Shown: piece after piece, positions 1-56,057 of the stretch | Numbering within the stretch: position 1 is the stretch's first letter | How the letters are laid out: every line of letters starts with the position of its first letter | Made by a program: the position numbers and the translations under genes | The notes under the pieces: model-generated | Seen by the model: only the letters and a program-made list of their open reading frames with translations | Databases searched by the model: none | Told to the model about the DNA's origin: nothing | IMG/VR virus record: IMGVR_UViG_3300020472_000001 | From: a virus | DNA length: 56,057 bases | Strand: one strand, 5' to 3'

Positions 1-77
1 CATTAGTTCAACTCCAAGGGAACTACATTATCAGTTTGTTGCTCTTGTTGAAGTTGTCTCATTTCAGCATGAACTCC
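1..77. repeat. 77-bp terminal direct repeat, identical to 55981..56057 (circular-closure overlap of the contig)
   Basis: cattagttcaactccaaggg...gcatgaactcc occurs verbatim at both ends. ORF 3..191 is re-entered at 55983..56057. Confidence 0.95.
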
Positions 78-191
78 ACCTGCTTGGATGATGTGCATTC
101 CATTAATGATTAGACTTTGACAGTCAGTCTCTATGGCTTTGCCAACGACCACTGTGCCAGTCTCATCATATAAGTTTATTTCTATCTTCAT
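3..191 (-). CDS. hypothetical protein (62 aa)
   Basis: ORF preceded by AGGAGGG RBS (rc of 195..201). Its stop overlaps (TAATG) the start of the Cys-rich ORF seen at 55732..55983 across the circular junction. Confidence 0.75.
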   Translation of the reverse strand: MKIEINLYDETGTVVVGKAIETDCQSLIINGMHIIQAGGVHAEMRQLQQEQQTDNVVPLELN

Positions 192-228
192 ATTACCCTC
201 CTAATAGGTTTTGTTTAAAAGATAAGTA

Positions 229-257
229 ATTGTATCACGTATTGTCTACATTATGTA
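229..257 (-). promoter_or_regulatory. putative extended -10 promoter (TGaTACAAT) for ORF 3..191
   Basis: rc of 229..237 reads TGATACAAT. The same 9-mer recurs at 55514..55522 upstream of the late operon. Confidence 0.4.
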
Positions 258-508
258 ACTTTATTTATTCTTTTAATAAACTTTTTTTCTTCCCCAGGGA
301 TTAGCTTATAAACAAATAAACCTTTCCTGGTTAGATACTTTGGGTTTGCGGCCATGAACTCCTGGGCCTGTGTTTGGCAATCTGTCAAAGATTCCGACCA
401 AACCCGAGCTGTACCCAAGTGACAGTACCCGACATAACCCAGACCCCTGGTAGATCTTGTTTCATTGTGTGTGGCTTCTGTGCTGGCTGTTGAGCTTGAC
501 CTAGTCAT
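251..508 (-). CDS. doubtful ORF (85 aa) lying in a GC-rich repeated intergenic-type module
   Basis: Open frame only. Low-complexity Ser/Thr/Arg N-terminus, no convincing RBS, and it overlaps the CCWGG/CCGAC module shared with the noncoding regions 900-1070 and 1750-1880. Confidence 0.3.
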   Translation of the reverse strand: MTRSSSTASTEATHNETRSTRGLGYVGYCHLGTARVWSESLTDCQTQAQEFMAANPKYLTRKGLFVYKLIPGEEKKFIKRINKVT

Positions 509-583
509 AATAACTTAGGCCCGACCCGACATTAGGAAAACCAGCACATATACGCCAACCGTAATCAGGAACAACGTGTCCAT

Positions 584-850
584 TCATTGTTCCAGGTATT
601 TTATTTCGCTTGCACCTTTTGGTAACAAGGCACGCTTAATGCATTTATCATCAACATAAAAACGATATTCCCTGTCGCCATTTTCAAGTATTTTATGCGT
701 TGTTCTATGGTTTAGGAAAGTGTGAGAATTAGACCCACTGGTACCTATTCTTACCTCTACCTCTCCACGCTCACGCACACCGTACGATTTTGCACCTTTA
801 TAGATGCACGCTGTTACTATATTCCATATTGGATATGATTTACTAGCCAT
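584..850 (-). CDS. hypothetical early protein (88 aa)
   Basis: ORF with AGGAG RBS (rc of 851..870 reads acaaattaggagaagtaaat before the ATG) and a sigma70-like promoter just upstream. Confidence 0.8.
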   Translation of the reverse strand: MASKSYPIWNIVTACIYKGAKSYGVRERGEVEVRIGTSGSNSHTFLNHRTTHKILENGDREYRFYVDDKCIKRALLPKGASEIKYLEQ

Positions 851-878
851 ATTTACTTCTCCTAATTTGTAAAAGCTT

Positions 879-906
879 ATTGTACCCTCTGGTTACAAAT
901 TGTCAA
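879..906 (-). promoter_or_regulatory. sigma70-like promoter, TTGACA-16 nt-TACAAT
   Basis: rc of 901..906 is TTGACA and rc of 879..884 is TACAAT. It lies about 30 nt upstream of the ORF 584..850 start. Confidence 0.6.
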
Positions 907-1012
907 CACCCTGCTCTGCGTTTCCTGGATCACTGCCTGGGGATCTGGCATCCCTGGTATTGGATCCTTGTGTTCTTATATGTGTGTTCCTTCTACGCAG
1001 TAGCAAGTAAAC

Positions 1013-1065
1013 CCGACTCCCGACTCCCGACATAAAAAACCCGACACTAAGTCGGGCTTATCGGG
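1013..1065. repeat. CCGAC short tandem array (4 direct copies plus inverted GTCGGG/TCGGG)
   Basis: cccgactcccgactcccgac at 1012..1031, cccgac at 1040..1045, gtcggg at 1051..1056, tcggg at 1061..1065. Confidence 0.9.
1034..1056 (-). terminator. rho-independent terminator (stem CCCGAC/GTCGGG, loop ACTAA, T6 on minus strand)
   Basis: aaaaaa-cccgac-actaa-gtcggg on the plus strand. On the minus strand this is a hairpin followed by TTTTTT, directly downstream of ORF 1080..1247. Confidence 0.6.
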
Positions 1066-1079
1066 TAATCATTTATCAT

Positions 1080-1247
1080 TCATAAAACAACCTCCCTCAT
1101 GGTTTCAAAGTGTCTGTTTATAACCACATCAACTTCGTAATGTGTATCGCAGTTTGGACAATGCCAATCCTCTATTTCTCCTGTGCAGTTATCTCCGAGA
1201 TAATGTATATCTTCTTCGTTGCACTTGGGACATCTTTGAACGCACAT
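1080..1247 (-). CDS. small zinc-ribbon protein (55 aa), not in the supplied ORF track
   Basis: Hand translation gives MCVQRCPKCNEEDIHYLGDNCTGEIEDWHCPNCDTHYEVDVVINRHFETMREVVL. It has two CxxC pairs, and its ATG overlaps the stop of ORF 1247..1657 (TAATG). Confidence 0.55.
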   Translation of the reverse strand: MCVQRCPKCNEEDIHYLGDNCTGEIEDWHCPNCDTHYEVDVVINRHFETMREVVL

Positions 1248-1657
1248 TATGAAACCTCATCTCTGATAGCTTGGATAATCTGCTCAACTCTATCTTGTGC
1301 GTTTGTTGGTAGCAAAGCGACAGTTAGCTTATCAGCTACTTGATTTTTTACTTCCCAATCTTGTCTCCACCATGATAAAGCTTGATTGTTATAGCTTATT
1401 GAAGAAACACCCACATTCTCAACTGTGTGAAAGTCATTGAACTTTTTAATCTGTTCGTTCAGTATCTTTACTTCCTCATTCTTAGCTTCAACCATTCTAT
1501 CAATAGCACTCTCTAACTTAGAAACGCTATCATGCATCTTAGTAAGAGCTTTATACTCTTTAGACTTTTTAGCTTTCTCAACTTTGCTATCAAGCTTTTC
1601 ATTTACTCCAACCATTATCTGATTGACTATGGCATCTTGTTCAAATTTTCTAATCAT
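1247..1657 (-). CDS. hypothetical coiled-coil protein (136 aa)
   Basis: ORF with AGGAG RBS (ataggagaagtaatATG on the minus strand). Lys/Glu-rich heptad-like sequence. Confidence 0.8.
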   Translation of the reverse strand: MIRKFEQDAIVNQIMVGVNEKLDSKVEKAKKSKEYKALTKMHDSVSKLESAIDRMVEAKNEEVKILNEQIKKFNDFHTVENVGVSSISYNNQALSWWRQDWEVKNQVADKLTVALLPTNAQDRVEQIIQAIRDEVS

Positions 1658-1690
1658 ATTACTTCTCCTATAAAGTTAATTTGAAGTTCT

Positions 1691-1719
1691 ATTAGAACAT
1701 ATTTTTGGCCTGTTGTCTA
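1691..1719 (-). promoter_or_regulatory. putative promoter, TAGACA-17 nt-TCTAAT
   Basis: rc of 1714..1719 is TAGACA and rc of 1691..1696 is TCTAAT. It lies upstream of ORF 1247..1657, and TAGACA recurs as a -35-like hexamer at 7192. Confidence 0.4.
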
Positions 1720-1828
1720 CAAAATGTATCTTTAGTTTTTTTTAGACCTTCCCTGGTAATCCGCAGCCTCTGGCAGCAATAACTCCCAGGGATTTGTGGA
1801 TCTGTGTTATATTATGTGTATAGTTCAA

Positions 1829-1878
1829 CCCGACCCGACCCGACAAAATACCCCGACAACCCGACACCCCGACCCGAC
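1829..1878. repeat. CCGAC array, 7 copies in 50 bp (G-tract array on minus strand)
   Basis: cccgacccgacccgacaaaataccccgacaacccgacaccccgacccgac, in the divergent intergenic region 1658..2199. Confidence 0.95.
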
Positions 1879-2016
1879 TGGCTTTGTAGCCATTTTGTGC
1901 TTAATTTTATTTGGGCGATTGACCAAGAGAGGGGACAGATGCGATTAATCTCCAAAATCCCTGCATATAAATCATAAAGACAATATAAATAAGATACAAA
2001 TTGTTTACAATAATAC

Positions 2017-2044
2017 TTGACATATTGGATACAAATAGTATCAT
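2017..2044 (+). promoter_or_regulatory. sigma70-like promoter, TTGACA-16 nt-TATCAT, for the plus-strand operon starting at 2200
   Basis: ttgaca at 2017..2022 and tatcat at 2039..2044. This leaves a leader of about 150 nt before the first ATG. Confidence 0.5.
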
Positions 2045-2199
2045 TAGATAGTGAAGTTAGCACATAGAAGAGGTAAGCTATTAAATCAATACCTGTACTC
2101 TACTGGGACGCCAACGCTTTTAGCAAGTCGCCGATAGTATCAAACGAGATTATAAACAAAGCTTCACACTTTATTAACCATAAATATATAGGAGTAAAT

Positions 2200-2628
2200 A
2201 TGGGAACGAGAAGTAATATCGCTTATGAGCGACCAAACGGGCAAGTTATAGTTACATACTGTCATTATGACGGATACCCAAGTTATAACGGTGTAATACT
2301 TAATGAGAATTACGACACACCAAAAACAGCAGAAGAATTAGCTAATCAAGGCTATTTATCTTCTCTTAAACCTACCTTAAAAGATTCTTTAGAAGGTAGA
2401 GCAAACCATGATGAACCAATGTTATATCATTCATTACATTCATACTTGAATGACATAGGGTGGGATATAGAATGGATCTATATTTTTAGGCGTGGACAAT
2501 GGTATGTATGCGAGGGCATGGAAGTAGATGATAACTTTAAGATACTTGATAAAGATTTTATAGAGCATGACTTTCAACCCTTAGTTGATACGATAGCTAA
2601 ATTAAGACTTGAAGAGGTGTCAGCATAA
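2200..2628 (+). CDS. hypothetical protein (142 aa)
   Basis: ORF with AGGAG RBS (atataggagtaaatATG). First gene of a plus-strand operon. No family recognised. Confidence 0.85.
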   Translation: MGTRSNIAYERPNGQVIVTYCHYDGYPSYNGVILNENYDTPKTAEELANQGYLSSLKPTLKDSLEGRANHDEPMLYHSLHSYLNDIGWDIEWIYIFRRGQWYVCEGMEVDDNFKILDKDFIEHDFQPLVDTIAKLRLEEVSA

Positions 2629-3023
2629 TGTCAGATACACATAAACTTAAGTTCAGATCTAATAAGTCCCTAGTCAAATTGGCTAGGGATACTATCAAAG
2701 CAAGTAATTTCAAAATTGCTTATCGTGATAAATATACCGCAGAGAAATGCTTTTATCTTGTTAAAGATGACGGCATATATCTGATGAATTGTTATTCAAA
2801 TAATCCAAATAAAGAACTTGGACGAGATAAACCAAATACGGTTATTTATGCTAGTGGCTACAACCCAAAATATAACGACAACGTTTGGGAAGATACTTAT
2901 CAAGTTAGTCGTGATGACTTTGCTGATAATATGTATTTTACTGATGACCAATTAGAACGCATTGCAACTGGTGGAGATATTGATATAACTATCACGCCAA
3001 CATCATACGAGGTAAGAGCATGA
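2628..3023 (+). CDS. hypothetical protein (131 aa)
   Basis: ORF whose start overlaps the previous stop (TAATG). Confidence 0.8.
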   Translation: MSDTHKLKFRSNKSLVKLARDTIKASNFKIAYRDKYTAEKCFYLVKDDGIYLMNCYSNNPNKELGRDKPNTVIYASGYNPKYNDNVWEDTYQVSRDDFADNMYFTDDQLERIATGGDIDITITPTSYEVRA

Positions 3024-3118
3024 AGAAAGAATACCCCAATCCAATACCTGCACATTTACGCCATTTATCAGAGTGGCGTTTACGTGCTTTATTTTATTTA
3101 TTTAGAGGGAGTTTATAA
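3020..3118 (+). CDS. possible small ORF (32 aa)
   Basis: ATGA overlap with the stop of 2628..3023. Hand translation gives MKKEYPNPIPAHLRHLSEWRLRALFYLFRGSL. It fills the gap before 3121. Confidence 0.3.
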   Translation: MKKEYPNPIPAHLRHLSEWRLRALFYLFRGSL

Positions 3119-3120
3119 CC

Positions 3121-3465
3121 ATGTCAACATATTACAGACCAACCGAACCAATACCATTACAAGCAATTAAGGACAGCAAATATCTAGCTGAGGACAGAGA
3201 GTTTACAGTCCACAACGACAGAAAGATGCAATACTTTTGCTGTGAAGGTAGTTGTATTCATTACGCTTTAGATAAGCAAAAGAACGTTATTGACCTGTTT
3301 AGATATGGTGGCAACAATGCTGATGATATTTTAGATCCTTTGTCAGATGAATTTGAAGTAGACTTTATTTCTGAGCATGATGAGGAGTATGACGACTATT
3401 GCCACCCCGACACACCAGTTATGCAAATCAACATAGAAGATTTAAAGAGTATTTCTCATGATTGA
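3121..3465 (+). CDS. hypothetical protein (114 aa), acidic C-terminal half
   Basis: ORF in operon context. No family recognised. Confidence 0.8.
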   Translation: MSTYYRPTEPIPLQAIKDSKYLAEDREFTVHNDRKMQYFCCEGSCIHYALDKQKNVIDLFRYGGNNADDILDPLSDEFEVDFISEHDEEYDDYCHPDTPVMQINIEDLKSISHD

Positions 3466-3538
3466 TACAGTCTTTTATATCACGCTTGGTGTTTATGCCT
3501 TAGTCTACTTTGCATCTAATCCGACTGATGAGGAATAA
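3458..3538 (+). CDS. possible 26-aa hydrophobic peptide
   Basis: ATG embedded in the cATGATTGA overlap with the previous stop. Translation MIDTVFYITLGVYALVYFASNPTDEE has one TM-like stretch. Confidence 0.25.
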   Translation: MIDTVFYITLGVYALVYFASNPTDEE

Positions 3539-3728
3539 ATACCATATTAAAATAGTGCCATTTAACCCTGTAGAGCATGACTTACTAAGATACCAAAATA
3601 TTGATGAAGTCGGCTTTACAGTAGGTTATTTAGTTTACCAAAACAACCAACATATCAAGTCAGCTTGGTTTAAGTCCCGTAAGAGCCTATTCAAGGCCTT
3701 AGATGATTTCTTGAACAATCCTAAGTAA
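3510..3728 (+). CDS. hypothetical protein (up to 72 aa; start uncertain)
   Basis: The ORF-track start is a TTG. An in-frame ATG at 3528 is an alternative. No clear RBS. Confidence 0.5.
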   Translation: MHLIRLMRNKYHIKIVPFNPVEHDLLRYQNIDEVGFTVGYLVYQNNQHIKSAWFKSRKSLFKALDDFLNNPK

Positions 3729-3794
3729 TTTGTTATATTTCAGATAAGGCATAGTCTGATTAACATATTACTTCTCAACTCCTCTCCAAATTAG

Positions 3795-3947
3795 TTATGC
3801 CTTTTTATCTTTCTTACCACTAGACACAACCTCATAATGATTTAGTTCGCCTTTGTGTAATTTTTTTATAAATAAAGCCTCTACCTCTGGCAAAGTAAGT
3901 TTTATTGGGTCTTTATCTGTATAGATTACAGCTTTAATCGTGTTCAT
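3795..3947 (-). CDS. possible small ORF (50 aa)
   Basis: ATG at 3947..3945 overlaps the 3' end of terS out of frame. Hand translation gives MNTIKAVIYTDKDPIKLTLPEVEALFIKKLHKGELNHYEVVSSGKKDKKA. Confidence 0.35.
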   Translation of the reverse strand: MNTIKAVIYTDKDPIKLTLPEVEALFIKKLHKGELNHYEVVSSGKKDKKA

Positions 3948-4503
3948 CTTCTTTTTCTGGCAAATCTACCAGGTCTGGATCTGCATTTTTATTCTCTAAA
4001 GAAGCATCAACAACATTACCCATGAGCTGTGCTAACCTGGTTTCTACTTCTTCCCGACTCATTTGATCTACCTTGCCAAACATAACTTCCTTACGATCTA
4101 CTATTAGGCCCCCGACTTTCAGTAGTGAGTTCTGGGCAGAAATTGCAGCGTTAAATGACCCTGCTTCAATGGCCTTGTCCCGAATATCATACAGATCCTG
4201 GACTGCTCTATCATAGTTAAGTTCATACTTCTTCTTAGCCTCATTCATCAAATAGTTATACTCCTTACGAATAAGGGGTTTGTTCATAAGTTTATTAGCT
4301 GCTTGACGTGGAGATGTATAGCCTGCCTTATAGGCACACTCAACCAGGGATAGCCTGGGATTGTTGACCGAGATCCAAATAAAATTTCTTTGACGTCTAT
4401 TGAGGGAGTTATCGAGATTACAATACTCTATGGGAGCTTCTTCTTCAGAAGAGATTATAGGTTCATATTCTAAATTATTTTTTCTATATCCCATGTTTTG
4501 CAT
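3934..4503 (-). CDS. terS: terminase small subunit (Terminase_2-like)
   Basis: N-terminal HTH signature LNRRQRNFIWISVNNPRLSLVECAYKAGYTSPRQAANKLMNKPLIRKE and a C-terminal helical region (NAAISAQNSLLKVGGLIVDRKE) are typical of this family. Confidence 0.7.
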   Translation of the reverse strand: MQNMGYRKNNLEYEPIISSEEEAPIEYCNLDNSLNRRQRNFIWISVNNPRLSLVECAYKAGYTSPRQAANKLMNKPLIRKEYNYLMNEAKKKYELNYDRAVQDLYDIRDKAIEAGSFNAAISAQNSLLKVGGLIVDRKEVMFGKVDQMSREEVETRLAQLMGNVVDASLENKNADPDLVDLPEKEDEHD

Positions 4504-4564
4504 ATTAGAGTAAGAGCAAGTTTTTAATAATACCTACCCCCACTTTACCCTAAAGTGTATTGTG

Positions 4565-4594
4565 AGGATACTTGAAGAGTATAGATCTAGTCAA
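4565..4594 (-). promoter_or_regulatory. putative promoter, TTGACT-18 nt-TATCCT, upstream of terS
   Basis: rc of 4589..4594 is TTGACT and rc of 4565..4570 is TATCCT. Confidence 0.4.
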
Positions 4595-4727
4595 GTATTA
4601 TCTCATTTATTTAGTAAGTTTCTCTCAATCTCCTGTGACAAAAATGAAAAAAATACAATAACCCTCAAAGGTGCATTCTTATCATGTTTTTAGCTGTCAT
4701 GACAAAATGACAATAATAGACAATAAT

Positions 4728-5003
4728 CTATTTGTTGGCAGATTTGTCAATATATTGAGCTAAAAGCTCATCAACCAGCTTAGAAAGTTCCTTATCACCG
4801 AACTCTAAACTTAATTGAGATATACAAAAACTTAAACTAGCCAAAACGACATTGAGCTTATCTTCTCCCCTATAAACCATGTTATCAAACATAAGATCTA
4901 ATCTGGATATTACTTCCTGGAGTGTGGGCTTGCCCATTTTGTCTTTGATCTCTACAATCTTTGGCATATCGCATCTTAACACGACTATTTGCCTATTTGT
5001 CAA
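4728..5003 (-). CDS. hypothetical protein (91 aa)
   Basis: ORF in a minus-strand operon, overlapping the upstream gene by 11 nt. Confidence 0.75.
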   Translation of the reverse strand: MTNRQIVVLRCDMPKIVEIKDKMGKPTLQEVISRLDLMFDNMVYRGEDKLNVVLASLSFCISQLSLEFGDKELSKLVDELLAQYIDKSANK

Positions 5004-5250
5004 TTTTACTCTTAGTAGTCAGGACAATTCGACTTGTAGGGGGAATGAAATCGTGTGCACGCGTTATCCTTTCTTTTATGACATCTGCATTACAATCATC
5101 ACAACAACGGCCGTCATTAATTGGTTGTGCATTATTACCATGCTCCCAAACAACTTCTCCGTCCTCATTCTTCAAGGGTTTTATGTAGCCATTGCAGATA
5201 CTACACCTTACTTTATCTAGCTTAGTTACGTTCATAATCCATATTCTCAA
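4993..5250 (-). CDS. Cys-rich (zinc-binding-like) small protein; start may be the ATG at 5235
   Basis: CSIC...CCDDC cysteine pattern. It overlaps the end of the methyltransferase gene. Confidence 0.7.
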   Translation of the reverse strand: MRIWIMNVTKLDKVRCSICNGYIKPLKNEDGEVVWEHGNNAQPINDGRCCDDCNADVIKERITRAHDFIPPTSRIVLTTKSKIDK

Positions 5251-6943
5251 AGATATGCTTGATTACTGCAACCGTCCACCCATTACCAAGCATCTTGTAT
5301 CTTTGTGTATTGCTAACATGATCCGTGTAATTATCTGGTACTGTCTGCAACCTTTCACATTCTAAAGGTGTAAGCTTTCTCCAAGTTAGATCTTCTGATT
5401 GAACACCTGTTGCATGAAAGGTGCCTTGTCTCTCAAAGTTTGCTCTTGATGATTTGTAATACTGTGACTTAATTGTTTGTGATTTATCTGGTAAGTTTTC
5501 AACTACAACACTATCTTTACCAACTGTTGTAATAGCGTTTGACTTATTATCTTTACGTAATTCAAGCATCTGTGTTGTCTTATTTGCTACAGAACTGCCG
5601 TCTCTGTCCATTCTTTTGCCTTTATTATCATAGGCTCTGCCACGAATTGCACCACCAGTGACTACCTTGGGCTCACGATTACCACCTTGACAAGTTGTTA
5701 CTGTAGGCGACTTACCTTCTGGACTATATACTCGTTTGAGTATGTCATGTCCGTTAATATCAACTGCAACACCTACTTGTTTTGGCTTAGTCTCTATCTT
5801 TGGTACTGTCCCTTTGCCTGCATGAGCTGTAATCGTAGGTGATTTGCCGTCTTCACTATAAACTCTTTTTAATATGTCATGTCCTGGAGTGTCAGTTTTA
5901 CCAACCATTTTAGGTTTTGTTTCTATGTATTGCTCTGTATTAGATGCAGTAATTGTTGGCGACTTACCCTCATCACTATAAACTCTTTGTTTAGTTTCAT
6001 AGACACCATCACGATAGACAAACTCCATAACTTCTTGATCAAACACTTCTGTCTTAATGCCTAATACTTCCTTAAGTTTGAGCCATATGTTATCGCCTGG
6101 TATTGCAAAACTGCTGTCTGTTCTAAACCAATGCTCTACCTTTGTGACTGGCATATTAGTTTCTTTTGCTATCTGTTTGTTTGTCTTACCAGACTCTTTC
6201 TTCATCTCTCTCAATAGATGTTGTAGCCCAGATATGTTGACTTCATGCTTCCTAACCTTTACTTCTTCTACATTCATCCCTACTTTTATTGGCTTATTGA
6301 CCAACTGCCTGCGGTATTTATCCTTGTAATGATGAGGTTTTGCACCTGTTTTAGAGTAATTAGCGTCAATACAATAGCTTTTGTCTCTATCGCTATCATA
6401 GTTATCTTCAAGTATATCCCTTAAAACTATGCCTTTATCTTCTGGTTCTTGTATTCCTGGTATGTTAGTCCAGTAATATCTTTGCCTTGATTGAGCACTT
6501 AGAAGCGAACTATTTATAAAAATGGGTTCTATGCCAAATGTTATCTCTGGATAACACTCTGATACTTGTTGAGATATAACCTGTAAGAACTCTTTTTTCA
6601 TCCTCACATTCTCTAATAGGAAGTATTTAGGCTTTATTTCTTTTAATAATCGTATAAATTCAAAGAACAATGCAGATCTAGGATCGTCAAAGGCCAACTG
6701 CTTACCTGCAAAACTAAAACCTTGGCACGGAGATCCCGCTAACATCAGATCTACATCTTGATAGTCTTTCGGATCTAAGTTGCAGATGTCTCCTACTTGC
6801 TCAATATCTGGATAGTTTGCTTGACTAACCTGGATAGCATACTTATCTATCTCACTTGCATAATACTTTTCTACTGGTATGCCAAGCTGATCAAGAGCAA
6901 TCCGACCACAAGACATACCATCAAATAAACTCAGTACCTTCAT
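5222..6943 (-). CDS. DNA (cytosine-5)-methyltransferase with HTH insert and triplicated TRD-like repeat
   Basis: C5-MTase motifs are present: I (LFDGMSCG), IV (GSPCQGFSFAG), VI (LLENV), VIII (QSRQRYYW) and X (LGNGWTV). A long variable region lies between VIII and IX. Confidence 0.9.
   Translation of the reverse strand: MKVLSLFDGMSCGRIALDQLGIPVEKYYASEIDKYAIQVSQANYPDIEQVGDICNLDPKDYQDVDLMLAGSPCQGFSFAGKQLAFDDPRSALFFEFIRLLKEIKPKYFLLENVRMKKEFLQVISQQVSECYPEITFGIEPIFINSSLLSAQSRQRYYWTNIPGIQEPEDKGIVLRDILEDNYDSDRDKSYCIDANYSKTGAKPHHYKDKYRRQLVNKPIKVGMNVEEVKVRKHEVNISGLQHLLREMKKESGKTNKQIAKETNMPVTKVEHWFRTDSSFAIPGDNIWLKLKEVLGIKTEVFDQEVMEFVYRDGVYETKQRVYSDEGKSPTITASNTEQYIETKPKMVGKTDTPGHDILKRVYSEDGKSPTITAHAGKGTVPKIETKPKQVGVAVDINGHDILKRVYSPEGKSPTVTTCQGGNREPKVVTGGAIRGRAYDNKGKRMDRDGSSVANKTTQMLELRKDNKSNAITTVGKDSVVVENLPDKSQTIKSQYYKSSRANFERQGTFHATGVQSEDLTWRKLTPLECERLQTVPDNYTDHVSNTQRYKMLGNGWTVAVIKHIFENMDYERN
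5669..6013 (-). repeat. three tandem in-frame repeats of about 40 aa inside the methyltransferase variable region
   Basis: The units are YETKQRVYSDEGKSPTITAS, GHDILKRVYSEDGKSPTITAH and GHDILKRVYSPEGKSPTVTTC, each followed by ETKPK or EPK spacers. Confidence 0.9.
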
Positions 6944-7143
6944 ATCATAGACTCTTGACTGTTGTCCTCGTCAAAAAAGTTTAAGATTTCACCTTGAGGA
7001 TCTACACTCCCCATACCAACATTAATAATATGGTATTTCTTGTATGCCGATAACACCGTATCTGCTTTTTTATTGTTGTAATCATCTACAGCTTGTTCAT
7101 ATGCTAGTCGCATCATCATGTATAATTCGTTAGTTCTACCCAT
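6940..7143 (-). CDS. hypothetical protein (67 aa)
   Basis: ORF with GGGAGAAG RBS. ATGA overlap with the methyltransferase start. Confidence 0.8.
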   Translation of the reverse strand: MGRTNELYMMMRLAYEQAVDDYNNKKADTVLSAYKKYHIINVGMGSVDPQGEILNFFDEDNSQESMI

Positions 7144-7191
7144 TTCTTCTCCCTTTTTAGTTACTTAATGTATTTAAGTTGTTACGCATAG

Positions 7192-7220
7192 TAGACATTA
7201 TAGATAAAATATTATAATAT
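7192..7220 (+). promoter_or_regulatory. promoter, TAGACA-17 nt-TAATAT, for the operon 7249..9637
   Basis: tagaca at 7192..7197 and taatat at 7215..7220. Confidence 0.55.
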
Positions 7221-7225
7221 ATCAA
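7197..7225 (-). promoter_or_regulatory. promoter, TTGATA-17 nt-TATAAT, for the operon 7143..3795
   Basis: rc of 7220..7225 is TTGATA and rc of 7197..7202 is TATAAT. It interdigitates with the divergent plus-strand promoter. Confidence 0.6.
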
Positions 7226-7248
7226 CTATACACATAGAGGAGTAAATT

Positions 7249-7440
7249 ATGAGTAAAAAAGAAGTAAATGTAACTGAGATTATTGATGAGATAATCAGCT
7301 ACACAAATCCATCTAAGGAAGACTTAGAAAAACAAATAGAACAAGATAAGATCAATTACCTTGTATGGCAATGTGGTGTTGCTATCAAAGAACTGCAATC
7401 AGCAGTTGACGAACTTAACAAATCTAAGGAGGCATCATGA
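7249..7440 (+). CDS. hypothetical protein (63 aa)
   Basis: ORF with GAGGAG RBS. Confidence 0.8.
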   Translation: MSKKEVNVTEIIDEIISYTNPSKEDLEKQIEQDKINYLVWQCGVAIKELQSAVDELNKSKEAS

Positions 7441-7703
7441 TAATTGATGGCAGTTTTGAATTAGATCATGTAAAAAAAGGATCAGAACATACAGGTATAG
7501 ATACCAACAACCCAACCTTTAAACCTTTTTGGGAAGTTCAATACCTTGGCAATGGTTTAAGTTATGGCGGTACAAAAAAAGAATGTATTGAATGGATAGC
7601 TGAATTTTATTATGAACACTATGATAAAAGAAGCAAGTCTGCATCTGAAACGGAAAAGAAAGCTTTAAACTGGGTTAATAAATGTATGAGGAGTGCATCA
7701 TGA
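7437..7703 (+). CDS. hypothetical protein (88 aa)
   Basis: ORF with ATGA overlaps at both ends. Confidence 0.8.
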   Translation: MIIDGSFELDHVKKGSEHTGIDTNNPTFKPFWEVQYLGNGLSYGGTKKECIEWIAEFYYEHYDKRSKSASETEKKALNWVNKCMRSAS

Positions 7704-8584
7704 AAGTACCAGATATGTTAGAGGACTATCCTCACAAACAGATTGGAGATGCACTTTACTTTCCACACTTAGATAATCAGACCTATCACAACGGTCCTGG
7801 TATATCTTCATCTAATATTAGAAGGTTTAGTCAAAGTCAGCTTCATGCTTTTGAAGAAGTCATTGAACCAACACCTGCTATGAATTTTGGATCTGCCGCT
7901 CATTCTTTAGTGGTAGAGGGTGAGGGTGCATTTTTTAGTGATGTGGTAACAATAACTGGATCTCCATATACCAATAGCAATAAAGCATTGAAGCAAGAAA
8001 GTCTTGCTAAAGGTTTGACCGTTATTAACGAAAAGGACAAAGATACCATATATAGCATGAAAAACAGCTTAGTAAAGGAAGCGAGAGCTCATCTAAATCC
8101 AGAAAAGGAGTATCCTAGCACTTTAGATTCACCCTACGAAGTGTCTATATACTGGTATGAACAAGGTTTACTATGTAAAACCAGAGCAGACGTTGTTTTG
8201 AATCCGTTTGACAAACCACAACCAAGTAACGGCATAGTCTTAGTTGATTACAAAACTACTGCTGATTGTTCAATCAAAGGGTTTACAAACTCTTGCAGAA
8301 GATACTCGTACGACCTACAGGCCGCTTGGTATAAACGTGGTTTTGAAGCTGCAGGCTACCAGGTTGTTGATTTTGTATTTGTAGCACAAGAAAAGAAAAC
8401 ACCTTTTGCAAACAAGTTGTTCAAGATGAACCATACAGATATGGAAGTAGGTTGGAACTTCTTAAGTGATTACTTGGAAGAATACAACAAGGTTCTTAAT
8501 GGACAAGCACCAACCATATACAACAGTCCAAATGTTGTTGACCTAGATACTGGCAACTTTTACAGAGAGGAGCTACATGACTAA
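7700..8584 (+). CDS. PD-(D/E)XK exonuclease (RecE / DUF3799-like)
   Basis: The pattern GISSSNIRRFSQS...FGSAAHSLVVEGEGAF plus ADVVLNP...IVLVDYKTT (D...D/E-x-K) is typical of the family. I prefer the ATG at 7700 (GAGGAG RBS) over 7682. Confidence 0.75.
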   Translation: MKVPDMLEDYPHKQIGDALYFPHLDNQTYHNGPGISSSNIRRFSQSQLHAFEEVIEPTPAMNFGSAAHSLVVEGEGAFFSDVVTITGSPYTNSNKALKQESLAKGLTVINEKDKDTIYSMKNSLVKEARAHLNPEKEYPSTLDSPYEVSIYWYEQGLLCKTRADVVLNPFDKPQPSNGIVLVDYKTTADCSIKGFTNSCRRYSYDLQAAWYKRGFEAAGYQVVDFVFVAQEKKTPFANKLFKMNHTDMEVGWNFLSDYLEEYNKVLNGQAPTIYNSPNVVDLDTGNFYREELHD

Positions 8585-8768
8585 ATGGCATGGTGGCAAA
8601 GGCGACAAACCTAGAGCCAAAAGCCCAGACAAATGGGATAAAGGTTGGGAAAGAATATTTAATAAAGCCAAGCAGAAAGTTACAAAAGAAAAAATAGACA
8701 TAACCAAACTTAAAAATGTTTGGGAAGAAAAGTCTACAAAGAAGGAGAAACAAAATGAACAAAGCTAA
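8577..8768 (+). CDS. small basic protein (63 aa)
   Basis: ORF overlapping the exonuclease stop. KWHGGKGDKPR...WDKGWERIF motif. Confidence 0.7.
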   Translation: MTKWHGGKGDKPRAKSPDKWDKGWERIFNKAKQKVTKEKIDITKLKNVWEEKSTKKEKQNEQS

Positions 8769-9009
8769 ATTAGTAGAACTAGCGGAAGAAGTATTAACTG
8801 ATATTGATGAAGCATCAAAGGATTCATTAAGACAAGAATTAGAACCGAATATGTGTTATGCACTTAGTAGAAGATTTTTACATGCTTATTATTATTCAAG
8901 AGATACATCAAAAGAGGGTATAGACAGAAAAAACTATGCGTATGCTTATGACTCTGTAAAACCAATACTTGATGATTGTATAGATAAATATCTTGGAGAA
9001 ACAAAATGA
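8755..9009 (+). CDS. hypothetical protein, paralog A (MNKAKL... N-terminus)
   Basis: The ATG at 8755 is preceded by ggagaaacaaa. The same 29-nt initiation region recurs at 8995. Confidence 0.75.
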   Translation: MNKAKLVELAEEVLTDIDEASKDSLRQELEPNMCYALSRRFLHAYYYSRDTSKEGIDRKNYAYAYDSVKPILDDCIDKYLGETK

Positions 9010-9236
9010 ACAAAGCTAAATTAAAAGAAATATGTATTGATGCTTTTGAAGAAGCAGAAAAAGAATCTATGGAACGAACAAAGCAGTATTATGTGTCTCA
9101 AGTGGCTAGAAAAATATGGTTAGCTCTTGGAAATCCTAACTCCTCTGACAAATTACATACTAATTTAAGAGATAGTTTGTTTGTATTAATTAGAGAATCT
9201 TTTGATGAAATGTTGGAGAAACAAAATGACAGATAA
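9006..9236 (+). CDS. hypothetical protein, paralog B (MNKAKL... N-terminus)
   Basis: ORF with a ggagaaacaaaATG start that shares its N-terminus with the preceding gene. Confidence 0.8.
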   Translation: MNKAKLKEICIDAFEEAEKESMERTKQYYVSQVARKIWLALGNPNSSDKLHTNLRDSLFVLIRESFDEMLEKQNDR

Positions 9237-9447
9237 CGTAAACCACCCACCACACTATAAGAAGGGATCTGTTGAATGTATAGATGCTATCAAGTCAGCT
9301 TTAACCAAAGAAGAGTTCAAAGGTTATCTAAAAGCTGCTGCAATCAAATATATTTGGCGTGAAGATCATAAAGGATCTAACATCCAGGATCTACAAAAGG
9401 CCGTGTGGTATCTTAATAAACTTATCAAAGAACTAGAGGAGCTGTAA
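9226..9447 (+). CDS. DUF3310-family protein
   Basis: NHPPHYKKGSVECIDAIKSALTKEEFKGYLKAAAIKYIWRE...DLQKAVWYLNKLI matches the DUF3310 signature as I recall it. The start is at ggagaaacaaaATG. Confidence 0.75.
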   Translation: MTDNVNHPPHYKKGSVECIDAIKSALTKEEFKGYLKAAAIKYIWREDHKGSNIQDLQKAVWYLNKLIKELEEL

Positions 9448-9521
9448 TGGATCTTAGCTTTTATGCCGTAGTAGGGCTTTTACTCTTAATGATCTACGCT
9501 TTTATGGAAAACAGAAAATGA
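9447..9521 (+). CDS. possible 24-aa membrane peptide
   Basis: TAATG overlap with the previous stop. Translation MDLSFYAVVGLLLLMIYAFMENRK. Confidence 0.3.
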   Translation: MDLSFYAVVGLLLLMIYAFMENRK

Positions 9522-9637
9522 ATTTAAAAGAAAGAAAAAAAGAATTAGAAAAACATATTAAGTACATTGAAATAGTTTTGAAAGAAAAAAAAGATGAACT
9601 ATTTTGTGTAAATGTTGAAATTAAAAAAGGGGCATAA
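9518..9637 (+). CDS. possible small ORF (39 aa)
   Basis: ATGA overlap. Lys/Glu-rich. It ends inside the terminator hairpin. Confidence 0.3.
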   Translation: MNLKERKKELEKHIKYIEIVLKEKKDELFCVNVEIKKGA

Positions 9638-9643
9638 AGCCCC
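9623..9643 (-). terminator. rho-independent terminator between convergent operons (stem GGGGC/GCCCC)
   Basis: aaaaaa-ggggc-ataaa-gcccc on the plus strand, giving a T6 tract on the minus strand just downstream of ORF 9662..10123. Confidence 0.65.
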
Positions 9644-9661
9644 TTAGTCATACAGCAACCT

Positions 9662-10123
9662 TTAGAAAGGTGGTATAGCTTCCTTAGGTGGACTCATATC
9701 TGAATCAGCTTCTGGCAAATACAGTCGGATCTTAGTCTTCTTAGTATTCACAACACCATTATCACCCTCAAACTGATCTTCAATCTGTTCAGTCTTGAGT
9801 ATAAGTTTCTTGCCAACAAAGTCAGAATGACTCTCTGGATACTTCTTAAAACCAACAGCCTTTGTAAGCCTGGTAAATATCTCCGTACTAATTCTTTTGT
9901 TTTCTTCATTAGTAGCCCAAAGGTTATACCATTCGTTATGATCACGATACTTACCGCCATCAAGTTGAAATGTAACCTTTAGCGTATGATTACCTGCTTT
10001 AGACTTATATTTGTCCGTAGCAATAACCGTTGCATTGTGTTCACCATCTGGTGCTAGAGGTGTGCCACTAGATGACATTTCCTCTATGTTATCAAAAAAT
10101 TCTACATCACCGAAATCAGACAT
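9662..10123 (-). CDS. DUF669-like single-stranded DNA-binding protein
   Basis: It lies immediately downstream of the Sak4-like ATPase, the usual pairing. The acidic C-terminus ends IPPF, resembling the SSB tail tip DDDIPF. Confidence 0.6.
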   Translation of the reverse strand: MSDFGDVEFFDNIEEMSSSGTPLAPDGEHNATVIATDKYKSKAGNHTLKVTFQLDGGKYRDHNEWYNLWATNEENKRISTEIFTRLTKAVGFKKYPESHSDFVGKKLILKTEQIEDQFEGDNGVVNTKKTKIRLYLPEADSDMSPPKEAIPPF

Positions 10124-10838
10124 TTGTTTCTCCCATATTGTCGTTAGTTAATGTAAACCCTAACTTCTCAATTAGAGCACTCACATTTGGCTTCTCAAAA
10201 CTTTCGAGTTTACCGCTACGATCTTTAGCTTTATAGCCTTGACCAAAGGTTGTTTGTAGCCATCTTGTTTGGATGTTTTTTCCATCCTCATCTTGTTCTT
10301 CTATAATACGAAGAGCAAGCACTTCATCAAAAAAATACGTAATTGATTCGCCAAGCTTAGTACCAACCATTTTTGGTGCGTGTCTAAGTATGCCATCGTC
10401 ATTTACTATATCTTCTTTACATAAAAATAAAACGTGCATATTAAGATCCCTAAAAGCACGCATTAAATTTGTTACAGATTCCTGGACATTACCATAGGCC
10501 ATACGTGGATCTTTGCTACGAGATTTCTCCCATGTCAATAAGATCTCGCTTATCTCAGAAACTGAATCTAAGCACACGGTGTCGTATTGTAATTTGCCAG
10601 ACTTTAGAGCATCGTGTAGTTCCATAACTTCTGATGCTTCTTTTACTTCAATAGCCTCTACATTGTTTGCATCTTTAATAGATAACAATCCAGCTTCAGC
10701 ACTTATGACAAGCACCTTACCAGGACAAGTTTTAGCTAATGTTGTTTTACCCGCTCCAGCCATTCCATACACCAAGATTTTTGCACCTTGATCCTGTACT
10801 AACTTTTGCGGAGATACTATTCTACTTTGTATTTCCAT
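10116..10838 (-). CDS. AAA_24 / Sak4-like recombination ATPase
   Basis: Walker A (VYGMAGAGKTT) and Walker B-like (TVCLDSVSE) motifs. Size and layout are typical of phage Sak4-type RecA-like proteins. Confidence 0.75.
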   Translation of the reverse strand: MEIQSRIVSPQKLVQDQGAKILVYGMAGAGKTTLAKTCPGKVLVISAEAGLLSIKDANNVEAIEVKEASEVMELHDALKSGKLQYDTVCLDSVSEISEILLTWEKSRSKDPRMAYGNVQESVTNLMRAFRDLNMHVLFLCKEDIVNDDGILRHAPKMVGTKLGESITYFFDEVLALRIIEEQDEDGKNIQTRWLQTTFGQGYKAKDRSGKLESFEKPNVSALIEKLGFTLTNDNMGETNV

Positions 10839-10874
10839 ATCTACTCCTCACGTAGTTTTAAATTTAACTTGCAT

Positions 10875-10904
10875 ATTATAACCATAATAGTTACCATATG
10901 TAAA
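10875..10904 (-). promoter_or_regulatory. promoter, TTTACA-18 nt-TATAAT
   Basis: rc of 10899..10904 is TTTACA and rc of 10875..10880 is TATAAT. It lies upstream of 10116..10838. Confidence 0.5.
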
Positions 10905-10941
10905 ATGTTATTTTATACATTATGTTGAAAAAGGAGAAGTT

Positions 10942-11289
10942 ATGGAGAATACCAACATTAAAGACCAAACCTGGCAAGCGAATTATTATTTTAGGACAAA
11001 AACATTAGCAACAAGAAAACTTAAGGAATTTGAAACTATGGGAATAAAACCAAACCACACCGATAGGAAGGTTAAGAAGTATTCACTTAAAGATTATATT
11101 GAGTTTCTAGGACAAAAAGAAGCTGCATCAAAGTTTGGTTGTTCTGAAGCATCATGTAAGTCTTGGAGATATGGATATAGACAACCGACTATCAATCAAG
11201 CAAAACAAATCATACGAGCAACTGAAGGTCGTTTAGATTATGAGTCTATTTATGGATCAATATCTGAAATACTAGATACAGAAGCTTAG
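10942..11289 (+). CDS. Cro/YdaS-like helix-turn-helix DNA-binding protein
   Basis: QKEAASKFGCSEASCKSWRYGYRQPTINQAKQIIRATEGRLDYESI fits the YdaS/Cro-type HTH pattern. AGGAG RBS. Confidence 0.6.
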   Translation: MENTNIKDQTWQANYYFRTKTLATRKLKEFETMGIKPNHTDRKVKKYSLKDYIEFLGQKEAASKFGCSEASCKSWRYGYRQPTINQAKQIIRATEGRLDYESIYGSISEILDTEA

Positions 11290-11290
11290 T

Positions 11291-13414
11291 GTGTTTCAGT
11301 TAAATATAACTGAGGACGACACATCCTTAGAGCAAGCACTTGCCTACTATGATGATGGTTATAATGTCGTTCCGCTACAGAGATCTAATAAAAAACCACC
11401 ACCTTTTCTTGGTAGTTGGGAGCAGTATAAAGAGTCTAGACCCCCTAGAACCCTTGTAGAATCATGGTTTAAAGACAGGCAGAACCTACAGGTTGCTTTA
11501 GTTTGCGGTAAGTTTATTGTAGTAGATGCTGATTCTCCAGAGGCCATGGACTGGGTAGAAAAGAATATGCCTGCTTGTCCATTCAAAGTAATTACTGGCA
11601 AAGGTATGCATTACTATTATAACAATCCACAAAACTATACTACCTTTGCTACAAGAAGAACTGCTGAGACACCAATAGAAAGATTAATAGACATAAGAGG
11701 TGTAGGTGGTCTGATCATTGCACCCTGGAATAGGCACGCTAACGGACAAGTATACAAACCTATTACCTTTCCAGATTGGAAGATAAATGACTATAACGAT
11801 TTACCAGATTTTACAGAGATAGAGTTTCAAAAAATAACAGGCGTACCAAAAACAGATACGGGAGTTCAAACAGCTCCCTTTTCTTTGGATGGAGTATTAG
11901 AAGGATCTAGAAATGATGGTGCGGCTAGAATTGCAGGCTACCTAATATCCAAGAATGTCAACATAGAATTTGTAAAGATCTTTCTACAAAACTGGAACAA
12001 AAATAACAATCCACCATTACCACAAGATGAGATAGATGGAGTGGTTGAAAGCGTCAAAAGTACACACGATAGAAAAAATCAGATAGCACCTTTGTTTATA
12101 CAAGCATCAGAAACCATACAAAAACCAAAAGATTTATTTAACCCACCAGGCTTACTTAAAGATATGTTCAAGTTTTGTGAAGAGATTGCACAAGTACCAC
12201 AACCAGAGCTATCACTCATTGGTGCACTTGCATTAGCTAGTGTTGTCTGTGGTCGTATCTATAGAACTAATATGAATAACTTTTCTTCTATGTACTTCAT
12301 GGGTATTGCTAAGTCAGGTCAAGGTAAAGAAAACATCAAAACATTCGTAGAGGGAGTGTTAAACGCTAGTGATCACGAAAAGCTTGTTGTGGGGGATGGC
12401 TATACTTCAAGTGGTGCTGTGCACTCTGTATTGAAGATGAGGCCTACACAGATAACCATTATGGATGAGTTTGGTAAAAGACTAGAGGCAATAGGTGCAT
12501 CTGGCAATACCAATAAAGAAGATGGCATACAAACACTTATGGAAGCATGGGGGAGGTGTCATGGTACTTTGCGACCAGATAACTACTCACTTATGAACGT
12601 ACAAGAGCAATATAAAGAAATGATGATGAATCGTGTGACACATAAGCCTGCCATTACATTGGTTGGGCTATCCGTACCTAAGAACTTTTACAGTGCGTTA
12701 AATGGTGGCAGGATTGCAGACGGGTTCCTAAACCGTTTTGTAGTCGTTGAATCTAAAGAGCCTCGAAGAGTAGGACAACTCAAAAGATTCAGCACGCCAC
12801 CTACCTCTATTATTAACTGGGTAAACTATATTAGAAGACAAAGAGGATCTATGAGTGATTTATCTCGTGATAATGCAGAGTTAGATCTAGATCAGATTGT
12901 TCTAAGCTTTGACAAAGAATCAGAGGAGATACTACAAGACTTTGCACGAGAGATAGTCAAACGACAAGATATACTAGAAAAAGACAACCTAGAGCCACTT
13001 CTAAGCCGTTCTAAGGAGAAAGCTATGCGTTTATCGTTGTTATGTACTCTTGCAACTAATCCAGACGCTACGACCATTACAGGAGATGTGACGCTTTGGG
13101 CTGTTGATTTCATAAGATACTACGATTTATTGTTTATAGAAGCTTGTAGAGATAAGGTGGCAAGTAGTGCAACAGAGTCTAAGATTAAGCAGGTACTATC
13201 GTTTATTAGATCCAGGAATGGCGAGGGTATATCTAAACGAGAGGTAGATAGACACGAACTATTTAGAAGTATGAAGTCTTATGAAGTAAAAGAGATTATT
13301 GAAAGGCTCAAGAATGCAGGGGAGATACAAGAGGTTGAGATTAAAGTTGGTGGCAAAGGTAGACCAGCTAAAAGGTTTGTTGCTGTAGATCCTACTTTCT
13401 TTGAAGATAACTAA
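11291..13414 (+). CDS. DNA primase: prim-pol N-terminal domain, PriCT-like domain and DUF3987-like C-terminal domain
   Basis: YNVVPL...KKPP...W and VVDADSPEA (prim-pol motifs). GSRNDGAARIAGYLIS...WNKNNNPPLPQDEIDGVVESV is PriCT-like. Long C-terminal domain. GTG start. Confidence 0.75.
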   Translation: MFQLNITEDDTSLEQALAYYDDGYNVVPLQRSNKKPPPFLGSWEQYKESRPPRTLVESWFKDRQNLQVALVCGKFIVVDADSPEAMDWVEKNMPACPFKVITGKGMHYYYNNPQNYTTFATRRTAETPIERLIDIRGVGGLIIAPWNRHANGQVYKPITFPDWKINDYNDLPDFTEIEFQKITGVPKTDTGVQTAPFSLDGVLEGSRNDGAARIAGYLISKNVNIEFVKIFLQNWNKNNNPPLPQDEIDGVVESVKSTHDRKNQIAPLFIQASETIQKPKDLFNPPGLLKDMFKFCEEIAQVPQPELSLIGALALASVVCGRIYRTNMNNFSSMYFMGIAKSGQGKENIKTFVEGVLNASDHEKLVVGDGYTSSGAVHSVLKMRPTQITIMDEFGKRLEAIGASGNTNKEDGIQTLMEAWGRCHGTLRPDNYSLMNVQEQYKEMMMNRVTHKPAITLVGLSVPKNFYSALNGGRIADGFLNRFVVVESKEPRRVGQLKRFSTPPTSIINWVNYIRRQRGSMSDLSRDNAELDLDQIVLSFDKESEEILQDFAREIVKRQDILEKDNLEPLLSRSKEKAMRLSLLCTLATNPDATTITGDVTLWAVDFIRYYDLLFIEACRDKVASSATESKIKQVLSFIRSRNGEGISKREVDRHELFRSMKSYEVKEIIERLKNAGEIQEVEIKVGGKGRPAKRFVAVDPTFFEDN

Positions 13415-16400
13415 ATTACAGGCCTACCTGCTACCTGTTCTGCAAAGTCTATACGTTCTTGAGACATTGGATCTGTTGGTGATTGCATGGGTTGAACATC
13501 TGGTAGTTGTGGTAGTTCTTTTATAGGAGCTGTAACTTGTTCTCTTAATTGTTGAAAAATATTTAATCCTTCATCAACACCACCCTCAATGTCTTTATCT
13601 GTAATGCCAATAGCAGTTTTACCAGCCTCAAAAGTATCGTCAACAAAGTCTACAGTTGATGAGACAAAACTACCATCAACCATTCTAACTCCAAACTGTC
13701 TTGCTGCTCGTTCTAATATTTGTATTGCTTGAGAGATAGCACCTGGATCTGTTTTACTTAATAAACCAACAAAACTAGGATTGCCTAATGCAGTTCTTAC
13801 TATTGTTAAACCTAACAATGCAGGTAGTGTCTGTAATGGTGCAAAAACTACTGCAGCACCAAGACCCGCAGCAACTAATCCACCAGCACTACCACCTCTA
13901 CCGATTTCTCCTTTAGTAAGAACGTCTACCTGTCTTTGAAAGTCTCTTAAACCTCTTGTCATCTCTTTACCAAACATAGCTTCAAGCGTTTCATCACCAT
14001 AAGAGTTAAGTGCTGTTTCTAGGTTTCCTGGTTTGAATATATCGTTGATCTTTCCCTTACCATTAAAATCAACTGATCTCTTTAATAACTTCATCATGCT
14101 TGCTTGTTGCACACTATTAAAAACATCATCATCCACAGTTCCTTTAAGTGTATTTATTATTGATGCATTACCTGGTCTAAATATAGTATCTGTTGTGGCC
14201 TCTATACCTTTTTCTGGTAAATCAGATAAAGCTCTATTTGCTCTAAACTTTGCAACTTTTTCTGATTCTTTAGCTAATGCAGTAAGCCCCCTAACAAAAG
14301 ATTTTCCTTGATTATTTGCATCTAAACCAACATTAGTGCCAGTAAATTCTTCCACCAAGTCCCTTAGTTTTGCTGGCGATAAATTTGGTTGTATTCTATT
14401 TAAGTTTCTTATAGTGTCTCTTACGAGCTGTCCAGAGCCAGCACCTAATGAATTTTTAAATAGCACATCTATTTTGCCATTGTTCATTAAATCTTTATCA
14501 AAATTAAAAAACTGTCTAGCAAATGTTGTGTAATTTATACTTTGAGTTTCGCCATCTGTAGCTTTATAAATAGCGTCATCAAAAAATTTTCTTTTAAGTT
14601 GTCCTTTCAATCTTTTTTCTGTAACAGGTTCTTTACCTACGGACTTAAGATATTCATCATAGTTTTTTGTAGCTTTAAATAAATCTTCTAAATCTTTAGC
14701 AGAGCCACCTAAAAACACTCTCTCGTATATTTCATCTGGCGGATGTGCACCTTTAGATGCGTTAGATATAATTTTTTGAATGTTTAAATTATCAAATGGT
14801 TGCATTCTTTGTGCATTTTTTCTATTCGTATCACGTAACAACTCTAATGAATCTGTAATCATATCCTTTTGTTCTTTAGTCATTGTTATGTTTTGTTTTT
14901 TTAAACGCATATTTATATTAGCCAAAGAATCTTTGCCTAAATCTGTCAAAATACTTTTTGGATTATCCATACCGTAGGAATCGATATATCTTTTTATATC
15001 ATAAAGTAATTCTCTTTGAGGCGTTGGCGTAGGTGTTTCTTTTATGTAAATATCTATATCTTTAACCAAGTTTCTTAATTGAAACAAACTCATACCCATA
15101 CCTTGTTCAGTAGCTGCGGGTGTTGTTTGTTTATACAAATCCTCAAACTTTTTTTGTATCTGCATTATTGTGCCACCCTTTACATTTGGGTCTTGAATAC
15201 TTAGATCATAGCCTGGAAAATCATCCTTAAATGATTTAATTCTCATTAATATTTTTTCAAAATAAGTATTAGCAGTTTCATTTATAGCAGCATTGATAGT
15301 ATTAGCAACACCTACCGCTTGACCATCTTTTAATACAAGCTGGTCACCTTCGATAGCACCTGGTCTTGCTCTTCCAATTTTTTGCAGTTCCCCAAAATCA
15401 TCTAGTTCCATTTTGTGAATACTACGCATATCTTTCATCATGTTATCTACTTTTTTGTAATCTTGTCCCATCTCTTTAGTTACAAATGATCTAGCAGTAG
15501 CAACGGTATTTTTTATTGTTTCACCAAACTCTCTTCTACTTGGTACCATGCCATAGTTACCAACTTCAAGTGCATCATCAGTTATTTCACCCAGTAATTT
15601 TTCTAATCTTTGTGTAACGTCTGCCTCTTTGCCTCTTAGTGTTTGCAACCTTTTATTAATTGACTCATCTAATCTTCCCTTTTGCGTGGCCGATATAAAT
15701 GAATCAAGTGCGGCTTGTTCATCTTTGATACCACGTGTAAGGTAGTTTAGTTCAGCAAATAAGTATGCAGCGTTAGATTTATCCCTGTTATTACCAAGCA
15801 CTTGTTCAGCTATACTTTGCGTTCTACCTGGTAACATTCTTTCTAATGATTGTTGTGCTGGTATTGCACCAGTAGTTTTATTCATTTTCCAATCAAACTT
15901 TTTAACTTTACCATCTCTTATAGCTTTTTTAATTTCTCTTTCTGAAGCTTGTCTACCTAGACTTCTATCCAAGTTCATTACATCTAAAACAGATCTATTT
16001 TGATTTTGTTGAAACATAATACGAGAGTCTGATGGTGCTGCTCTTTTTCCTAAAAAAGTCTGGTATATTTTAAATACTCCTTCACCAAGACCTTGTGCTG
16101 CTGAACCAAATATAAACTCTTGTTTGTATAAATTATTTATGTCATCTCTGTCTTGTAGCTGAAAACCCTCCATGGTTTCTATGACTTCTTCTTCTACTGC
16201 TTTACCAGCCGTGCTACCAGTACCAGCCATAAGCATACGTGAAAATACAGGTTTTTTTGTTATAGCAGCTAATCCTCTTACAAGCCTAGCTTGTGGTGAT
16301 AAACCTATGACTGCACCTATTACAGGCCCAGCAATACCTGCTAGATCAGATAAATCGCCTGTTCTTAAATTAAAATCATTTTCATCTATAATTGTGTTTT

Positions 16401-16818
16401 GATTAATTGTAGAACCATCAGTTAAAGTAACAGTTTTAATTAGCTTCTCTAACCCTAATTGTTTCATACCATAAGGTGTCAAAGCTATTTGTCCTTTAGT
16501 ATTTCTCGTAAATCCCATTTCTCCAACTTCGTTGAGTAAAAAGTTTTCTTGAGCAATAGGTTCTTTTGATTTTTGTGTGCCTTGTATAATGTTTTGAATT
16601 ACTTTGTTTTGTTCTTCAGTCGTTTCTGCCATAGACAGATTTCTTCTTAATTTTTTATTATCAACACCAGTTTCATAGTCAAAAAAAAGCTCATCATAAA
16701 AAGGGGACATAGCACCTTGCGCTATTATTGCTTTTACTTTTTTTCTTGCTTCATCAGCATTTTGTGCTTCTACTGTTTCTACAACACCTGGAGCAATTTC
16801 TACATCAAATATTTGCAT
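13411..16818 (-). CDS. very large virion-associated protein (1135 aa; putative internal/ejection protein)
   Basis: Last gene of the late operon. Hydrophobic Gly/Ala-rich stretches (AGIAGPVIGAVIGL, GGLVAAGLGAAVVFAPL). No catalytic motif recognised. Confidence 0.5.
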   Translation of the reverse strand: MQIFDVEIAPGVVETVEAQNADEARKKVKAIIAQGAMSPFYDELFFDYETGVDNKKLRRNLSMAETTEEQNKVIQNIIQGTQKSKEPIAQENFLLNEVGEMGFTRNTKGQIALTPYGMKQLGLEKLIKTVTLTDGSTINQNTIIDENDFNLRTGDLSDLAGIAGPVIGAVIGLSPQARLVRGLAAITKKPVFSRMLMAGTGSTAGKAVEEEVIETMEGFQLQDRDDINNLYKQEFIFGSAAQGLGEGVFKIYQTFLGKRAAPSDSRIMFQQNQNRSVLDVMNLDRSLGRQASEREIKKAIRDGKVKKFDWKMNKTTGAIPAQQSLERMLPGRTQSIAEQVLGNNRDKSNAAYLFAELNYLTRGIKDEQAALDSFISATQKGRLDESINKRLQTLRGKEADVTQRLEKLLGEITDDALEVGNYGMVPSRREFGETIKNTVATARSFVTKEMGQDYKKVDNMMKDMRSIHKMELDDFGELQKIGRARPGAIEGDQLVLKDGQAVGVANTINAAINETANTYFEKILMRIKSFKDDFPGYDLSIQDPNVKGGTIMQIQKKFEDLYKQTTPAATEQGMGMSLFQLRNLVKDIDIYIKETPTPTPQRELLYDIKRYIDSYGMDNPKSILTDLGKDSLANINMRLKKQNITMTKEQKDMITDSLELLRDTNRKNAQRMQPFDNLNIQKIISNASKGAHPPDEIYERVFLGGSAKDLEDLFKATKNYDEYLKSVGKEPVTEKRLKGQLKRKFFDDAIYKATDGETQSINYTTFARQFFNFDKDLMNNGKIDVLFKNSLGAGSGQLVRDTIRNLNRIQPNLSPAKLRDLVEEFTGTNVGLDANNQGKSFVRGLTALAKESEKVAKFRANRALSDLPEKGIEATTDTIFRPGNASIINTLKGTVDDDVFNSVQQASMMKLLKRSVDFNGKGKINDIFKPGNLETALNSYGDETLEAMFGKEMTRGLRDFQRQVDVLTKGEIGRGGSAGGLVAAGLGAAVVFAPLQTLPALLGLTIVRTALGNPSFVGLLSKTDPGAISQAIQILERAARQFGVRMVDGSFVSSTVDFVDDTFEAGKTAIGITDKDIEGGVDEGLNIFQQLREQVTAPIKELPQLPDVQPMQSPTDPMSQERIDFAEQVAGRPVI

Positions 16819-18827
16819 TATTCTTTTGCTAAAGTAATTGCAGTTCTTGGTTGCGAATAACTTGCGTATTGATTTGAGTAAATTGTATCTTTTAGCTTAC
16901 CAGTATTTAAAAATGTGACAATATTTGGGCTACCAATCAAAGCTAAATCACCATATTTTGACATACCCGCATAGTTTGTTTTAAGTCTGTTAGATGCATT
17001 TTGTAAATTTGTAGTAATACCTTTTCTAGTTTCGTTTAATGTTTCTAGCACTTCTGCATCAGTTTTACCAATTTCTAAACTACCCACTAATCTTTCAACT
17101 ATTTGTCTATCTAAGTTAGATATAGTTTTACCCGATTCACCTAAAATATCTCTAATATTTTTTTGTGTTATTTGATTTAATAAGACTCTAGCTCTTGTTC
17201 TCGAATCTAATTTATCCCAACTTACACCGTTAGGGTCAGGTTTGCCAGTTTTTACATTAAATATAGAGCCAGCTTTAGTTAAAAATTCTTTTACAATAGC
17301 TTTACCAGATGTTGTGTCTTCATTAAGAACAATGGACTCAACTCTATCAACAACTTCTAATACGTTAGTAGAACTTACAACATCATTGTAGTCTGCGTTA
17401 ATTTCACCAGCTAAATCAATTTTTTGTTGTGGTTTTAACTGTTCACCAGGATCTAATGCAGCCTTTGCTTCTTCTATAGCAATAAGTTTTGCCATCTCAG
17501 CATCTGCCTGATCTTTAGCTATATCTCTTGCAGCTCTTTCTTCTGCAGCTTTAGCAGCACCTAAAACAAGACCTGGACCCATTTGACCAGATTCTGCTAA
17601 ACCAGCACCAACATTTCTAACAAAATCTAAGAATCTGTCTGTTCCAAAGAAACCAGGTTGGTTAAGTTTTTTATCAGTATCATTTCTATAATTTTCTTTA
17701 GTACCTATGTTTATAGCTTTATTAAAGTATTCATCTGGATCTATACCTTCGGCCTCTAATTTTTTAATAACTTTTATTTGATCAGCTACAGCTTTTTTAT
17801 TTTCATCTAAAGCATCCATACCTGGTAAATTTTGTTTATCTAATTCAAACTTTAGTTCATCTTCAGATAAAGGATCAAATTTACTGATTGTTTCAGCCAA
17901 ACTTTCGGCTTCTGTTTTTTCAATATTTATACTTGGTTGTGTTACTTCATCCAATAAGCTAGTAATTTCATCTACATTAATATCTGTTGGTCTTTGTATA
18001 TCTTCTTCTGCAAATCTAGACTCTAAATCTATACGCTCTCCAGAAAGTTCTGCTAGACTTGTTGATAGTTCATCAAGGTTTAAAGATTCATTATATACAT
18101 CTACACTTGGTTCTGATTTTATAGGTCGCATACCTACTTCATTAGGCATAATATTGGGATTTTGTCTTAAAAAAGCTTGGTCTTCTAAAGAATATTGACT
18201 CAACATCATTTCTCTTTGTTGTTTTAAAAAATCAGACTGACTTACTTTGCTTCTCATATCTTCATCACGAAAATCAAAAGTGCTTGTGTCTTCAACTATA
18301 GGTTGTGTTTCTATAGGATCTTTCACAGTTATACCTTGTAGCATAAACCTAGATCTATCTTGATCAGATGGTATTACAGAATCGGAAACCATTACACCAC
18401 GTCTTTGACCAAATCTACCTTCGCCTTCTGGTAAACGACCATAAGAAAAATCACCACCTGCATCTTTTAAAAATTGTGATCCTGTTACCTCACCAACACC
18501 TCTTATGCCTGCTCTGACCATAGGCTCTGCAGCTCTTGCTACTCTAAATCCTATATTAGCTATGTTAGTCCCTATATCTTGTCGTGCTTGAAAAGGACCT
18601 ATTTTAGGTGCATCTTTTTCTTGAAAGTCCTCTAGAATAGATTGCACAGCAGATCCTTTTTCTAAAGAATCATCCATTAATATTTTGTAAGGATTAAAAC
18701 CAAAAGTGTCAATAAAGTCTGGTTTTATATCATAAACTTCTCCAGTAACTTTATCTCTGATTTGATAAGCACCTAAAGTGTTAGATGCCCCACCAACTTG
18801 AAACATTCTACGATTCATGAAGTTCAT
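16818..18827 (-). CDS. large virion-associated protein (669 aa)
   Basis: Translationally coupled to its neighbours. It contains the NIRDILGESGKTISNLDR motif shared with ORF 54792..55181. Confidence 0.5.
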   Translation of the reverse strand: MNFMNRRMFQVGGASNTLGAYQIRDKVTGEVYDIKPDFIDTFGFNPYKILMDDSLEKGSAVQSILEDFQEKDAPKIGPFQARQDIGTNIANIGFRVARAAEPMVRAGIRGVGEVTGSQFLKDAGGDFSYGRLPEGEGRFGQRRGVMVSDSVIPSDQDRSRFMLQGITVKDPIETQPIVEDTSTFDFRDEDMRSKVSQSDFLKQQREMMLSQYSLEDQAFLRQNPNIMPNEVGMRPIKSEPSVDVYNESLNLDELSTSLAELSGERIDLESRFAEEDIQRPTDINVDEITSLLDEVTQPSINIEKTEAESLAETISKFDPLSEDELKFELDKQNLPGMDALDENKKAVADQIKVIKKLEAEGIDPDEYFNKAINIGTKENYRNDTDKKLNQPGFFGTDRFLDFVRNVGAGLAESGQMGPGLVLGAAKAAEERAARDIAKDQADAEMAKLIAIEEAKAALDPGEQLKPQQKIDLAGEINADYNDVVSSTNVLEVVDRVESIVLNEDTTSGKAIVKEFLTKAGSIFNVKTGKPDPNGVSWDKLDSRTRARVLLNQITQKNIRDILGESGKTISNLDRQIVERLVGSLEIGKTDAEVLETLNETRKGITTNLQNASNRLKTNYAGMSKYGDLALIGSPNIVTFLNTGKLKDTIYSNQYASYSQPRTAITLAKE

Positions 18828-20653
18828 TAACTACTACCTTGTCTTGGAGCTAAAGCACCGTAGGCACTAAATGCTGCACCTAGTCCTGCTGCTGAAGGAT
18901 CTGTTGGCATACCATACCCAGAGTCAATCTGTGTTTGTGATGCTTGATAGCCTGGTAACATAGAACCAATTTGTCCAAGTGTTTGAATTGGTCTGTACTG
19001 TTGTCCAACTTGTTGTTCAAATATTCTACCTAATCCAGTCTCAGCAATACCTCTTCCTGTACCACCAAAGCCTGCTAGTTCGCCTCTTTGACCTGCTCTA
19101 AGACCTTCTTGAGTCTGACCTATACCACCAATTTGACTACCGTATCCTGCTAACTGTGATCCAAGTGCTGATGCAGCACTACCTCTGCCAACACCTATAC
19201 CCATAAGACCTTGTGCTCCAGTTCTTTTAGCTGCTTGCTGTCTTGCAAACTCACCTAAACCTGTGCTTTGTGCTTGTGTAAATCCTGTTTGTCTTATACC
19301 ACTTAATGCTTTTGCTAGGCCTTCTCCAAGATCTTGTCTACGTTCTTCTGCACCAAGTCTTGCTCTACTACCACCAAAGGCTCCAGAACTAATCTCACGA
19401 GCTCTAGCAGCTATATCTTGCTTGTCACCAGCTTTCATTACATCTTCAATAGTTTGTTGTACTACTGCATCTTCATAAGGATTGTAGAACTGTTGTGTCA
19501 TACTAGGATCGTATGCACCCATAGTATCTTTATAAATTTCTTCAGCTTGTGTGTAATAAGGATCTTGTAGTCCTTCTGCTCTTCTTGATTGCTCTATCGC
19601 TTGATTAACTAAATCTCTGTTTTGTTGTAAAAATGGTTCAAAGCCACCTATACCTGCTACAGCTTGTTGTCTTGCTAATAATTCTAGTGGAGATAAACCT
19701 GCTGTTTGTTGTAAAGGTACATCACTACCAATTAGATTAGAGCCTGCTTGTTGCAACTGTTGAAAGAATCCTGGTGAGTCTTGCGTACCAAAGTATAGAG
19801 ATCTAATTAATGGATCTGTTAACTTTTCAGATGTTTGTTGTTGTAACAACACAGGATCTATTGCACCCATAGGCATTTCTGTTTGTGTGGGTACTGCCCC
19901 AGCCGTAGGTGCCACTGCAGCTGGCTCGACAGGAGCAGGTTGAGAAACTATTGGCTGAATCGGCTCAACCTCTACTGGTGGTTTTCCGCCTGTAACTGGA
20001 ATTGGATCTCCTATCTCTGCGATTCTTTCAGGAGGAAGTTCAGCAATCATAGGTCTAGGAATTTTAGGAGGATTGTTACCAATATTTTTTACAAAATCTG
20101 GAGGTGTTGTTTGTAATGGTAGTTTAGGTAATCTAGCCATATCATCTGTATTACCTATTCTTTCTATAGACATAAAATCGTCACGTCTTGGTGGAATAAT
20201 TGGTCTTTCTAATATTTCTCTTTGTGGTATTAAAGATGTGTCTAAAGCAGGTCCACCTATATTGATAGCTGGTGGTGCTGAGGGAGGTACAGAAGGCATC
20301 ATTAATTTTTCTGGTCTAAAGAAATCTTCTGAACGTCTAATACCTGGGCCAAAGCCTCTATCTTCTAGGGGTCTAAAGTTTTTATTTATACCACCTACAC
20401 CGCCTATTGATGGTGGTTTTGGAGGTATTATAGGTGGTTTCATACGTGGTAAAACTGGATCAGTAATATTTACGGGTGGTGTTATTGGTGTTTGTGGAGG
20501 TAAAAATGGGTTTGGTTGTTCAAAAATACTTCTTTCTGGCATACCTAATCCAGGCTCTCTTAATATTGGTCTAACGCCCATGCCACCCCTACCCCTTGTT
20601 CTAGATGGTGCTTGCCCTATAGGTGCTTGTATAAAATCTTTTAAAAATCCCAT
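18827..20653 (-). CDS. large virion-associated protein (608 aa), Pro-rich N-terminal half and Gly/Gln-rich C-terminal half
   Basis: ORF in a coupled chain. Strong compositional bias. No enzymatic motif recognised. Confidence 0.5.
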   Translation of the reverse strand: MGFLKDFIQAPIGQAPSRTRGRGGMGVRPILREPGLGMPERSIFEQPNPFLPPQTPITPPVNITDPVLPRMKPPIIPPKPPSIGGVGGINKNFRPLEDRGFGPGIRRSEDFFRPEKLMMPSVPPSAPPAINIGGPALDTSLIPQREILERPIIPPRRDDFMSIERIGNTDDMARLPKLPLQTTPPDFVKNIGNNPPKIPRPMIAELPPERIAEIGDPIPVTGGKPPVEVEPIQPIVSQPAPVEPAAVAPTAGAVPTQTEMPMGAIDPVLLQQQTSEKLTDPLIRSLYFGTQDSPGFFQQLQQAGSNLIGSDVPLQQTAGLSPLELLARQQAVAGIGGFEPFLQQNRDLVNQAIEQSRRAEGLQDPYYTQAEEIYKDTMGAYDPSMTQQFYNPYEDAVVQQTIEDVMKAGDKQDIAARAREISSGAFGGSRARLGAEERRQDLGEGLAKALSGIRQTGFTQAQSTGLGEFARQQAAKRTGAQGLMGIGVGRGSAASALGSQLAGYGSQIGGIGQTQEGLRAGQRGELAGFGGTGRGIAETGLGRIFEQQVGQQYRPIQTLGQIGSMLPGYQASQTQIDSGYGMPTDPSAAGLGAAFSAYGALAPRQGSS

Positions 20654-22017
20654 TATGCCATTCCTACTTTGTTAAATTGCTCAAAGGTCTTCATAAGTTT
20701 GTCCATATTCTTTGCACCTTTTTGTCTGTTTGGTTTGCCATTTGGTATAAGCTCTAAACCTGTTTCTGTTTTTGTTACCTTAAATCCACCTAAACCATTG
20801 TTAGCAGCAGAAGTCATTACAAACTCTCCATCACTTAACATAGCTGGTATATCATCACTTGTACCTGTTCCTGGGCCTATTGAAGGACCACCCATACGCA
20901 TATCTAGTTCTTGTAGTCCGCCTTTTGCAGCACTTCTTACGCCTAAATCAAAACCTGTAAATGTAGGTGCAGGCATAAGATCTGGTCTTACAGATTGTCT
21001 TATGTCTTTCAAGCCACCTTCTTTACGTTTAAAATCTTCTTTAACAGCTTTTCCATAAAGTGCGGCCATTGCAGCTAATCCTGGATTAATACCTCCAGAC
21101 CCAACTCCCATAAAACTACCATCTCCCCCACCTAATTGCCCATCTGGACCTTTTATAGAATCTTCAATACCTTTTATAAATTCAGGTGTGTTGCCTTTAC
21201 CTAATATCATTCTTCCAAAGTTAAAAGGACTGCTTGATGTCTGTGTATTAACAGCATTCATGAATCCACCTGGAGATGTTTGTGAAACTTGATTAAACTG
21301 ATCAAAATTACCAGATGCTATCCTTTCATCTACTTGTGCTTGTGTTAGGTATTCTCCAGGATTACTAGGATCTTCATACATAACTTCCTCTGTCATGGGT
21401 TGTTGATCACCACCAAACAACCCAAAATAACCTTTCTTTTGGTCATCCATGTATGTTTGCCCTATATTTCTACCGTATTGCAAAGGATTAAATTTACCAT
21501 CAACACTACCTATGGCTTTGAATGCGTCTCCAAAACCACCGCCTGCTTTTAAAAAATCTCCAGATGTAACTGATTTTAATGCACCGTCTGCACCAAATAC
21601 TTTTTGACTACCGCCAGCCATAACAGTCATTATGTCGCCTAGACCACCCTCGCCTTTAGCAATATTAACTACAGCTCTACCTTTGTTATATAAAATAGCT
21701 GGTGCTTGCCATGGTCCAGGTATAACTGCTGCAATAGGTGCAACTTTTTTAACTACTTTTTTAACTGATTTAGCTAGTTTTTTAAGAAAACCAAACTCTG
21801 CCATACCTGTTATAGGGTTGATAGACATACCTTGACCTACAGTATATTCACTTGGATCTAGTCCAGCAGACATCATTTCTTGTTCTATAATTTTTTGTGT
21901 TTGTGGAGAGATTACTGGTGGGACAACCATTTCTCCTGGTGCTACATGGGCAAGCATACTGTCTTCTCCCCTTCCTAAACCTGCTATGCCTGTTCCTGAA
22001 TTGTCTGTTCTATTCAT
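20653..22017 (-). CDS. virion-associated protein (454 aa) with duplicated PGE(F/M)V motif
   Basis: DSMLAHVAPGEMVVPP near the N-terminus and DDIPAMLSDGEFVMTS near the C-terminus. Gly-rich. Confidence 0.5.
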   Translation of the reverse strand: MNRTDNSGTGIAGLGRGEDSMLAHVAPGEMVVPPVISPQTQKIIEQEMMSAGLDPSEYTVGQGMSINPITGMAEFGFLKKLAKSVKKVVKKVAPIAAVIPGPWQAPAILYNKGRAVVNIAKGEGGLGDIMTVMAGGSQKVFGADGALKSVTSGDFLKAGGGFGDAFKAIGSVDGKFNPLQYGRNIGQTYMDDQKKGYFGLFGGDQQPMTEEVMYEDPSNPGEYLTQAQVDERIASGNFDQFNQVSQTSPGGFMNAVNTQTSSSPFNFGRMILGKGNTPEFIKGIEDSIKGPDGQLGGGDGSFMGVGSGGINPGLAAMAALYGKAVKEDFKRKEGGLKDIRQSVRPDLMPAPTFTGFDLGVRSAAKGGLQELDMRMGGPSIGPGTGTSDDIPAMLSDGEFVMTSAANNGLGGFKVTKTETGLELIPNGKPNRQKGAKNMDKLMKTFEQFNKVGMA

Positions 22018-22023
22018 GCTCTA

Positions 22024-22731
22024 TTATTCCTGTAAACATTTTAACCAAAATACTAATAAGTATCTATCTCCTGATTCTACTGCAAGTCCCCTGTGCATAT
22101 GAGTAAAACTCGGAAAAATTAGAGCGTGGCCTGTAGGTAAGGGCTCGACTGTACCACGTTTTAAAAACTCAGTTCCGCCACCTTTGTACTTTCCAGTGTT
22201 CAAAGGAACTACCATACTAATATCAGCACTTGCATCGTGATGCCAAGCACCTTGTTTTTTATCCCTTAAATTATAATTGGCTATTTGTATTCCACCACCA
22301 TTTACGTGTCTGTTCCAAATATTCAAAAATATAGGATTACCTATAGTATATATCGTATGCATTAAGGATTGGAAGATTTCAGGACAATTATCTTGAAAAG
22401 TTATTTCTGGTATTTGTCTTAATGTGTCCTCTTCATTGTTTGGTTGAAAGCCAAAATAAGCTTCTAAATTCTTCATTTCATCTAAAAGTATGTCGCAAAA
22501 CTTCTTAGAAAAGAATGGTACTGTATACACATCTTTTAATGGTTCTTGAATAATTTTATCTAATGAGGTGTCTTTTCTTTCTGTATCACCTTTTTGTTCG
22601 TAAAATTCAACAATAGGCTTAATAGAGTCTGATACTGCATAAAATGTGTCCTTTTGTATGTACCAGTCGGCAGGATGTTCTAAAAGAATGTTCTTTGTTT
22701 TATAGTTTAGATCTTCTGCTGTATTACTCAT
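22024..22731 (-). CDS. 2OG-Fe(II) oxygenase (prolyl-4-hydroxylase-like)
   Basis: H-x-D (WHHDAS), a distal His (THMHRG) and an RYLLVFW strand fit the double-stranded beta-helix dioxygenase pattern. Confidence 0.75.
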   Translation of the reverse strand: MSNTAEDLNYKTKNILLEHPADWYIQKDTFYAVSDSIKPIVEFYEQKGDTERKDTSLDKIIQEPLKDVYTVPFFSKKFCDILLDEMKNLEAYFGFQPNNEEDTLRQIPEITFQDNCPEIFQSLMHTIYTIGNPIFLNIWNRHVNGGGIQIANYNLRDKKQGAWHHDASADISMVVPLNTGKYKGGGTEFLKRGTVEPLPTGHALIFPSFTHMHRGLAVESGDRYLLVFWLKCLQE

Positions 22732-23054
22732 AGTGTTATGGTTATATCGCCATTAGTTTTTACAGAAACTTCACCTAAGGCTGATGCCATCTCAAATCCT
22801 TGAGGCAATGTTCTATCACCAATATCTACCCACTTGTTGCCAGTATAGACTTGTAATACACCTACTGTTGTATTCCAGATGATGCTACCGTCATTAAATT
22901 TAAGCGTATTTTTTTCTGCGTCAGTAATTTGTCTTACATTATCAAGATCTACAGAACCTAAATTAATTTCAAGAATTCTTACTAATCTATTAAAAAGATC
23001 TGAAGTAACCGTATCACTAGCTATAGGTAGCTGTGTTTGTAGAAGTTTGCTCAT
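22728..23054 (-). CDS. hypothetical structural-module protein (108 aa)
   Basis: ORF with ATGA-type coupling on both sides. Confidence 0.7.
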   Translation of the reverse strand: MSKLLQTQLPIASDTVTSDLFNRLVRILEINLGSVDLDNVRQITDAEKNTLKFNDGSIIWNTTVGVLQVYTGNKWVDIGDRTLPQGFEMASALGEVSVKTNGDITITL

Positions 23055-24919
23055 CTTCTACCGTCTGACTTAATATCTATACGTGTAGCTCCCAATCTCC
23101 ACCCTATTGATAAATTGCCATTATTAGAAGCATCATCATCAGACTCAAATCTAAGTGCTATCTGTCTAGATCTACTTCTTACAAATGCTTGTTGAGTAGA
23201 TGAGCTGATTGTACTGGTAGAATTTGTTGTAAGACTATCGCCAGGAAAGTTTCTTGTTTTTAAAACTACATTTACATTACCACTATTATCATCTTGTATA
23301 AATTTATAGTCGGGTATAATTCTTTTTATAAACGAAAACTGATCACCATCTCCTATATCTAAATCAGAACTTTCAATAAAGACATTTGTCATAGGAGAAC
23401 CATCGTCATTAAATCCTAGCTCTTGTTGGTACAAGTATCCGCCACTTACAGCTCTTGGGAAATTTTCAATGCCAGAGTCAAGCCAAGCAGTTCTAGATAA
23501 TTGTCCGTAGAACCAGATACCCTCTACATAATTGTATATAACATATCTATCTACTTCGGTTGCACTACTAGAACAATAGAACCAACCTACCTCACTTTTA
23601 TCTTTTATAGTAAATGCATTTATTTTAAATGATTGACCTAAATTTATATCACTAAATACATAATTGTGAACTGAGCAAGGTAAGGTTTGAACATTACCGT
23701 TATATGAATAAAAGTTGTTATAACTCATCCAATAAACACCACTAGGGGTTGTTATAGCTGCCTTAGGACCTATTAGGCCTGTACCCTCGTTAATTAGATT
23801 TACTCCAAAAGTAAAAGGCGGTCCAATAAATTGCATACTGTATAAGGCCGTATCAGTCCATATAAGTATTTCTTGTCTAGATTTTACACTACCAATAATA
23901 GAAGAACCTGAAGATAGTCTTAATGATCCTGCTGTATTGGTAGATAAGGGTTCAAACTCTAAATCATTTTCTTGATCACTAAATGCTATAAGCATAGGAT
24001 CTATAGTGCCAGTCCTTGATGATCCAGATATGGGGTCAGCACCTAAGACAATTAAATGTCTGTCAGTTTCTGATGTAATAACCTGTAATCCTTTCGTAGG
24101 CACTAGATTTGCACCTGATATACCAGATAGTTCTACGGCTCTAGTGCTAACTCCATTTTCTTCTGTCCACTTATAAATACCAGCATTTCTTTGATTTATT
24201 ATTAGATCTTCACCAAAATTATCATGTGTCCATATTCTTAATTGGTTAGTGTCACTTAATAAAGAGGTGCTACCAAAGGTACCAGATCCCCAACCGTTCA
24301 CTCCCCACCCTGTACTAGGAACATACACATCTAAACCAACATTAACTTGATAAGTGCCAACAACAGATGATCCACCGTTTCCGCTATCAGAAGCATTTGC
24401 TGTAACGGTAACACCAGAAGTATTTTTTGCTTCTATAGTATAACTATTTGGATTTATTATTGTTGCTATTTGGTATTCTTGATTTAATACATTTGAATTT
24501 ACATTACCACCTAGCGATACAGCACCTGAAAATGTTACAAAATCATTTTTTACAGCACCGTGTGCGGTATCTGTCACAGTTATCGTTGCATCTCCATTAC
24601 TTGCGGCAAAAGTTACATCTCCTGCTGATGTGGTTAATCTTATTGGTGTTATATCGTTAAAAGCAGAACCCAACTCTATATAGTATTTTAAATGTGTGCC
24701 TATTCCTAAAAACTTTGTGCTATCTAAAGAAATCCAGCCATGTAATGCTCTTGCAGTTCCTAGGTAAGTATTGGTAGTTTCTTTTGCCCAACCACCAAAC
24801 TTTTCTGGTCTACCTTTTCTAAACCTTACAAGATTGCAATCGAACCAACCACCCTCGTTATCGTAGGCGGTACCTTCTCTATTTATACCTGGTCTAAATG
24901 TAAGTTTCTGTAAAGGCAT
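23051..24919 (-). CDS. putative tail protein (622 aa)
   Basis: Large beta-rich ORF in the late operon with N-terminus LTFRPGINREGTAYDNEGGWFDCNLVRFRKGRPEKFGGW. The function is inferred from context only. Confidence 0.45.
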   Translation of the reverse strand: MPLQKLTFRPGINREGTAYDNEGGWFDCNLVRFRKGRPEKFGGWAKETTNTYLGTARALHGWISLDSTKFLGIGTHLKYYIELGSAFNDITPIRLTTSAGDVTFAASNGDATITVTDTAHGAVKNDFVTFSGAVSLGGNVNSNVLNQEYQIATIINPNSYTIEAKNTSGVTVTANASDSGNGGSSVVGTYQVNVGLDVYVPSTGWGVNGWGSGTFGSTSLLSDTNQLRIWTHDNFGEDLIINQRNAGIYKWTEENGVSTRAVELSGISGANLVPTKGLQVITSETDRHLIVLGADPISGSSRTGTIDPMLIAFSDQENDLEFEPLSTNTAGSLRLSSGSSIIGSVKSRQEILIWTDTALYSMQFIGPPFTFGVNLINEGTGLIGPKAAITTPSGVYWMSYNNFYSYNGNVQTLPCSVHNYVFSDINLGQSFKINAFTIKDKSEVGWFYCSSSATEVDRYVIYNYVEGIWFYGQLSRTAWLDSGIENFPRAVSGGYLYQQELGFNDDGSPMTNVFIESSDLDIGDGDQFSFIKRIIPDYKFIQDDNSGNVNVVLKTRNFPGDSLTTNSTSTISSSTQQAFVRSRSRQIALRFESDDDASNNGNLSIGWRLGATRIDIKSDGRR

Positions 24920-24921
24920 AG

Positions 24922-25365
24922 TTAAACCTCATGCCATTCTTTGCCTTCGAATAGCAAAGCTTCTGCTTCTCTGCGTCTTATAAGGCCTTGTAAAACTTTT
25001 CCACCTGCTTTGTTCCACCTTTTAATTTGTGATGGCACTTCTTCGAATTCTTTATTATTTAAAACTTTTAGCATAGTAGAAGCTTTGAGATTAGATGGGC
25101 CTAGATTAAAAACCCAACTTACTAAAGCATCAAATTGGTTTTGATCAAGATCAACAGTAACGCTATCTTTTACGTAACCTTCATATTCGTCCATTTCATG
25201 TAACAATAAACTATCAGCTTCTTCTTGTGTAATAGTGTCGCCTTCTTTAACACCTTTGGTTGAGCCATATCCTATAGTCAAAACGCCAGCAGCACACTTA
25301 TATGCTTCTAATTCACAACCTTCAAACTTTTTAATTAGCGATAAACCTTCTTGTGATATTTTCAT
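24922..25365 (-). CDS. endolysin, GH24 (T4/lambda-type) lysozyme
   Basis: LIKKFEGCELEAYKCAAGVLTIGYG...QNQFDALVSWVFNLG...GLIRRREAEALLF. I prefer the ATG at 25365 (AGGAG RBS, 1 nt after the holin stop) over 25422. Confidence 0.92.
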   Translation of the reverse strand: MKISQEGLSLIKKFEGCELEAYKCAAGVLTIGYGSTKGVKEGDTITQEEADSLLLHEMDEYEGYVKDSVTVDLDQNQFDALVSWVFNLGPSNLKASTMLKVLNNKEFEEVPSQIKRWNKAGGKVLQGLIRRREAEALLFEGKEWHEV

Positions 25366-25366
25366 A

Positions 25367-25846
25367 TTACTCCTTTTTGTCGCTGGTATTAGATGCTCCA
25401 AAATAGAACGAAATAATTGCACTTGCTAATCCTCCAAGATAACCAAGCACTAAATTAATAAGTGCTTCGCTGTTTTGTTCTGGTGGTTGAATTGTTACTA
25501 AAAATATGTAACCCATAAAGCCACCTATAGTAAATAAACCTATAATTCTAGCAGTCCAGTCTTTGCTAAACATACCTCTAGCGTGTTGTTTATCTGCTAC
25601 TTCTAGCTTAAATACATCAACATCAAGCTCTTTCATTTGTACTTCAAACTCTTGTTCAGCTTTTTTAATCTCCATCATTTGTTCTGGTGTAGCATTTTGT
25701 ATTGCTTGTTGTACTGATTTTTGATCATTAGATACACCTAATACTTCAGCTATTTTACCCATAGCCATACCGCCTAAGGGACCCCCCATAGCCGATCCTA
25801 AAGTAGGAGCTACCGCACCTATAATATTTTTTAGTAATCCCTTCAT
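25367..25846 (-). CDS. holin-like membrane protein (GTA_holin_3TM/DUF3154-like)
   Basis: Gly-rich N-terminus (LGSAMGGPLGGMAMGKIAEVLG), a central ADKQHAR motif and C-terminal TM segments. It lies immediately upstream of the lysozyme. Confidence 0.6.
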   Translation of the reverse strand: MKGLLKNIIGAVAPTLGSAMGGPLGGMAMGKIAEVLGVSNDQKSVQQAIQNATPEQMMEIKKAEQEFEVQMKELDVDVFKLEVADKQHARGMFSKDWTARIIGLFTIGGFMGYIFLVTIQPPEQNSEALINLVLGYLGGLASAIISFYFGASNTSDKKE

Positions 25847-26058
25847 ATTAAAAACCTCGTTAAAACTGCAATACCTATAGCACCAATAAAACCAAACACC
25901 CCAAAGGTTGCAGCTTTTATGGTTGAATTTATATAAGTTATTTCTTGTTTGATGTCAGAAAACTCATTAAAAGCAGTTTTCCAACGTTCATGCGATATTG
26001 TTTCTAGCTTTGTAAGTCTTTCTGCAACATCATTTACTGTCATTTTTTTATTAACCAT
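25843..26058 (-). CDS. small tail-anchored membrane protein (71 aa)
   Basis: Helical N-terminal part and a single C-terminal TM (ATFGVFGFIGAIGIAVLTRFLI). It sits between the cyclase and the holin. Confidence 0.65.
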   Translation of the reverse strand: MVNKKMTVNDVAERLTKLETISHERWKTAFNEFSDIKQEITYINSTIKAATFGVFGFIGAIGIAVLTRFLI

Positions 26059-27811
26059 CTTGTAATGTATATATTTTAATTGGCTTTTCTTTACCTTTTA
26101 CAAAAATACTATCAAGTTCTTTTAACAATACTTCGTTGCTAAAATTACTTGAACTGATAGTATCATAACCTATAACAATATCTTCACCAACTTCTTTGGT
26201 TGAGCTCTCTAGTCTAGCTGCAAGGTTTACCGCATCCCCTATAGCCGTATAATCAAACCTATCTTCAGACCCACAGTTACCTAACAATGCAAAACCTGTG
26301 TTGATTCCCACGCCTATTTCAACATTAATATCTGCTTTCTTAATGTTTTCTTGAATATCTCTAGCACATAATACTGCAGCAGTTTCATGTCCTGGTAGGT
26401 CAATAGGAGCATTAAATACGGCCATCATAGCGTCACCTATGTATTTATCTACCATACCTCCATACTCTTTTACTGCATCAGCTTGTATTGTTAGAGCTTT
26501 GTTCATAATCTTAGTAACTTCTTCTGGCTCTAGCTTTTCAGACATAGCAGTAAAACCTCTCACGTCAGTAAAAAGAAACGTGCAATATCTACGCTCACCA
26601 CCAAGCACTAGAGAACTAGGGTCATCCTGTAGTTTTTTGACTTGTCTTGGATCAAGATAGTGCTCAAACTGTTTCTTAATCTGTTGTCTTAGTTTGTATT
26701 GTTGTCTAAATCTTAAATAAAAAGCTATAGATCCTGTAATAAACTCTGATATAAGTGTCCAAGATACATCTACCAACATCCCTTTGTTTATAAGGTAATA
26801 ACCTAACCCCCCACTTATAATCATTAGAAGTGTTGCAACAGCAATACCCCAGGTAATACCTAGTATGTGTAAAGCAAACCATACAAAAGTAACAAAGGTT
26901 ATAAGTATTGTAAGCTCTGCTGCTAAAGACCAATCGGGTATATAAGGACTATTTTCTATAAGTATTGATTCTGCGAGTGCAGCTTGGATTCTATGTGGTT
27001 CTAGTAAGCCTACAGGTGTAGCTATTTGTGGCATCACACCATTAGCAGTTACACCTACAAATACAAACTTACCTGCTACATTCATTTCTTTTAAATCAGT
27101 TTGTGGTGTGTCAACCCAGCTTATCCACTTACGGCCAAGACTATCTGTTTTAACTGGCGGTATACCCCTTATTGATATTTCTGATATACCATTATCATTA
27201 GTTTTTATAATGTATGTTTTTACATTAAACAAGGCCTTATATATTTGTGTACCAAAACTAGGTATCCATTCGTCGTTAGGTGTTTTGACTAAAAGAGGTA
27301 TTCTTCTTACAAGTTGATCTACATCTGTGGGAGCAATAGCTAAACCAGTTAGCGTGTTGTTTGCTAATAGAGGAAGGTTTTGTTTTACTCCCAAACTAAG
27401 TATACCACCATTATTATTACCCATAACAACTGTACCAGGTGATGGAGGAAAGTTACCTTTACCATCTTCAAACATAGCTATAACAGAGGGTGCGTAACTT
27501 AGTGCTGTTGCAAACATTTCATCACCACCCATACGATCAGCCTGTGGGAAAGATATAACCCAACCCACACCTATAGCTCCTTTGTTTAGTAAGTCTATTT
27601 GTATTTCTGCAAGTCTTTGTCTTGGTAATGGATAACCACCTTCACGCTCTACATCTTCTTCAGTAATATTAAGTATGACAAAATTACCAGACTCTTGAGG
27701 TGTTTGTATAAAGTTATCAAATACTTTTAACTTAAGTATCTCTGTAGGCGTGCTTTGAAATAATAATGGTAAGGATAGTATTATAACTACAGGTAATAAT
27801 AGTCGTTTCAT
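26051..27811 (-). CDS. CHASE2 sensor domain / class III adenylate-guanylate cyclase
   Basis: Signal/TM segment, about 280 aa periplasmic domain, a TM cluster (aa about 295-370), then the catalytic core FLFTDVRGFT...VDKYIGDAMMAVF...IGVGINTG...FDYTAIGDAVNLAARLES. Confidence 0.88.
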   Translation of the reverse strand: MKRLLLPVVIILSLPLLFQSTPTEILKLKVFDNFIQTPQESGNFVILNITEEDVEREGGYPLPRQRLAEIQIDLLNKGAIGVGWVISFPQADRMGGDEMFATALSYAPSVIAMFEDGKGNFPPSPGTVVMGNNNGGILSLGVKQNLPLLANNTLTGLAIAPTDVDQLVRRIPLLVKTPNDEWIPSFGTQIYKALFNVKTYIIKTNDNGISEISIRGIPPVKTDSLGRKWISWVDTPQTDLKEMNVAGKFVFVGVTANGVMPQIATPVGLLEPHRIQAALAESILIENSPYIPDWSLAAELTILITFVTFVWFALHILGITWGIAVATLLMIISGGLGYYLINKGMLVDVSWTLISEFITGSIAFYLRFRQQYKLRQQIKKQFEHYLDPRQVKKLQDDPSSLVLGGERRYCTFLFTDVRGFTAMSEKLEPEEVTKIMNKALTIQADAVKEYGGMVDKYIGDAMMAVFNAPIDLPGHETAAVLCARDIQENIKKADINVEIGVGINTGFALLGNCGSEDRFDYTAIGDAVNLAARLESSTKEVGEDIVIGYDTISSSNFSNEVLLKELDSIFVKGKEKPIKIYTLQDG

Positions 27812-28929
27812 TAATCACTTTGAGTGATAGTTATAACGCTGTCACTCCCTCCATTTATTTTAATTATATTTGAAATACCATCTTGTATCAAAATAACTGT
27901 ATAGGCGTTACTACCATTAAGATCTACTCTAACGCTTTCGCTTACCTCTCTCCTAAGACTAACAACGTTACCTGTAATTAAAGCTGTTATTTGTGTTTCT
28001 GGATCTTTGCCTAATAAAGTACCAGATAATTGTGTGCTAGTGGCTTGTGCTAGTTGATCCTCTTCATCCGCTACTTCTAATGCATCTAGCACATTTAATA
28101 AATCTTCTAGGTAGTTTACATCCAGGTAATTTATATCAAGTTCTGTAAATTCCAAGTTATCTTCTTTTAGATAATCATCTGCTAAATAGTCTATATCGAG
28201 ATCATTAAAATCAAGTACGCTATCTGTTTGTGTGCTTGTAGCTTCTTCTTCTATTACTACTTCTTCTCTGGGTGGTGTAACAATAAGCATATTGTCTATA
28301 ACATCTAGTGTTAAATCTAATATTACGGGTTTGCTAGGAGCTGACTCAAATACGCTTACTGTAGTAGCTTCGTAGGGTTTATTAAGTAAAACTGTTCCCA
28401 TAGCAGTAACTACCTCTATTTCGCCACTAGAGAGCCCTAGAGAGTCTGGTAGAAGTATTATAAGACTACGGCCTAGTTCATCTACTGTAGCTGTAAAATC
28501 AGTACCACGAATAGCTATATTAGCCGTAGGTGTCTTGAGTATGATGTTTTGTTTATCTATACGGTTAAGATTGCCTGTAATAAACCTAGCTGTACCAAGT
28601 CCAAAGGTAAGTGCCATCTTTGCTTTGCTTGGATCTGAATCGTAGATATATTCATCAATAAAAAGCTGCGAGTTTTCTGTAAGCTTTACGACTGAATCAT
28701 CAAGAAAAGTAATAGCCATACGGCCATCTTTTGTAATGGCTTCATCATTACTTTGTATAGCGAACTTTAAATTAGCATCATACGGCTTATCTCTAAATAT
28801 CTGAGCTGTACCGTTAAGTTCGGAAATATCTCCTATATCAACAGCTTGTGCTTGTACCTTGGTCGTTTTGAATGACACAAACAGTAGAAGCAGAAGTGCC
28901 AGAAATGGATATGATTTTAAGCCAGTCAT
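27811..28929 (-). CDS. secreted FecR-domain protein with acidic C-terminal extension
   Basis: Signal peptide (FLALLLLLFVSFKTTKVQAQA). FecR pattern: ITKDGRMAITFLDDSVVKLTENSQLFI...GTARFITG...LKTPTANIAIRGTDF. Confidence 0.8.
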   Translation of the reverse strand: MTGLKSYPFLALLLLLFVSFKTTKVQAQAVDIGDISELNGTAQIFRDKPYDANLKFAIQSNDEAITKDGRMAITFLDDSVVKLTENSQLFIDEYIYDSDPSKAKMALTFGLGTARFITGNLNRIDKQNIILKTPTANIAIRGTDFTATVDELGRSLIILLPDSLGLSSGEIEVVTAMGTVLLNKPYEATTVSVFESAPSKPVILDLTLDVIDNMLIVTPPREEVVIEEEATSTQTDSVLDFNDLDIDYLADDYLKEDNLEFTELDINYLDVNYLEDLLNVLDALEVADEEDQLAQATSTQLSGTLLGKDPETQITALITGNVVSLRREVSESVRVDLNGSNAYTVILIQDGISNIIKINGGSDSVITITQSD

Positions 28930-29566
28930 TATCTTGTGTACTCAGTTGTGAGATATTAAAAGTTCTTGAACCACCAGTATGATCTAACCAAAAATATCCG
29001 CCTGCTGAGGCATTAACACCTGTTCCTGTATAAGTTACTGTATTATCAGAACCATCTATATCCATATAGTTAGTTGCTCCATCAATATTAATATTTGATG
29101 TAACTGTGTTATTTGAACCATTAATAATCCAATCTAAGTCAAGTGATGCAGCTAGTGCCGTTGTACCTTGATTTAAGGTAAATGTATTACCGCTACCTGT
29201 TACATCAACATTCTGGTTTGAGCCGTCAGCACTATAAGTATCTGTAGGATCTACCTGAATAGTAAATGAATTAGTACCGCCATCAAACTCATAAAAACCT
29301 GTAAATGTGTCAGCGAATATATCACCAAGAAACTTATTAGTTGCACCAATCATGTTGATGTCTAAAGTCATGGTGTTTCCATCTAAATCAAAAGCATTAA
29401 CGCTTCCAGCCGTTGAATTCAAACCACCAATAATATTAGATATACCTAGTTGTTCTAGGTCTATATTTGCACCCGTACCTGACTGGTCCACATAAATTTC
29501 GTTATCAGCCGCGTAACTTGTCCATACACTCAGCATCACAAGTAGGCTTATTAATTTCTTCATCAT
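28838..29566 (-). CDS. secreted curlin-repeat-like beta-solenoid protein (putative CsgA-type substrate)
   Basis: Signal peptide (MMKKLISLLVMLSVWTSYAA). Degenerate repeats IYVDQSGTGANIDLEQ, VDVTGSGNTFTLNQ and IDGSDNTVTYTGTG resemble the curlin Q-x-G-x-G-N-x-A-x3-Q units. Confidence 0.6.
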   Translation of the reverse strand: MMKKLISLLVMLSVWTSYAADNEIYVDQSGTGANIDLEQLGISNIIGGLNSTAGSVNAFDLDGNTMTLDINMIGATNKFLGDIFADTFTGFYEFDGGTNSFTIQVDPTDTYSADGSNQNVDVTGSGNTFTLNQGTTALAASLDLDWIINGSNNTVTSNINIDGATNYMDIDGSDNTVTYTGTGVNASAGGYFWLDHTGGSRTFNISQLSTQDNDWLKIISISGTSASTVCVIQNDQGTSTSC

Positions 29567-30404
29567 TTAATTTTACTCCTTGGTTTTCTTTTTGTAAAAC
29601 CCAATATTTTCTGTTATAACCTATTTGCACCAGTTCAAGGACAGCACCTTCTATAGCTTTCATCAAAGCTATGGTAGAAGATTCATTTCTAGCGTTACCT
29701 AATTCTATTTCCACTAACTCAGTATTTGCCTCAATAAACCTAAACACATCTTCAGATTTACCATAGCTAAATATAGTCTTTTGACTTAATACTTCTAGTA
29801 ATACTTCGCCTGTAGCTACAGACACCATTCTAAGTGAAACTGTTATATTGTCTTCTCTATACTGTACGCTGTTTCCAATACCAAGATACCTGGCTCCTAC
29901 GCCACCAGACTCTAAATTAGCTTCGTAAGATATAACGGCACCTTCTATTAAGATACCTGCAAATAATAATGGTCTAAGAGCTTTATTTTTGTCTTCTTCT
30001 GAGGCAGTTTGTTCTCTTGCAGAACGTATGAGCTGTCGTTCTTTAGTAAGATTGTCTAATCCTACCCGTTCAACCACCCTAAAGAAATTACCGTCTCCTG
30101 CGTGTTTTAAAGCTCGTATAAGTAATGCGTTTGGTTGTTGTGTTATAGCTGTACTAAATAGTGCAAATTCACTATTGCTTTTTCTTTGTCCTGTTTGGTC
30201 TGTAAAAGCAGCAGGGTATACCGCTACTACAGGACTAACTTCTGGTATTGGTACGTTTTTAAGCTCTTTAGACTGTAAATCCTTAATTGATACAACATCA
30301 CTTCTATTAAATCTTTGCTCGTAAGTGTCTTCGTATTGGTCAAATATAGAGCAACTAGAAAGTAAAAGTACCAATAGGAATTGAAATCGAGGTAATTGTT
30401 CCAT
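29505..30404 (-). CDS. csgG: CsgG-family outer-membrane lipoprotein channel
   Basis: Lipobox LLSSC. Full-length resemblance to E. coli CsgG, e.g. LIEGAVISYEANLESGGVGARYLGIG, ITVSLRMVSVATGEVL, VFRFI and ALMKAIEGAV. Confidence 0.88.
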   Translation of the reverse strand: MEQLPRFQFLLVLLLSSCSIFDQYEDTYEQRFNRSDVVSIKDLQSKELKNVPIPEVSPVVAVYPAAFTDQTGQRKSNSEFALFSTAITQQPNALLIRALKHAGDGNFFRVVERVGLDNLTKERQLIRSAREQTASEEDKNKALRPLLFAGILIEGAVISYEANLESGGVGARYLGIGNSVQYREDNITVSLRMVSVATGEVLLEVLSQKTIFSYGKSEDVFRFIEANTELVEIELGNARNESSTIALMKAIEGAVLELVQIGYNRKYWVLQKENQGVKLNDEEINKPTCDAECMDKLRG

Positions 30405-30855
30405 CTTGTTCCGTTATTTTTAGGGTTAGTGTTACGCCATCGCTAGTATACTCTATAGTGTTACCTTCTAATGTAATGGTTCCAGAACTTTGTGGCGTTT
30501 CACCAAACAAGTTATTAACTAGCTGCCTTGATAACTCTGCATAAACTCTTGATTCTAAGTTACGCATAAACCTTGCAAGTGTAGAGTTCTCTTTCTCTCT
30601 TTCTATCTCATCTTGTATGGCTTTGATTTCTTCTTTGATAGTTAGCTTACGACTAAACTCTTGGTTCTCTATAGTTAGATAGTGTGAAGAGGTACCAACG
30701 CCATTAAAACTAGGTGATTTAAACTTGTGAACTATTTGATCCGACCAAAGGTTTTGTGCAAATATACCAACAAATAATAGTGCACCTATAACAGCAACTA
30801 CTTTAATTATCATATCTTTTTCTTGTTCTGAAGATTCAATCTTTCCTTTGGTCAT
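30355..30855 (-). CDS. csgF: CsgF-like protein (start possibly the ATG at 30813)
   Basis: TM/signal segment followed by HKFKSPSFNGVG (compare CsgF FQFRNPNFGG). C-terminal TLEGNTIEYTSDGVTLTLKITEQDGTITSISIP resembles CsgF [28 protein letters not shown]. Confidence 0.65.
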   Translation of the reverse strand: MTKGKIESSEQEKDMIIKVVAVIGALLFVGIFAQNLWSDQIVHKFKSPSFNGVGTSSHYLTIENQEFSRKLTIKEEIKAIQDEIEREKENSTLARFMRNLESRVYAELSRQLVNNLFGETPQSSGTITLEGNTIEYTSDGVTLTLKITEQDGTITSISIPIGTFTF

Positions 30856-31186
30856 CTCTATCCGCCTTTGCTAACCTGTCGGTATGCATAAGTTGTGGTA
30901 CACCAAGTATAGTCTTGAGAAGTGTGTCTTGTCTAATTATCTCGTTATCTACAGATCGCACTCTATCAATAAGAGCAACTAAAATACCGTGTTGTGAGTC
31001 TAGTTTTTGACCTAATCGCTGTTCTATTTCAGATATTTGTGCAGAAACTTTCTCATCCAGGACATCAACCTTAGTTTCCATACCGTCAATAATTTTATTA
31101 ATAAGCTTCCAAATAAATAACCCTAAACCTATAGCTGCTGCTATTGGAAAACCTACTTCATTAATTAATTGAACTACTGAGTCCAT
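30836..31186 (-). CDS. small N-terminally anchored membrane protein (116 aa), BhlA/YvrJ-like N-terminus
   Basis: The TM segment QLINEVGFPIAAAIGLGLFIWKL is followed by a coiled coil. The family assignment is tentative. Confidence 0.45.
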   Translation of the reverse strand: MDSVVQLINEVGFPIAAAIGLGLFIWKLINKIIDGMETKVDVLDEKVSAQISEIEQRLGQKLDSQHGILVALIDRVRSVDNEIIRQDTLLKTILGVPQLMHTDRLAKADRDDQRKD

Positions 31187-31191
31187 TTGAT

Positions 31192-31572
31192 TTAGTAGTC
31201 ACCCCAAACCTTGCTTTTGGTGCCTCCGTGGTACTCAACTGCGTGTCCTTCATCTATAAGCATTTGGCAAATATCTTTACCATCTTCTGTGTAAGGTATG
31301 CCGAGAATACGTCCATATTTACCTTTACCAAGTGATTTAACTTTAAAACTACCGCAACATAACTCACCAAGCCTTGCTTTAGCAGCTAAACCTAGTTTTT
31401 TTTCAGCAAGATCACGTGTCCTGGATTCTGGAGTATCAATTCCTGCTAATCTAACTCTTTGTTTATGTAGTTTTACATCAAAACCTAGATCTAAAATACA
31501 ATCAAAGGTATCTCCGTCTACAATACGGTCAAGTGTTGCGTTATAGACAAAAGCATCTGGTGATTTAGCCAT
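31192..31572 (-). CDS. staphylococcal-nuclease-like (SNase/thermonuclease) endonuclease
   Basis: DGDTFDC...VRLAGIDTPE...KGKYGRILG...LIDEGHAV fits the SNase fold signature. Confidence 0.8.
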   Translation of the reverse strand: MAKSPDAFVYNATLDRIVDGDTFDCILDLGFDVKLHKQRVRLAGIDTPESRTRDLAEKKLGLAAKARLGELCCGSFKVKSLGKGKYGRILGIPYTEDGKDICQMLIDEGHAVEYHGGTKSKVWGDY

Positions 31573-31748
31573 TACCCTATATTGTCTGTAGTAATTTTTG
31601 TTTTCTTGACTCTTTTAGTTGTATAAGCCTCATTAACATCTGGTGTTGATTTGTCATCAGCTACATAATGTCCTTTTTTGTTTCTTGATCTTACTTTAAC
31701 TTCTTCAGTACCAGTAAGGTTGTTCCAAAATCTTTTTAAAAAACTCAT
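31572..31748 (-). CDS. possible small basic protein (58 aa), not in ORF track
   Basis: Hand translation gives MSFLKRFWNNLTGTEEVKVRSRNKKGHYVADDKSTPDVNEAYTTKRVKKTKITTDNIG. TAATG overlap with the nuclease start. Confidence 0.4.
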   Translation of the reverse strand: MSFLKRFWNNLTGTEEVKVRSRNKKGHYVADDKSTPDVNEAYTTKRVKKTKITTDNIG

Positions 31749-31749
31749 G

Positions 31750-31911
31750 TTACTTATCCTTTGCTTTTAAAACATTTAAAGCACACCAATCAATTACTTT
31801 ATATAGATAACTAAACCAATGATTATCTTTTGGTGTTGGTGTGATAGCAGCTACAACAGATGCTATAGAAATTATAGCTGTAACCCATGCAATTATATTT
31901 AATGTGTTCAT
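31750..31911 (-). CDS. possible small membrane protein (53 aa), not in ORF track
   Basis: GGAGAAAC RBS. Hand translation gives MNTLNIIAWVTAIISIASVVAAITPTPKDNHWFSYLYKVIDWCALNVLKAKDK (one TM). Confidence 0.45.
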   Translation of the reverse strand: MNTLNIIAWVTAIISIASVVAAITPTPKDNHWFSYLYKVIDWCALNVLKAKDK

Positions 31912-31987
31912 AGTTTCTCCGTTTTTTTATCTGCATTAGCAGACTTATTAATATTATAGTGTAAAAACATCTAATCGCAATTTTTAC

Positions 31988-32530
31988 CTATAAGAAATTA
32001 AACCACCCTGTAATAATATACTTTTCTTGATTTTCAGATATTTGTCCTCTATGAGCGTGTGTCCAACCCGCAGGAAAAATAATTGTTGAGCCTTTTTTAG
32101 CTTTCGTAACACAATCTTGATATAAGAATTCTGTTCCTCCGTTTTTAACATTGTTTAAATATGTGCTAAAAACTAAGTGTCTGTTTATAACACTAGGATT
32201 ACCATCGTTTTCTATATGCCATTTATAAAAACCCCATCCTTTATCATAATATTGTATTTTAGGACGGTGATTAATACCATAAAACTCTACATCATCTGCA
32301 AATTTATATTTTGAAGTGTATTGTTTTAAACATTTTAATAATTCATTTTTATATAAAAGGTTTGTTAAATCTTCTGGAGCTATCATTATCTCTAATGATT
32401 TTTTTACTTTCTCATCTAACTTACCATTACCAACTCTACCATCTTCTGCGTTAGCTTTATTAACGTTCCAATAATTAATTAGTTCATCAACAGCTTCTTC
32501 ACTTATTTGATATTCGCCTATAAAGTTCAT
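31988..32530 (-). CDS. 2OG-Fe(II) oxygenase-like protein
   Basis: The C-terminal GGTEF...GSTIIFPAGWTHAHRG...KYIITGW pattern is typical of the putative 2OG-Fe(II) oxygenase family common in marine phages. Confidence 0.65.
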   Translation of the reverse strand: MNFIGEYQISEEAVDELINYWNVNKANAEDGRVGNGKLDEKVKKSLEIMIAPEDLTNLLYKNELLKCLKQYTSKYKFADDVEFYGINHRPKIQYYDKGWGFYKWHIENDGNPSVINRHLVFSTYLNNVKNGGTEFLYQDCVTKAKKGSTIIFPAGWTHAHRGQISENQEKYIITGWFNFL

Positions 32531-33123
32531 TGTTTAAAATAAGCAGGTAAACCAATCATAGGTCTACCATCAAATTTATTTTGTTTAGCATCTTTACTAC
32601 TTGCATCGTTGTAGTGTAAAAATACCTGCCCACAATCTTTACCTTCAAAAGGTTTTCTCCAATGTTCTACATCACAACCACGATACATTAACATATCCCC
32701 TTGGTTTAAATTTATTTCAATATCAGGTTCTAAATATATTGACCAATTATCACCACCTAAATTCAAAGTAGTAGATATTTCACAAGAGTATCTATCTTTA
32801 TGTCTTTTTAACTCATCACCATTTTTATAAATTCTTGCATAAGAATAAGTTTCAATTAGCTTTACACCTGATTCTTTTTCCATTATTGGCTTAACTTTTT
32901 GTAATAAAGTTTCCATAACTATATCAGCGTAATGTGAATAAGTTTCAGGTATTTGATTGTCATTCCAAACTCCAAAGTATTCAGTAAACTGTGATATATA
33001 TTTTTCATCAAACAAATATCTTGCTACATCTTTTTTATTTAAAAAATATTGATAACAAAAATCTGCTAGTTCTTTTGATATAGCACCTTTAATTACTTGG
33101 TATTTATTTTTTTTAAAACTCAT
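32527..33123 (-). CDS. 2OG-Fe(II) oxygenase
   Basis: H-x-D (RHKDRY), a distal His (DVEHWR) and GDMLMYRG fit the DSBH dioxygenase pattern. Confidence 0.7.
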   Translation of the reverse strand: MSFKKNKYQVIKGAISKELADFCYQYFLNKKDVARYLFDEKYISQFTEYFGVWNDNQIPETYSHYADIVMETLLQKVKPIMEKESGVKLIETYSYARIYKNGDELKRHKDRYSCEISTTLNLGGDNWSIYLEPDIEINLNQGDMLMYRGCDVEHWRKPFEGKDCGQVFLHYNDASSKDAKQNKFDGRPMIGLPAYFKQ

Positions 33124-33740
33124 TTAAATGGGTATCCTATATTCCAACACACTAAGGAGTGTCGTGTTCCTTTTGTTACTGGTGTAACTCTATGCCAAAC
33201 AAAGGAAGGAAAAACAATTACACTTCCCTTTTGCCTTATTTCTTCACATATTCTTGGTTGTGAACCTTCGTCTGTATTTCTAAAATCAAATTCTAGATCT
33301 CCACCTTCATATTCTTCGGGATCAGTAAGTGATACAGTCATACTGAGTTTTCTTAACTTACCATGTCTATTTGTATTTTCAGGTTCGTCATAAGGTACTT
33401 CAAAAGAATCACAATGCCAATCGTAAAACTGACCTTTTTTATATTCAGTAAATTGGCAAGGCTCTGACCAGTCCCATTCAAAATTCCATTTTGCGTTTGC
33501 ATTAGCTTGGTGTATGTAAGGTTGTATTTCGTTATATATCCATCTATCAGACATCCATACCACATCTGACTTTCTTTTCTTTTGAATGTTTTTAAGTTCT
33601 ACTTCTGTAAGTTCGTTTTTATTAGTGCCTCCTGTAGTAGCTATTTGTTTATCTTGTTCTTTACCATAACGTACTATATCGTCACATATTTTTTCTGGTA
33701 TAGCAGATTTAAAATACCAATAATACCATTTAAGATTCAT
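33120..33740 (-). CDS. 2OG-Fe(II) oxygenase (P4H-like)
   Basis: WHCDSF (H-x-D), RKLSMTVSLTDPEEYEGGDLEF, GSVIVFPSFVWHRVTPVTKGTRHSLVCW. Confidence 0.8.
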   Translation of the reverse strand: MNLKWYYWYFKSAIPEKICDDIVRYGKEQDKQIATTGGTNKNELTEVELKNIQKKRKSDVVWMSDRWIYNEIQPYIHQANANAKWNFEWDWSEPCQFTEYKKGQFYDWHCDSFEVPYDEPENTNRHGKLRKLSMTVSLTDPEEYEGGDLEFDFRNTDEGSQPRICEEIRQKGSVIVFPSFVWHRVTPVTKGTRHSLVCWNIGYPFK

Positions 33741-34497
33741 ATTCTTTTTCTATGTGTTTATATTTTTTTATAACAGAAGGAAGTAAAAAATCTTCTATTG
33801 GGTATGTTTTCTTTTCTATTTTATCCGTTCTTATTGTATGTAAATCTACATCACCAAAAATAGAATCATCATATTGCACACCTTGTATTTCAAATTGTTT
33901 AAGGTTTGTATAAGTGTGTTCAAACTTAGGTATATTAAAAAAATCATAAACACTATTAACTGTACTTTGTGGGTTAGCGATCAACTGGTCGTATGTAATA
34001 AATAAATGCTCATAGTTTTTTTGTACTAAAGGAATTTGCTTAATTACATTTCCTAAAACACCTGTTTCTGGGTTCATAAAATAGTCTGCATCTATTTCAA
34101 TATTCTCTTTTTTAACTTTAAATGCTTTTAATAACGAAGCTAGGCAATCTAAAGGGTTTCTGTACAAAATTAAAAATTTAATCTTTTTATCAAAATACTT
34201 TTCTAATAATTCAAGGTTGCCATCTGATCCCCAATTACATCTATTAATAACATATTTTGTTTTAAATGTTTCAGAATAAGTATAGAAAGTTTTTCTAATA
34301 ACATTATCTAAAGAACCGTGATGAGGAAAGTTTTGCTGTTGAGAAATTTCTTTATTGGTTTTTATTAAGTCAAGTTGGTAAATAATTTCAGTAAGAGGAC
34401 TGTTAGCTGTAAGGGTTATATCTGGGTTTTGATTTAAAATGCTTCCGAGTAAAGTGTTACCTGCACGTTGTAAACTAATACAAAAATATAATTCCAT
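33730..34497 (-). CDS. sulfotransferase-family protein
   Basis: N-terminal PAPS-binding-like loop ISLQRAGNTLLGSIL. The size and the YRNPLD region are consistent with the sulfotransferase fold. Confidence 0.6.
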   Translation of the reverse strand: MELYFCISLQRAGNTLLGSILNQNPDITLTANSPLTEIIYQLDLIKTNKEISQQQNFPHHGSLDNVIRKTFYTYSETFKTKYVINRCNWGSDGNLELLEKYFDKKIKFLILYRNPLDCLASLLKAFKVKKENIEIDADYFMNPETGVLGNVIKQIPLVQKNYEHLFITYDQLIANPQSTVNSVYDFFNIPKFEHTYTNLKQFEIQGVQYDDSIFGDVDLHTIRTDKIEKKTYPIEDFLLPSVIKKYKHIEKEYES

Positions 34498-34509
34498 TGA
34501 TAGGCTAAG

Positions 34510-35529
34510 TTAAATCCAATCGCCGTCTTTTTTTAATTCATATACTTTTCTTAAATTCCAAACACTTGATGCACTAAAATCACCGTTTGGATCATTAACA
34601 GCAACAAATCCTGAACCACCGTTGCCACCCATTCTTGACGAAGATGCAGGGCCATAAGTACCACCACCGCCACCGCCACCTTTATTAACAGCACCAGCAG
34701 TTGATGCCAAATCAGATGCAGAGCCGCTCCCATATCCTGTTCCGCCAGTTCCTCCTGGACCAGGAGCTCCTCCTTTGTCATTAGGAGCTGAAAGATTGCT
34801 ATCACCTGCTGCTCCTCCACCACCGTCTGCTCTAGCTACTGGAGAACCTGTAATAGAAGATGCTACACCTTGTCCGCCTCTACCTCCAATAACATTATCA
34901 GGATTACCTTTTTGACCTGCTTCACCTGCTCCACCGCCACCTACAGCACAACCATAGTTTGAGTCTGGACTTCTAGCACCTCCACCTGGATAACCTTGAT
35001 TAGCTGTTCCTGCACCTGCAGCACTTCCGTCAGGTTTATTACCAACACCATACCAAATACCAGAACCTCCGCCTGAGCCTCCATCTTGTCCAAGCTGACT
35101 ACCACCAGCATTACCACTTGGATTAGTATAAGCAAACCTACTTCCGCCTGAGCCTCCGCCAGCAGAAGTTATGGGGCCAAAACTAGAATCTGCTCCAGGT
35201 CGCCATTCTCCATGTGCTCCTACAGCAACCCCCCCTGCTCCAACTACAACAGGTACTGTTGAGCCTGCGGTAACAGTTAAAGCTGATTCTGCGGAAGCTC
35301 CACCACCAGATGCTTCGCCTGGTGTAGATGACCTGTAACCACCAGCTCCTCCACCTCCGCCAAAAAAACCTCCTGCTCCACCACCAGCAACTACTAAATA
35401 AGTTACTGAGGTTGTTTTAGAAGGTACTGCATAGTTTGTACTACTGTTAAAAGATGTTACTTTTGCTGAAAAAACTGGGTCTTGGGCTGCACCAATTAAT
35501 GGACTTCTTTGAATTTTTGTAATAGGCAT
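34510..35529 (-). CDS. glycine-rich virion (fibre-like) protein
   Basis: 339 aa with long GGxGG tracts after a beta-rich N-terminus (VTYLVVAGGGAGGFFGGGGGAGGY). It lies in the tail-fibre region. Confidence 0.6.
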   Translation of the reverse strand: MPITKIQRSPLIGAAQDPVFSAKVTSFNSSTNYAVPSKTTSVTYLVVAGGGAGGFFGGGGGAGGYRSSTPGEASGGGASAESALTVTAGSTVPVVVGAGGVAVGAHGEWRPGADSSFGPITSAGGGSGGSRFAYTNPSGNAGGSQLGQDGGSGGGSGIWYGVGNKPDGSAAGAGTANQGYPGGGARSPDSNYGCAVGGGGAGEAGQKGNPDNVIGGRGGQGVASSITGSPVARADGGGGAAGDSNLSAPNDKGGAPGPGGTGGTGYGSGSASDLASTAGAVNKGGGGGGGTYGPASSSRMGGNGGSGFVAVNDPNGDFSASSVWNLRKVYELKKDGDWI

Positions 35530-35533
35530 AATA

Positions 35534-35995
35534 TTAAACCTCGCTCCATTGTAGATTACTGGTTCTCCAAACGTAGTCAGTTTCTGTTACTGGGTCAGTA
35601 GTTTCGTCAAATGTTTTACCTATCCATCTTCGGTTAACTTCATCCCATGTTGCGTTAGCTCTAAGACCACCTATATCAACTGTAGTTGGAAAATTTACTG
35701 GTGCTTGCCAATCATCGTTCGTGTTTAAATACCAGGAGGGAAAGGGTTGTGGTTCTATAAATTTATCTTTAACTTTATCGTAAGTGACGCCAATACCTGC
35801 AAATCGTTTTCTAAAATTACGGTTGTAAGAAGTTTGTTTCCAAGCGACACCACTTTCTGAGTGTGGTACTACAGAAGCTACAAAAGTTTCTGCTTCTGTA
35901 CTTAACTCGCCACCGTTAGCATCTACATCCTCGTTGGATATTACTATTACTCGTATTACTTTGTTGTTGCTGTCAAGTTCTGCAAAATGAGCCAT
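35534..35995 (-). CDS. hypothetical protein (153 aa)
   Basis: ORF in the late operon. Confidence 0.75.
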   Translation of the reverse strand: MAHFAELDSNNKVIRVIVISNEDVDANGGELSTEAETFVASVVPHSESGVAWKQTSYNRNFRKRFAGIGVTYDKVKDKFIEPQPFPSWYLNTNDDWQAPVNFPTTVDIGGLRANATWDEVNRRWIGKTFDETTDPVTETDYVWRTSNLQWSEV

Positions 35996-36006
35996 TTCCT
36001 AACTCC

Positions 36007-36372
36007 TTACGCGTCACCTAATATTTCACCAGAAATCACATATTCTAAATCACTATTAGCACTAGCTGTTAATCTTAATAAATCCGTTTCATCCAAGTAA
36101 ATTCCTGAATTTTTGTCAATAAGCACTAAAGTTGAATCTGCTGGTACTGCTACTGTTTTTGCTATATGAAAATAATTAGAACCATTATCTCTTGATACTG
36201 AAGCAGTTATATTAGCTGAATTGGTACCATCTACATTTGATATGATTACTGTGTTTATTTTATATATAACATCAGCAGGTACATCAATTACATCTGTTGC
36301 TGAAGTTGTGACTGCTCCACACATATTAAATCCTTGTATGGAAGTTACGTTTACTATATTTACTGCTGCCAT
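36007..36372 (-). CDS. hypothetical structural-module protein (121 aa)
   Basis: ORF in the late operon, beta-rich. Confidence 0.75.
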   Translation of the reverse strand: MAAVNIVNVTSIQGFNMCGAVTTSATDVIDVPADVIYKINTVIISNVDGTNSANITASVSRDNGSNYFHIAKTVAVPADSTLVLIDKNSGIYLDETDLLRLTASANSDLEYVISGEILGDA

Positions 36373-36386
36373 ATTTTTCTCCTAAA

Positions 36387-37349
36387 TTATCCGAATACAA
36401 CAGCCATGGCAATGGCTTTACCTGTTGAGGTTTTTGTATTGAGCTGGGTTTGTATGTTGGAAGTTACTCCGTCACTAAAGTTTAATTCTGCTGCTGTTGA
36501 AGTAATAGTTGTACTTGCAATAGATAAAGCGTCTGTTTCTAATGTGCCGTCTATATCTACATCTCCTGATATATCTAAACTTGCTGCTGTTATTTCACCA
36601 CCAACTGTAAGTGTGGTAGCCATATCTACAGCTCCGTCTATATCTACTACATCTAAGTTAGTAGTTCCGTCTACATCTATATCGCCTGAAATATCTAAGG
36701 CTGTACCGATTAAGGTTTGTGTTAACGTTATTTGGCCATTAGAAGCAATAGTCATAGCATCTACGTCTGAGGCAGAACCTATCGTTTTACCGTCACCAAT
36801 AATAAGATCATCAGTTAGCGTAACTATACCTGTAACACCTAATGTACCACCAACCGTTGCTAGTCCACCTATAGCAACATCATCTGTAACTGTTAAATCA
36901 TCTTCTACTTTTAGATCTACAACGTTAAGACTAGCAAAAGCGTCAACCATTGCCGCACCAGAACCTGCTCCGTCAGAGTAAATTAACTTAGTATCTCCAG
37001 CAGGTATTGTTATATTAGCTCCACTACCTTGAGAAATAATTATGTTTTGTGAACCAGTAGTACCGTTTTCAATAAACCAAAGTTTTGATACGGTATTAGG
37101 TGCTATGGTAATAGTACAAGCACTATCAAGAGTACCTGTGTATTTAAGATATAAAGATCTACCAGGATCAGTTGATCCATCAGCTATTGTAGTTGTATGA
37201 GTATCAGCGTTTGTTGTTATGGCCTCAGTACCAAAACTAAACGCTTCACCTATAAGCTCTAGATTAGTATTTGTGCTTGTGCCCCAGGTACCTGATTCGT
37301 CACCTGTTGCTATTTCTTTTAACCTAAGATCATTTACATAAGTTGCCAT
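36387..37349 (-). CDS. tail-fibre-like protein (320 aa)
   Basis: N-terminus MATYVNDLRLKEIATGDESGTWGTSTNTNLE. Internal DISGD(I/V)D(V/I)DG repeats. Confidence 0.55.
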   Translation of the reverse strand: MATYVNDLRLKEIATGDESGTWGTSTNTNLELIGEAFSFGTEAITTNADTHTTTIADGSTDPGRSLYLKYTGTLDSACTITIAPNTVSKLWFIENGTTGSQNIIISQGSGANITIPAGDTKLIYSDGAGSGAAMVDAFASLNVVDLKVEDDLTVTDDVAIGGLATVGGTLGVTGIVTLTDDLIIGDGKTIGSASDVDAMTIASNGQITLTQTLIGTALDISGDIDVDGTTNLDVVDIDGAVDMATTLTVGGEITAASLDISGDVDIDGTLETDALSIASTTITSTAAELNFSDGVTSNIQTQLNTKTSTGKAIAMAVVFG

Positions 37350-37394
37350 GCTTGTCTCCGTTCAAATTTATTATAAGTTGTTTTTTCATAAAAG

Positions 37395-38042
37395 TTAAGC
37401 GACTTCTTCCCAGTTAGGGGTTTGTGTATCATTTATTAAGCTCCAAACACGTGTAGATCCTACTAAACCTTCTGCTTGTCCTAGTTCAGGTGATATATTT
37501 GCTTTACAAACTGTAGTGACTGTTCCTAAGGAAGAAGTGCCTGCAAACCCAGTTACAAAAACATTATTTACTGTCTTGGTTGTACTTGTGCCTAAAGCTG
37601 ATGTTGTACCAAATCCAGAAACAGATAAATTATTATTACTGACTGGAATAAGAGTACCTAATACTCCAAGCATAGGTGAGTCAAAATCAGTATCAGTAGG
37701 TATATTATTGTTTGTTGATAAAGTTGCCGTACCTAAAGCTGATGTGCCATTTAGTCCACTTACGCTTATATTATTTACTGAGGTTGTTGTAGCTGTACCT
37801 AGATTACCTGCTGCTAATAGAGTGGTAGCTGATACATTAGCTTCAGCTTGAATCGTTACACTAACAGAACCTAAACTAGCAGTAACTCCACCTAATGAAG
37901 CTATAGCTTGTGCGTTAACTGCTACAACTGGCGTACCTACTGATCCTGCTGCGGGTGCGGTTATTGAAAGAGGAACACTTGCTTCACCATAAGCCAGTTG
38001 TCCCCAAGTACCTCGACCCCAGCCGTTAAGGAACTCGGCCAT
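37395..38042 (-). CDS. tail-fibre-like repeat protein (215 aa)
   Basis: Repeated LGT(A/S)TT..VNN(I/V).V(S/T)GF.GTS(A/S)LGT units. Confidence 0.5.
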   Translation of the reverse strand: MAEFLNGWGRGTWGQLAYGEASVPLSITAPAAGSVGTPVVAVNAQAIASLGGVTASLGSVSVTIQAEANVSATTLLAAGNLGTATTTSVNNISVSGLNGTSALGTATLSTNNNIPTDTDFDSPMLGVLGTLIPVSNNNLSVSGFGTTSALGTSTTKTVNNVFVTGFAGTSSLGTVTTVCKANISPELGQAEGLVGSTRVWSLINDTQTPNWEEVA

Positions 38043-38043
38043 T

Positions 38044-38469
38044 TTAGGCTATACGTATAATCGCTGTGCTTGCTGCTGCTGCTGGAAAAACAATAGTAAA
38101 ATCACCTGCTGTAGAAGTTTTATCTCCACCAAAGTCGATTGTTGCTACTGACTTATCGCTATTGGTATCGTTATAAATAAGACAACCTCTAGCTGTAACA
38201 GTCGCTGTACCAAAAGTTAAATCTGCAAAATCAGTAAAACCAGTAGTTCCAGAACTTGTAGGTGCAACTTTAGTTAAAGCATTACCGCCTGCTGTGTAGT
38301 TAGTGCCACTTGCTTCTTGTGAAGTTGAATAAGCAGTTGTAGTTGCTCCCATAGTGGCAGAACTTGTGAATAAAGCAAGTTTAAAAGCATTACCATTAGT
38401 TGCAAAATTATGTGTTGCAGTTAATAGTTCTTTTTTAAAACTTGTAGTTAATGTTGATGTAATTGCCAT
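38044..38469 (-). CDS. hypothetical structural protein (141 aa)
   Basis: Ala/Thr/Ser-rich beta-type ORF in the fibre region. Confidence 0.7.
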   Translation of the reverse strand: MAITSTLTTSFKKELLTATHNFATNGNAFKLALFTSSATMGATTTAYSTSQEASGTNYTAGGNALTKVAPTSSGTTGFTDFADLTFGTATVTARGCLIYNDTNSDKSVATIDFGGDKTSTAGDFTIVFPAAAASTAIIRIA

Positions 38470-38470
38470 A

Positions 38471-38770
38471 TTAAATACCTTTAATTATTTTTGCTATATC
38501 TTCGCTACCTTGACCAGATAAATCTTGTATCAAAGTGGCTTTATAAGATTTTAAAGCATTTTTTATATAAATCAAACAAACTTGATAAATCATATCTCTA
38601 TATGCTTTTGCTTGTTGTTGTATATGAGGATCTTGGCTTTCGCTATGGCTTACTATTTTATCAGTAAGTCTTTCCGCCCAAAACTCTGGAGGATGACCGC
38701 CATAATTAGATGTCTTTGCTTCTATAATGCCTAATCCAGGTACTCCAGCAGGAGTTATATGGTCTACCAT
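38471..38770 (-). CDS. hypothetical protein (99 aa)
   Basis: ORF in the late operon. Confidence 0.7.
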   Translation of the reverse strand: MVDHITPAGVPGLGIIEAKTSNYGGHPPEFWAERLTDKIVSHSESQDPHIQQQAKAYRDMIYQVCLIYIKNALKSYKATLIQDLSGQGSEDIAKIIKGI

Positions 38771-39495
38771 TTTTTAGGTTCTGGAGACATTAAATGTGAG
38801 TCGTTTCTGTCTATTAATACAGGTTTATTTACTTTTTTTGTTATTTTAAGGTTTTTTAATTTTTCAATTTTTAATCCTTTTTCATCTGACATTACTACCA
38901 AAGGATTTGCTAATCTATGATAACCGTATAGTTTTTGTTCTGCTGGAACGTCTGTATCAAGTAACCCAGATGTATGTGCTACTTCTACTTGCATACCTGC
39001 TGATATACATTTACTTAACCAAAACTCAGTACAACCTCTTCCTGCTTCTGCAAAATGTAAATTACCTTTGTATGAAAAATCTACCCCAAACATCTTTATA
39101 ACCGATACCTCGTTCCATAATGCAAAAGCTATTGCGTAGGCAACCGTATTATTTAGGTAATAACAGTTAAGCTCTGTAACAACCTCTTCTACAGGATAAT
39201 CTACTAACCCAGGACATCTGTCATCTAATTCACAGGTATAAATAGGTCCTTTGTGTTCTTCAAGCATTTTTTTCATGCTTTCAGTCTGTCCACCAGCATC
39301 TTCTGTATCTAAGAACCTAGATGCAGGATCCATCATAAATACTCTATCGTGATAGATTACCGTACCTACACCATTTATTGCCCACACCTCATCAAAGTGA
39401 ACCCCGTGTGATTTTGCAAGATTGTAATCAAACCAGCTTTTGCCTAGACCAACTATGGCTACTGATTTGCCCTTTAGACTTTCAATTTTTTCCAT
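38764..39495 (-). CDS. hypothetical protein with Rossmann-like N-terminus (243 aa)
   Basis: GKSVAIVGLGKSW...DEVWAING suggests a nucleotide-binding or glycosyltransferase-like fold. Not assignable by eye. Confidence 0.6.
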   Translation of the reverse strand: MEKIESLKGKSVAIVGLGKSWFDYNLAKSHGVHFDEVWAINGVGTVIYHDRVFMMDPASRFLDTEDAGGQTESMKKMLEEHKGPIYTCELDDRCPGLVDYPVEEVVTELNCYYLNNTVAYAIAFALWNEVSVIKMFGVDFSYKGNLHFAEAGRGCTEFWLSKCISAGMQVEVAHTSGLLDTDVPAEQKLYGYHRLANPLVVMSDEKGLKIEKLKNLKITKKVNKPVLIDRNDSHLMSPEPKKW

Positions 39496-39501
39496 GTATT
39501 T

Positions 39502-40176
39502 TTAAGATACCGTTGTCCTCAAAGAATCGTAACGGTACTCATCTCTCCTTCCGCGAGCTTCAGCAAGATTTTTTAATCTTGTAATTTCAAGTAAAAAGCG
39601 TTGCTCGTATAGTTGTTGTATATCGCTTTCCCCTTTTAAAAATATATTAGCTTCCACTAATGCTCCATATAGTAACGCATTTCTAGCATTTTGAGAAATC
39701 CAAGTGCCAGTTGTGTCTGTTACTAATGAATTTGGTTTAAATAGATAGTGTAGTTCAACACTATAATCTAAATCTGGTACAGGACTTACAATCAGCGTAG
39801 AGCCATTGTCAGTTGCTGTAGAGAGTTCTTTATCAAAGTCTGCATAATATAACGGTTGACCTCGTAATGTTGTGTCTGTTGGATCTACAGAGAACTCACG
39901 CATAAAAGTAGTATGCTTTTTATCTAAATATTTGTAATCACCATTAGCATCTATAACAGCTAGTGAAAAACTCATTTGAAAATCTGTTGGTGCGGTTAAA
40001 TAAGTGTTGCCAGCAGTTAAATTACCCGTTACATTTTTACGAAAGTAATCAAACTGTATTAGTTCAAATATTCTTTCTTCAGAATTTTTAATAAAATCAT
40101 CAAGAGTAGAAACAAATGTAGTTTCTGTATTTTCTACATAATTTTGTATTAATGTTTTAAGTTCTGCTAATGTCAT
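39502..40176 (-). CDS. hypothetical virion protein (224 aa; possible head-tail adaptor)
   Basis: Position between the head and fibre genes. The function is contextual only. Confidence 0.45.
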   Translation of the reverse strand: MTLAELKTLIQNYVENTETTFVSTLDDFIKNSEERIFELIQFDYFRKNVTGNLTAGNTYLTAPTDFQMSFSLAVIDANGDYKYLDKKHTTFMREFSVDPTDTTLRGQPLYYADFDKELSTATDNGSTLIVSPVPDLDYSVELHYLFKPNSLVTDTTGTWISQNARNALLYGALVEANIFLKGESDIQQLYEQRFLLEITRLKNLAEARGRRDEYRYDSLRTTVS

Positions 40177-40514
40177 TATGTAGTAATTGTAACCTCACCT
40201 AGTGATGCTGTCATCTTTGGAGTTGTAAAATTAGTTGGTAAAGTAGACGGGTTCATAAAATCTGGTTTTAAATTATTAGAACTTACAACAACAACAAAGC
40301 CCTCACCTTCTTCTTTATCGTTGTTTGGTCTTGGTTTATATAAAGCTTCTGGATCTGCTGTAGCTGTTAATGGTTCAAGCTGTGGATGTTTTGGCTCATA
40401 ACAATCTGGACATACTTTAGCACCATTCCATTCTTCTTTAAGTTCATGTAATTTGTATTCAAAAGAACATCTATCACATAAAGCACGTGCAAACTTACCT
40501 AAAGAGTAAGCCAT
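40176..40514 (-). CDS. zinc-ribbon-containing virion-module protein (112 aa)
   Basis: CDRC...CPDC cysteine pairs. Start/stop overlap with its neighbour. Confidence 0.7.
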   Translation of the reverse strand: MAYSLGKFARALCDRCSFEYKLHELKEEWNGAKVCPDCYEPKHPQLEPLTATADPEALYKPRPNNDKEEGEGFVVVVSSNNLKPDFMNPSTLPTNFTTPKMTASLGEVTITT

Positions 40515-40515
40515 G

Positions 40516-41187
40516 TTAATTCATCCTAATATTAGGTCTTACTCTAAATGATGCTCTATCTTCATCCTGGTCTGCTGCTCTACGGAACTCTTCTTCGTAT
40601 AAAGCTTTTAATTGTGGAGTAAGTTGTGGATTCTTTTTTAATGATATGTAATAAGCTAAACCTGCTACAAAACAAGGGTAAAATCTAAAAGGCATATCCA
40701 TAGTGTTGGTAGCTGTATCAGCATCATCCATTCTTACTATTTTGTTGAACACAAGAATGTCTGTACTGTTTTCTGGTGCAGGCCATACTTTTAAAACTGG
40801 TGTAGTTAATTTATCAAAGAAAAATTGTGAAGGTCTAGCCTTTGTAGTTTTATTTGGGATATTGGTATATGCAGATCTACTTATTCTATTAATGCTAATA
40901 TCAGTTTGAACATCATTTACAGTTCTACGAACCACAACATCTAAAACATCAATTACATTAGCATTTAAAGAATAATCGGTTGTGCCTTCGGTAACAGTTT
41001 GTGTGGCTTGCTCAATAGTCCATTGGTTTAACCCACGATTTGCCCATTCAGCCAACATAAGATTTACACTACGTATAGCTGTTTTAAGATCATACCCTGT
41101 TCTAAGTTCTAAACCGCAACGCTCATAAGCTTCCTCAATAAACTCAGTTACGTTTGGTTCAAAATTTGTGCTTCCTGATAATGCCAT
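40516..41187 (-). CDS. hypothetical virion protein (223 aa; possible adaptor/tail tubular protein)
   Basis: ORF in the neck/tail region. The function is contextual only. Confidence 0.45.
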   Translation of the reverse strand: MALSGSTNFEPNVTEFIEEAYERCGLELRTGYDLKTAIRSVNLMLAEWANRGLNQWTIEQATQTVTEGTTDYSLNANVIDVLDVVVRRTVNDVQTDISINRISRSAYTNIPNKTTKARPSQFFFDKLTTPVLKVWPAPENSTDILVFNKIVRMDDADTATNTMDMPFRFYPCFVAGLAYYISLKKNPQLTPQLKALYEEEFRRAADQDEDRASFRVRPNIRMN

Positions 41188-41870
41188 TATTTATTATCCT
41201 CTTGGTTATATAAATTATCAAATGTTATGTTTGGATCTATATAACTTTCATGTTGTTCTGCTGAATGCGTCCATTGTGAAGGCATAAAGTCGGGAGCTCC
41301 TTCACCCACACGCCATAAAGCAGGATTTGTAGCTCTTACTCTATTATTTGGTAAAGCTACAAAGTTGCCAGTATATTCACCAGCATCTGTTAAATATAAC
41401 ACATGAGACTGTTTATGTTGAGCGGGATCATCTGCTATAGAGTTTTCAGTGTAATCTACTGTAAACAAATACTTACCCATGTGAAACTCACCACCTATTT
41501 TACAAAGCCAGGGCGATGAACTTACTCTATCTAAAACTACAACAGAGTGATCATGACTTAAACAATCCCAAGGTTGAGCTAAGTGATCCTCCATGGGAGT
41601 TGGCCATTCTTCTAATGGTATATCAGCTACTAAACCCTGAATTGGCATTCTTGCCCACATAGCACCACCATGAACATTTGGTGCATCTTCTTCATTATCT
41701 ATCTCACATCCAGTAAAAACTACTTGAAATGATAAAGATCTATCTGGAATGGTATTAACACCTATAACGAGAGCGTGTAGATACTCTCCGTGATAATTAC
41801 TGTGGTTGGCTGTAAATTCTTTTCTTACCCAACATTTAAACTGAGGTATGTTAGAAATTAAATATGACAT
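41187..41870 (-). CDS. hypothetical protein (227 aa)
   Basis: ORF in the late operon. Confidence 0.75.
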   Translation of the reverse strand: MSYLISNIPQFKCWVRKEFTANHSNYHGEYLHALVIGVNTIPDRSLSFQVVFTGCEIDNEEDAPNVHGGAMWARMPIQGLVADIPLEEWPTPMEDHLAQPWDCLSHDHSVVVLDRVSSSPWLCKIGGEFHMGKYLFTVDYTENSIADDPAQHKQSHVLYLTDAGEYTGNFVALPNNRVRATNPALWRVGEGAPDFMPSQWTHSAEQHESYIDPNITFDNLYNQEDNK

Positions 41871-41882
41871 TTAAGGTGCAAA

Positions 41883-42071
41883 TTAAACTTTGCCGCCTTT
41901 TGACATATATTTAGTTCCTTTCATGGCACCACCTTTGGCCATATACTTGGAACCCTTCATAGCTCCGCCCTTAGCCATATATTTGGTGCCTTTTGCTGCA
42001 CCACCTTTAGCCATGTATTTAGTTCCTTTAACAGAACCGCCCATGGCGTATCCTTTAGTTCTTTTATACAT
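41883..42071 (-). CDS. polybasic repeat protein (62 aa), five KG(T/S)KYM(A/S)KGG units
   Basis: MYKRTKGYAMGGSVKGTKYMAKGGAAKGTKYMAKGGAMKGSKYMAKGGAMKGTKYMSKGGKV. Confidence 0.7.
   Translation of the reverse strand: MYKRTKGYAMGGSVKGTKYMAKGGAAKGTKYMAKGGAMKGSKYMAKGGAMKGTKYMSKGGKV
41890..42045 (-). repeat. about 4.5 tandem copies of a 33-nt coding repeat
   Basis: Repeated ccttt(g/a)gccat(a/g)ta(t/c)tt(a/g)g... units with synonymous drift. They encode the KGTKYMAKGGA units. Confidence 0.8.
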
Positions 42072-42244
42072 TATTTTTTACCTTTTTTTGTACTGCTTTT
42101 TTTTACAGGTGTTTTTTTCTTGGCAGGAGCCTTCTTTTTAGGCATATTTAAGTAAATACGTTCATCCTTTACTGGCTCATCTGGCCTTACTTTAGCATTT
42201 AATCTAGCTTGTAATTTTGGATCCTCAGATTTTTTCTTTGGCAT
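42071..42244 (-). CDS. possible polybasic small protein (57 aa), not in ORF track
   Basis: Hand translation gives MPKKKSEDPKLQARLNAKVRPDEPVKDERIYLNMPKKKAPAKKKTPVKKSSTKKGKK. TAATG overlap with the next gene. GGAGAAAT RBS. Confidence 0.5.
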   Translation of the reverse strand: MPKKKSEDPKLQARLNAKVRPDEPVKDERIYLNMPKKKAPAKKKTPVKKSSTKKGKK

Positions 42245-42252
42245 AATTTCTC

Positions 42253-42669
42253 CTAGCTTATAGTGGTTACTTTTCTGCGGTTATTCATAACTTTACCACA
42301 ACCTTTAGCTATAAAACCACCATTTTTCTTTTTTACTCTGTTTTGAGCAGCCATAGATCTTTCAATAGCCATACCTCTTTTTTTTTCATATGTAGATAAT
42401 ACGTTATCGTTATTAAGATCAGCTTTAGATTTATTTTTTATCATAGGTCCTCCTGTGGACTTTTTTTGCCAATTAACTCTTTTAGAGCTAGTTTTTTTCT
42501 TTATAGCTTTTGAAGCACCTGCTTTTTTGCACTCAGCCATTGTTGGTCTACAAGCAGGATAACCTCTTTTTTCGCCTTTTTTTCTACCGCATGGTTTACC
42601 AGTTTTGCAATCAACCCAACCTTTTCCATCATTTTTGTTAAACCAATCTCTTAAATTTTCTTTTGCCAT
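42253..42669 (-). CDS. basic Cys-containing small protein (138 aa)
   Basis: LRDWFNKNDGKGWVDCKTGKPCGRKK...YPACRP N-terminal motif. C-terminal NGGFIAKGCGKVMNNRRK motif. Confidence 0.75.
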   Translation of the reverse strand: MAKENLRDWFNKNDGKGWVDCKTGKPCGRKKGEKRGYPACRPTMAECKKAGASKAIKKKTSSKRVNWQKKSTGGPMIKNKSKADLNNDNVLSTYEKKRGMAIERSMAAQNRVKKKNGGFIAKGCGKVMNNRRKVTTIS

Positions 42670-42878
42670 TACCTTAGTCTATTAGCCATTACAATGCCTT
42701 GACCTCTTATTACTGGGCCACCTTTTGCTTTTTTTGTTCTTGATTTGTTTCCGTAGTTAGCTGCACCAACTTTTCTACATTGTACTAATCTACCACTTGC
42801 ATAAGCACTAGGCCACACTTTAGCAGTACGTTTTACTTTGTGATAACAAGCGTCTTTTTTTGTTTTAGGTTTTGCCAC
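42669..42878 (-). CDS. basic small protein (69 aa) with WPSAYASG motif
   Basis: CYHKVKRTAKVWPSAYASGRLVQCRKVG. C-terminal KGGPVIRGQGIVMANRLR motif, shared with the upstream gene. Confidence 0.75.
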   Translation of the reverse strand: MAKPKTKKDACYHKVKRTAKVWPSAYASGRLVQCRKVGAANYGNKSRTKKAKGGPVIRGQGIVMANRLR

Positions 42879-43169
42879 TTAACACTTCCATCTTCTTCTT
42901 GCTTGCCTAATTCTTGAATTAGGATTGTTTCTTGTTTTAGCAGAGCTACGTCTTAATTGTCCTGCTGATCTAGCACAATAAGCCTTTCTTCTTTTAGCTG
43001 CTTTACTGCCTTTTTTAGCTTTGCCAGTAACAGCTCCTTTAAGTTTTGAGCCAGGGTTTGCTTTTCTATATGCTCGAATACCTTTTTTGGTCATTCCCGC
43101 CCCTTTATTTGTGGGGCGGTAATTTCCACCTTTACCTGTAGTTCTGCGTATAGGTTTTGCTCTACCCAT
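42879..43169 (-). CDS. highly basic small protein (96 aa)
   Basis: Arg/Lys-rich. ANPGSKLKGAV...RRKAYCARSAGQ...SRIRQARRRWKC. Confidence 0.75.
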   Translation of the reverse strand: MGRAKPIRRTTGKGGNYRPTNKGAGMTKKGIRAYRKANPGSKLKGAVTGKAKKGSKAAKRRKAYCARSAGQLRRSSAKTRNNPNSRIRQARRRWKC

Positions 43170-43172
43170 TCA

Positions 43173-43574
43173 TTAATAGTTTTTATTAAGAACTAAAATA
43201 ATTGAATATGTGTCACCACTAGAGTGTCCAACAGTAGTAAGGTCAATATCTCCAGTAACTCCACTTCCTGCATTATTTGGTATGCCTGTAAATAGGTCAT
43301 AATACTCATCTCCAGTGCTATCTGATGGTAAACCAGTTAATAACACATTAGAAGTAGCATCAAACTCTAAATTTACACCCATACCTCTAGTAGCCCAATA
43401 TATTCTAGCGACTGATACTGAAGTACAAGACTCTCCTGCACTATTTGTAGTAAGTGCAGAAACGTCTACTTTCTTTACAGCCGATTCACCTGTGCCATCT
43501 GACACATTAGTAAACTTCATAATAGCAGTCTTTTCGCCATCTTGAATGGTTTGTGATGTTACTGCATCAGCCAT
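43173..43574 (-). CDS. hypothetical structural protein (133 aa)
   Basis: ORF downstream of the capsid genes. Confidence 0.75.
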   Translation of the reverse strand: MADAVTSQTIQDGEKTAIMKFTNVSDGTGESAVKKVDVSALTTNSAGESCTSVSVARIYWATRGMGVNLEFDATSNVLLTGLPSDSTGDEYYDLFTGIPNNAGSGVTGDIDLTTVGHSSGDTYSIILVLNKNY

Positions 43575-43584
43575 AATTTACTCC

Positions 43585-44301
43585 TTATCTTTCAACTGCT
43601 GCTACTACGTAGTCAATAGTCATAGTTTGTGCAGAAGCTTCACCATTTTGAATACCGAATGAAACTGTTAATTCTTCATCATCTGGTAAGTTAGTGTTTG
43701 CTACAGCTACAGGTTCTGCATTATTGATTGAGTAATAAACTTTTGAAGTATCTGGGTCAATAAACCAAGTTACTGTAATAAAAGTATCATCCGCCATAGT
43801 TGCTACATCTTCTGTAGTTGTTGCACTGTTATCTTTCTCTACTAAGAAATCTAAACCTGCATCACCGTCTGCTGAAATAAAGAATACACCGTCTGTAGTA
43901 TCAAGTGGTGTTGTATCTGTAATTCCAAGGCCTATAACAAAGTCTGATTGATCTACATCATTTACTTTGAATCTAGCTGAGAAGTATGCTCTTTTACTTG
44001 TGCTTAACTTAAATGCTTCGCCTTTTAATTGTAAAAAGTCTAAGTCATTATCTCCAGCAGCATTAGTAAGCAATAAAGCCCCACCTGCTGATGAAGTTAC
44101 AGCTTCAGTTGCACTACCTGTACCTGCTTCAGTAGTCGTAATAGTCCAGTCGCCTGAGTTATACGTCATGAAATCATTATGATACATATAGAATGTTTGG
44201 TCAGATGGATATGGTGCAAACATAGGCATATCTTTTTTATGCTTAGTTGCAACAGTATTACCCGCCCATAGTATTAAGTTTTGAAAATGTGGATTAGCCA
44301 T
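43585..44301 (-). CDS. putative capsid-associated/decoration protein (238 aa, jelly-roll-like)
   Basis: First gene after the post-MCP terminator/promoter, beta-rich. The function is contextual. Confidence 0.45.
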   Translation of the reverse strand: MANPHFQNLILWAGNTVATKHKKDMPMFAPYPSDQTFYMYHNDFMTYNSGDWTITTTEAGTGSATEAVTSSAGGALLLTNAAGDNDLDFLQLKGEAFKLSTSKRAYFSARFKVNDVDQSDFVIGLGITDTTPLDTTDGVFFISADGDAGLDFLVEKDNSATTTEDVATMADDTFITVTWFIDPDTSKVYYSINNAEPVAVANTNLPDDEELTVSFGIQNGEASAQTMTIDYVVAAVER

Positions 44302-44375
44302 TATGAACTCCTTTACTTGTATTAATGGAAATCGAAATCGATCCTCATTAAGCTAATTAATTTTAAACTATCTTG

Positions 44376-44404
44376 AGTTTACACCTAGAAATAAAAGTAA
44401 TCAA
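44376..44404 (-). promoter_or_regulatory. putative promoter, TTGATT-17 nt-TAAACT
   Basis: rc of 44399..44404 is TTGATT and rc of 44376..44381 is TAAACT. It directly abuts the MCP terminator. Confidence 0.4.
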
Positions 44405-44428
44405 CAAAAAAAGGGAGCCGAAGCTCCC
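44405..44428 (-). terminator. rho-independent terminator after the major capsid gene
   Basis: aaaaaaaa-gggagc-cgaa-gctccc on the plus strand. On the minus strand this is a GC hairpin with a TTCG tetraloop followed by T8. Confidence 0.85.
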
Positions 44429-44474
44429 TTAAGTAATTGTAGTTGAGTGAGAAACGCTACAATAAATCGTTCCT

Positions 44475-45377
44475 TTAAGCTCCTTGAGAACCGTAAACGG
44501 CTCTAAAGTTTGAATATCCGAAGCTATAACGCTCTCTAGCCTTATATCTCATGTTGCCAGTATCGAAGTCACCTTCCAATGAAGTTGTCATTGGAGATCT
44601 TTCAAAATACTTAAATCCGTCAGGACAGTCTGTTTTCAAGAAGAAAGCATCTGTATCTGTCAGATAGTTATTTACAACATAACCATCAGGTAGCATACCA
44701 GTATTCTTAATAGCATTAATGTCGTTGTCAGACGTACCAACTCTTCCAGGAGTTTGTAATAATCTGTCAGCAACAAATACTAATTGTGGTGGAATAATTA
44801 GCTTCATACCTTTTAGAGCAATATTAAGACCTTTATCATCCGTAAATGTAGAGATATTAATTAATGCGTCTTCAAGTGAAGTTTCATTAAGATCCGCCAT
44901 AGTGGTAGCTCTGTTTGCTAGTGAACCGCCGCCGCCTAGTGGATGATCTGTAGCTACAAGCACTTTACCATCACCACCTGTTGTAGAGAACGCGTTGTTC
45001 AATACAGATGCAGCTTTGATTTGCTTTGTATTAGCCATAGACCTTGCTAGTGCTTTGGTATATCTTGCTCCGAGTCTGTCATAAAGATTATCTTCAACTG
45101 CTTCTTCGGTTAGTGCGAATGCTAAAGCCACTGTTTCGTGGGTGTAACGAGATGTATAACCTTCGTTAGCTGTATCAAATCTGACACCGCTACCTTCGGA
45201 TTTTACTTCCGCATTACCAAACCCTACTATTAGAGTTTCTTCTTCAAACGCTCTATCAGAAGTTTCAGTATCGAAAATTTCTGTATGTTGAGATTCGTAT
45301 CTTGAGTATTCCATACCGAACAAGGCATTCAAACCTGGCTCTAATTCTTTCGCTAATTGCGCTCTATTAATTGCCAT
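44475..45377 (-). CDS. major capsid protein (HK97-fold type)
   Basis: 300 aa with AGGAG RBS, followed by the strongest terminator in the genome. It lies downstream of the portal/scaffold genes, and the N-terminus MAINRAQLAKELEPGLNALFG is typical of this class. Confidence 0.75.
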   Translation of the reverse strand: MAINRAQLAKELEPGLNALFGMEYSRYESQHTEIFDTETSDRAFEEETLIVGFGNAEVKSEGSGVRFDTANEGYTSRYTHETVALAFALTEEAVEDNLYDRLGARYTKALARSMANTKQIKAASVLNNAFSTTGGDGKVLVATDHPLGGGGSLANRATTMADLNETSLEDALINISTFTDDKGLNIALKGMKLIIPPQLVFVADRLLQTPGRVGTSDNDINAIKNTGMLPDGYVVNNYLTDTDAFFLKTDCPDGFKYFERSPMTTSLEGDFDTGNMRYKARERYSFGYSNFRAVYGSQGA

Positions 45378-45380
45378 TAT

Positions 45381-45941
45381 TTATACTCCTGTTGGATCGA
45401 CATAGAAATGCTCATTAAATTTAACAATCACATTCACGTTAGCTGAACCTGTTGTACTGTTATCTGGGTCACTCGAAAAGCCCATAATTCTGAACGTAGC
45501 AGTTGTAGCTGCTGTTGTTCCAGATAGTTCCAAAGCTGACATCCCTGTTTTCACAGAGCCAGCAGTATAGGAAATATCTGCGTTCAAACCGACATCAGTT
45601 TGAGCTGGAGAACCTGCACTTTGAATTTCAAATACAGCATCAGGGTCATCTATTACGAATGCTTTAATATCGGACGATACAGTTCCATCAGGGAAGTGTG
45701 AACTAAAAATAGTTTCACCAGAAGAGTTTGTAAAAGTACAACCTCTAAATACACCAATAGACTCATCCCCAGCACCAGCTACTAAAATAGTACCAGTATT
45801 GAGCATTTTTACTAAATCGCCAGAAAAAATATTCCCAGAAGCACCTGAGGCAATCGCGTATTCTGTAGTTCCACCATTTTGGACTCCAGAACCTAATTTA
45901 CCTACAACACGTGCTCCGAAAGGGGCATTTTTGTTAGCCAT
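45381..45941 (-). CDS. head-module structural protein (186 aa; possible decoration protein)
   Basis: Gly/Ser/Thr-rich beta-type ORF immediately upstream of the MCP gene. Confidence 0.5.
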   Translation of the reverse strand: MANKNAPFGARVVGKLGSGVQNGGTTEYAIASGASGNIFSGDLVKMLNTGTILVAGAGDESIGVFRGCTFTNSSGETIFSSHFPDGTVSSDIKAFVIDDPDAVFEIQSAGSPAQTDVGLNADISYTAGSVKTGMSALELSGTTAATTATFRIMGFSSDPDNSTTGSANVNVIVKFNEHFYVDPTGV

Positions 45942-45980
45942 AATAAGTCACCTTATATTTGTTATTTAAAGTTATAGCGA

Positions 45981-46466
45981 TCAACTACGTTGACCACCGC
46001 CAAAAGTTACTTTGCTTGATCTCTGAGGATTTAACATCGGAGAACTTGGATCTGATTCCTTCATCATATCGTTATCTACAGCATCTTGCTGAGTTTGTGC
46101 ACGTTGGGCATAGTAGGAGTTCCTTTCCTCACGTGTTTCATTTGGAATCTTAGCCAATAGCAAACCACCTCGTGCAACAACTCCTGCGTGTTTACCTTGT
46201 TGTAAAGTGTCAAAACGATCTTGGTCAGAACTATCTAACTCGTCAGATCTTACTAGGTCGAAACCTTCGCTTAATCTTGAAGTTATATTCTTACGATCTT
46301 CTTGGCCTACAATTTCGGCTCTGATCCACCTGTAAGTATAACCTTCAGGTGCAGGAGGAGTATCCAACGTAGATGGTGGGCTCCATGGTTTGCGAGCTTC
46401 TTTTTTAGCTCGAGTGTCGGCAGAACGTGGTGTTCTGTTTAAATCTTTGTTATCTTTTTCTGTCAT
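45981..46466 (-). CDS. hypothetical head-module protein (161 aa)
   Basis: ORF between the scaffold-like gene and the capsid genes. Confidence 0.7.
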   Translation of the reverse strand: MTEKDNKDLNRTPRSADTRAKKEARKPWSPPSTLDTPPAPEGYTYRWIRAEIVGQEDRKNITSRLSEGFDLVRSDELDSSDQDRFDTLQQGKHAGVVARGGLLLAKIPNETREERNSYYAQRAQTQQDAVDNDMMKESDPSSPMLNPQRSSKVTFGGGQRS

Positions 46467-46471
46467 AACTA

Positions 46472-47422
46472 TTACCTTTTAACATATTTTGCGTACTCTG
46501 TTAAGGGTACGTTTAATCTTTTTGCCATTTGAACTTCTGCTGGCGACAACTTAACTTGTCTTTTTGAGCTAGTATTACCAGCTACTCTGCCTGCTGAAGC
46601 CACCTTTTGTTGAGGCTTCGATTGATTAGAAGGCTCTTCAAACTTGTGCGGAAACTCTGCTCTTAATCTTTTGTCAACTTCACTATAATATTCATCAGAT
46701 GAAGCATCATATCCTTCTTTAACTAATTTTTGATCTATTGAAAATGCTGCAAGAGTCATAATTTCATCTTCACCAAACCAACTATTGTTCTCCACCCATT
46801 TCTCTTGTTTAGCATCAAGCTTCGGTGGTGCTTGGTATTGAGGTGCTATTTGTTGAACATTTTGTTGCGGTTGACCATTAATATTAACTGGTTGTTCTTG
46901 CACAGGTTGTTCTAAAGCCATTTTAGAAGTATTAACTTTGTTTTCTTCTACGGCTATTTTAGCTAAAACCTCTTGTGCTTTTGCAACCTTATCAAAGTCT
47001 TGCACTTCATGAGCTGATTTAAGTGCAGACATAGCTTGTTGTTTTTGAGACTTTAACCTATTTTCTGCTTCCATAAGATAAGATCTATCTAAGTTTGAGC
47101 TTTTTGTTTTAAGTTGCTCGTTTTCAGCAGCAGTCCTTTTTGCATACTCATAAGCAGATTCTTGTCCTCTTTCTGCCTCTCTTAATTTTCTTGTAAGATT
47201 ATTAATTCTTTTTTGCACACTCTTAGAATAGTCTTCAAGCTCTTCTTCTTTTTTTTCTTCGGGTGCATCAGAAACATCTTCTAATTTAGCTTCTGCTTCT
47301 TCATCCACAGACTCCATAGGAATCTCTGTTTTTGGTTTTTCTTCTTCTATAGGATCTAGTTCAACAATCTCGCCTTCATCGACTGCTGTTTCTTCTATTA
47401 CCTTTGCGTTTTCTTCAGACAT
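46472..47422 (-). CDS. putative scaffolding protein (316 aa)
   Basis: Acidic N-terminus, long coiled-coil/Gln-rich centre, basic C-terminus. It lies between the portal and MCP genes. Confidence 0.55.
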   Translation of the reverse strand: MSEENAKVIEETAVDEGEIVELDPIEEEKPKTEIPMESVDEEAEAKLEDVSDAPEEKKEEELEDYSKSVQKRINNLTRKLREAERGQESAYEYAKRTAAENEQLKTKSSNLDRSYLMEAENRLKSQKQQAMSALKSAHEVQDFDKVAKAQEVLAKIAVEENKVNTSKMALEQPVQEQPVNINGQPQQNVQQIAPQYQAPPKLDAKQEKWVENNSWFGEDEIMTLAAFSIDQKLVKEGYDASSDEYYSEVDKRLRAEFPHKFEEPSNQSKPQQKVASAGRVAGNTSSKRQVKLSPAEVQMAKRLNVPLTEYAKYVKR

Positions 47423-47431
47423 ATTTTCTCC

Positions 47432-47947
47432 TTATACTGCAAGAATATCATCAGGATCAAGTATGGTAGCTATCACTTCATCATCGTTAATGATTCTGCA
47501 TTCAGATTCATCACCTAATTTAAAGCGAGCACCAGCATATCTGCCAATTAATACCCATTGTTTTTCCTGGCACCATGGTTTTGCAAATTTACTTGCATCT
47601 GCATAGCAGTCAGGACCCATTTTTACCACATACCCAACAACTGTAGCTAGAGATTCTCTATCTACGGTAGATTGTACTAAGTGGATTCCGCCTTCTGTGA
47701 CCGCTTTACCTGCATAAGGTAAAATCAAAATACGCCATCCTGTAGGTTGTGGCATACGGTCTATTAATGATTTTTCTAATAAAGTTGGGTCTAGAACCCG
47801 TGCAGACTCTTTTACGTATGCAGGGTTTTCTTTGACTGGTTGTGGACCACCATCTTCTGTTGGTGTTTCAACTCTTGTTTGTTTTTCTTTTTTTAAGTCA
47901 GCTTCGATTGACTTTGCGACATGATCAGGGACTTGTATCTTGCTCAT
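47432..47947 (-). CDS. GroES/Cpn10-like domain protein with N-terminal extension
   Basis: GWRILILPYAGKAVTEGGIHLV...VGYVVKMGP...KQWVLIGRYAGARFKL...RIINDDEVIATI parallels GroES RVLVK..E.KT.GGI.L...G.VVAVG.G...GD.VL..KYAGTE.K...ILA.I. Confidence 0.5.
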   Translation of the reverse strand: MSKIQVPDHVAKSIEADLKKEKQTRVETPTEDGGPQPVKENPAYVKESARVLDPTLLEKSLIDRMPQPTGWRILILPYAGKAVTEGGIHLVQSTVDRESLATVVGYVVKMGPDCYADASKFAKPWCQEKQWVLIGRYAGARFKLGDESECRIINDDEVIATILDPDDILAV

Positions 47948-48131
47948 CTTCTTGTGTTTTTCCTAGCAGTTCTCTAAAAATGTTTTCTGCATCGGCTAGA
48001 GAACTGTAACGGCCTCGCAGATATTCATACTGAGAGAAGTCTTTACAACCAGACAGCATAGCGTCTTTCGTATCTTCTCTTCTAGCTTCAAGTTCTTTTA
48101 AAAACTTTTCAGCAAGCCAAACTGACGACAT
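47925..48131 (-). CDS. hypothetical protein (68 aa)
   Basis: ORF in the head module. Confidence 0.7.
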   Translation of the reverse strand: MSSVWLAEKFLKELEARREDTKDAMLSGCKDFSQYEYLRGRYSSLADAENIFRELLGKTQEDEQDTSP

Positions 48132-48337
48132 TAATAAATGCCTGAAAACTTGCCACCAAACTCGGCGGCACCCATACCTCTTGCTTTTCCTTTACCCATA
48201 CCTGGTTTAGCTTTTGTATTAGCTGAAAAAGTACCAGCTTTAGTTTTAGTAGATGCACTACCTTTATTGCTATAGCTGTTTTTATTCTTTAATACTTTGG
48301 GTGTTTTCTGTTGACTTATGTCTGTTCTTTTAATCAT
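48131..48337 (-). CDS. basic Gly-rich small protein (68 aa)
   Basis: KGKARGMGAAEFGGKFSGIY C-terminus. Compositionally related to the polybasic cluster at 41883..43169. Confidence 0.7.
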   Translation of the reverse strand: MIKRTDISQQKTPKVLKNKNSYSNKGSASTKTKAGTFSANTKAKPGMGKGKARGMGAAEFGGKFSGIY

Positions 48338-48376
48338 GTGTTTTATTATGTTGGTTGATTTTTAATTTTGCAAGGA

Positions 48377-50848
48377 TTAATTTTTATTTTGCATTTCTAA
48401 TAATTTAAATTGTGCTTGCTGTTCTAGCCTAGCCCTAGCAGTTTCATCACGTAAATCTGCTATATCTTCCATAGATTCTATTCTTTCTTTGTCTACGTTA
48501 ATTCTTCTTTGTGCATCTAATGACTTACGTTTTTCTTCTTGTAAGAACTGTTGTTGTTCCATAGATAGCTCTTGACCTTTCAATGCAAGTTCTTGTTTTC
48601 TTATGGCTACTAACGGATCTTCATCACTTGGATCAGAAACTTTCTGACTGTATTCTGTTATTAGCTCTGCCATGATAGGTGCAGAGAACTGAGCAAGTAA
48701 GTCACCAGCTTGTGCAACCATTTGTTGTGCTTCTGCTGGATTTGCTTGTTGAGCTTGTTGTTGTATTTGTTGAAACTGTTGCATCACCTCTGGTGGCATT
48801 TGTTGTTCAGCTAAACTATCTGCTTTCATTTGTAGATGTTGCATAATGTGTGAATGTATTAAAGCTTGTACTTGTGCGTTCATTTGCACTGGCGGTGTCT
48901 GTAATAAAGCCATATGTGTTGCAATATGAGCATCGTGGTTCTGTTGTCCAAATGCTTGAGCTTGTTGACCTAGTAAAAGTTTATTGTTTTCAAACCCTGC
49001 CTCTATAGGACTAGGTTGAGTCGGTGGTGGTGGCGTAAGTATTTTTTCTACGTTATCAACGCCTATAGCTGCATACATTCTTTTGTAAGATTCGTATATA
49101 CCAGTTGGCCCATGCACATCTGGATTAGATTGCACTAATGCCATCATTTCTTGTGCCATAGCAATACGTTGCGATTGACTAAATATATCTGGGTTTGAAA
49201 TAGGAAATATATCTATCCTATCATCAAAGTCTGATAGTTTTATTTCAGAGTTGCCACCTGCTATTGCATACGGATATTCAGGCGGTAAGTATTCTTTAAA
49301 TACTTGAGCTAATAATCTAAATTCTTTTTTCTGTGAATTGTGTAGTCTTTTGTGTATAGCTGATAAAACCTTTGTAGATCTTTCAAGTAAAGCAAGAGTA
49401 GTACCTACAGGTGCATTAGGATTACCTTTACCTGTATTAATTTCAGCAATAGATGCAAACTTCTTACCACCGTCTACTAATATACCCAGAAGGTTTAACA
49501 AAGTACCGCTTGGCTCTTTAAAAGGTAGTGGTTGGATAGATTCTCTAAGTGATCCACCAGGAGCATCAACGTCTCTGAACTCTCCAGGTTGTATTGGTGT
49601 ATCTTCATCTCTAATTCTTATACCACGAGTCTTAAACCCAGCAGGTAAATTAGCTAGGGTACCAGCGTCAATTAACTGTCTTAGTATGGATGTAGATGCT
49701 TTAGATAAACCACCTATCATATGCGTTAATCCAAAGCCGTAGAATCCTAGGCCAGGTAAGAACTTGAAGTGAACAAAGTATTCAACTTTATTTTTAAGTG
49801 GATCTTGTTCAAGAAAGTTTCTACGAATAGATAGTATTTCACTAGAATTGACATCAATAGTGACTATGTAAGGTAGTTTCACGCCTGTTGCTTCACCAGA
49901 GTCATCCATATCTTCAAAGCCATCTAGCTCTAAATTACAATGCACTTCATACAACATAGATACTTCACCATCATCATAAGAAGGCTCCATACCAGATAGT
50001 TTGTCTATCTCTTCTTTTACATCGGATGATTCAATATCATCACCGTAATCTATATCTACTTTACGGTAAAAACCAAGAGCTTGTAGTTTTCTAACTTCAT
50101 TCTCTGGCATTTTAATAACATTGGTAATTCTAGGACATGATTCTAGATCTGTGGTGTAGTAAGGTACGATTAAGTCTTCTGGGGCTACAAACTTAGAAAC
50201 AGCTCTACCTAGGGCTTCATCGTAATAAACTTTCTTAAATGCAGATCCTGCAAGAGGTAGGTAGAACAACATCTGATCTAACTCTTCATCAAACTCTTCC
50301 ATAACATGAGTAATTTGATAGTTCATAAACTCTTTGACTCTTTGGGCTTGTTCTTCAACGCCACTATCGTAGGCACCAATAACTTGTGTTTTTACGGGTC
50401 CACCAGAGGGTAATAATTCTTTGTATGCTTGTGCTTGAAAAGTAGTGACTGCTTCACCTAGTAAAGGATGTATGACACCAGAGGCACCTTCAAAAGGTTC
50501 AGACCTTTCATCGTCAAACTTCATACCTAGGTATTTAAGGCCATCTGTGTAGGTTCTTTCCCAATCTTCACGAGATGATTTGTCTTTCTCAATACCATCC
50601 ATAAGTTGATTGGATATTTTAGCTAGATCATTGTCGTCCATAGATTCAGCTAAGTTTTCATCAAAGCCTGTGTCTATTTGTTCTTGCATACTAGATTCTA
50701 AGACAGCACTGCCATCTTCTTGCATAACAAAGTCTTCCATATTAGCTTCTTCGATTGCAGCCAGTGCTACTTCCATACCTTCATCACCTAGTGGGACTTG
50801 GTTTTCTTCGTTAAGTACGGTTGGGTTGATGTCTTTTTCTATTGCCAT
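48377..50848 (-). CDS. portal protein
   Basis: 823 aa. Its start overlaps the TerL stop. Gln-rich helical C-terminal region. Canonical position and size. Confidence 0.75.
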   Translation of the reverse strand: MAIEKDINPTVLNEENQVPLGDEGMEVALAAIEEANMEDFVMQEDGSAVLESSMQEQIDTGFDENLAESMDDNDLAKISNQLMDGIEKDKSSREDWERTYTDGLKYLGMKFDDERSEPFEGASGVIHPLLGEAVTTFQAQAYKELLPSGGPVKTQVIGAYDSGVEEQAQRVKEFMNYQITHVMEEFDEELDQMLFYLPLAGSAFKKVYYDEALGRAVSKFVAPEDLIVPYYTTDLESCPRITNVIKMPENEVRKLQALGFYRKVDIDYGDDIESSDVKEEIDKLSGMEPSYDDGEVSMLYEVHCNLELDGFEDMDDSGEATGVKLPYIVTIDVNSSEILSIRRNFLEQDPLKNKVEYFVHFKFLPGLGFYGFGLTHMIGGLSKASTSILRQLIDAGTLANLPAGFKTRGIRIRDEDTPIQPGEFRDVDAPGGSLRESIQPLPFKEPSGTLLNLLGILVDGGKKFASIAEINTGKGNPNAPVGTTLALLERSTKVLSAIHKRLHNSQKKEFRLLAQVFKEYLPPEYPYAIAGGNSEIKLSDFDDRIDIFPISNPDIFSQSQRIAMAQEMMALVQSNPDVHGPTGIYESYKRMYAAIGVDNVEKILTPPPPTQPSPIEAGFENNKLLLGQQAQAFGQQNHDAHIATHMALLQTPPVQMNAQVQALIHSHIMQHLQMKADSLAEQQMPPEVMQQFQQIQQQAQQANPAEAQQMVAQAGDLLAQFSAPIMAELITEYSQKVSDPSDEDPLVAIRKQELALKGQELSMEQQQFLQEEKRKSLDAQRRINVDKERIESMEDIADLRDETARARLEQQAQFKLLEMQNKN

Positions 50849-52308
50849 TAATAATATACCCTTCTAACTGGTGCTTTATCTTGATCTGAATAGTCATCAT
50901 CGAGAGATACTAAACCACCCTCTCTAAATCTCATCAGAGCTTGAGTCATAGTATCACATAAATCATCATTTTTACCAAAGGGAAAAGCTGCACACTCTTC
51001 AATCATCTCTTCGGCAAACTTTTTTTCTGGAGCATAAACTAATTCAGATTCAAAGATAGGTGCAACTGAATGCATCCTGGTTGATTTATCGTGTCCTCTT
51101 GTAGGTGAATAGTTGACAACAGGTATGCCTAGCCTTCTAAGTTCATGAGTAAGAGGGGTTCCAGAGGCTTTTGCTTCAATCAACGTCATATCGGGCTCCC
51201 AATACTTATATTCGTTATAGGCTATCCGTTTGAGCTCTGGAAAGTCCCATCTGCCTTTTTGCGCATCAAGCAAGATAATACAGTCGGGTGAATCGGGTGT
51301 GGGTCTAAAAATACCCCATGTAGATATAGCTGAGTAGTCAGCATTTTCTTTTTTACTAAAGGCGGTATCGTAGCTTTGTATGATATAGCTAACAGGTGGC
51401 AATGATTCCCCTTCCCATATATTCCACCACTCACGTTTGACAATAGAACCTTCTTCAGAAGTTGGGTTCTGCATCCACTGAGCATTCCATTTTTGTACTG
51501 GCAAAGAAGCTTTAACTTTGTTTAACTCATCTATCTCCCAAAACTCGGGCCATAGTGCATTTTCAGTATCTGGGAATATAGCAGGAAACTCTACAATATC
51601 CCATTGATCGGCAGCTTCTTCCTTTTGTGCCTCTAAAAGCTTTGCAGTAAGGTCTATAGAGCTCCACCTTGTCATAACTAAGATAATGGCTCCTCCAGGT
51701 TGTAAACGCTGTCTAGGTCCAGAGGTGTACCATTCCCAACAGGATTCCAAAGCACTTGGACTAAGAGCATCTTGTTCTGAATGTGGATCATCAATGATAA
51801 GAAGATCCGCACCCCTACCTGTAATAGCACCTCCGACACCAGCAGCGAAGTATTCGCCACCTTTGTTAGTTTCCCAACGACCTGCTGACTTAGAGTCAGC
51901 TTGCAGTTCTACTTCTGTAAAAATACGCTTATATTCGTCAGTATCCATCATGTTTCTGACCTTACGACCAAATCGTACTGCTAGCTCGCCTGTATGAGTG
52001 GTCTGCATAATCTTACGATTAGGTTGTTTACCCATGATCCAGGCAGGGAAATAGGTAGAACAAAACTCTGATTTAGTGTGTCTAGGTGGCATATTGATGA
52101 TTAATCGGTTAATTTTGCCATTAGCAACGTCTTCTAGCTTTTGAGCAAAGATTTTGTGATGACGACCGCAAATAAACTCTGGCCACATATGTTCTACGTA
52201 TTTTAAGAAGCTATCTTGACAATCTTTTTGCTTTTCAAGTAATTGTAAGCGTTGTTTGAGAACTAGGGTTTCTTTTATCTCTTGATCAGACAGGTGGGAT
52301 AGGTTCAT
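50848..52308 (-). CDS. terL: terminase large subunit
   Basis: ATPase motifs (NMPPRHTKSE Walker A-like; DLLIIDDPHSE Walker B) and a C-terminal RNase H-like nuclease (IIQSYDTAFS...ADYSA...GKNDDLCDT). Confidence 0.92.
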   Translation of the reverse strand: MNLSHLSDQEIKETLVLKQRLQLLEKQKDCQDSFLKYVEHMWPEFICGRHHKIFAQKLEDVANGKINRLIINMPPRHTKSEFCSTYFPAWIMGKQPNRKIMQTTHTGELAVRFGRKVRNMMDTDEYKRIFTEVELQADSKSAGRWETNKGGEYFAAGVGGAITGRGADLLIIDDPHSEQDALSPSALESCWEWYTSGPRQRLQPGGAIILVMTRWSSIDLTAKLLEAQKEEAADQWDIVEFPAIFPDTENALWPEFWEIDELNKVKASLPVQKWNAQWMQNPTSEEGSIVKREWWNIWEGESLPPVSYIIQSYDTAFSKKENADYSAISTWGIFRPTPDSPDCIILLDAQKGRWDFPELKRIAYNEYKYWEPDMTLIEAKASGTPLTHELRRLGIPVVNYSPTRGHDKSTRMHSVAPIFESELVYAPEKKFAEEMIEECAAFPFGKNDDLCDTMTQALMRFREGGLVSLDDDYSDQDKAPVRRVYY

Positions 52309-54785
52309 AACTTAGCTAACATTCTATCAATTTCAACAGCACCACCAAGCTTAAATGCATCTATACCTTTTTCTTCTACGGCTTTTCTAAATTCATCTGT
52401 AAATTTAAGGTAAGTACCATCAAATTCAGTATCTGTGCCTTCTATTTTTGAAATCATGCCTTTTTGTTGTTTGCTACTAGGTATTAGTTCATCAAGTATT
52501 TTTTGTAGCTCGTTTTCACCACTTGCGTACTGTTCTATAACTCTATTTGGTGATTGTTCAGTTATAGCTTGTTTATTACCTATATGAACACCGTCTTGTC
52601 CACTTTTTACTGCAGCCAATACTCTAGACCTTACAGGTAGTTTTATGTATTTAGAGCTGCCACCTTCAAAATATGGATCTATTTTCATACCAAACTCTTT
52701 TGCATTAATACCTACTGCTTTTTTAAGAACTTTAACTCCATTAGCTAATTCAAAGAAAGTTTTGCCTTCATCTGCAATATCATCAAAGTAAGCTTTAACC
52801 CTATCTTCAACCCTGGGTCCTGCACTAAAATATTTTTGTGGACCACCAAGAGGCCCTGCTGGCATATTAAATATTTCTTCTGGTGTTTTATCTAAAGATT
52901 GTGAAAATGGTTTGCCTGTAATTTTTTCTATGTCTCTAGGTGATATAGACATTTTATCAATATCAAAATCAGTAACGCTTCTGTTTAATTGACCAATAAT
53001 TCTATCTACATCTACGTTAGCTCCGCTAGCTATTTGAGTATTTATCTCATCAACTTGTTTGTTGTAGTCTTTTAATTTTTTAAGTATTATTTTTTGTTGA
53101 GCAGGATCTATAAAACCACCTCTTGAGTTTGCAGACTTACCTATAATTTTTTTGTTTATCGCATCAATCGATCTTCTTTGTTTAAAAATTGTTTCTACAA
53201 CAGCTATTGTTTCTGCTTTGGTGCCTAAATCTGCAATATCTTTATCAACACCCAGTTTGTTGAACATAGTATCTATAGCTTTTTTTTGTGTCATTTTTGG
53301 ACTTCTAGATAAAAATCCGTCTACAAATTCTGTAAAGCTTACTGCTCTACCTGTGTCGCCTACATCAAAAGCAAAATTTGGTGCAAAAAATTTACCAGGT
53401 ATCCTCTCTGCTAATGTGTCATCAGTAAATACTTTGTATAAATCATCACCTAGTATTTTTTTAAGTGCGTCTGTGTCTGCATTTGCAATAGCTTTAACAA
53501 AAGCAGGGTTTAAGTTTTGAGACAACATACGTGATTGTGAGTTCATGCCTTTTAGTTGGTCAGTAATATTTTGGCTATAACTACGTGCTGCGTTGTTAAT
53601 GTTTATAAAAGGCAAACTATCAGTATTTTCAATAGTTTTTATAGTGGCTGCAAAATCTCTTATCATTTTAGGCCTATAAGTATCAGCTACTTCGCCTTGA
53701 AAATCTGACTGCACTCTGAATATGCTTGTTATTTTGTCGTCAGGTTTTAAATTAATATCGTTTAGTTTCTCAATAACCTCATCTAAAGATTCTTGATTTA
53801 ACTCTTGGTCAAATCTTTTTTGTTCAATAGCTCTGCTTAAAGGTTTGTTAGTGCCAATACCATCAAATACATAAGCTGTATCTCCAGTAGTACCATCGGG
53901 ATACTTTAGAGTTGAAAAATGATCTGGTTTTCCTCTGTATTCGCCAGAACCTCTAACATGATAAACAGCTTGGTTTTGTGTTTTCTGTAAATCTCTGTTA
54001 GCAAATCTTGTATCTGGAGCTTCAAGCTTAGCTTCTGGAACACCTCTGATTTGAATAGCATCTCTTTGCTGTCTAGCCATATAATCATCAAGGAATCCTC
54101 TAGATATTTTATCCGTGCCTGCTGTTTCGTTTAAAAACTTAGGATGTATGTCCTTTGATTCATCAATAATATTTAATAATCTAAGCTCTCCTGTAGGTAT
54201 TCCAGCATCAATAAGTTTATTGACCCATTCTTGTGGGGGTAGTTCCTGTACTTTTTTACCTAAAGATTTAGGGTGGTAGCCATTTACCCACTTCCTAGCT
54301 TTAGAATTTAGATCAATACTAGGTTGTAAGGTGTTATAGCTTATTTCATTGATGCCTTTGGGTTCAAAAGGTTGTATTTTTGGTAATTCTACTTGTGGTA
54401 GGTCCCTAGGCGGTGCTAATTGTAACGGCTCTTGCTTAATTAAGGGGGTTTCAGTTAGAGCATCTGCTTTCTTGGTTGCAGACTTTGTTACGCCCTTAGC
54501 ACCTCTAAGGAATCTAAATAGTGGATATAAACTAGCTAGACTTAAACCAGCCATAGCATAGTTGCCAGTAGCCCCTAGATAGTCTTTGTCTTCAATGTTT
54601 GTTTTAGCTCTAGCACCAAACTCACCCACTTCATAGGCCGCAAGAGCATCACCGACACCAGGAGAGATACTAACAGCTATCTGATCTACAACAGGTAAGT
54701 CTTCAAAAGTACGGTAGGCATCACGGATGTTACCATCAGCTATCTTGGAGCTTAAGTCTGAAAGTATTTCCTTTCTTGCAGCCAT
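52305..54785 (-). CDS. large ORFan (826 aa) upstream of and coupled to terL
   Basis: ATGA overlap with terL. No recognisable motifs. Confidence 0.6.
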   Translation of the reverse strand: MAARKEILSDLSSKIADGNIRDAYRTFEDLPVVDQIAVSISPGVGDALAAYEVGEFGARAKTNIEDKDYLGATGNYAMAGLSLASLYPLFRFLRGAKGVTKSATKKADALTETPLIKQEPLQLAPPRDLPQVELPKIQPFEPKGINEISYNTLQPSIDLNSKARKWVNGYHPKSLGKKVQELPPQEWVNKLIDAGIPTGELRLLNIIDESKDIHPKFLNETAGTDKISRGFLDDYMARQQRDAIQIRGVPEAKLEAPDTRFANRDLQKTQNQAVYHVRGSGEYRGKPDHFSTLKYPDGTTGDTAYVFDGIGTNKPLSRAIEQKRFDQELNQESLDEVIEKLNDINLKPDDKITSIFRVQSDFQGEVADTYRPKMIRDFAATIKTIENTDSLPFININNAARSYSQNITDQLKGMNSQSRMLSQNLNPAFVKAIANADTDALKKILGDDLYKVFTDDTLAERIPGKFFAPNFAFDVGDTGRAVSFTEFVDGFLSRSPKMTQKKAIDTMFNKLGVDKDIADLGTKAETIAVVETIFKQRRSIDAINKKIIGKSANSRGGFIDPAQQKIILKKLKDYNKQVDEINTQIASGANVDVDRIIGQLNRSVTDFDIDKMSISPRDIEKITGKPFSQSLDKTPEEIFNMPAGPLGGPQKYFSAGPRVEDRVKAYFDDIADEGKTFFELANGVKVLKKAVGINAKEFGMKIDPYFEGGSSKYIKLPVRSRVLAAVKSGQDGVHIGNKQAITEQSPNRVIEQYASGENELQKILDELIPSSKQQKGMISKIEGTDTEFDGTYLKFTDEFRKAVEEKGIDAFKLGGAVEIDRMLAKL

Positions 54786-54791
54786 GCTTGG

Positions 54792-55181
54792 CTACTGGGA
54801 TATGGATTCTAGTATTCTAGATATGTCGTCTTGTTGTGGTACGTTTTGAGCCTGTATACCAATCTTTTGCTGTTGTAATTGGTCAATCTCGTCAGCAATC
54901 ATCTGTGCTCTTTGAAATTCGTTGTTACGAACTACCATGTCGTACTCAGTCATAAGGTTGCCAATAGCAGTATCAATAGAGAACATTTGGTTCTCTGGAG
55001 ATCTAGTTTCAAATCTAGGTTCGTTGTCGGACATACCCATCATAGATCTGTCCATATTGGATATGGTTTTGCCACTTTCTCCAAGAATGTCTCGTATATT
55101 TCTGTTAGATAGCATTTCTAACATATCTTTGTTAGACATAGTTCTACCAGACTCACCTAACATATCTCGCATATTCATCAT
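54792..55181 (-). CDS. hypothetical protein (129 aa) with duplicated (M/I)(R)D(M/I)LGESG(R/K)T(M/I)SN motif
   Basis: NMRDMLGESGRTMSNKDM and NIRDILGESGKTISNMDR. The latter is near-identical to a segment of ORF 16818..18827. Confidence 0.7.
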   Translation of the reverse strand: MMNMRDMLGESGRTMSNKDMLEMLSNRNIRDILGESGKTISNMDRSMMGMSDNEPRFETRSPENQMFSIDTAIGNLMTEYDMVVRNNEFQRAQMIADEIDQLQQQKIGIQAQNVPQQDDISRILESISQ

Positions 55182-55489
55182 ATACCAAACATCTCCCTAG
55201 CCATCTGTAGCTCTTCCATAGTAATACCTACTTGCTCTAAGAAAGCTTGTATTTCTTGTTCTGAGGCACCCTGGGATACCATTTGTTGTAAAATTTTAAT
55301 AATTTGTGTGAGGGCTTGTTTAGCCTCTTCTTGGTCAGAACCTGATATAGAATCCATCTCTTGTTGTAATTGACCTGGTAATTCTTGAGGGGCAGGAGTC
55401 CCTTCCATCATTGGTTGTGGTTGCATACCACTCATTTGGTCAGGCATCATAACTGGTTCAACCTGCATACCCATCATATCTTCGTCCAT
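55178..55489 (-). CDS. acidic Met/Gln/Pro-rich protein (103 aa), first gene of the late operon
   Basis: ORF with ATGA overlap to the next gene. MDEDMMGMQVEPVMMPDQMSGMQPQPMMEG. Confidence 0.7.
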   Translation of the reverse strand: MDEDMMGMQVEPVMMPDQMSGMQPQPMMEGTPAPQELPGQLQQEMDSISGSDQEEAKQALTQIIKILQQMVSQGASEQEIQAFLEQVGITMEELQMAREMFGI

Positions 55490-55513
55490 GTGAAACCTCG
55501 TTGTTAAAATCCG

Positions 55514-55542
55514 ATTGTATCAGAATTTTGCTAAAAATTACT
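55514..55542 (-). promoter_or_regulatory. putative late-operon promoter with extended -10 (TGaTACAAT)
   Basis: rc of 55514..55522 is TGATACAAT. Weak -35 (AGTAAT) 17 nt upstream. Confidence 0.45.
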
Positions 55543-55684
55543 AGCATTGTGTTAAATATATGTTTTGAGTGTGTTTGTTATTAACCTTGTGTGTGTATAC
55601 TATTGCCCTGCACTTTTTGTGTCCCCCCACCATCTCAGATGCCTTCACCGACCGACTTTTGTGTCCTGCTGGGACTCCGAACAT

Positions 55685-55709
55685 AAAAAAAGGGAGCACA
55701 AAGACTCCC
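55685..55709 (-). terminator. rho-independent terminator downstream of ORF 55732..55983
   Basis: aaaaaaa-gggag-(loop)-ctccc on the plus strand. On the minus strand this is a hairpin followed by T7. Confidence 0.6.
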
Positions 55710-55731
55710 TTAATCCTCCGACTATTTGTTA

Positions 55732-55983
55732 TTAACTTACATCAGCACAATCAAAACAGTAATGATATGTTTCATTACCTTTTGCTTTCCATGTATCAGA
55801 TTTCATCATACATCTATATTCGTCTGTTCCATCTTTTTCTTTATACCATGTCTCTGTTTGCTTACAATTCTTCTTACAACAATAAGCATTTCTTATGTAA
55901 TCATCGTAATCAAAACCAACCCCACACTCATCACAAGTGTAGGGCTGTTTGTTTTGTAGATGTGATAGCACTACATATGCCAT
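55732..55983 (-). CDS. Cys-rich (zinc-finger-like) small protein (83 aa)
   Basis: CDEC...CCKKNC...C...CFDC pattern. Its start overlaps the stop of ORF 3..191 across the circular junction. Confidence 0.75.
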   Translation of the reverse strand: MAYVVLSHLQNKQPYTCDECGVGFDYDDYIRNAYCCKKNCKQTETWYKEKDGTDEYRCMMKSDTWKAKGNETYHYCFDCADVS

Positions 55984-56057
55984 TAGTTCAACTCCAAGGG
56001 AACTACATTATCAGTTTGTTGCTCTTGTTGAAGTTGTCTCATTTCAGCATGAACTCC
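55981..56057. repeat. second copy of the 77-bp end overlap (identical to 1..77)
   Basis: Verbatim identity to 1..77. Confidence 0.95.

Follow-up and report, generated by a model that had tools for sequence, protein, structure and literature searches.

A predicted viral curli-type (type VIII) secretion module with a FecR–CHASE2 cyclase pair in an HTVC023P-type pelagiphage genome

The window, the whole stretch of DNA analysed here, is a closed circular genome of ~56 kb that, judged by its sequence, is that of an HTVC023P-type pelagiphage, i.e., a podovirus infecting SAR11 (Pelagibacter); its TerL is nearest to those of HTVC023P, HTVC027P, and 023Pt_psg01 (58–60% identity). Six co-oriented, overlapping genes on the minus strand, making up ~9% of the genome, encode a small protein (p116), homologues of CsgF and CsgG, a curlin-repeat family protein, an exported FecR-domain protein, and a CHASE2-sensor adenylate cyclase, and are followed on the same strand, outside the module, by p71, p159, and a T4-type endolysin (24922..26058). 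The initial annotation had claimed five of the six as one block, and all five ORFs were found where it had placed them. Neighboring genes of this block overlap by 1, 92, 62, and 50 nt, and the 8-nt and 20-nt overlaps that it had given as tying the block to the 71-aa and 116-aa genes proved correct. All six module genes are under purifying selection (pN/pS).

Close relatives are encoded on at least 275 IMG/VR contigs, gene order was identical in all 56 IMG/VR loci that could be judged, and an identical CsgG was present in independent Tara, ENA, and Logan assemblies; the 80 loci compared represent one lineage, with CsgG at least 76% identical. An assembly chimera, or bacterial contamination in a phage contig, was rejected on this recurrence and retains next to no probability: the arrangement is found across dozens of independent metagenomes and assemblers, nucleotide composition is uniform across the cassette and its flanks, the overlaps interlock the two, and the nearest “bacterial” GTDB matches, contigs labelled as Maricaulis and Pelagibacter MAGs, themselves bear phage lysozyme and virion genes. 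No point in its favor was found. The gene overlaps, recurring order, and independent assemblies agree with the earlier view that the block is no chimera but an integral part of the phage transcription unit beside the lysis genes.

The CsgG homologue (29505..30404; Pfam CsgG, 6.3e-46) is the predicted lipoprotein secretion channel of the outer membrane. Residues 44–274 align with the solved E. coli CsgG structure 3x2r (E = 4.7e-46), taking in the GGVGARY(L/F)GIG and VFRFI stretches, and the lipobox LLSSC is read directly in the sequence, bearing out the claim of likeness to CsgG along the whole length. The constriction loop is altered (SNSEFALF versus PYPASNF in E. coli), and the NCBIfam CsgG score is 179 bits against an equivalog cut-off of 505. 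The CsgF homologue (30355..30855; Pfam CsgF, 4.8e-15) would form the extracellular cap, or plug, of this channel. Its Pfam match spans profile positions 4–132 of 132, its family profile matches E. coli CsgF (6l7a_J, 1.2e-11), residues 15–33 form a signal-peptide-like segment, and the N-terminal N-P-x-F-G/S-G motif is aligned (“fknPsFsGn” with FRNPNFGGN), consistent with the CsgF-type plug noticed at first. CsgF, the known role of which is surface nucleation and anchoring, is kept in all 66 IMG/VR loci.

No CsgE homologue was recognised in the cassette or elsewhere in the phage proteome, as the initial annotation had stated. This would suit an earlier suggestion (PMC7029224, PMC9599517) that CsgG, ungated in the absence of CsgE, serves as an open import channel that admits larger nutrients or cofactors to the periplasm and aids phage replication. 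We consider this role very unlikely, as it leaves unexplained both the conservation of CsgF, a protein that narrows the channel, and a strongly constrained secreted repeat protein, and as the closest bacterial T8SS loci, those of Alphaproteobacteria, are also without CsgE yet have curlins.

The presumed T8SS substrate is a 242-aa protein (28838..29566) with an N-terminal signal peptide, MMKKLISLLVMLSVWTSYA, and ~9 repeat units. On its own it scored 10.6 bits (E = 0.59) against Curlin_rpt, below the 20.7-bit threshold, but a profile of 33 homologues, 15 of which match Curlin_rpt, matched the curlin-repeat protein 8c50 (2.1e-11) and E. coli CsgA (8enq, 3.7e-4). The curlin-like repeats reported at first thus hold at the level of the family profile and not for the single sequence, and it is at that level that the protein is assigned to the curlin-repeat family. 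An AF2 model from a diverse alignment (pLDDT 81.7) predicted with confidence a stack of short beta-strands, 18 in all; a Foldseek search did not retrieve CsgA. The protein is present in 56 of 56 IMG/VR loci and has the lowest pN/pS of the cassette (0.12), indicating the strongest constraint. With only one repeat protein, this variant has no separate CsgB-like nucleator. A C-terminal Cys pair (C230, C242), which E. coli CsgA does not have, is invariant and could cap a solenoid.

These features might instead describe a beta-solenoid that does not polymerise. The T8SS would then export it as a monomer, kept at the surface or released, that blocks or masks receptors (superinfection exclusion) or captures a ligand, with no amyloid fibres formed. 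The lone repeat protein and missing nucleator, a Cys pair able to close one end, and the lack of clumping among cells infected by Methylophilales phage Melnitz would all fit, as would the PA14 sugar-binding domain that Pelagibacter phage HTVC008M has on its second repeat protein and that suggests binding of a ligand. Since the repeat family is homologous to fibre-forming curlins and the nucleating and anchoring CsgF is kept in all 66 loci, we judge this unlikely.

The FecR-domain protein (27811..28929) has an N-terminal signal sequence, an FecR domain at residues 66–151 (Pfam FecR, 9.4e-10), and an acidic, D/E/L-rich middle region, in agreement with its first description as a secreted protein; no anti-sigma N-domain was found in it, and its pN/pS is 0.14. 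The adjoining gene (26051..27811) encodes a protein with TM segments at residues 1–19 and from ~301, a CHASE2 domain at 11–307 (Pfam, 1.8e-26), and a Guanylate_cyc domain at 410–584 (Pfam, 9.4e-19). The class III catalytic stretches (FTDVRGFT, VDKYIGDAMM, and DYTAIGDAVNLAARLE) are retained when compared to CyaB 3r5g and 6fht, with the catalytic Asp, Asp, Lys, Thr, Asn, and Arg all aligned, consistent with the apparently active sensor-fused cyclase that had been proposed. The HMM searches thereby placed the CHASE2 cyclase and the FecR, CsgG, and CsgF proteins in the families first named for them. At least one related phage contig (L083) lacks the cyclase, which is therefore dispensable to the T8SS part.

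An FecR-family ORF adjoins a CHASE2 cyclase, with Csg genes absent, in five of five alphaproteobacterial loci, and both genes are absent from four of four alphaproteobacterial T8SS loci, a small sample selected by homology in which interaction is read from gene adjacency. By these gene neighborhoods, the FecR protein and CHASE2 cyclase of Alphaproteobacteria are a separate two-gene sensor unit, unlinked to T8SS, and the phage cassette therefore appears to join two bacterial modules. This suggests that FecR is a sensor partner of the cyclase rather than an iron regulator. In Burkholderia, an operon that regulates biofilm pairs a CHASE2 kinase with a LysM-FecR protein (PMC5192318), and a construct of S. 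meliloti CyaD1 without CHASE2 makes cAMP constitutively (PMC5498481).

The remaining module gene, p116 (30836..31186), had been taken for a flank of the block. A p116-like ORF in fact sits upstream of CsgF in 57 of the 66 IMG/VR loci that could be judged, HTVC008M and Melnitz each have two copies, and pN/pS for p116 is 0.22. The protein has one N-terminal TM helix (hydrophobic segment, residues 7–25), only weak coiled-coil matches in the PDB, and a weak match to a PHROG holin (7e-5). This position is labelled “HK” in PMC9599517; p116 matched neither HisKA nor HATPase_c and has no invariant His, leaving a histidine kinase label unsupported. From these features, p116 is the sixth conserved gene and the first of the module, a membrane-anchored coiled-coil protein and not a histidine kinase.

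Downstream of the module lie p71, with a C-terminal TM helix, p159, with two C-terminal TM helices and holin-like by architecture only, and a phage lysozyme (24922..25422; Phage_lysozyme 1.9e-48, PHROG endolysin 1.4e-63). The cassette continues into these genes through 8-nt and 4-nt overlaps, and of 41 loci that could be judged, 37 have lysozyme 0.4–1.5 kb downstream of the cyclase. Together with the altered CsgG constriction loop and the holin match and spanin-like topology of p116, this adjacency could point to a lysis-timing device, in which CsgG, either alone or together with CsgF, has become a gated pore of the outer membrane or a secretin- or pinholin-like element. Its opening would help to set off lysis or bring it to completion, on a timing signal supplied by the CHASE2 cyclase. 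Holins are triggered by depolarisation of the inner membrane, which a ~1 nm outer-membrane pore would not cause. A pore alone also leaves the best-conserved CsgF and the secreted repeat protein unexplained, and the phage already encodes lysozyme plus a holin-like protein. The modules of HTVC008M and Melnitz do not lie beside lysozyme; adjacency is specific to the podophage lineage of the window and, because the 80 loci are all of that one lineage, may reflect one ancestral insertion. The device, an idea proposed by Buchholz et al. (PMC9004378), is in our assessment improbable.

The block had initially been thought not to be a described phage system. However, the records of HTVC008M (KC465899) and Melnitz (MZ577097) list CsgF, CsgG, a curlin-associated protein, and an adenylate/guanylyl cyclase in matching order, that of Melnitz with the FecR-domain protein as well. 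In print, a curli cluster is carried by pelagimyophages (PMC7029224, 2020), CsgG and CsgF were modelled and a role in lysis timing proposed (PMC9004378, 2022), and HTVC023P-type podophages have the order “HK”-CsgF-CsgG-CsgA/B-FecR-(CsgA/B)-AC (PMC9599517, 2022), a module found at all 65 GOV2.0 stations and transcribed, according to metatranscriptome data (PMC9599517). The cassette has thus been described, but its printed roles are proposals only, and those of the initial annotation (fibres or aggregation, superinfection exclusion, a pore, lysis timing) are among the proposals already published.

The module is almost certainly this viral type VIII (curli) secretion module of SAR11-type phages. 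As to its action, host Sec and Lol machinery would place the CsgG–CsgF channel in the outer membrane during infection, giving a host without a T8SS of its own such a channel from the phage. The curlin-repeat protein would be threaded outward through it and fold on the cell surface as a beta-solenoid, most likely polymerising on CsgF, and the altered surface of the infected cell could bring adhesion or aggregation, or receptor masking. The FecR protein and CHASE2 cyclase, neither iron regulators nor T8SS parts, would be an envelope-sensor unit borrowed from Alphaproteobacteria, with FecR acting from the periplasm on the CHASE2 domain and so setting cytoplasmic cAMP synthesis; because no recognisable cNMP receptor is encoded by the phage, reading the signal would fall to a host protein. 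All three parts for secretion and fibres are present, each with a signal peptide or lipobox, which, with the CsgF plug motif, the curlin-fibre match, the constraint on the substrate, and the alphaproteobacterial CsgF-CsgG-curlin layout, favors a working T8SS. Buchholz et al. (PMC9004378) observed no clumps among cells infected with Melnitz, which counts against the fibre mechanism, as do the sub-threshold Curlin_rpt score, the Foldseek search that missed CsgA, the one repeat protein with its Cys pair, and the changed constriction loop. We infer the fibre-secretion and sensor steps, and regard the explanation as a whole, the known module with both mechanisms, as reasonably probable.

Compared with csgBAC-csgDEFG of E. 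coli and Salmonella, phage CsgG aligns end to end, CsgF at profile level, and the substrate family matches CsgA, but the phage has no CsgB, CsgC, CsgD, or CsgE, its ~9 repeats are irregular (versus 5), and its constriction loop differs. Alphaproteobacterial curli loci share with the phage the order csgF-csgG and then curlin genes, sometimes with csgH (as in Aureimonas), and the lack of CsgC, CsgD, and CsgE; the phage repeat-family profile picks up their curlins (E 4e-20 to 7e-4), and their CsgG is 41–48% identical. Unlike the phage, they carry several curlin paralogues, and FecR, CHASE2 cyclase, and p116 are absent within 7 kb. The bacterial FecR–CHASE2 pairs (Burkholderia BiofilmReg; S. meliloti CyaD1/D2/K; Paracoccus, Ruegeria, Shinella, Ensifer, Rhizobium) likewise set an exported FecR-domain protein beside a CHASE2 membrane sensor, and in Alphaproteobacteria this sensor has a class III cyclase as its output, as in the phage (25–30% identity over 92–96% of length). 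They differ in having no T8SS linkage, varied outputs (histidine kinase in Burkholderia), and FecR proteins that are often larger or with LysM or TPR partners.

Among phages, HTVC008M and Melnitz have the order of two p116-like genes, CsgF, CsgG, curlin-repeat protein, FecR protein, and cyclase, with identities to the window of 43–49% for CsgG, 38–41% for CsgF, 34–36% for FecR, and 30–35% for the cyclase. They are T4-like myophages, whereas the window is a podophage, their module does not adjoin lysozyme, and a second, longer repeat protein lies between FecR and cyclase (with the PA14 domain in HTVC008M). The additions made here are the sixth gene, the joining of bacterial modules, purifying selection, and lineage-specific lysis adjacency. 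The HTVC023P-type module (PMC9599517) comes from the same phage group as the window, has the same order of small upstream protein, CsgF, CsgG, curlin-repeat protein, FecR, and adenylate cyclase, and takes a similar share of the genome (7.8 ± 1.6%). Nothing essential differs; the variant in the window has one repeat protein, which leaves FecR directly next to the cyclase, the two genes overlapping by 1 nt. With such cassettes described in SAR11 phages since 2013–2022, this one is therefore a further example of a known system.

The window carries an exact 77-nt terminal direct repeat (1..77 = 55981..56057), and its presence at both ends indicates a closed circular assembly and a complete genome of ~ 55,980 bp. 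A primase, a portal, a large terminase, and tail and virion genes are also encoded. Its large terminase shares 58-60% identity with those of the Pelagibacter phages HTVC027P and HTVC023P and of 'phage 023Pt_psg01', which places the window among the HTVC023P-type pelagiphages, podoviruses that infect SAR11. Megablast of half of the genome against deposited phages returned no match, and kinship was detectable only at the protein level. Further genes encode a 573-aa DNA methyltransferase, several 2OG-Fe(II) oxygenases, a sulfotransferase, a Cpn10 (GroES-like) protein and a Cro-like protein (e.g., 5222..6943, 22024..22731, 31988..33740), auxiliary genes of the kind reported in the HTVC023P-type phage group.

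Five open-reading frames of the cassette lie on the minus strand exactly where the initial annotation had placed them: a CHASE2 cyclase (26051..27811, 586 aa), a FecR-domain protein (27811..28929, 372 aa), a repeat protein (28838..29566, 242 aa), CsgG (29505..30404, 299 aa) and CsgF (30355..30855, 166 aa). They overlap one another by 1, 92, 62 and 50 nt, and the 8-nt and 20-nt overlaps described for the adjoining 71-aa and 116-aa genes were also found. A T4-type lysozyme (24922..25422, Pfam 1.9e-48) lies in one flank and an SNase-like nuclease (31192..31572, Pfam) in the other. Between 22.5 and 34 kb, a promoter scan found fewer promoter-like sites than shuffled sequence (24 vs 48) and a terminator scan found no informative terminator, so statements on transcription units are limited to orientation and overlaps. 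A chimeric assembly, in which the cassette would have been joined to the phage artificially, is excluded: GC content is uniform throughout the region, as had been claimed, and an identical CsgG protein with the same neighbours is present on a 56,035-bp Tara Oceans scaffold and in independent ENA and Logan assemblies. In related loci, the nuclease gene is found upstream of the 116-aa gene or between the cyclase and lysozyme genes (11 loci), with some contigs carrying it in both places (examples among the related loci are L015:13492-13869 and L053:491-868 and 7154-7531); this small gene at the module edges is mobile or duplicated.

The CsgG open-reading frame matches Pfam CsgG at 6.3e-46 (156.8 bits, cut-off 20.8), and residues 44-274 align with the solved E. 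coli CsgG 3x2r (E = 4.7e-46), covering the stretches on which the initial assignment to this family had relied. A putative N-terminal lipobox, L-S-S-C in MEQLPRFQFLLVLLLSSC, is read straight from the translation. The phage constriction loop, SNSEFALF, is one residue longer than E. coli PYPASNF and retains only the Phe. The E. coli C-loop constriction residues, Tyr51, Asn55 and Phe56, are not reproduced as a set when the phage protein is aligned to the E. coli structure. The PYPASNF-type loop is a mark of E. coli pore geometry and not of the CsgG family, and its alteration suggests that pore properties may differ from those in E. coli. The NCBIfam equivalog test for E. coli-type CsgG also failed (179.1 bits vs a cut-off of 505), a score far enough under the cut-off to indicate a divergent CsgG subfamily and not an E. 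coli equivalog.

CsgF matches nearly the entire Pfam CsgF profile at 4.8e-15 (56.3 bits, cut-off 25.8). A single-sequence phmmer search of the phage protein against the PDB found nothing and a profile was required; one built from phage and alphaproteobacterial CsgFs aligned over its whole length with E. coli CsgF 6l7a_J (1.2e-11), with 'fknPsFsGn' opposite FRNPNFGGN. The N-terminal N-P-x-F-G-G plug motif, which inserts into the CsgG barrel, is therefore aligned, bearing out both the identity and the motif first proposed.

Curlin-like repeats in the 242-aa protein were the weakest of the earlier claims. Pfam gave no significant family for this protein, and its own Curlin_rpt score (10.6 bits, E = 0.59, residues 21-41) fell under the 20.7-bit cut-off, but the claim stood at the level of the family. 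An exhaustive search placed the protein in a narrow family of 216 representative clusters among 1.84 billion, and recurring Q-x-G-x-x-N units are seen in an alignment of 33 full-length members that takes in the syntenic proteins of HTVC008M and Melnitz phages. Curlin_rpt is matched by 15 of these 33, the syntenic Melnitz protein scoring 26.0 bits, and the family profile (A2) matched the solved curlin-repeat fibre protein 8c50 at 2.1e-11 and E. coli CsgA 8enq at 3.7e-4. On this profile evidence, the protein was accepted as a member of the curlin-repeat family.

An AF2 model built from 31 close homologues, none below 81% identity, was unusable (pLDDT 52.5) and a diverse alignment was needed, which gave a confident model of 18 regular short beta-strands (pLDDT 81.7, pTM 0.78). 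Foldseek of this model against the PDB returned a best E of 0.2, the weak matches being generic beta-helices with CsgA absent, and autocorrelation found no clear fixed repeat period in the protein, its repeats being irregular. A CsgA-type fold is thus a modelled candidate, not confirmed. The profile match to a solved fibre protein speaks against the rival reading of a secreted solenoid that does not polymerise, and we regard this non-polymerising form as improbable; fibre formation itself falls slightly short of an even chance. Two cysteines at the C-terminus, C230 and C242, 12 residues apart (CVIQNDQGTSTSC), are kept in all 31 close homologues; a C-terminal cysteine pair is also present in a subset of distant ones and missing from the myophage versions. 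The pair could form a disulfide cap at the solenoid end. E. coli CsgA is not known to have such a C-terminal pair. The C-terminus of the FecR protein ('...VITITQSD') was also considered as a curlin-like, fibre-docking repeat and rejected, as hhalign of the FecR family against the curlin family gave 0.8% probability (E = 0.066) with a different region aligned. HTVC008M encodes a second, longer curlin-repeat protein (L001:9471-10796 on its genome, AGE60352) with a PA14 domain (2.7e-6). PA14 is a sugar-binding or adhesin module, a hint that the myophage fibres may be adhesive.

The 116-aa gene directly before CsgF (p116, 30836..31186) had been treated as flank. It belongs to the module, since a p116-like open-reading frame precedes CsgF in 57 of the 66 judgeable loci among the best 80 IMG/VR contigs, and two such genes lie ahead of CsgF in HTVC008M and in Melnitz (L001:5733-6295; L002:5837-6475). 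Members of this family span 93-116 aa and combine a single N-terminal transmembrane helix with a coiled coil, and the family profile matched the PDB weakly, in coiled coils only. Histidine kinases are defined by a HisKA/DHp domain, in which a conserved His accepts the phosphate, together with HATPase_c. Neither HisKA nor HATPase_c was matched in p116 at E up to 10 or across the family at 0.01, and the family alignment contains no invariant His. The 'HK' label given to this position (PMC9599517) was therefore rejected; p116 is a module member and a single-pass membrane protein. Its topology resembles that of an i-spanin or type II holin, with a weak PHROG holin match (7e-5).

The cyclase has the architecture of a CHASE2 receptor, with Pfam CHASE2 at residues 11-307 (1.8e-26), Guanylate_cyc at 410-584 (9.4e-19), and transmembrane segments at 1-19 and from ~ 301. 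These hydrophobic segments predict a periplasmic CHASE2 domain and a cytoplasmic cyclase domain. In the established literature, class III cyclases use two metal-binding Asp, a substrate-specifying Lys and Thr/Asp, and a transition-state Asn and Arg. When aligned to CyaB of P. aeruginosa (3r5g) and to the 6fht cyclase, the phage protein has FTDVRGFT, VDKYIGDAMM and DYTAIGDAVNLAARLE at these positions, and the catalytic set is intact, with both metal Asp, the substrate Lys and Thr, and the transition-state Asn and Arg retained, consistent with the apparently active CHASE2-class III cyclase that had been described.

In its 372-aa form, the adjoining protein has a signal sequence followed by a FecR domain only (Pfam FecR 9.4e-10, residues 66-151), in agreement with its description as secreted. 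Public gene calls on two compared loci (L095, L097) start it 17 codons later, giving 355 aa without the signal peptide; the 372-aa form with the signal peptide would imply the 92-nt overlap with the repeat-protein gene. Regulators of the FecI-FecR-FecA type combine a cytoplasmic anti-sigma N-domain, a transmembrane helix and a periplasmic FecR domain, and partner with an ECF sigma factor and a TonB-dependent transducer. The phage protein lacks the anti-sigma N-domain, and no sigma factor or TonB-dependent receptor is present among the 52 other phage proteins. An iron regulator of this type was accordingly rejected, and the protein should not carry that name.

A GTDB scan by CsgG alignment for bacterial donors returned only three loci, two of them phage contigs binned into MAGs and the third a distant Thiotrichaceae CsgG with no partner genes, and bacterial context was therefore taken from annotated alphaproteobacterial replicons in a plasmid/chromid collection. 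Contigs deposited as bacterial or archaeal MAG sequence that carry the phage module are L083 (NZMJ01000004.1, 'Maricaulis sp.'), L084 (NZIO01000054.1, 'Ca. Pelagibacter sp.') and P0031 ('Euryarchaeota archaeon TMED97', 56.6 kb), the first two with the phage lysozyme and L083 with the phage virion gene; such binning could mislead inferences of host or origin. In a small, homology-selected sample, the five closest CHASE2-cyclase loci (Paracoccus, Ruegeria, Ensifer, Shinella and R. tropici) all had an adjoining FecR-family gene and none had Csg genes. None of the four closest type VIII secretion system (T8SS) loci (Sphingomonas, Azospirillum, Indioceanicola and Aureimonas) had FecR or a cyclase within 7 kb; in these, CsgG is followed by one to four proteins matching the phage repeat profile, and CsgF was detected in three. 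In Burkholderia, a CHASE2 kinase and a LysM-FecR protein form a biofilm-regulating operon (PMC5192318), and in S. meliloti, a CyaD1 construct without CHASE2 makes cAMP constitutively (PMC5498481). Given this pairing, these precedents and the lack of iron-regulator features, the two phage genes can be read as a borrowed envelope sensor in which the FecR protein is probably the sensor partner of the cyclase.

None of the 52 other phage proteins was recognisable as cNMP-binding (E up to 0.001), so that the host would have to supply the reader of any cAMP signal. On Paracoccus aminophilus pAMI5 (L088:215-8115), TPR, FecR and CHASE2-cyclase genes adjoin a 'cyclic nucleotide-binding and patatin-like phospholipase' gene, a possible example of a bacterial cAMP reader. 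The related phage contig L083 (129-6667) runs from p116, CsgF, CsgG, the repeat protein and FecR directly to a holin-like gene and lysozyme, with no cyclase, indicating that the cyclase is dispensable for the T8SS part in some relatives.

Close CsgG relatives occur on at least 275 IMG/VR contigs, and counts were taken from judgeable loci among the best 80 (76-96% identity). Within these 80, CsgF precedes CsgG in 66 of 66 loci, and CsgG is followed by the repeat protein, FecR and cyclase in 56 of 56. Relative to the window, uncorrected pN/pS is 0.12-0.22 over the six cassette genes, lowest (0.12) in the repeat protein, and similar to that of the virion protein (0.15), indicating that all six are maintained as working proteins. 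An import pore, raised together with 'sibling capture' when the curli cluster was traced across pelagimyophages (PMC7029224, 2020), does not account for the strong conservation of the repeat protein, and we consider import very unlikely. Lysozyme lies 0.4-1.5 kb past the cyclase in 37 of 41 judgeable loci of the same 80, an arrangement that would suit a pore timing lysis. This role was proposed in a 2022 study in which CsgG and CsgF were modelled and infected cells were not clumped (PMC9004378). The 80 loci are one lineage, so this adjacency counts as roughly one observation, and it is missing in the myophages HTVC008M and Melnitz; a lysis-timing pore is unlikely.

The identities of the genes, their export signals, the catalytic residues, and the conservation and synteny established here fit a secretion mechanism that we favour on balance, in which a T8SS-exported repeat protein would stand on the surface while the FecR-CHASE2 cyclase reports by cAMP. 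CsgG would be brought to the outer membrane by host Sec and Lol and capped by CsgF; the repeat protein would be threaded out, fold on the surface of a cell otherwise without such a structure, and probably polymerise there, and the sensor pair would turn envelope or secretion state into a cAMP signal. A more specific version, to which we give little credence, is a virus-specific fusion of an alphaproteobacterial CsgF-CsgG-curlin T8SS with a FecR/CHASE2 cyclase sensor, modules unlinked in the closest bacterial relatives, where the state of the envelope or the export of curlin would be sensed and turned into cAMP, which would either reprogram the SAR11 host or set the timing of the holin-like and endolysin genes immediately downstream, and p116 would be an inner-membrane component.

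A phage-delivered secretion system that alters the infected-cell surface could change how cells aggregate, how often phage and host meet and how much carbon is exported, a question recognised and published since 2020-2022, and the window adds one more genome but no new kind of system. The increments are annotation corrections (the 'HK' protein lacks kinase features, and 'FecR' probably serves as sensor partner to the cyclase and not as an iron regulator). The placing of p116 in the module and the reading of FecR-cyclase as a borrowed pair go slightly beyond the published papers. Seeing the cassette as a union, made in phages, of two bacterial modules narrows the choice of worthwhile experiments.

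The initial observation was confirmed and its interpretation supported in part. Its claim of a phage system not yet described was wrong, as the module is present in deposited phages and papers, and the roles it suggested are the published ones. The cassette is an already known pelagiphage T8SS module, treated in three papers (PMC7029224, PMC9004378, PMC9599517), an identity we regard as nearly certain; no later functional study of the module was found in the literature. By tblastn, the window CsgG is 49% identical to that of HTVC008M (KC465899) and 43% to those of four Melnitz phages (e.g., MZ577097). HTVC008M has CsgF, CsgG, a curlin-associated protein and an adenylate/guanylyl cyclase annotated in the same order, with a hypothetical protein in the FecR position, and in Melnitz, where the order is also that of the window, the FecR-domain protein is annotated too. 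The module of HTVC023P-type podophages was described in 2022 as 'HK', CsgF, CsgG, CsgA/B, FecR, an optional second CsgA/B and AC, was present at all 65 GOV2.0 stations with transcripts found, and was inferred to have come from Alphaproteobacteria and to have passed from myophages to podophages (PMC9599517). The window has the identical gene order in an HTVC023P-type genome, differing in the absence of the optional second repeat protein.
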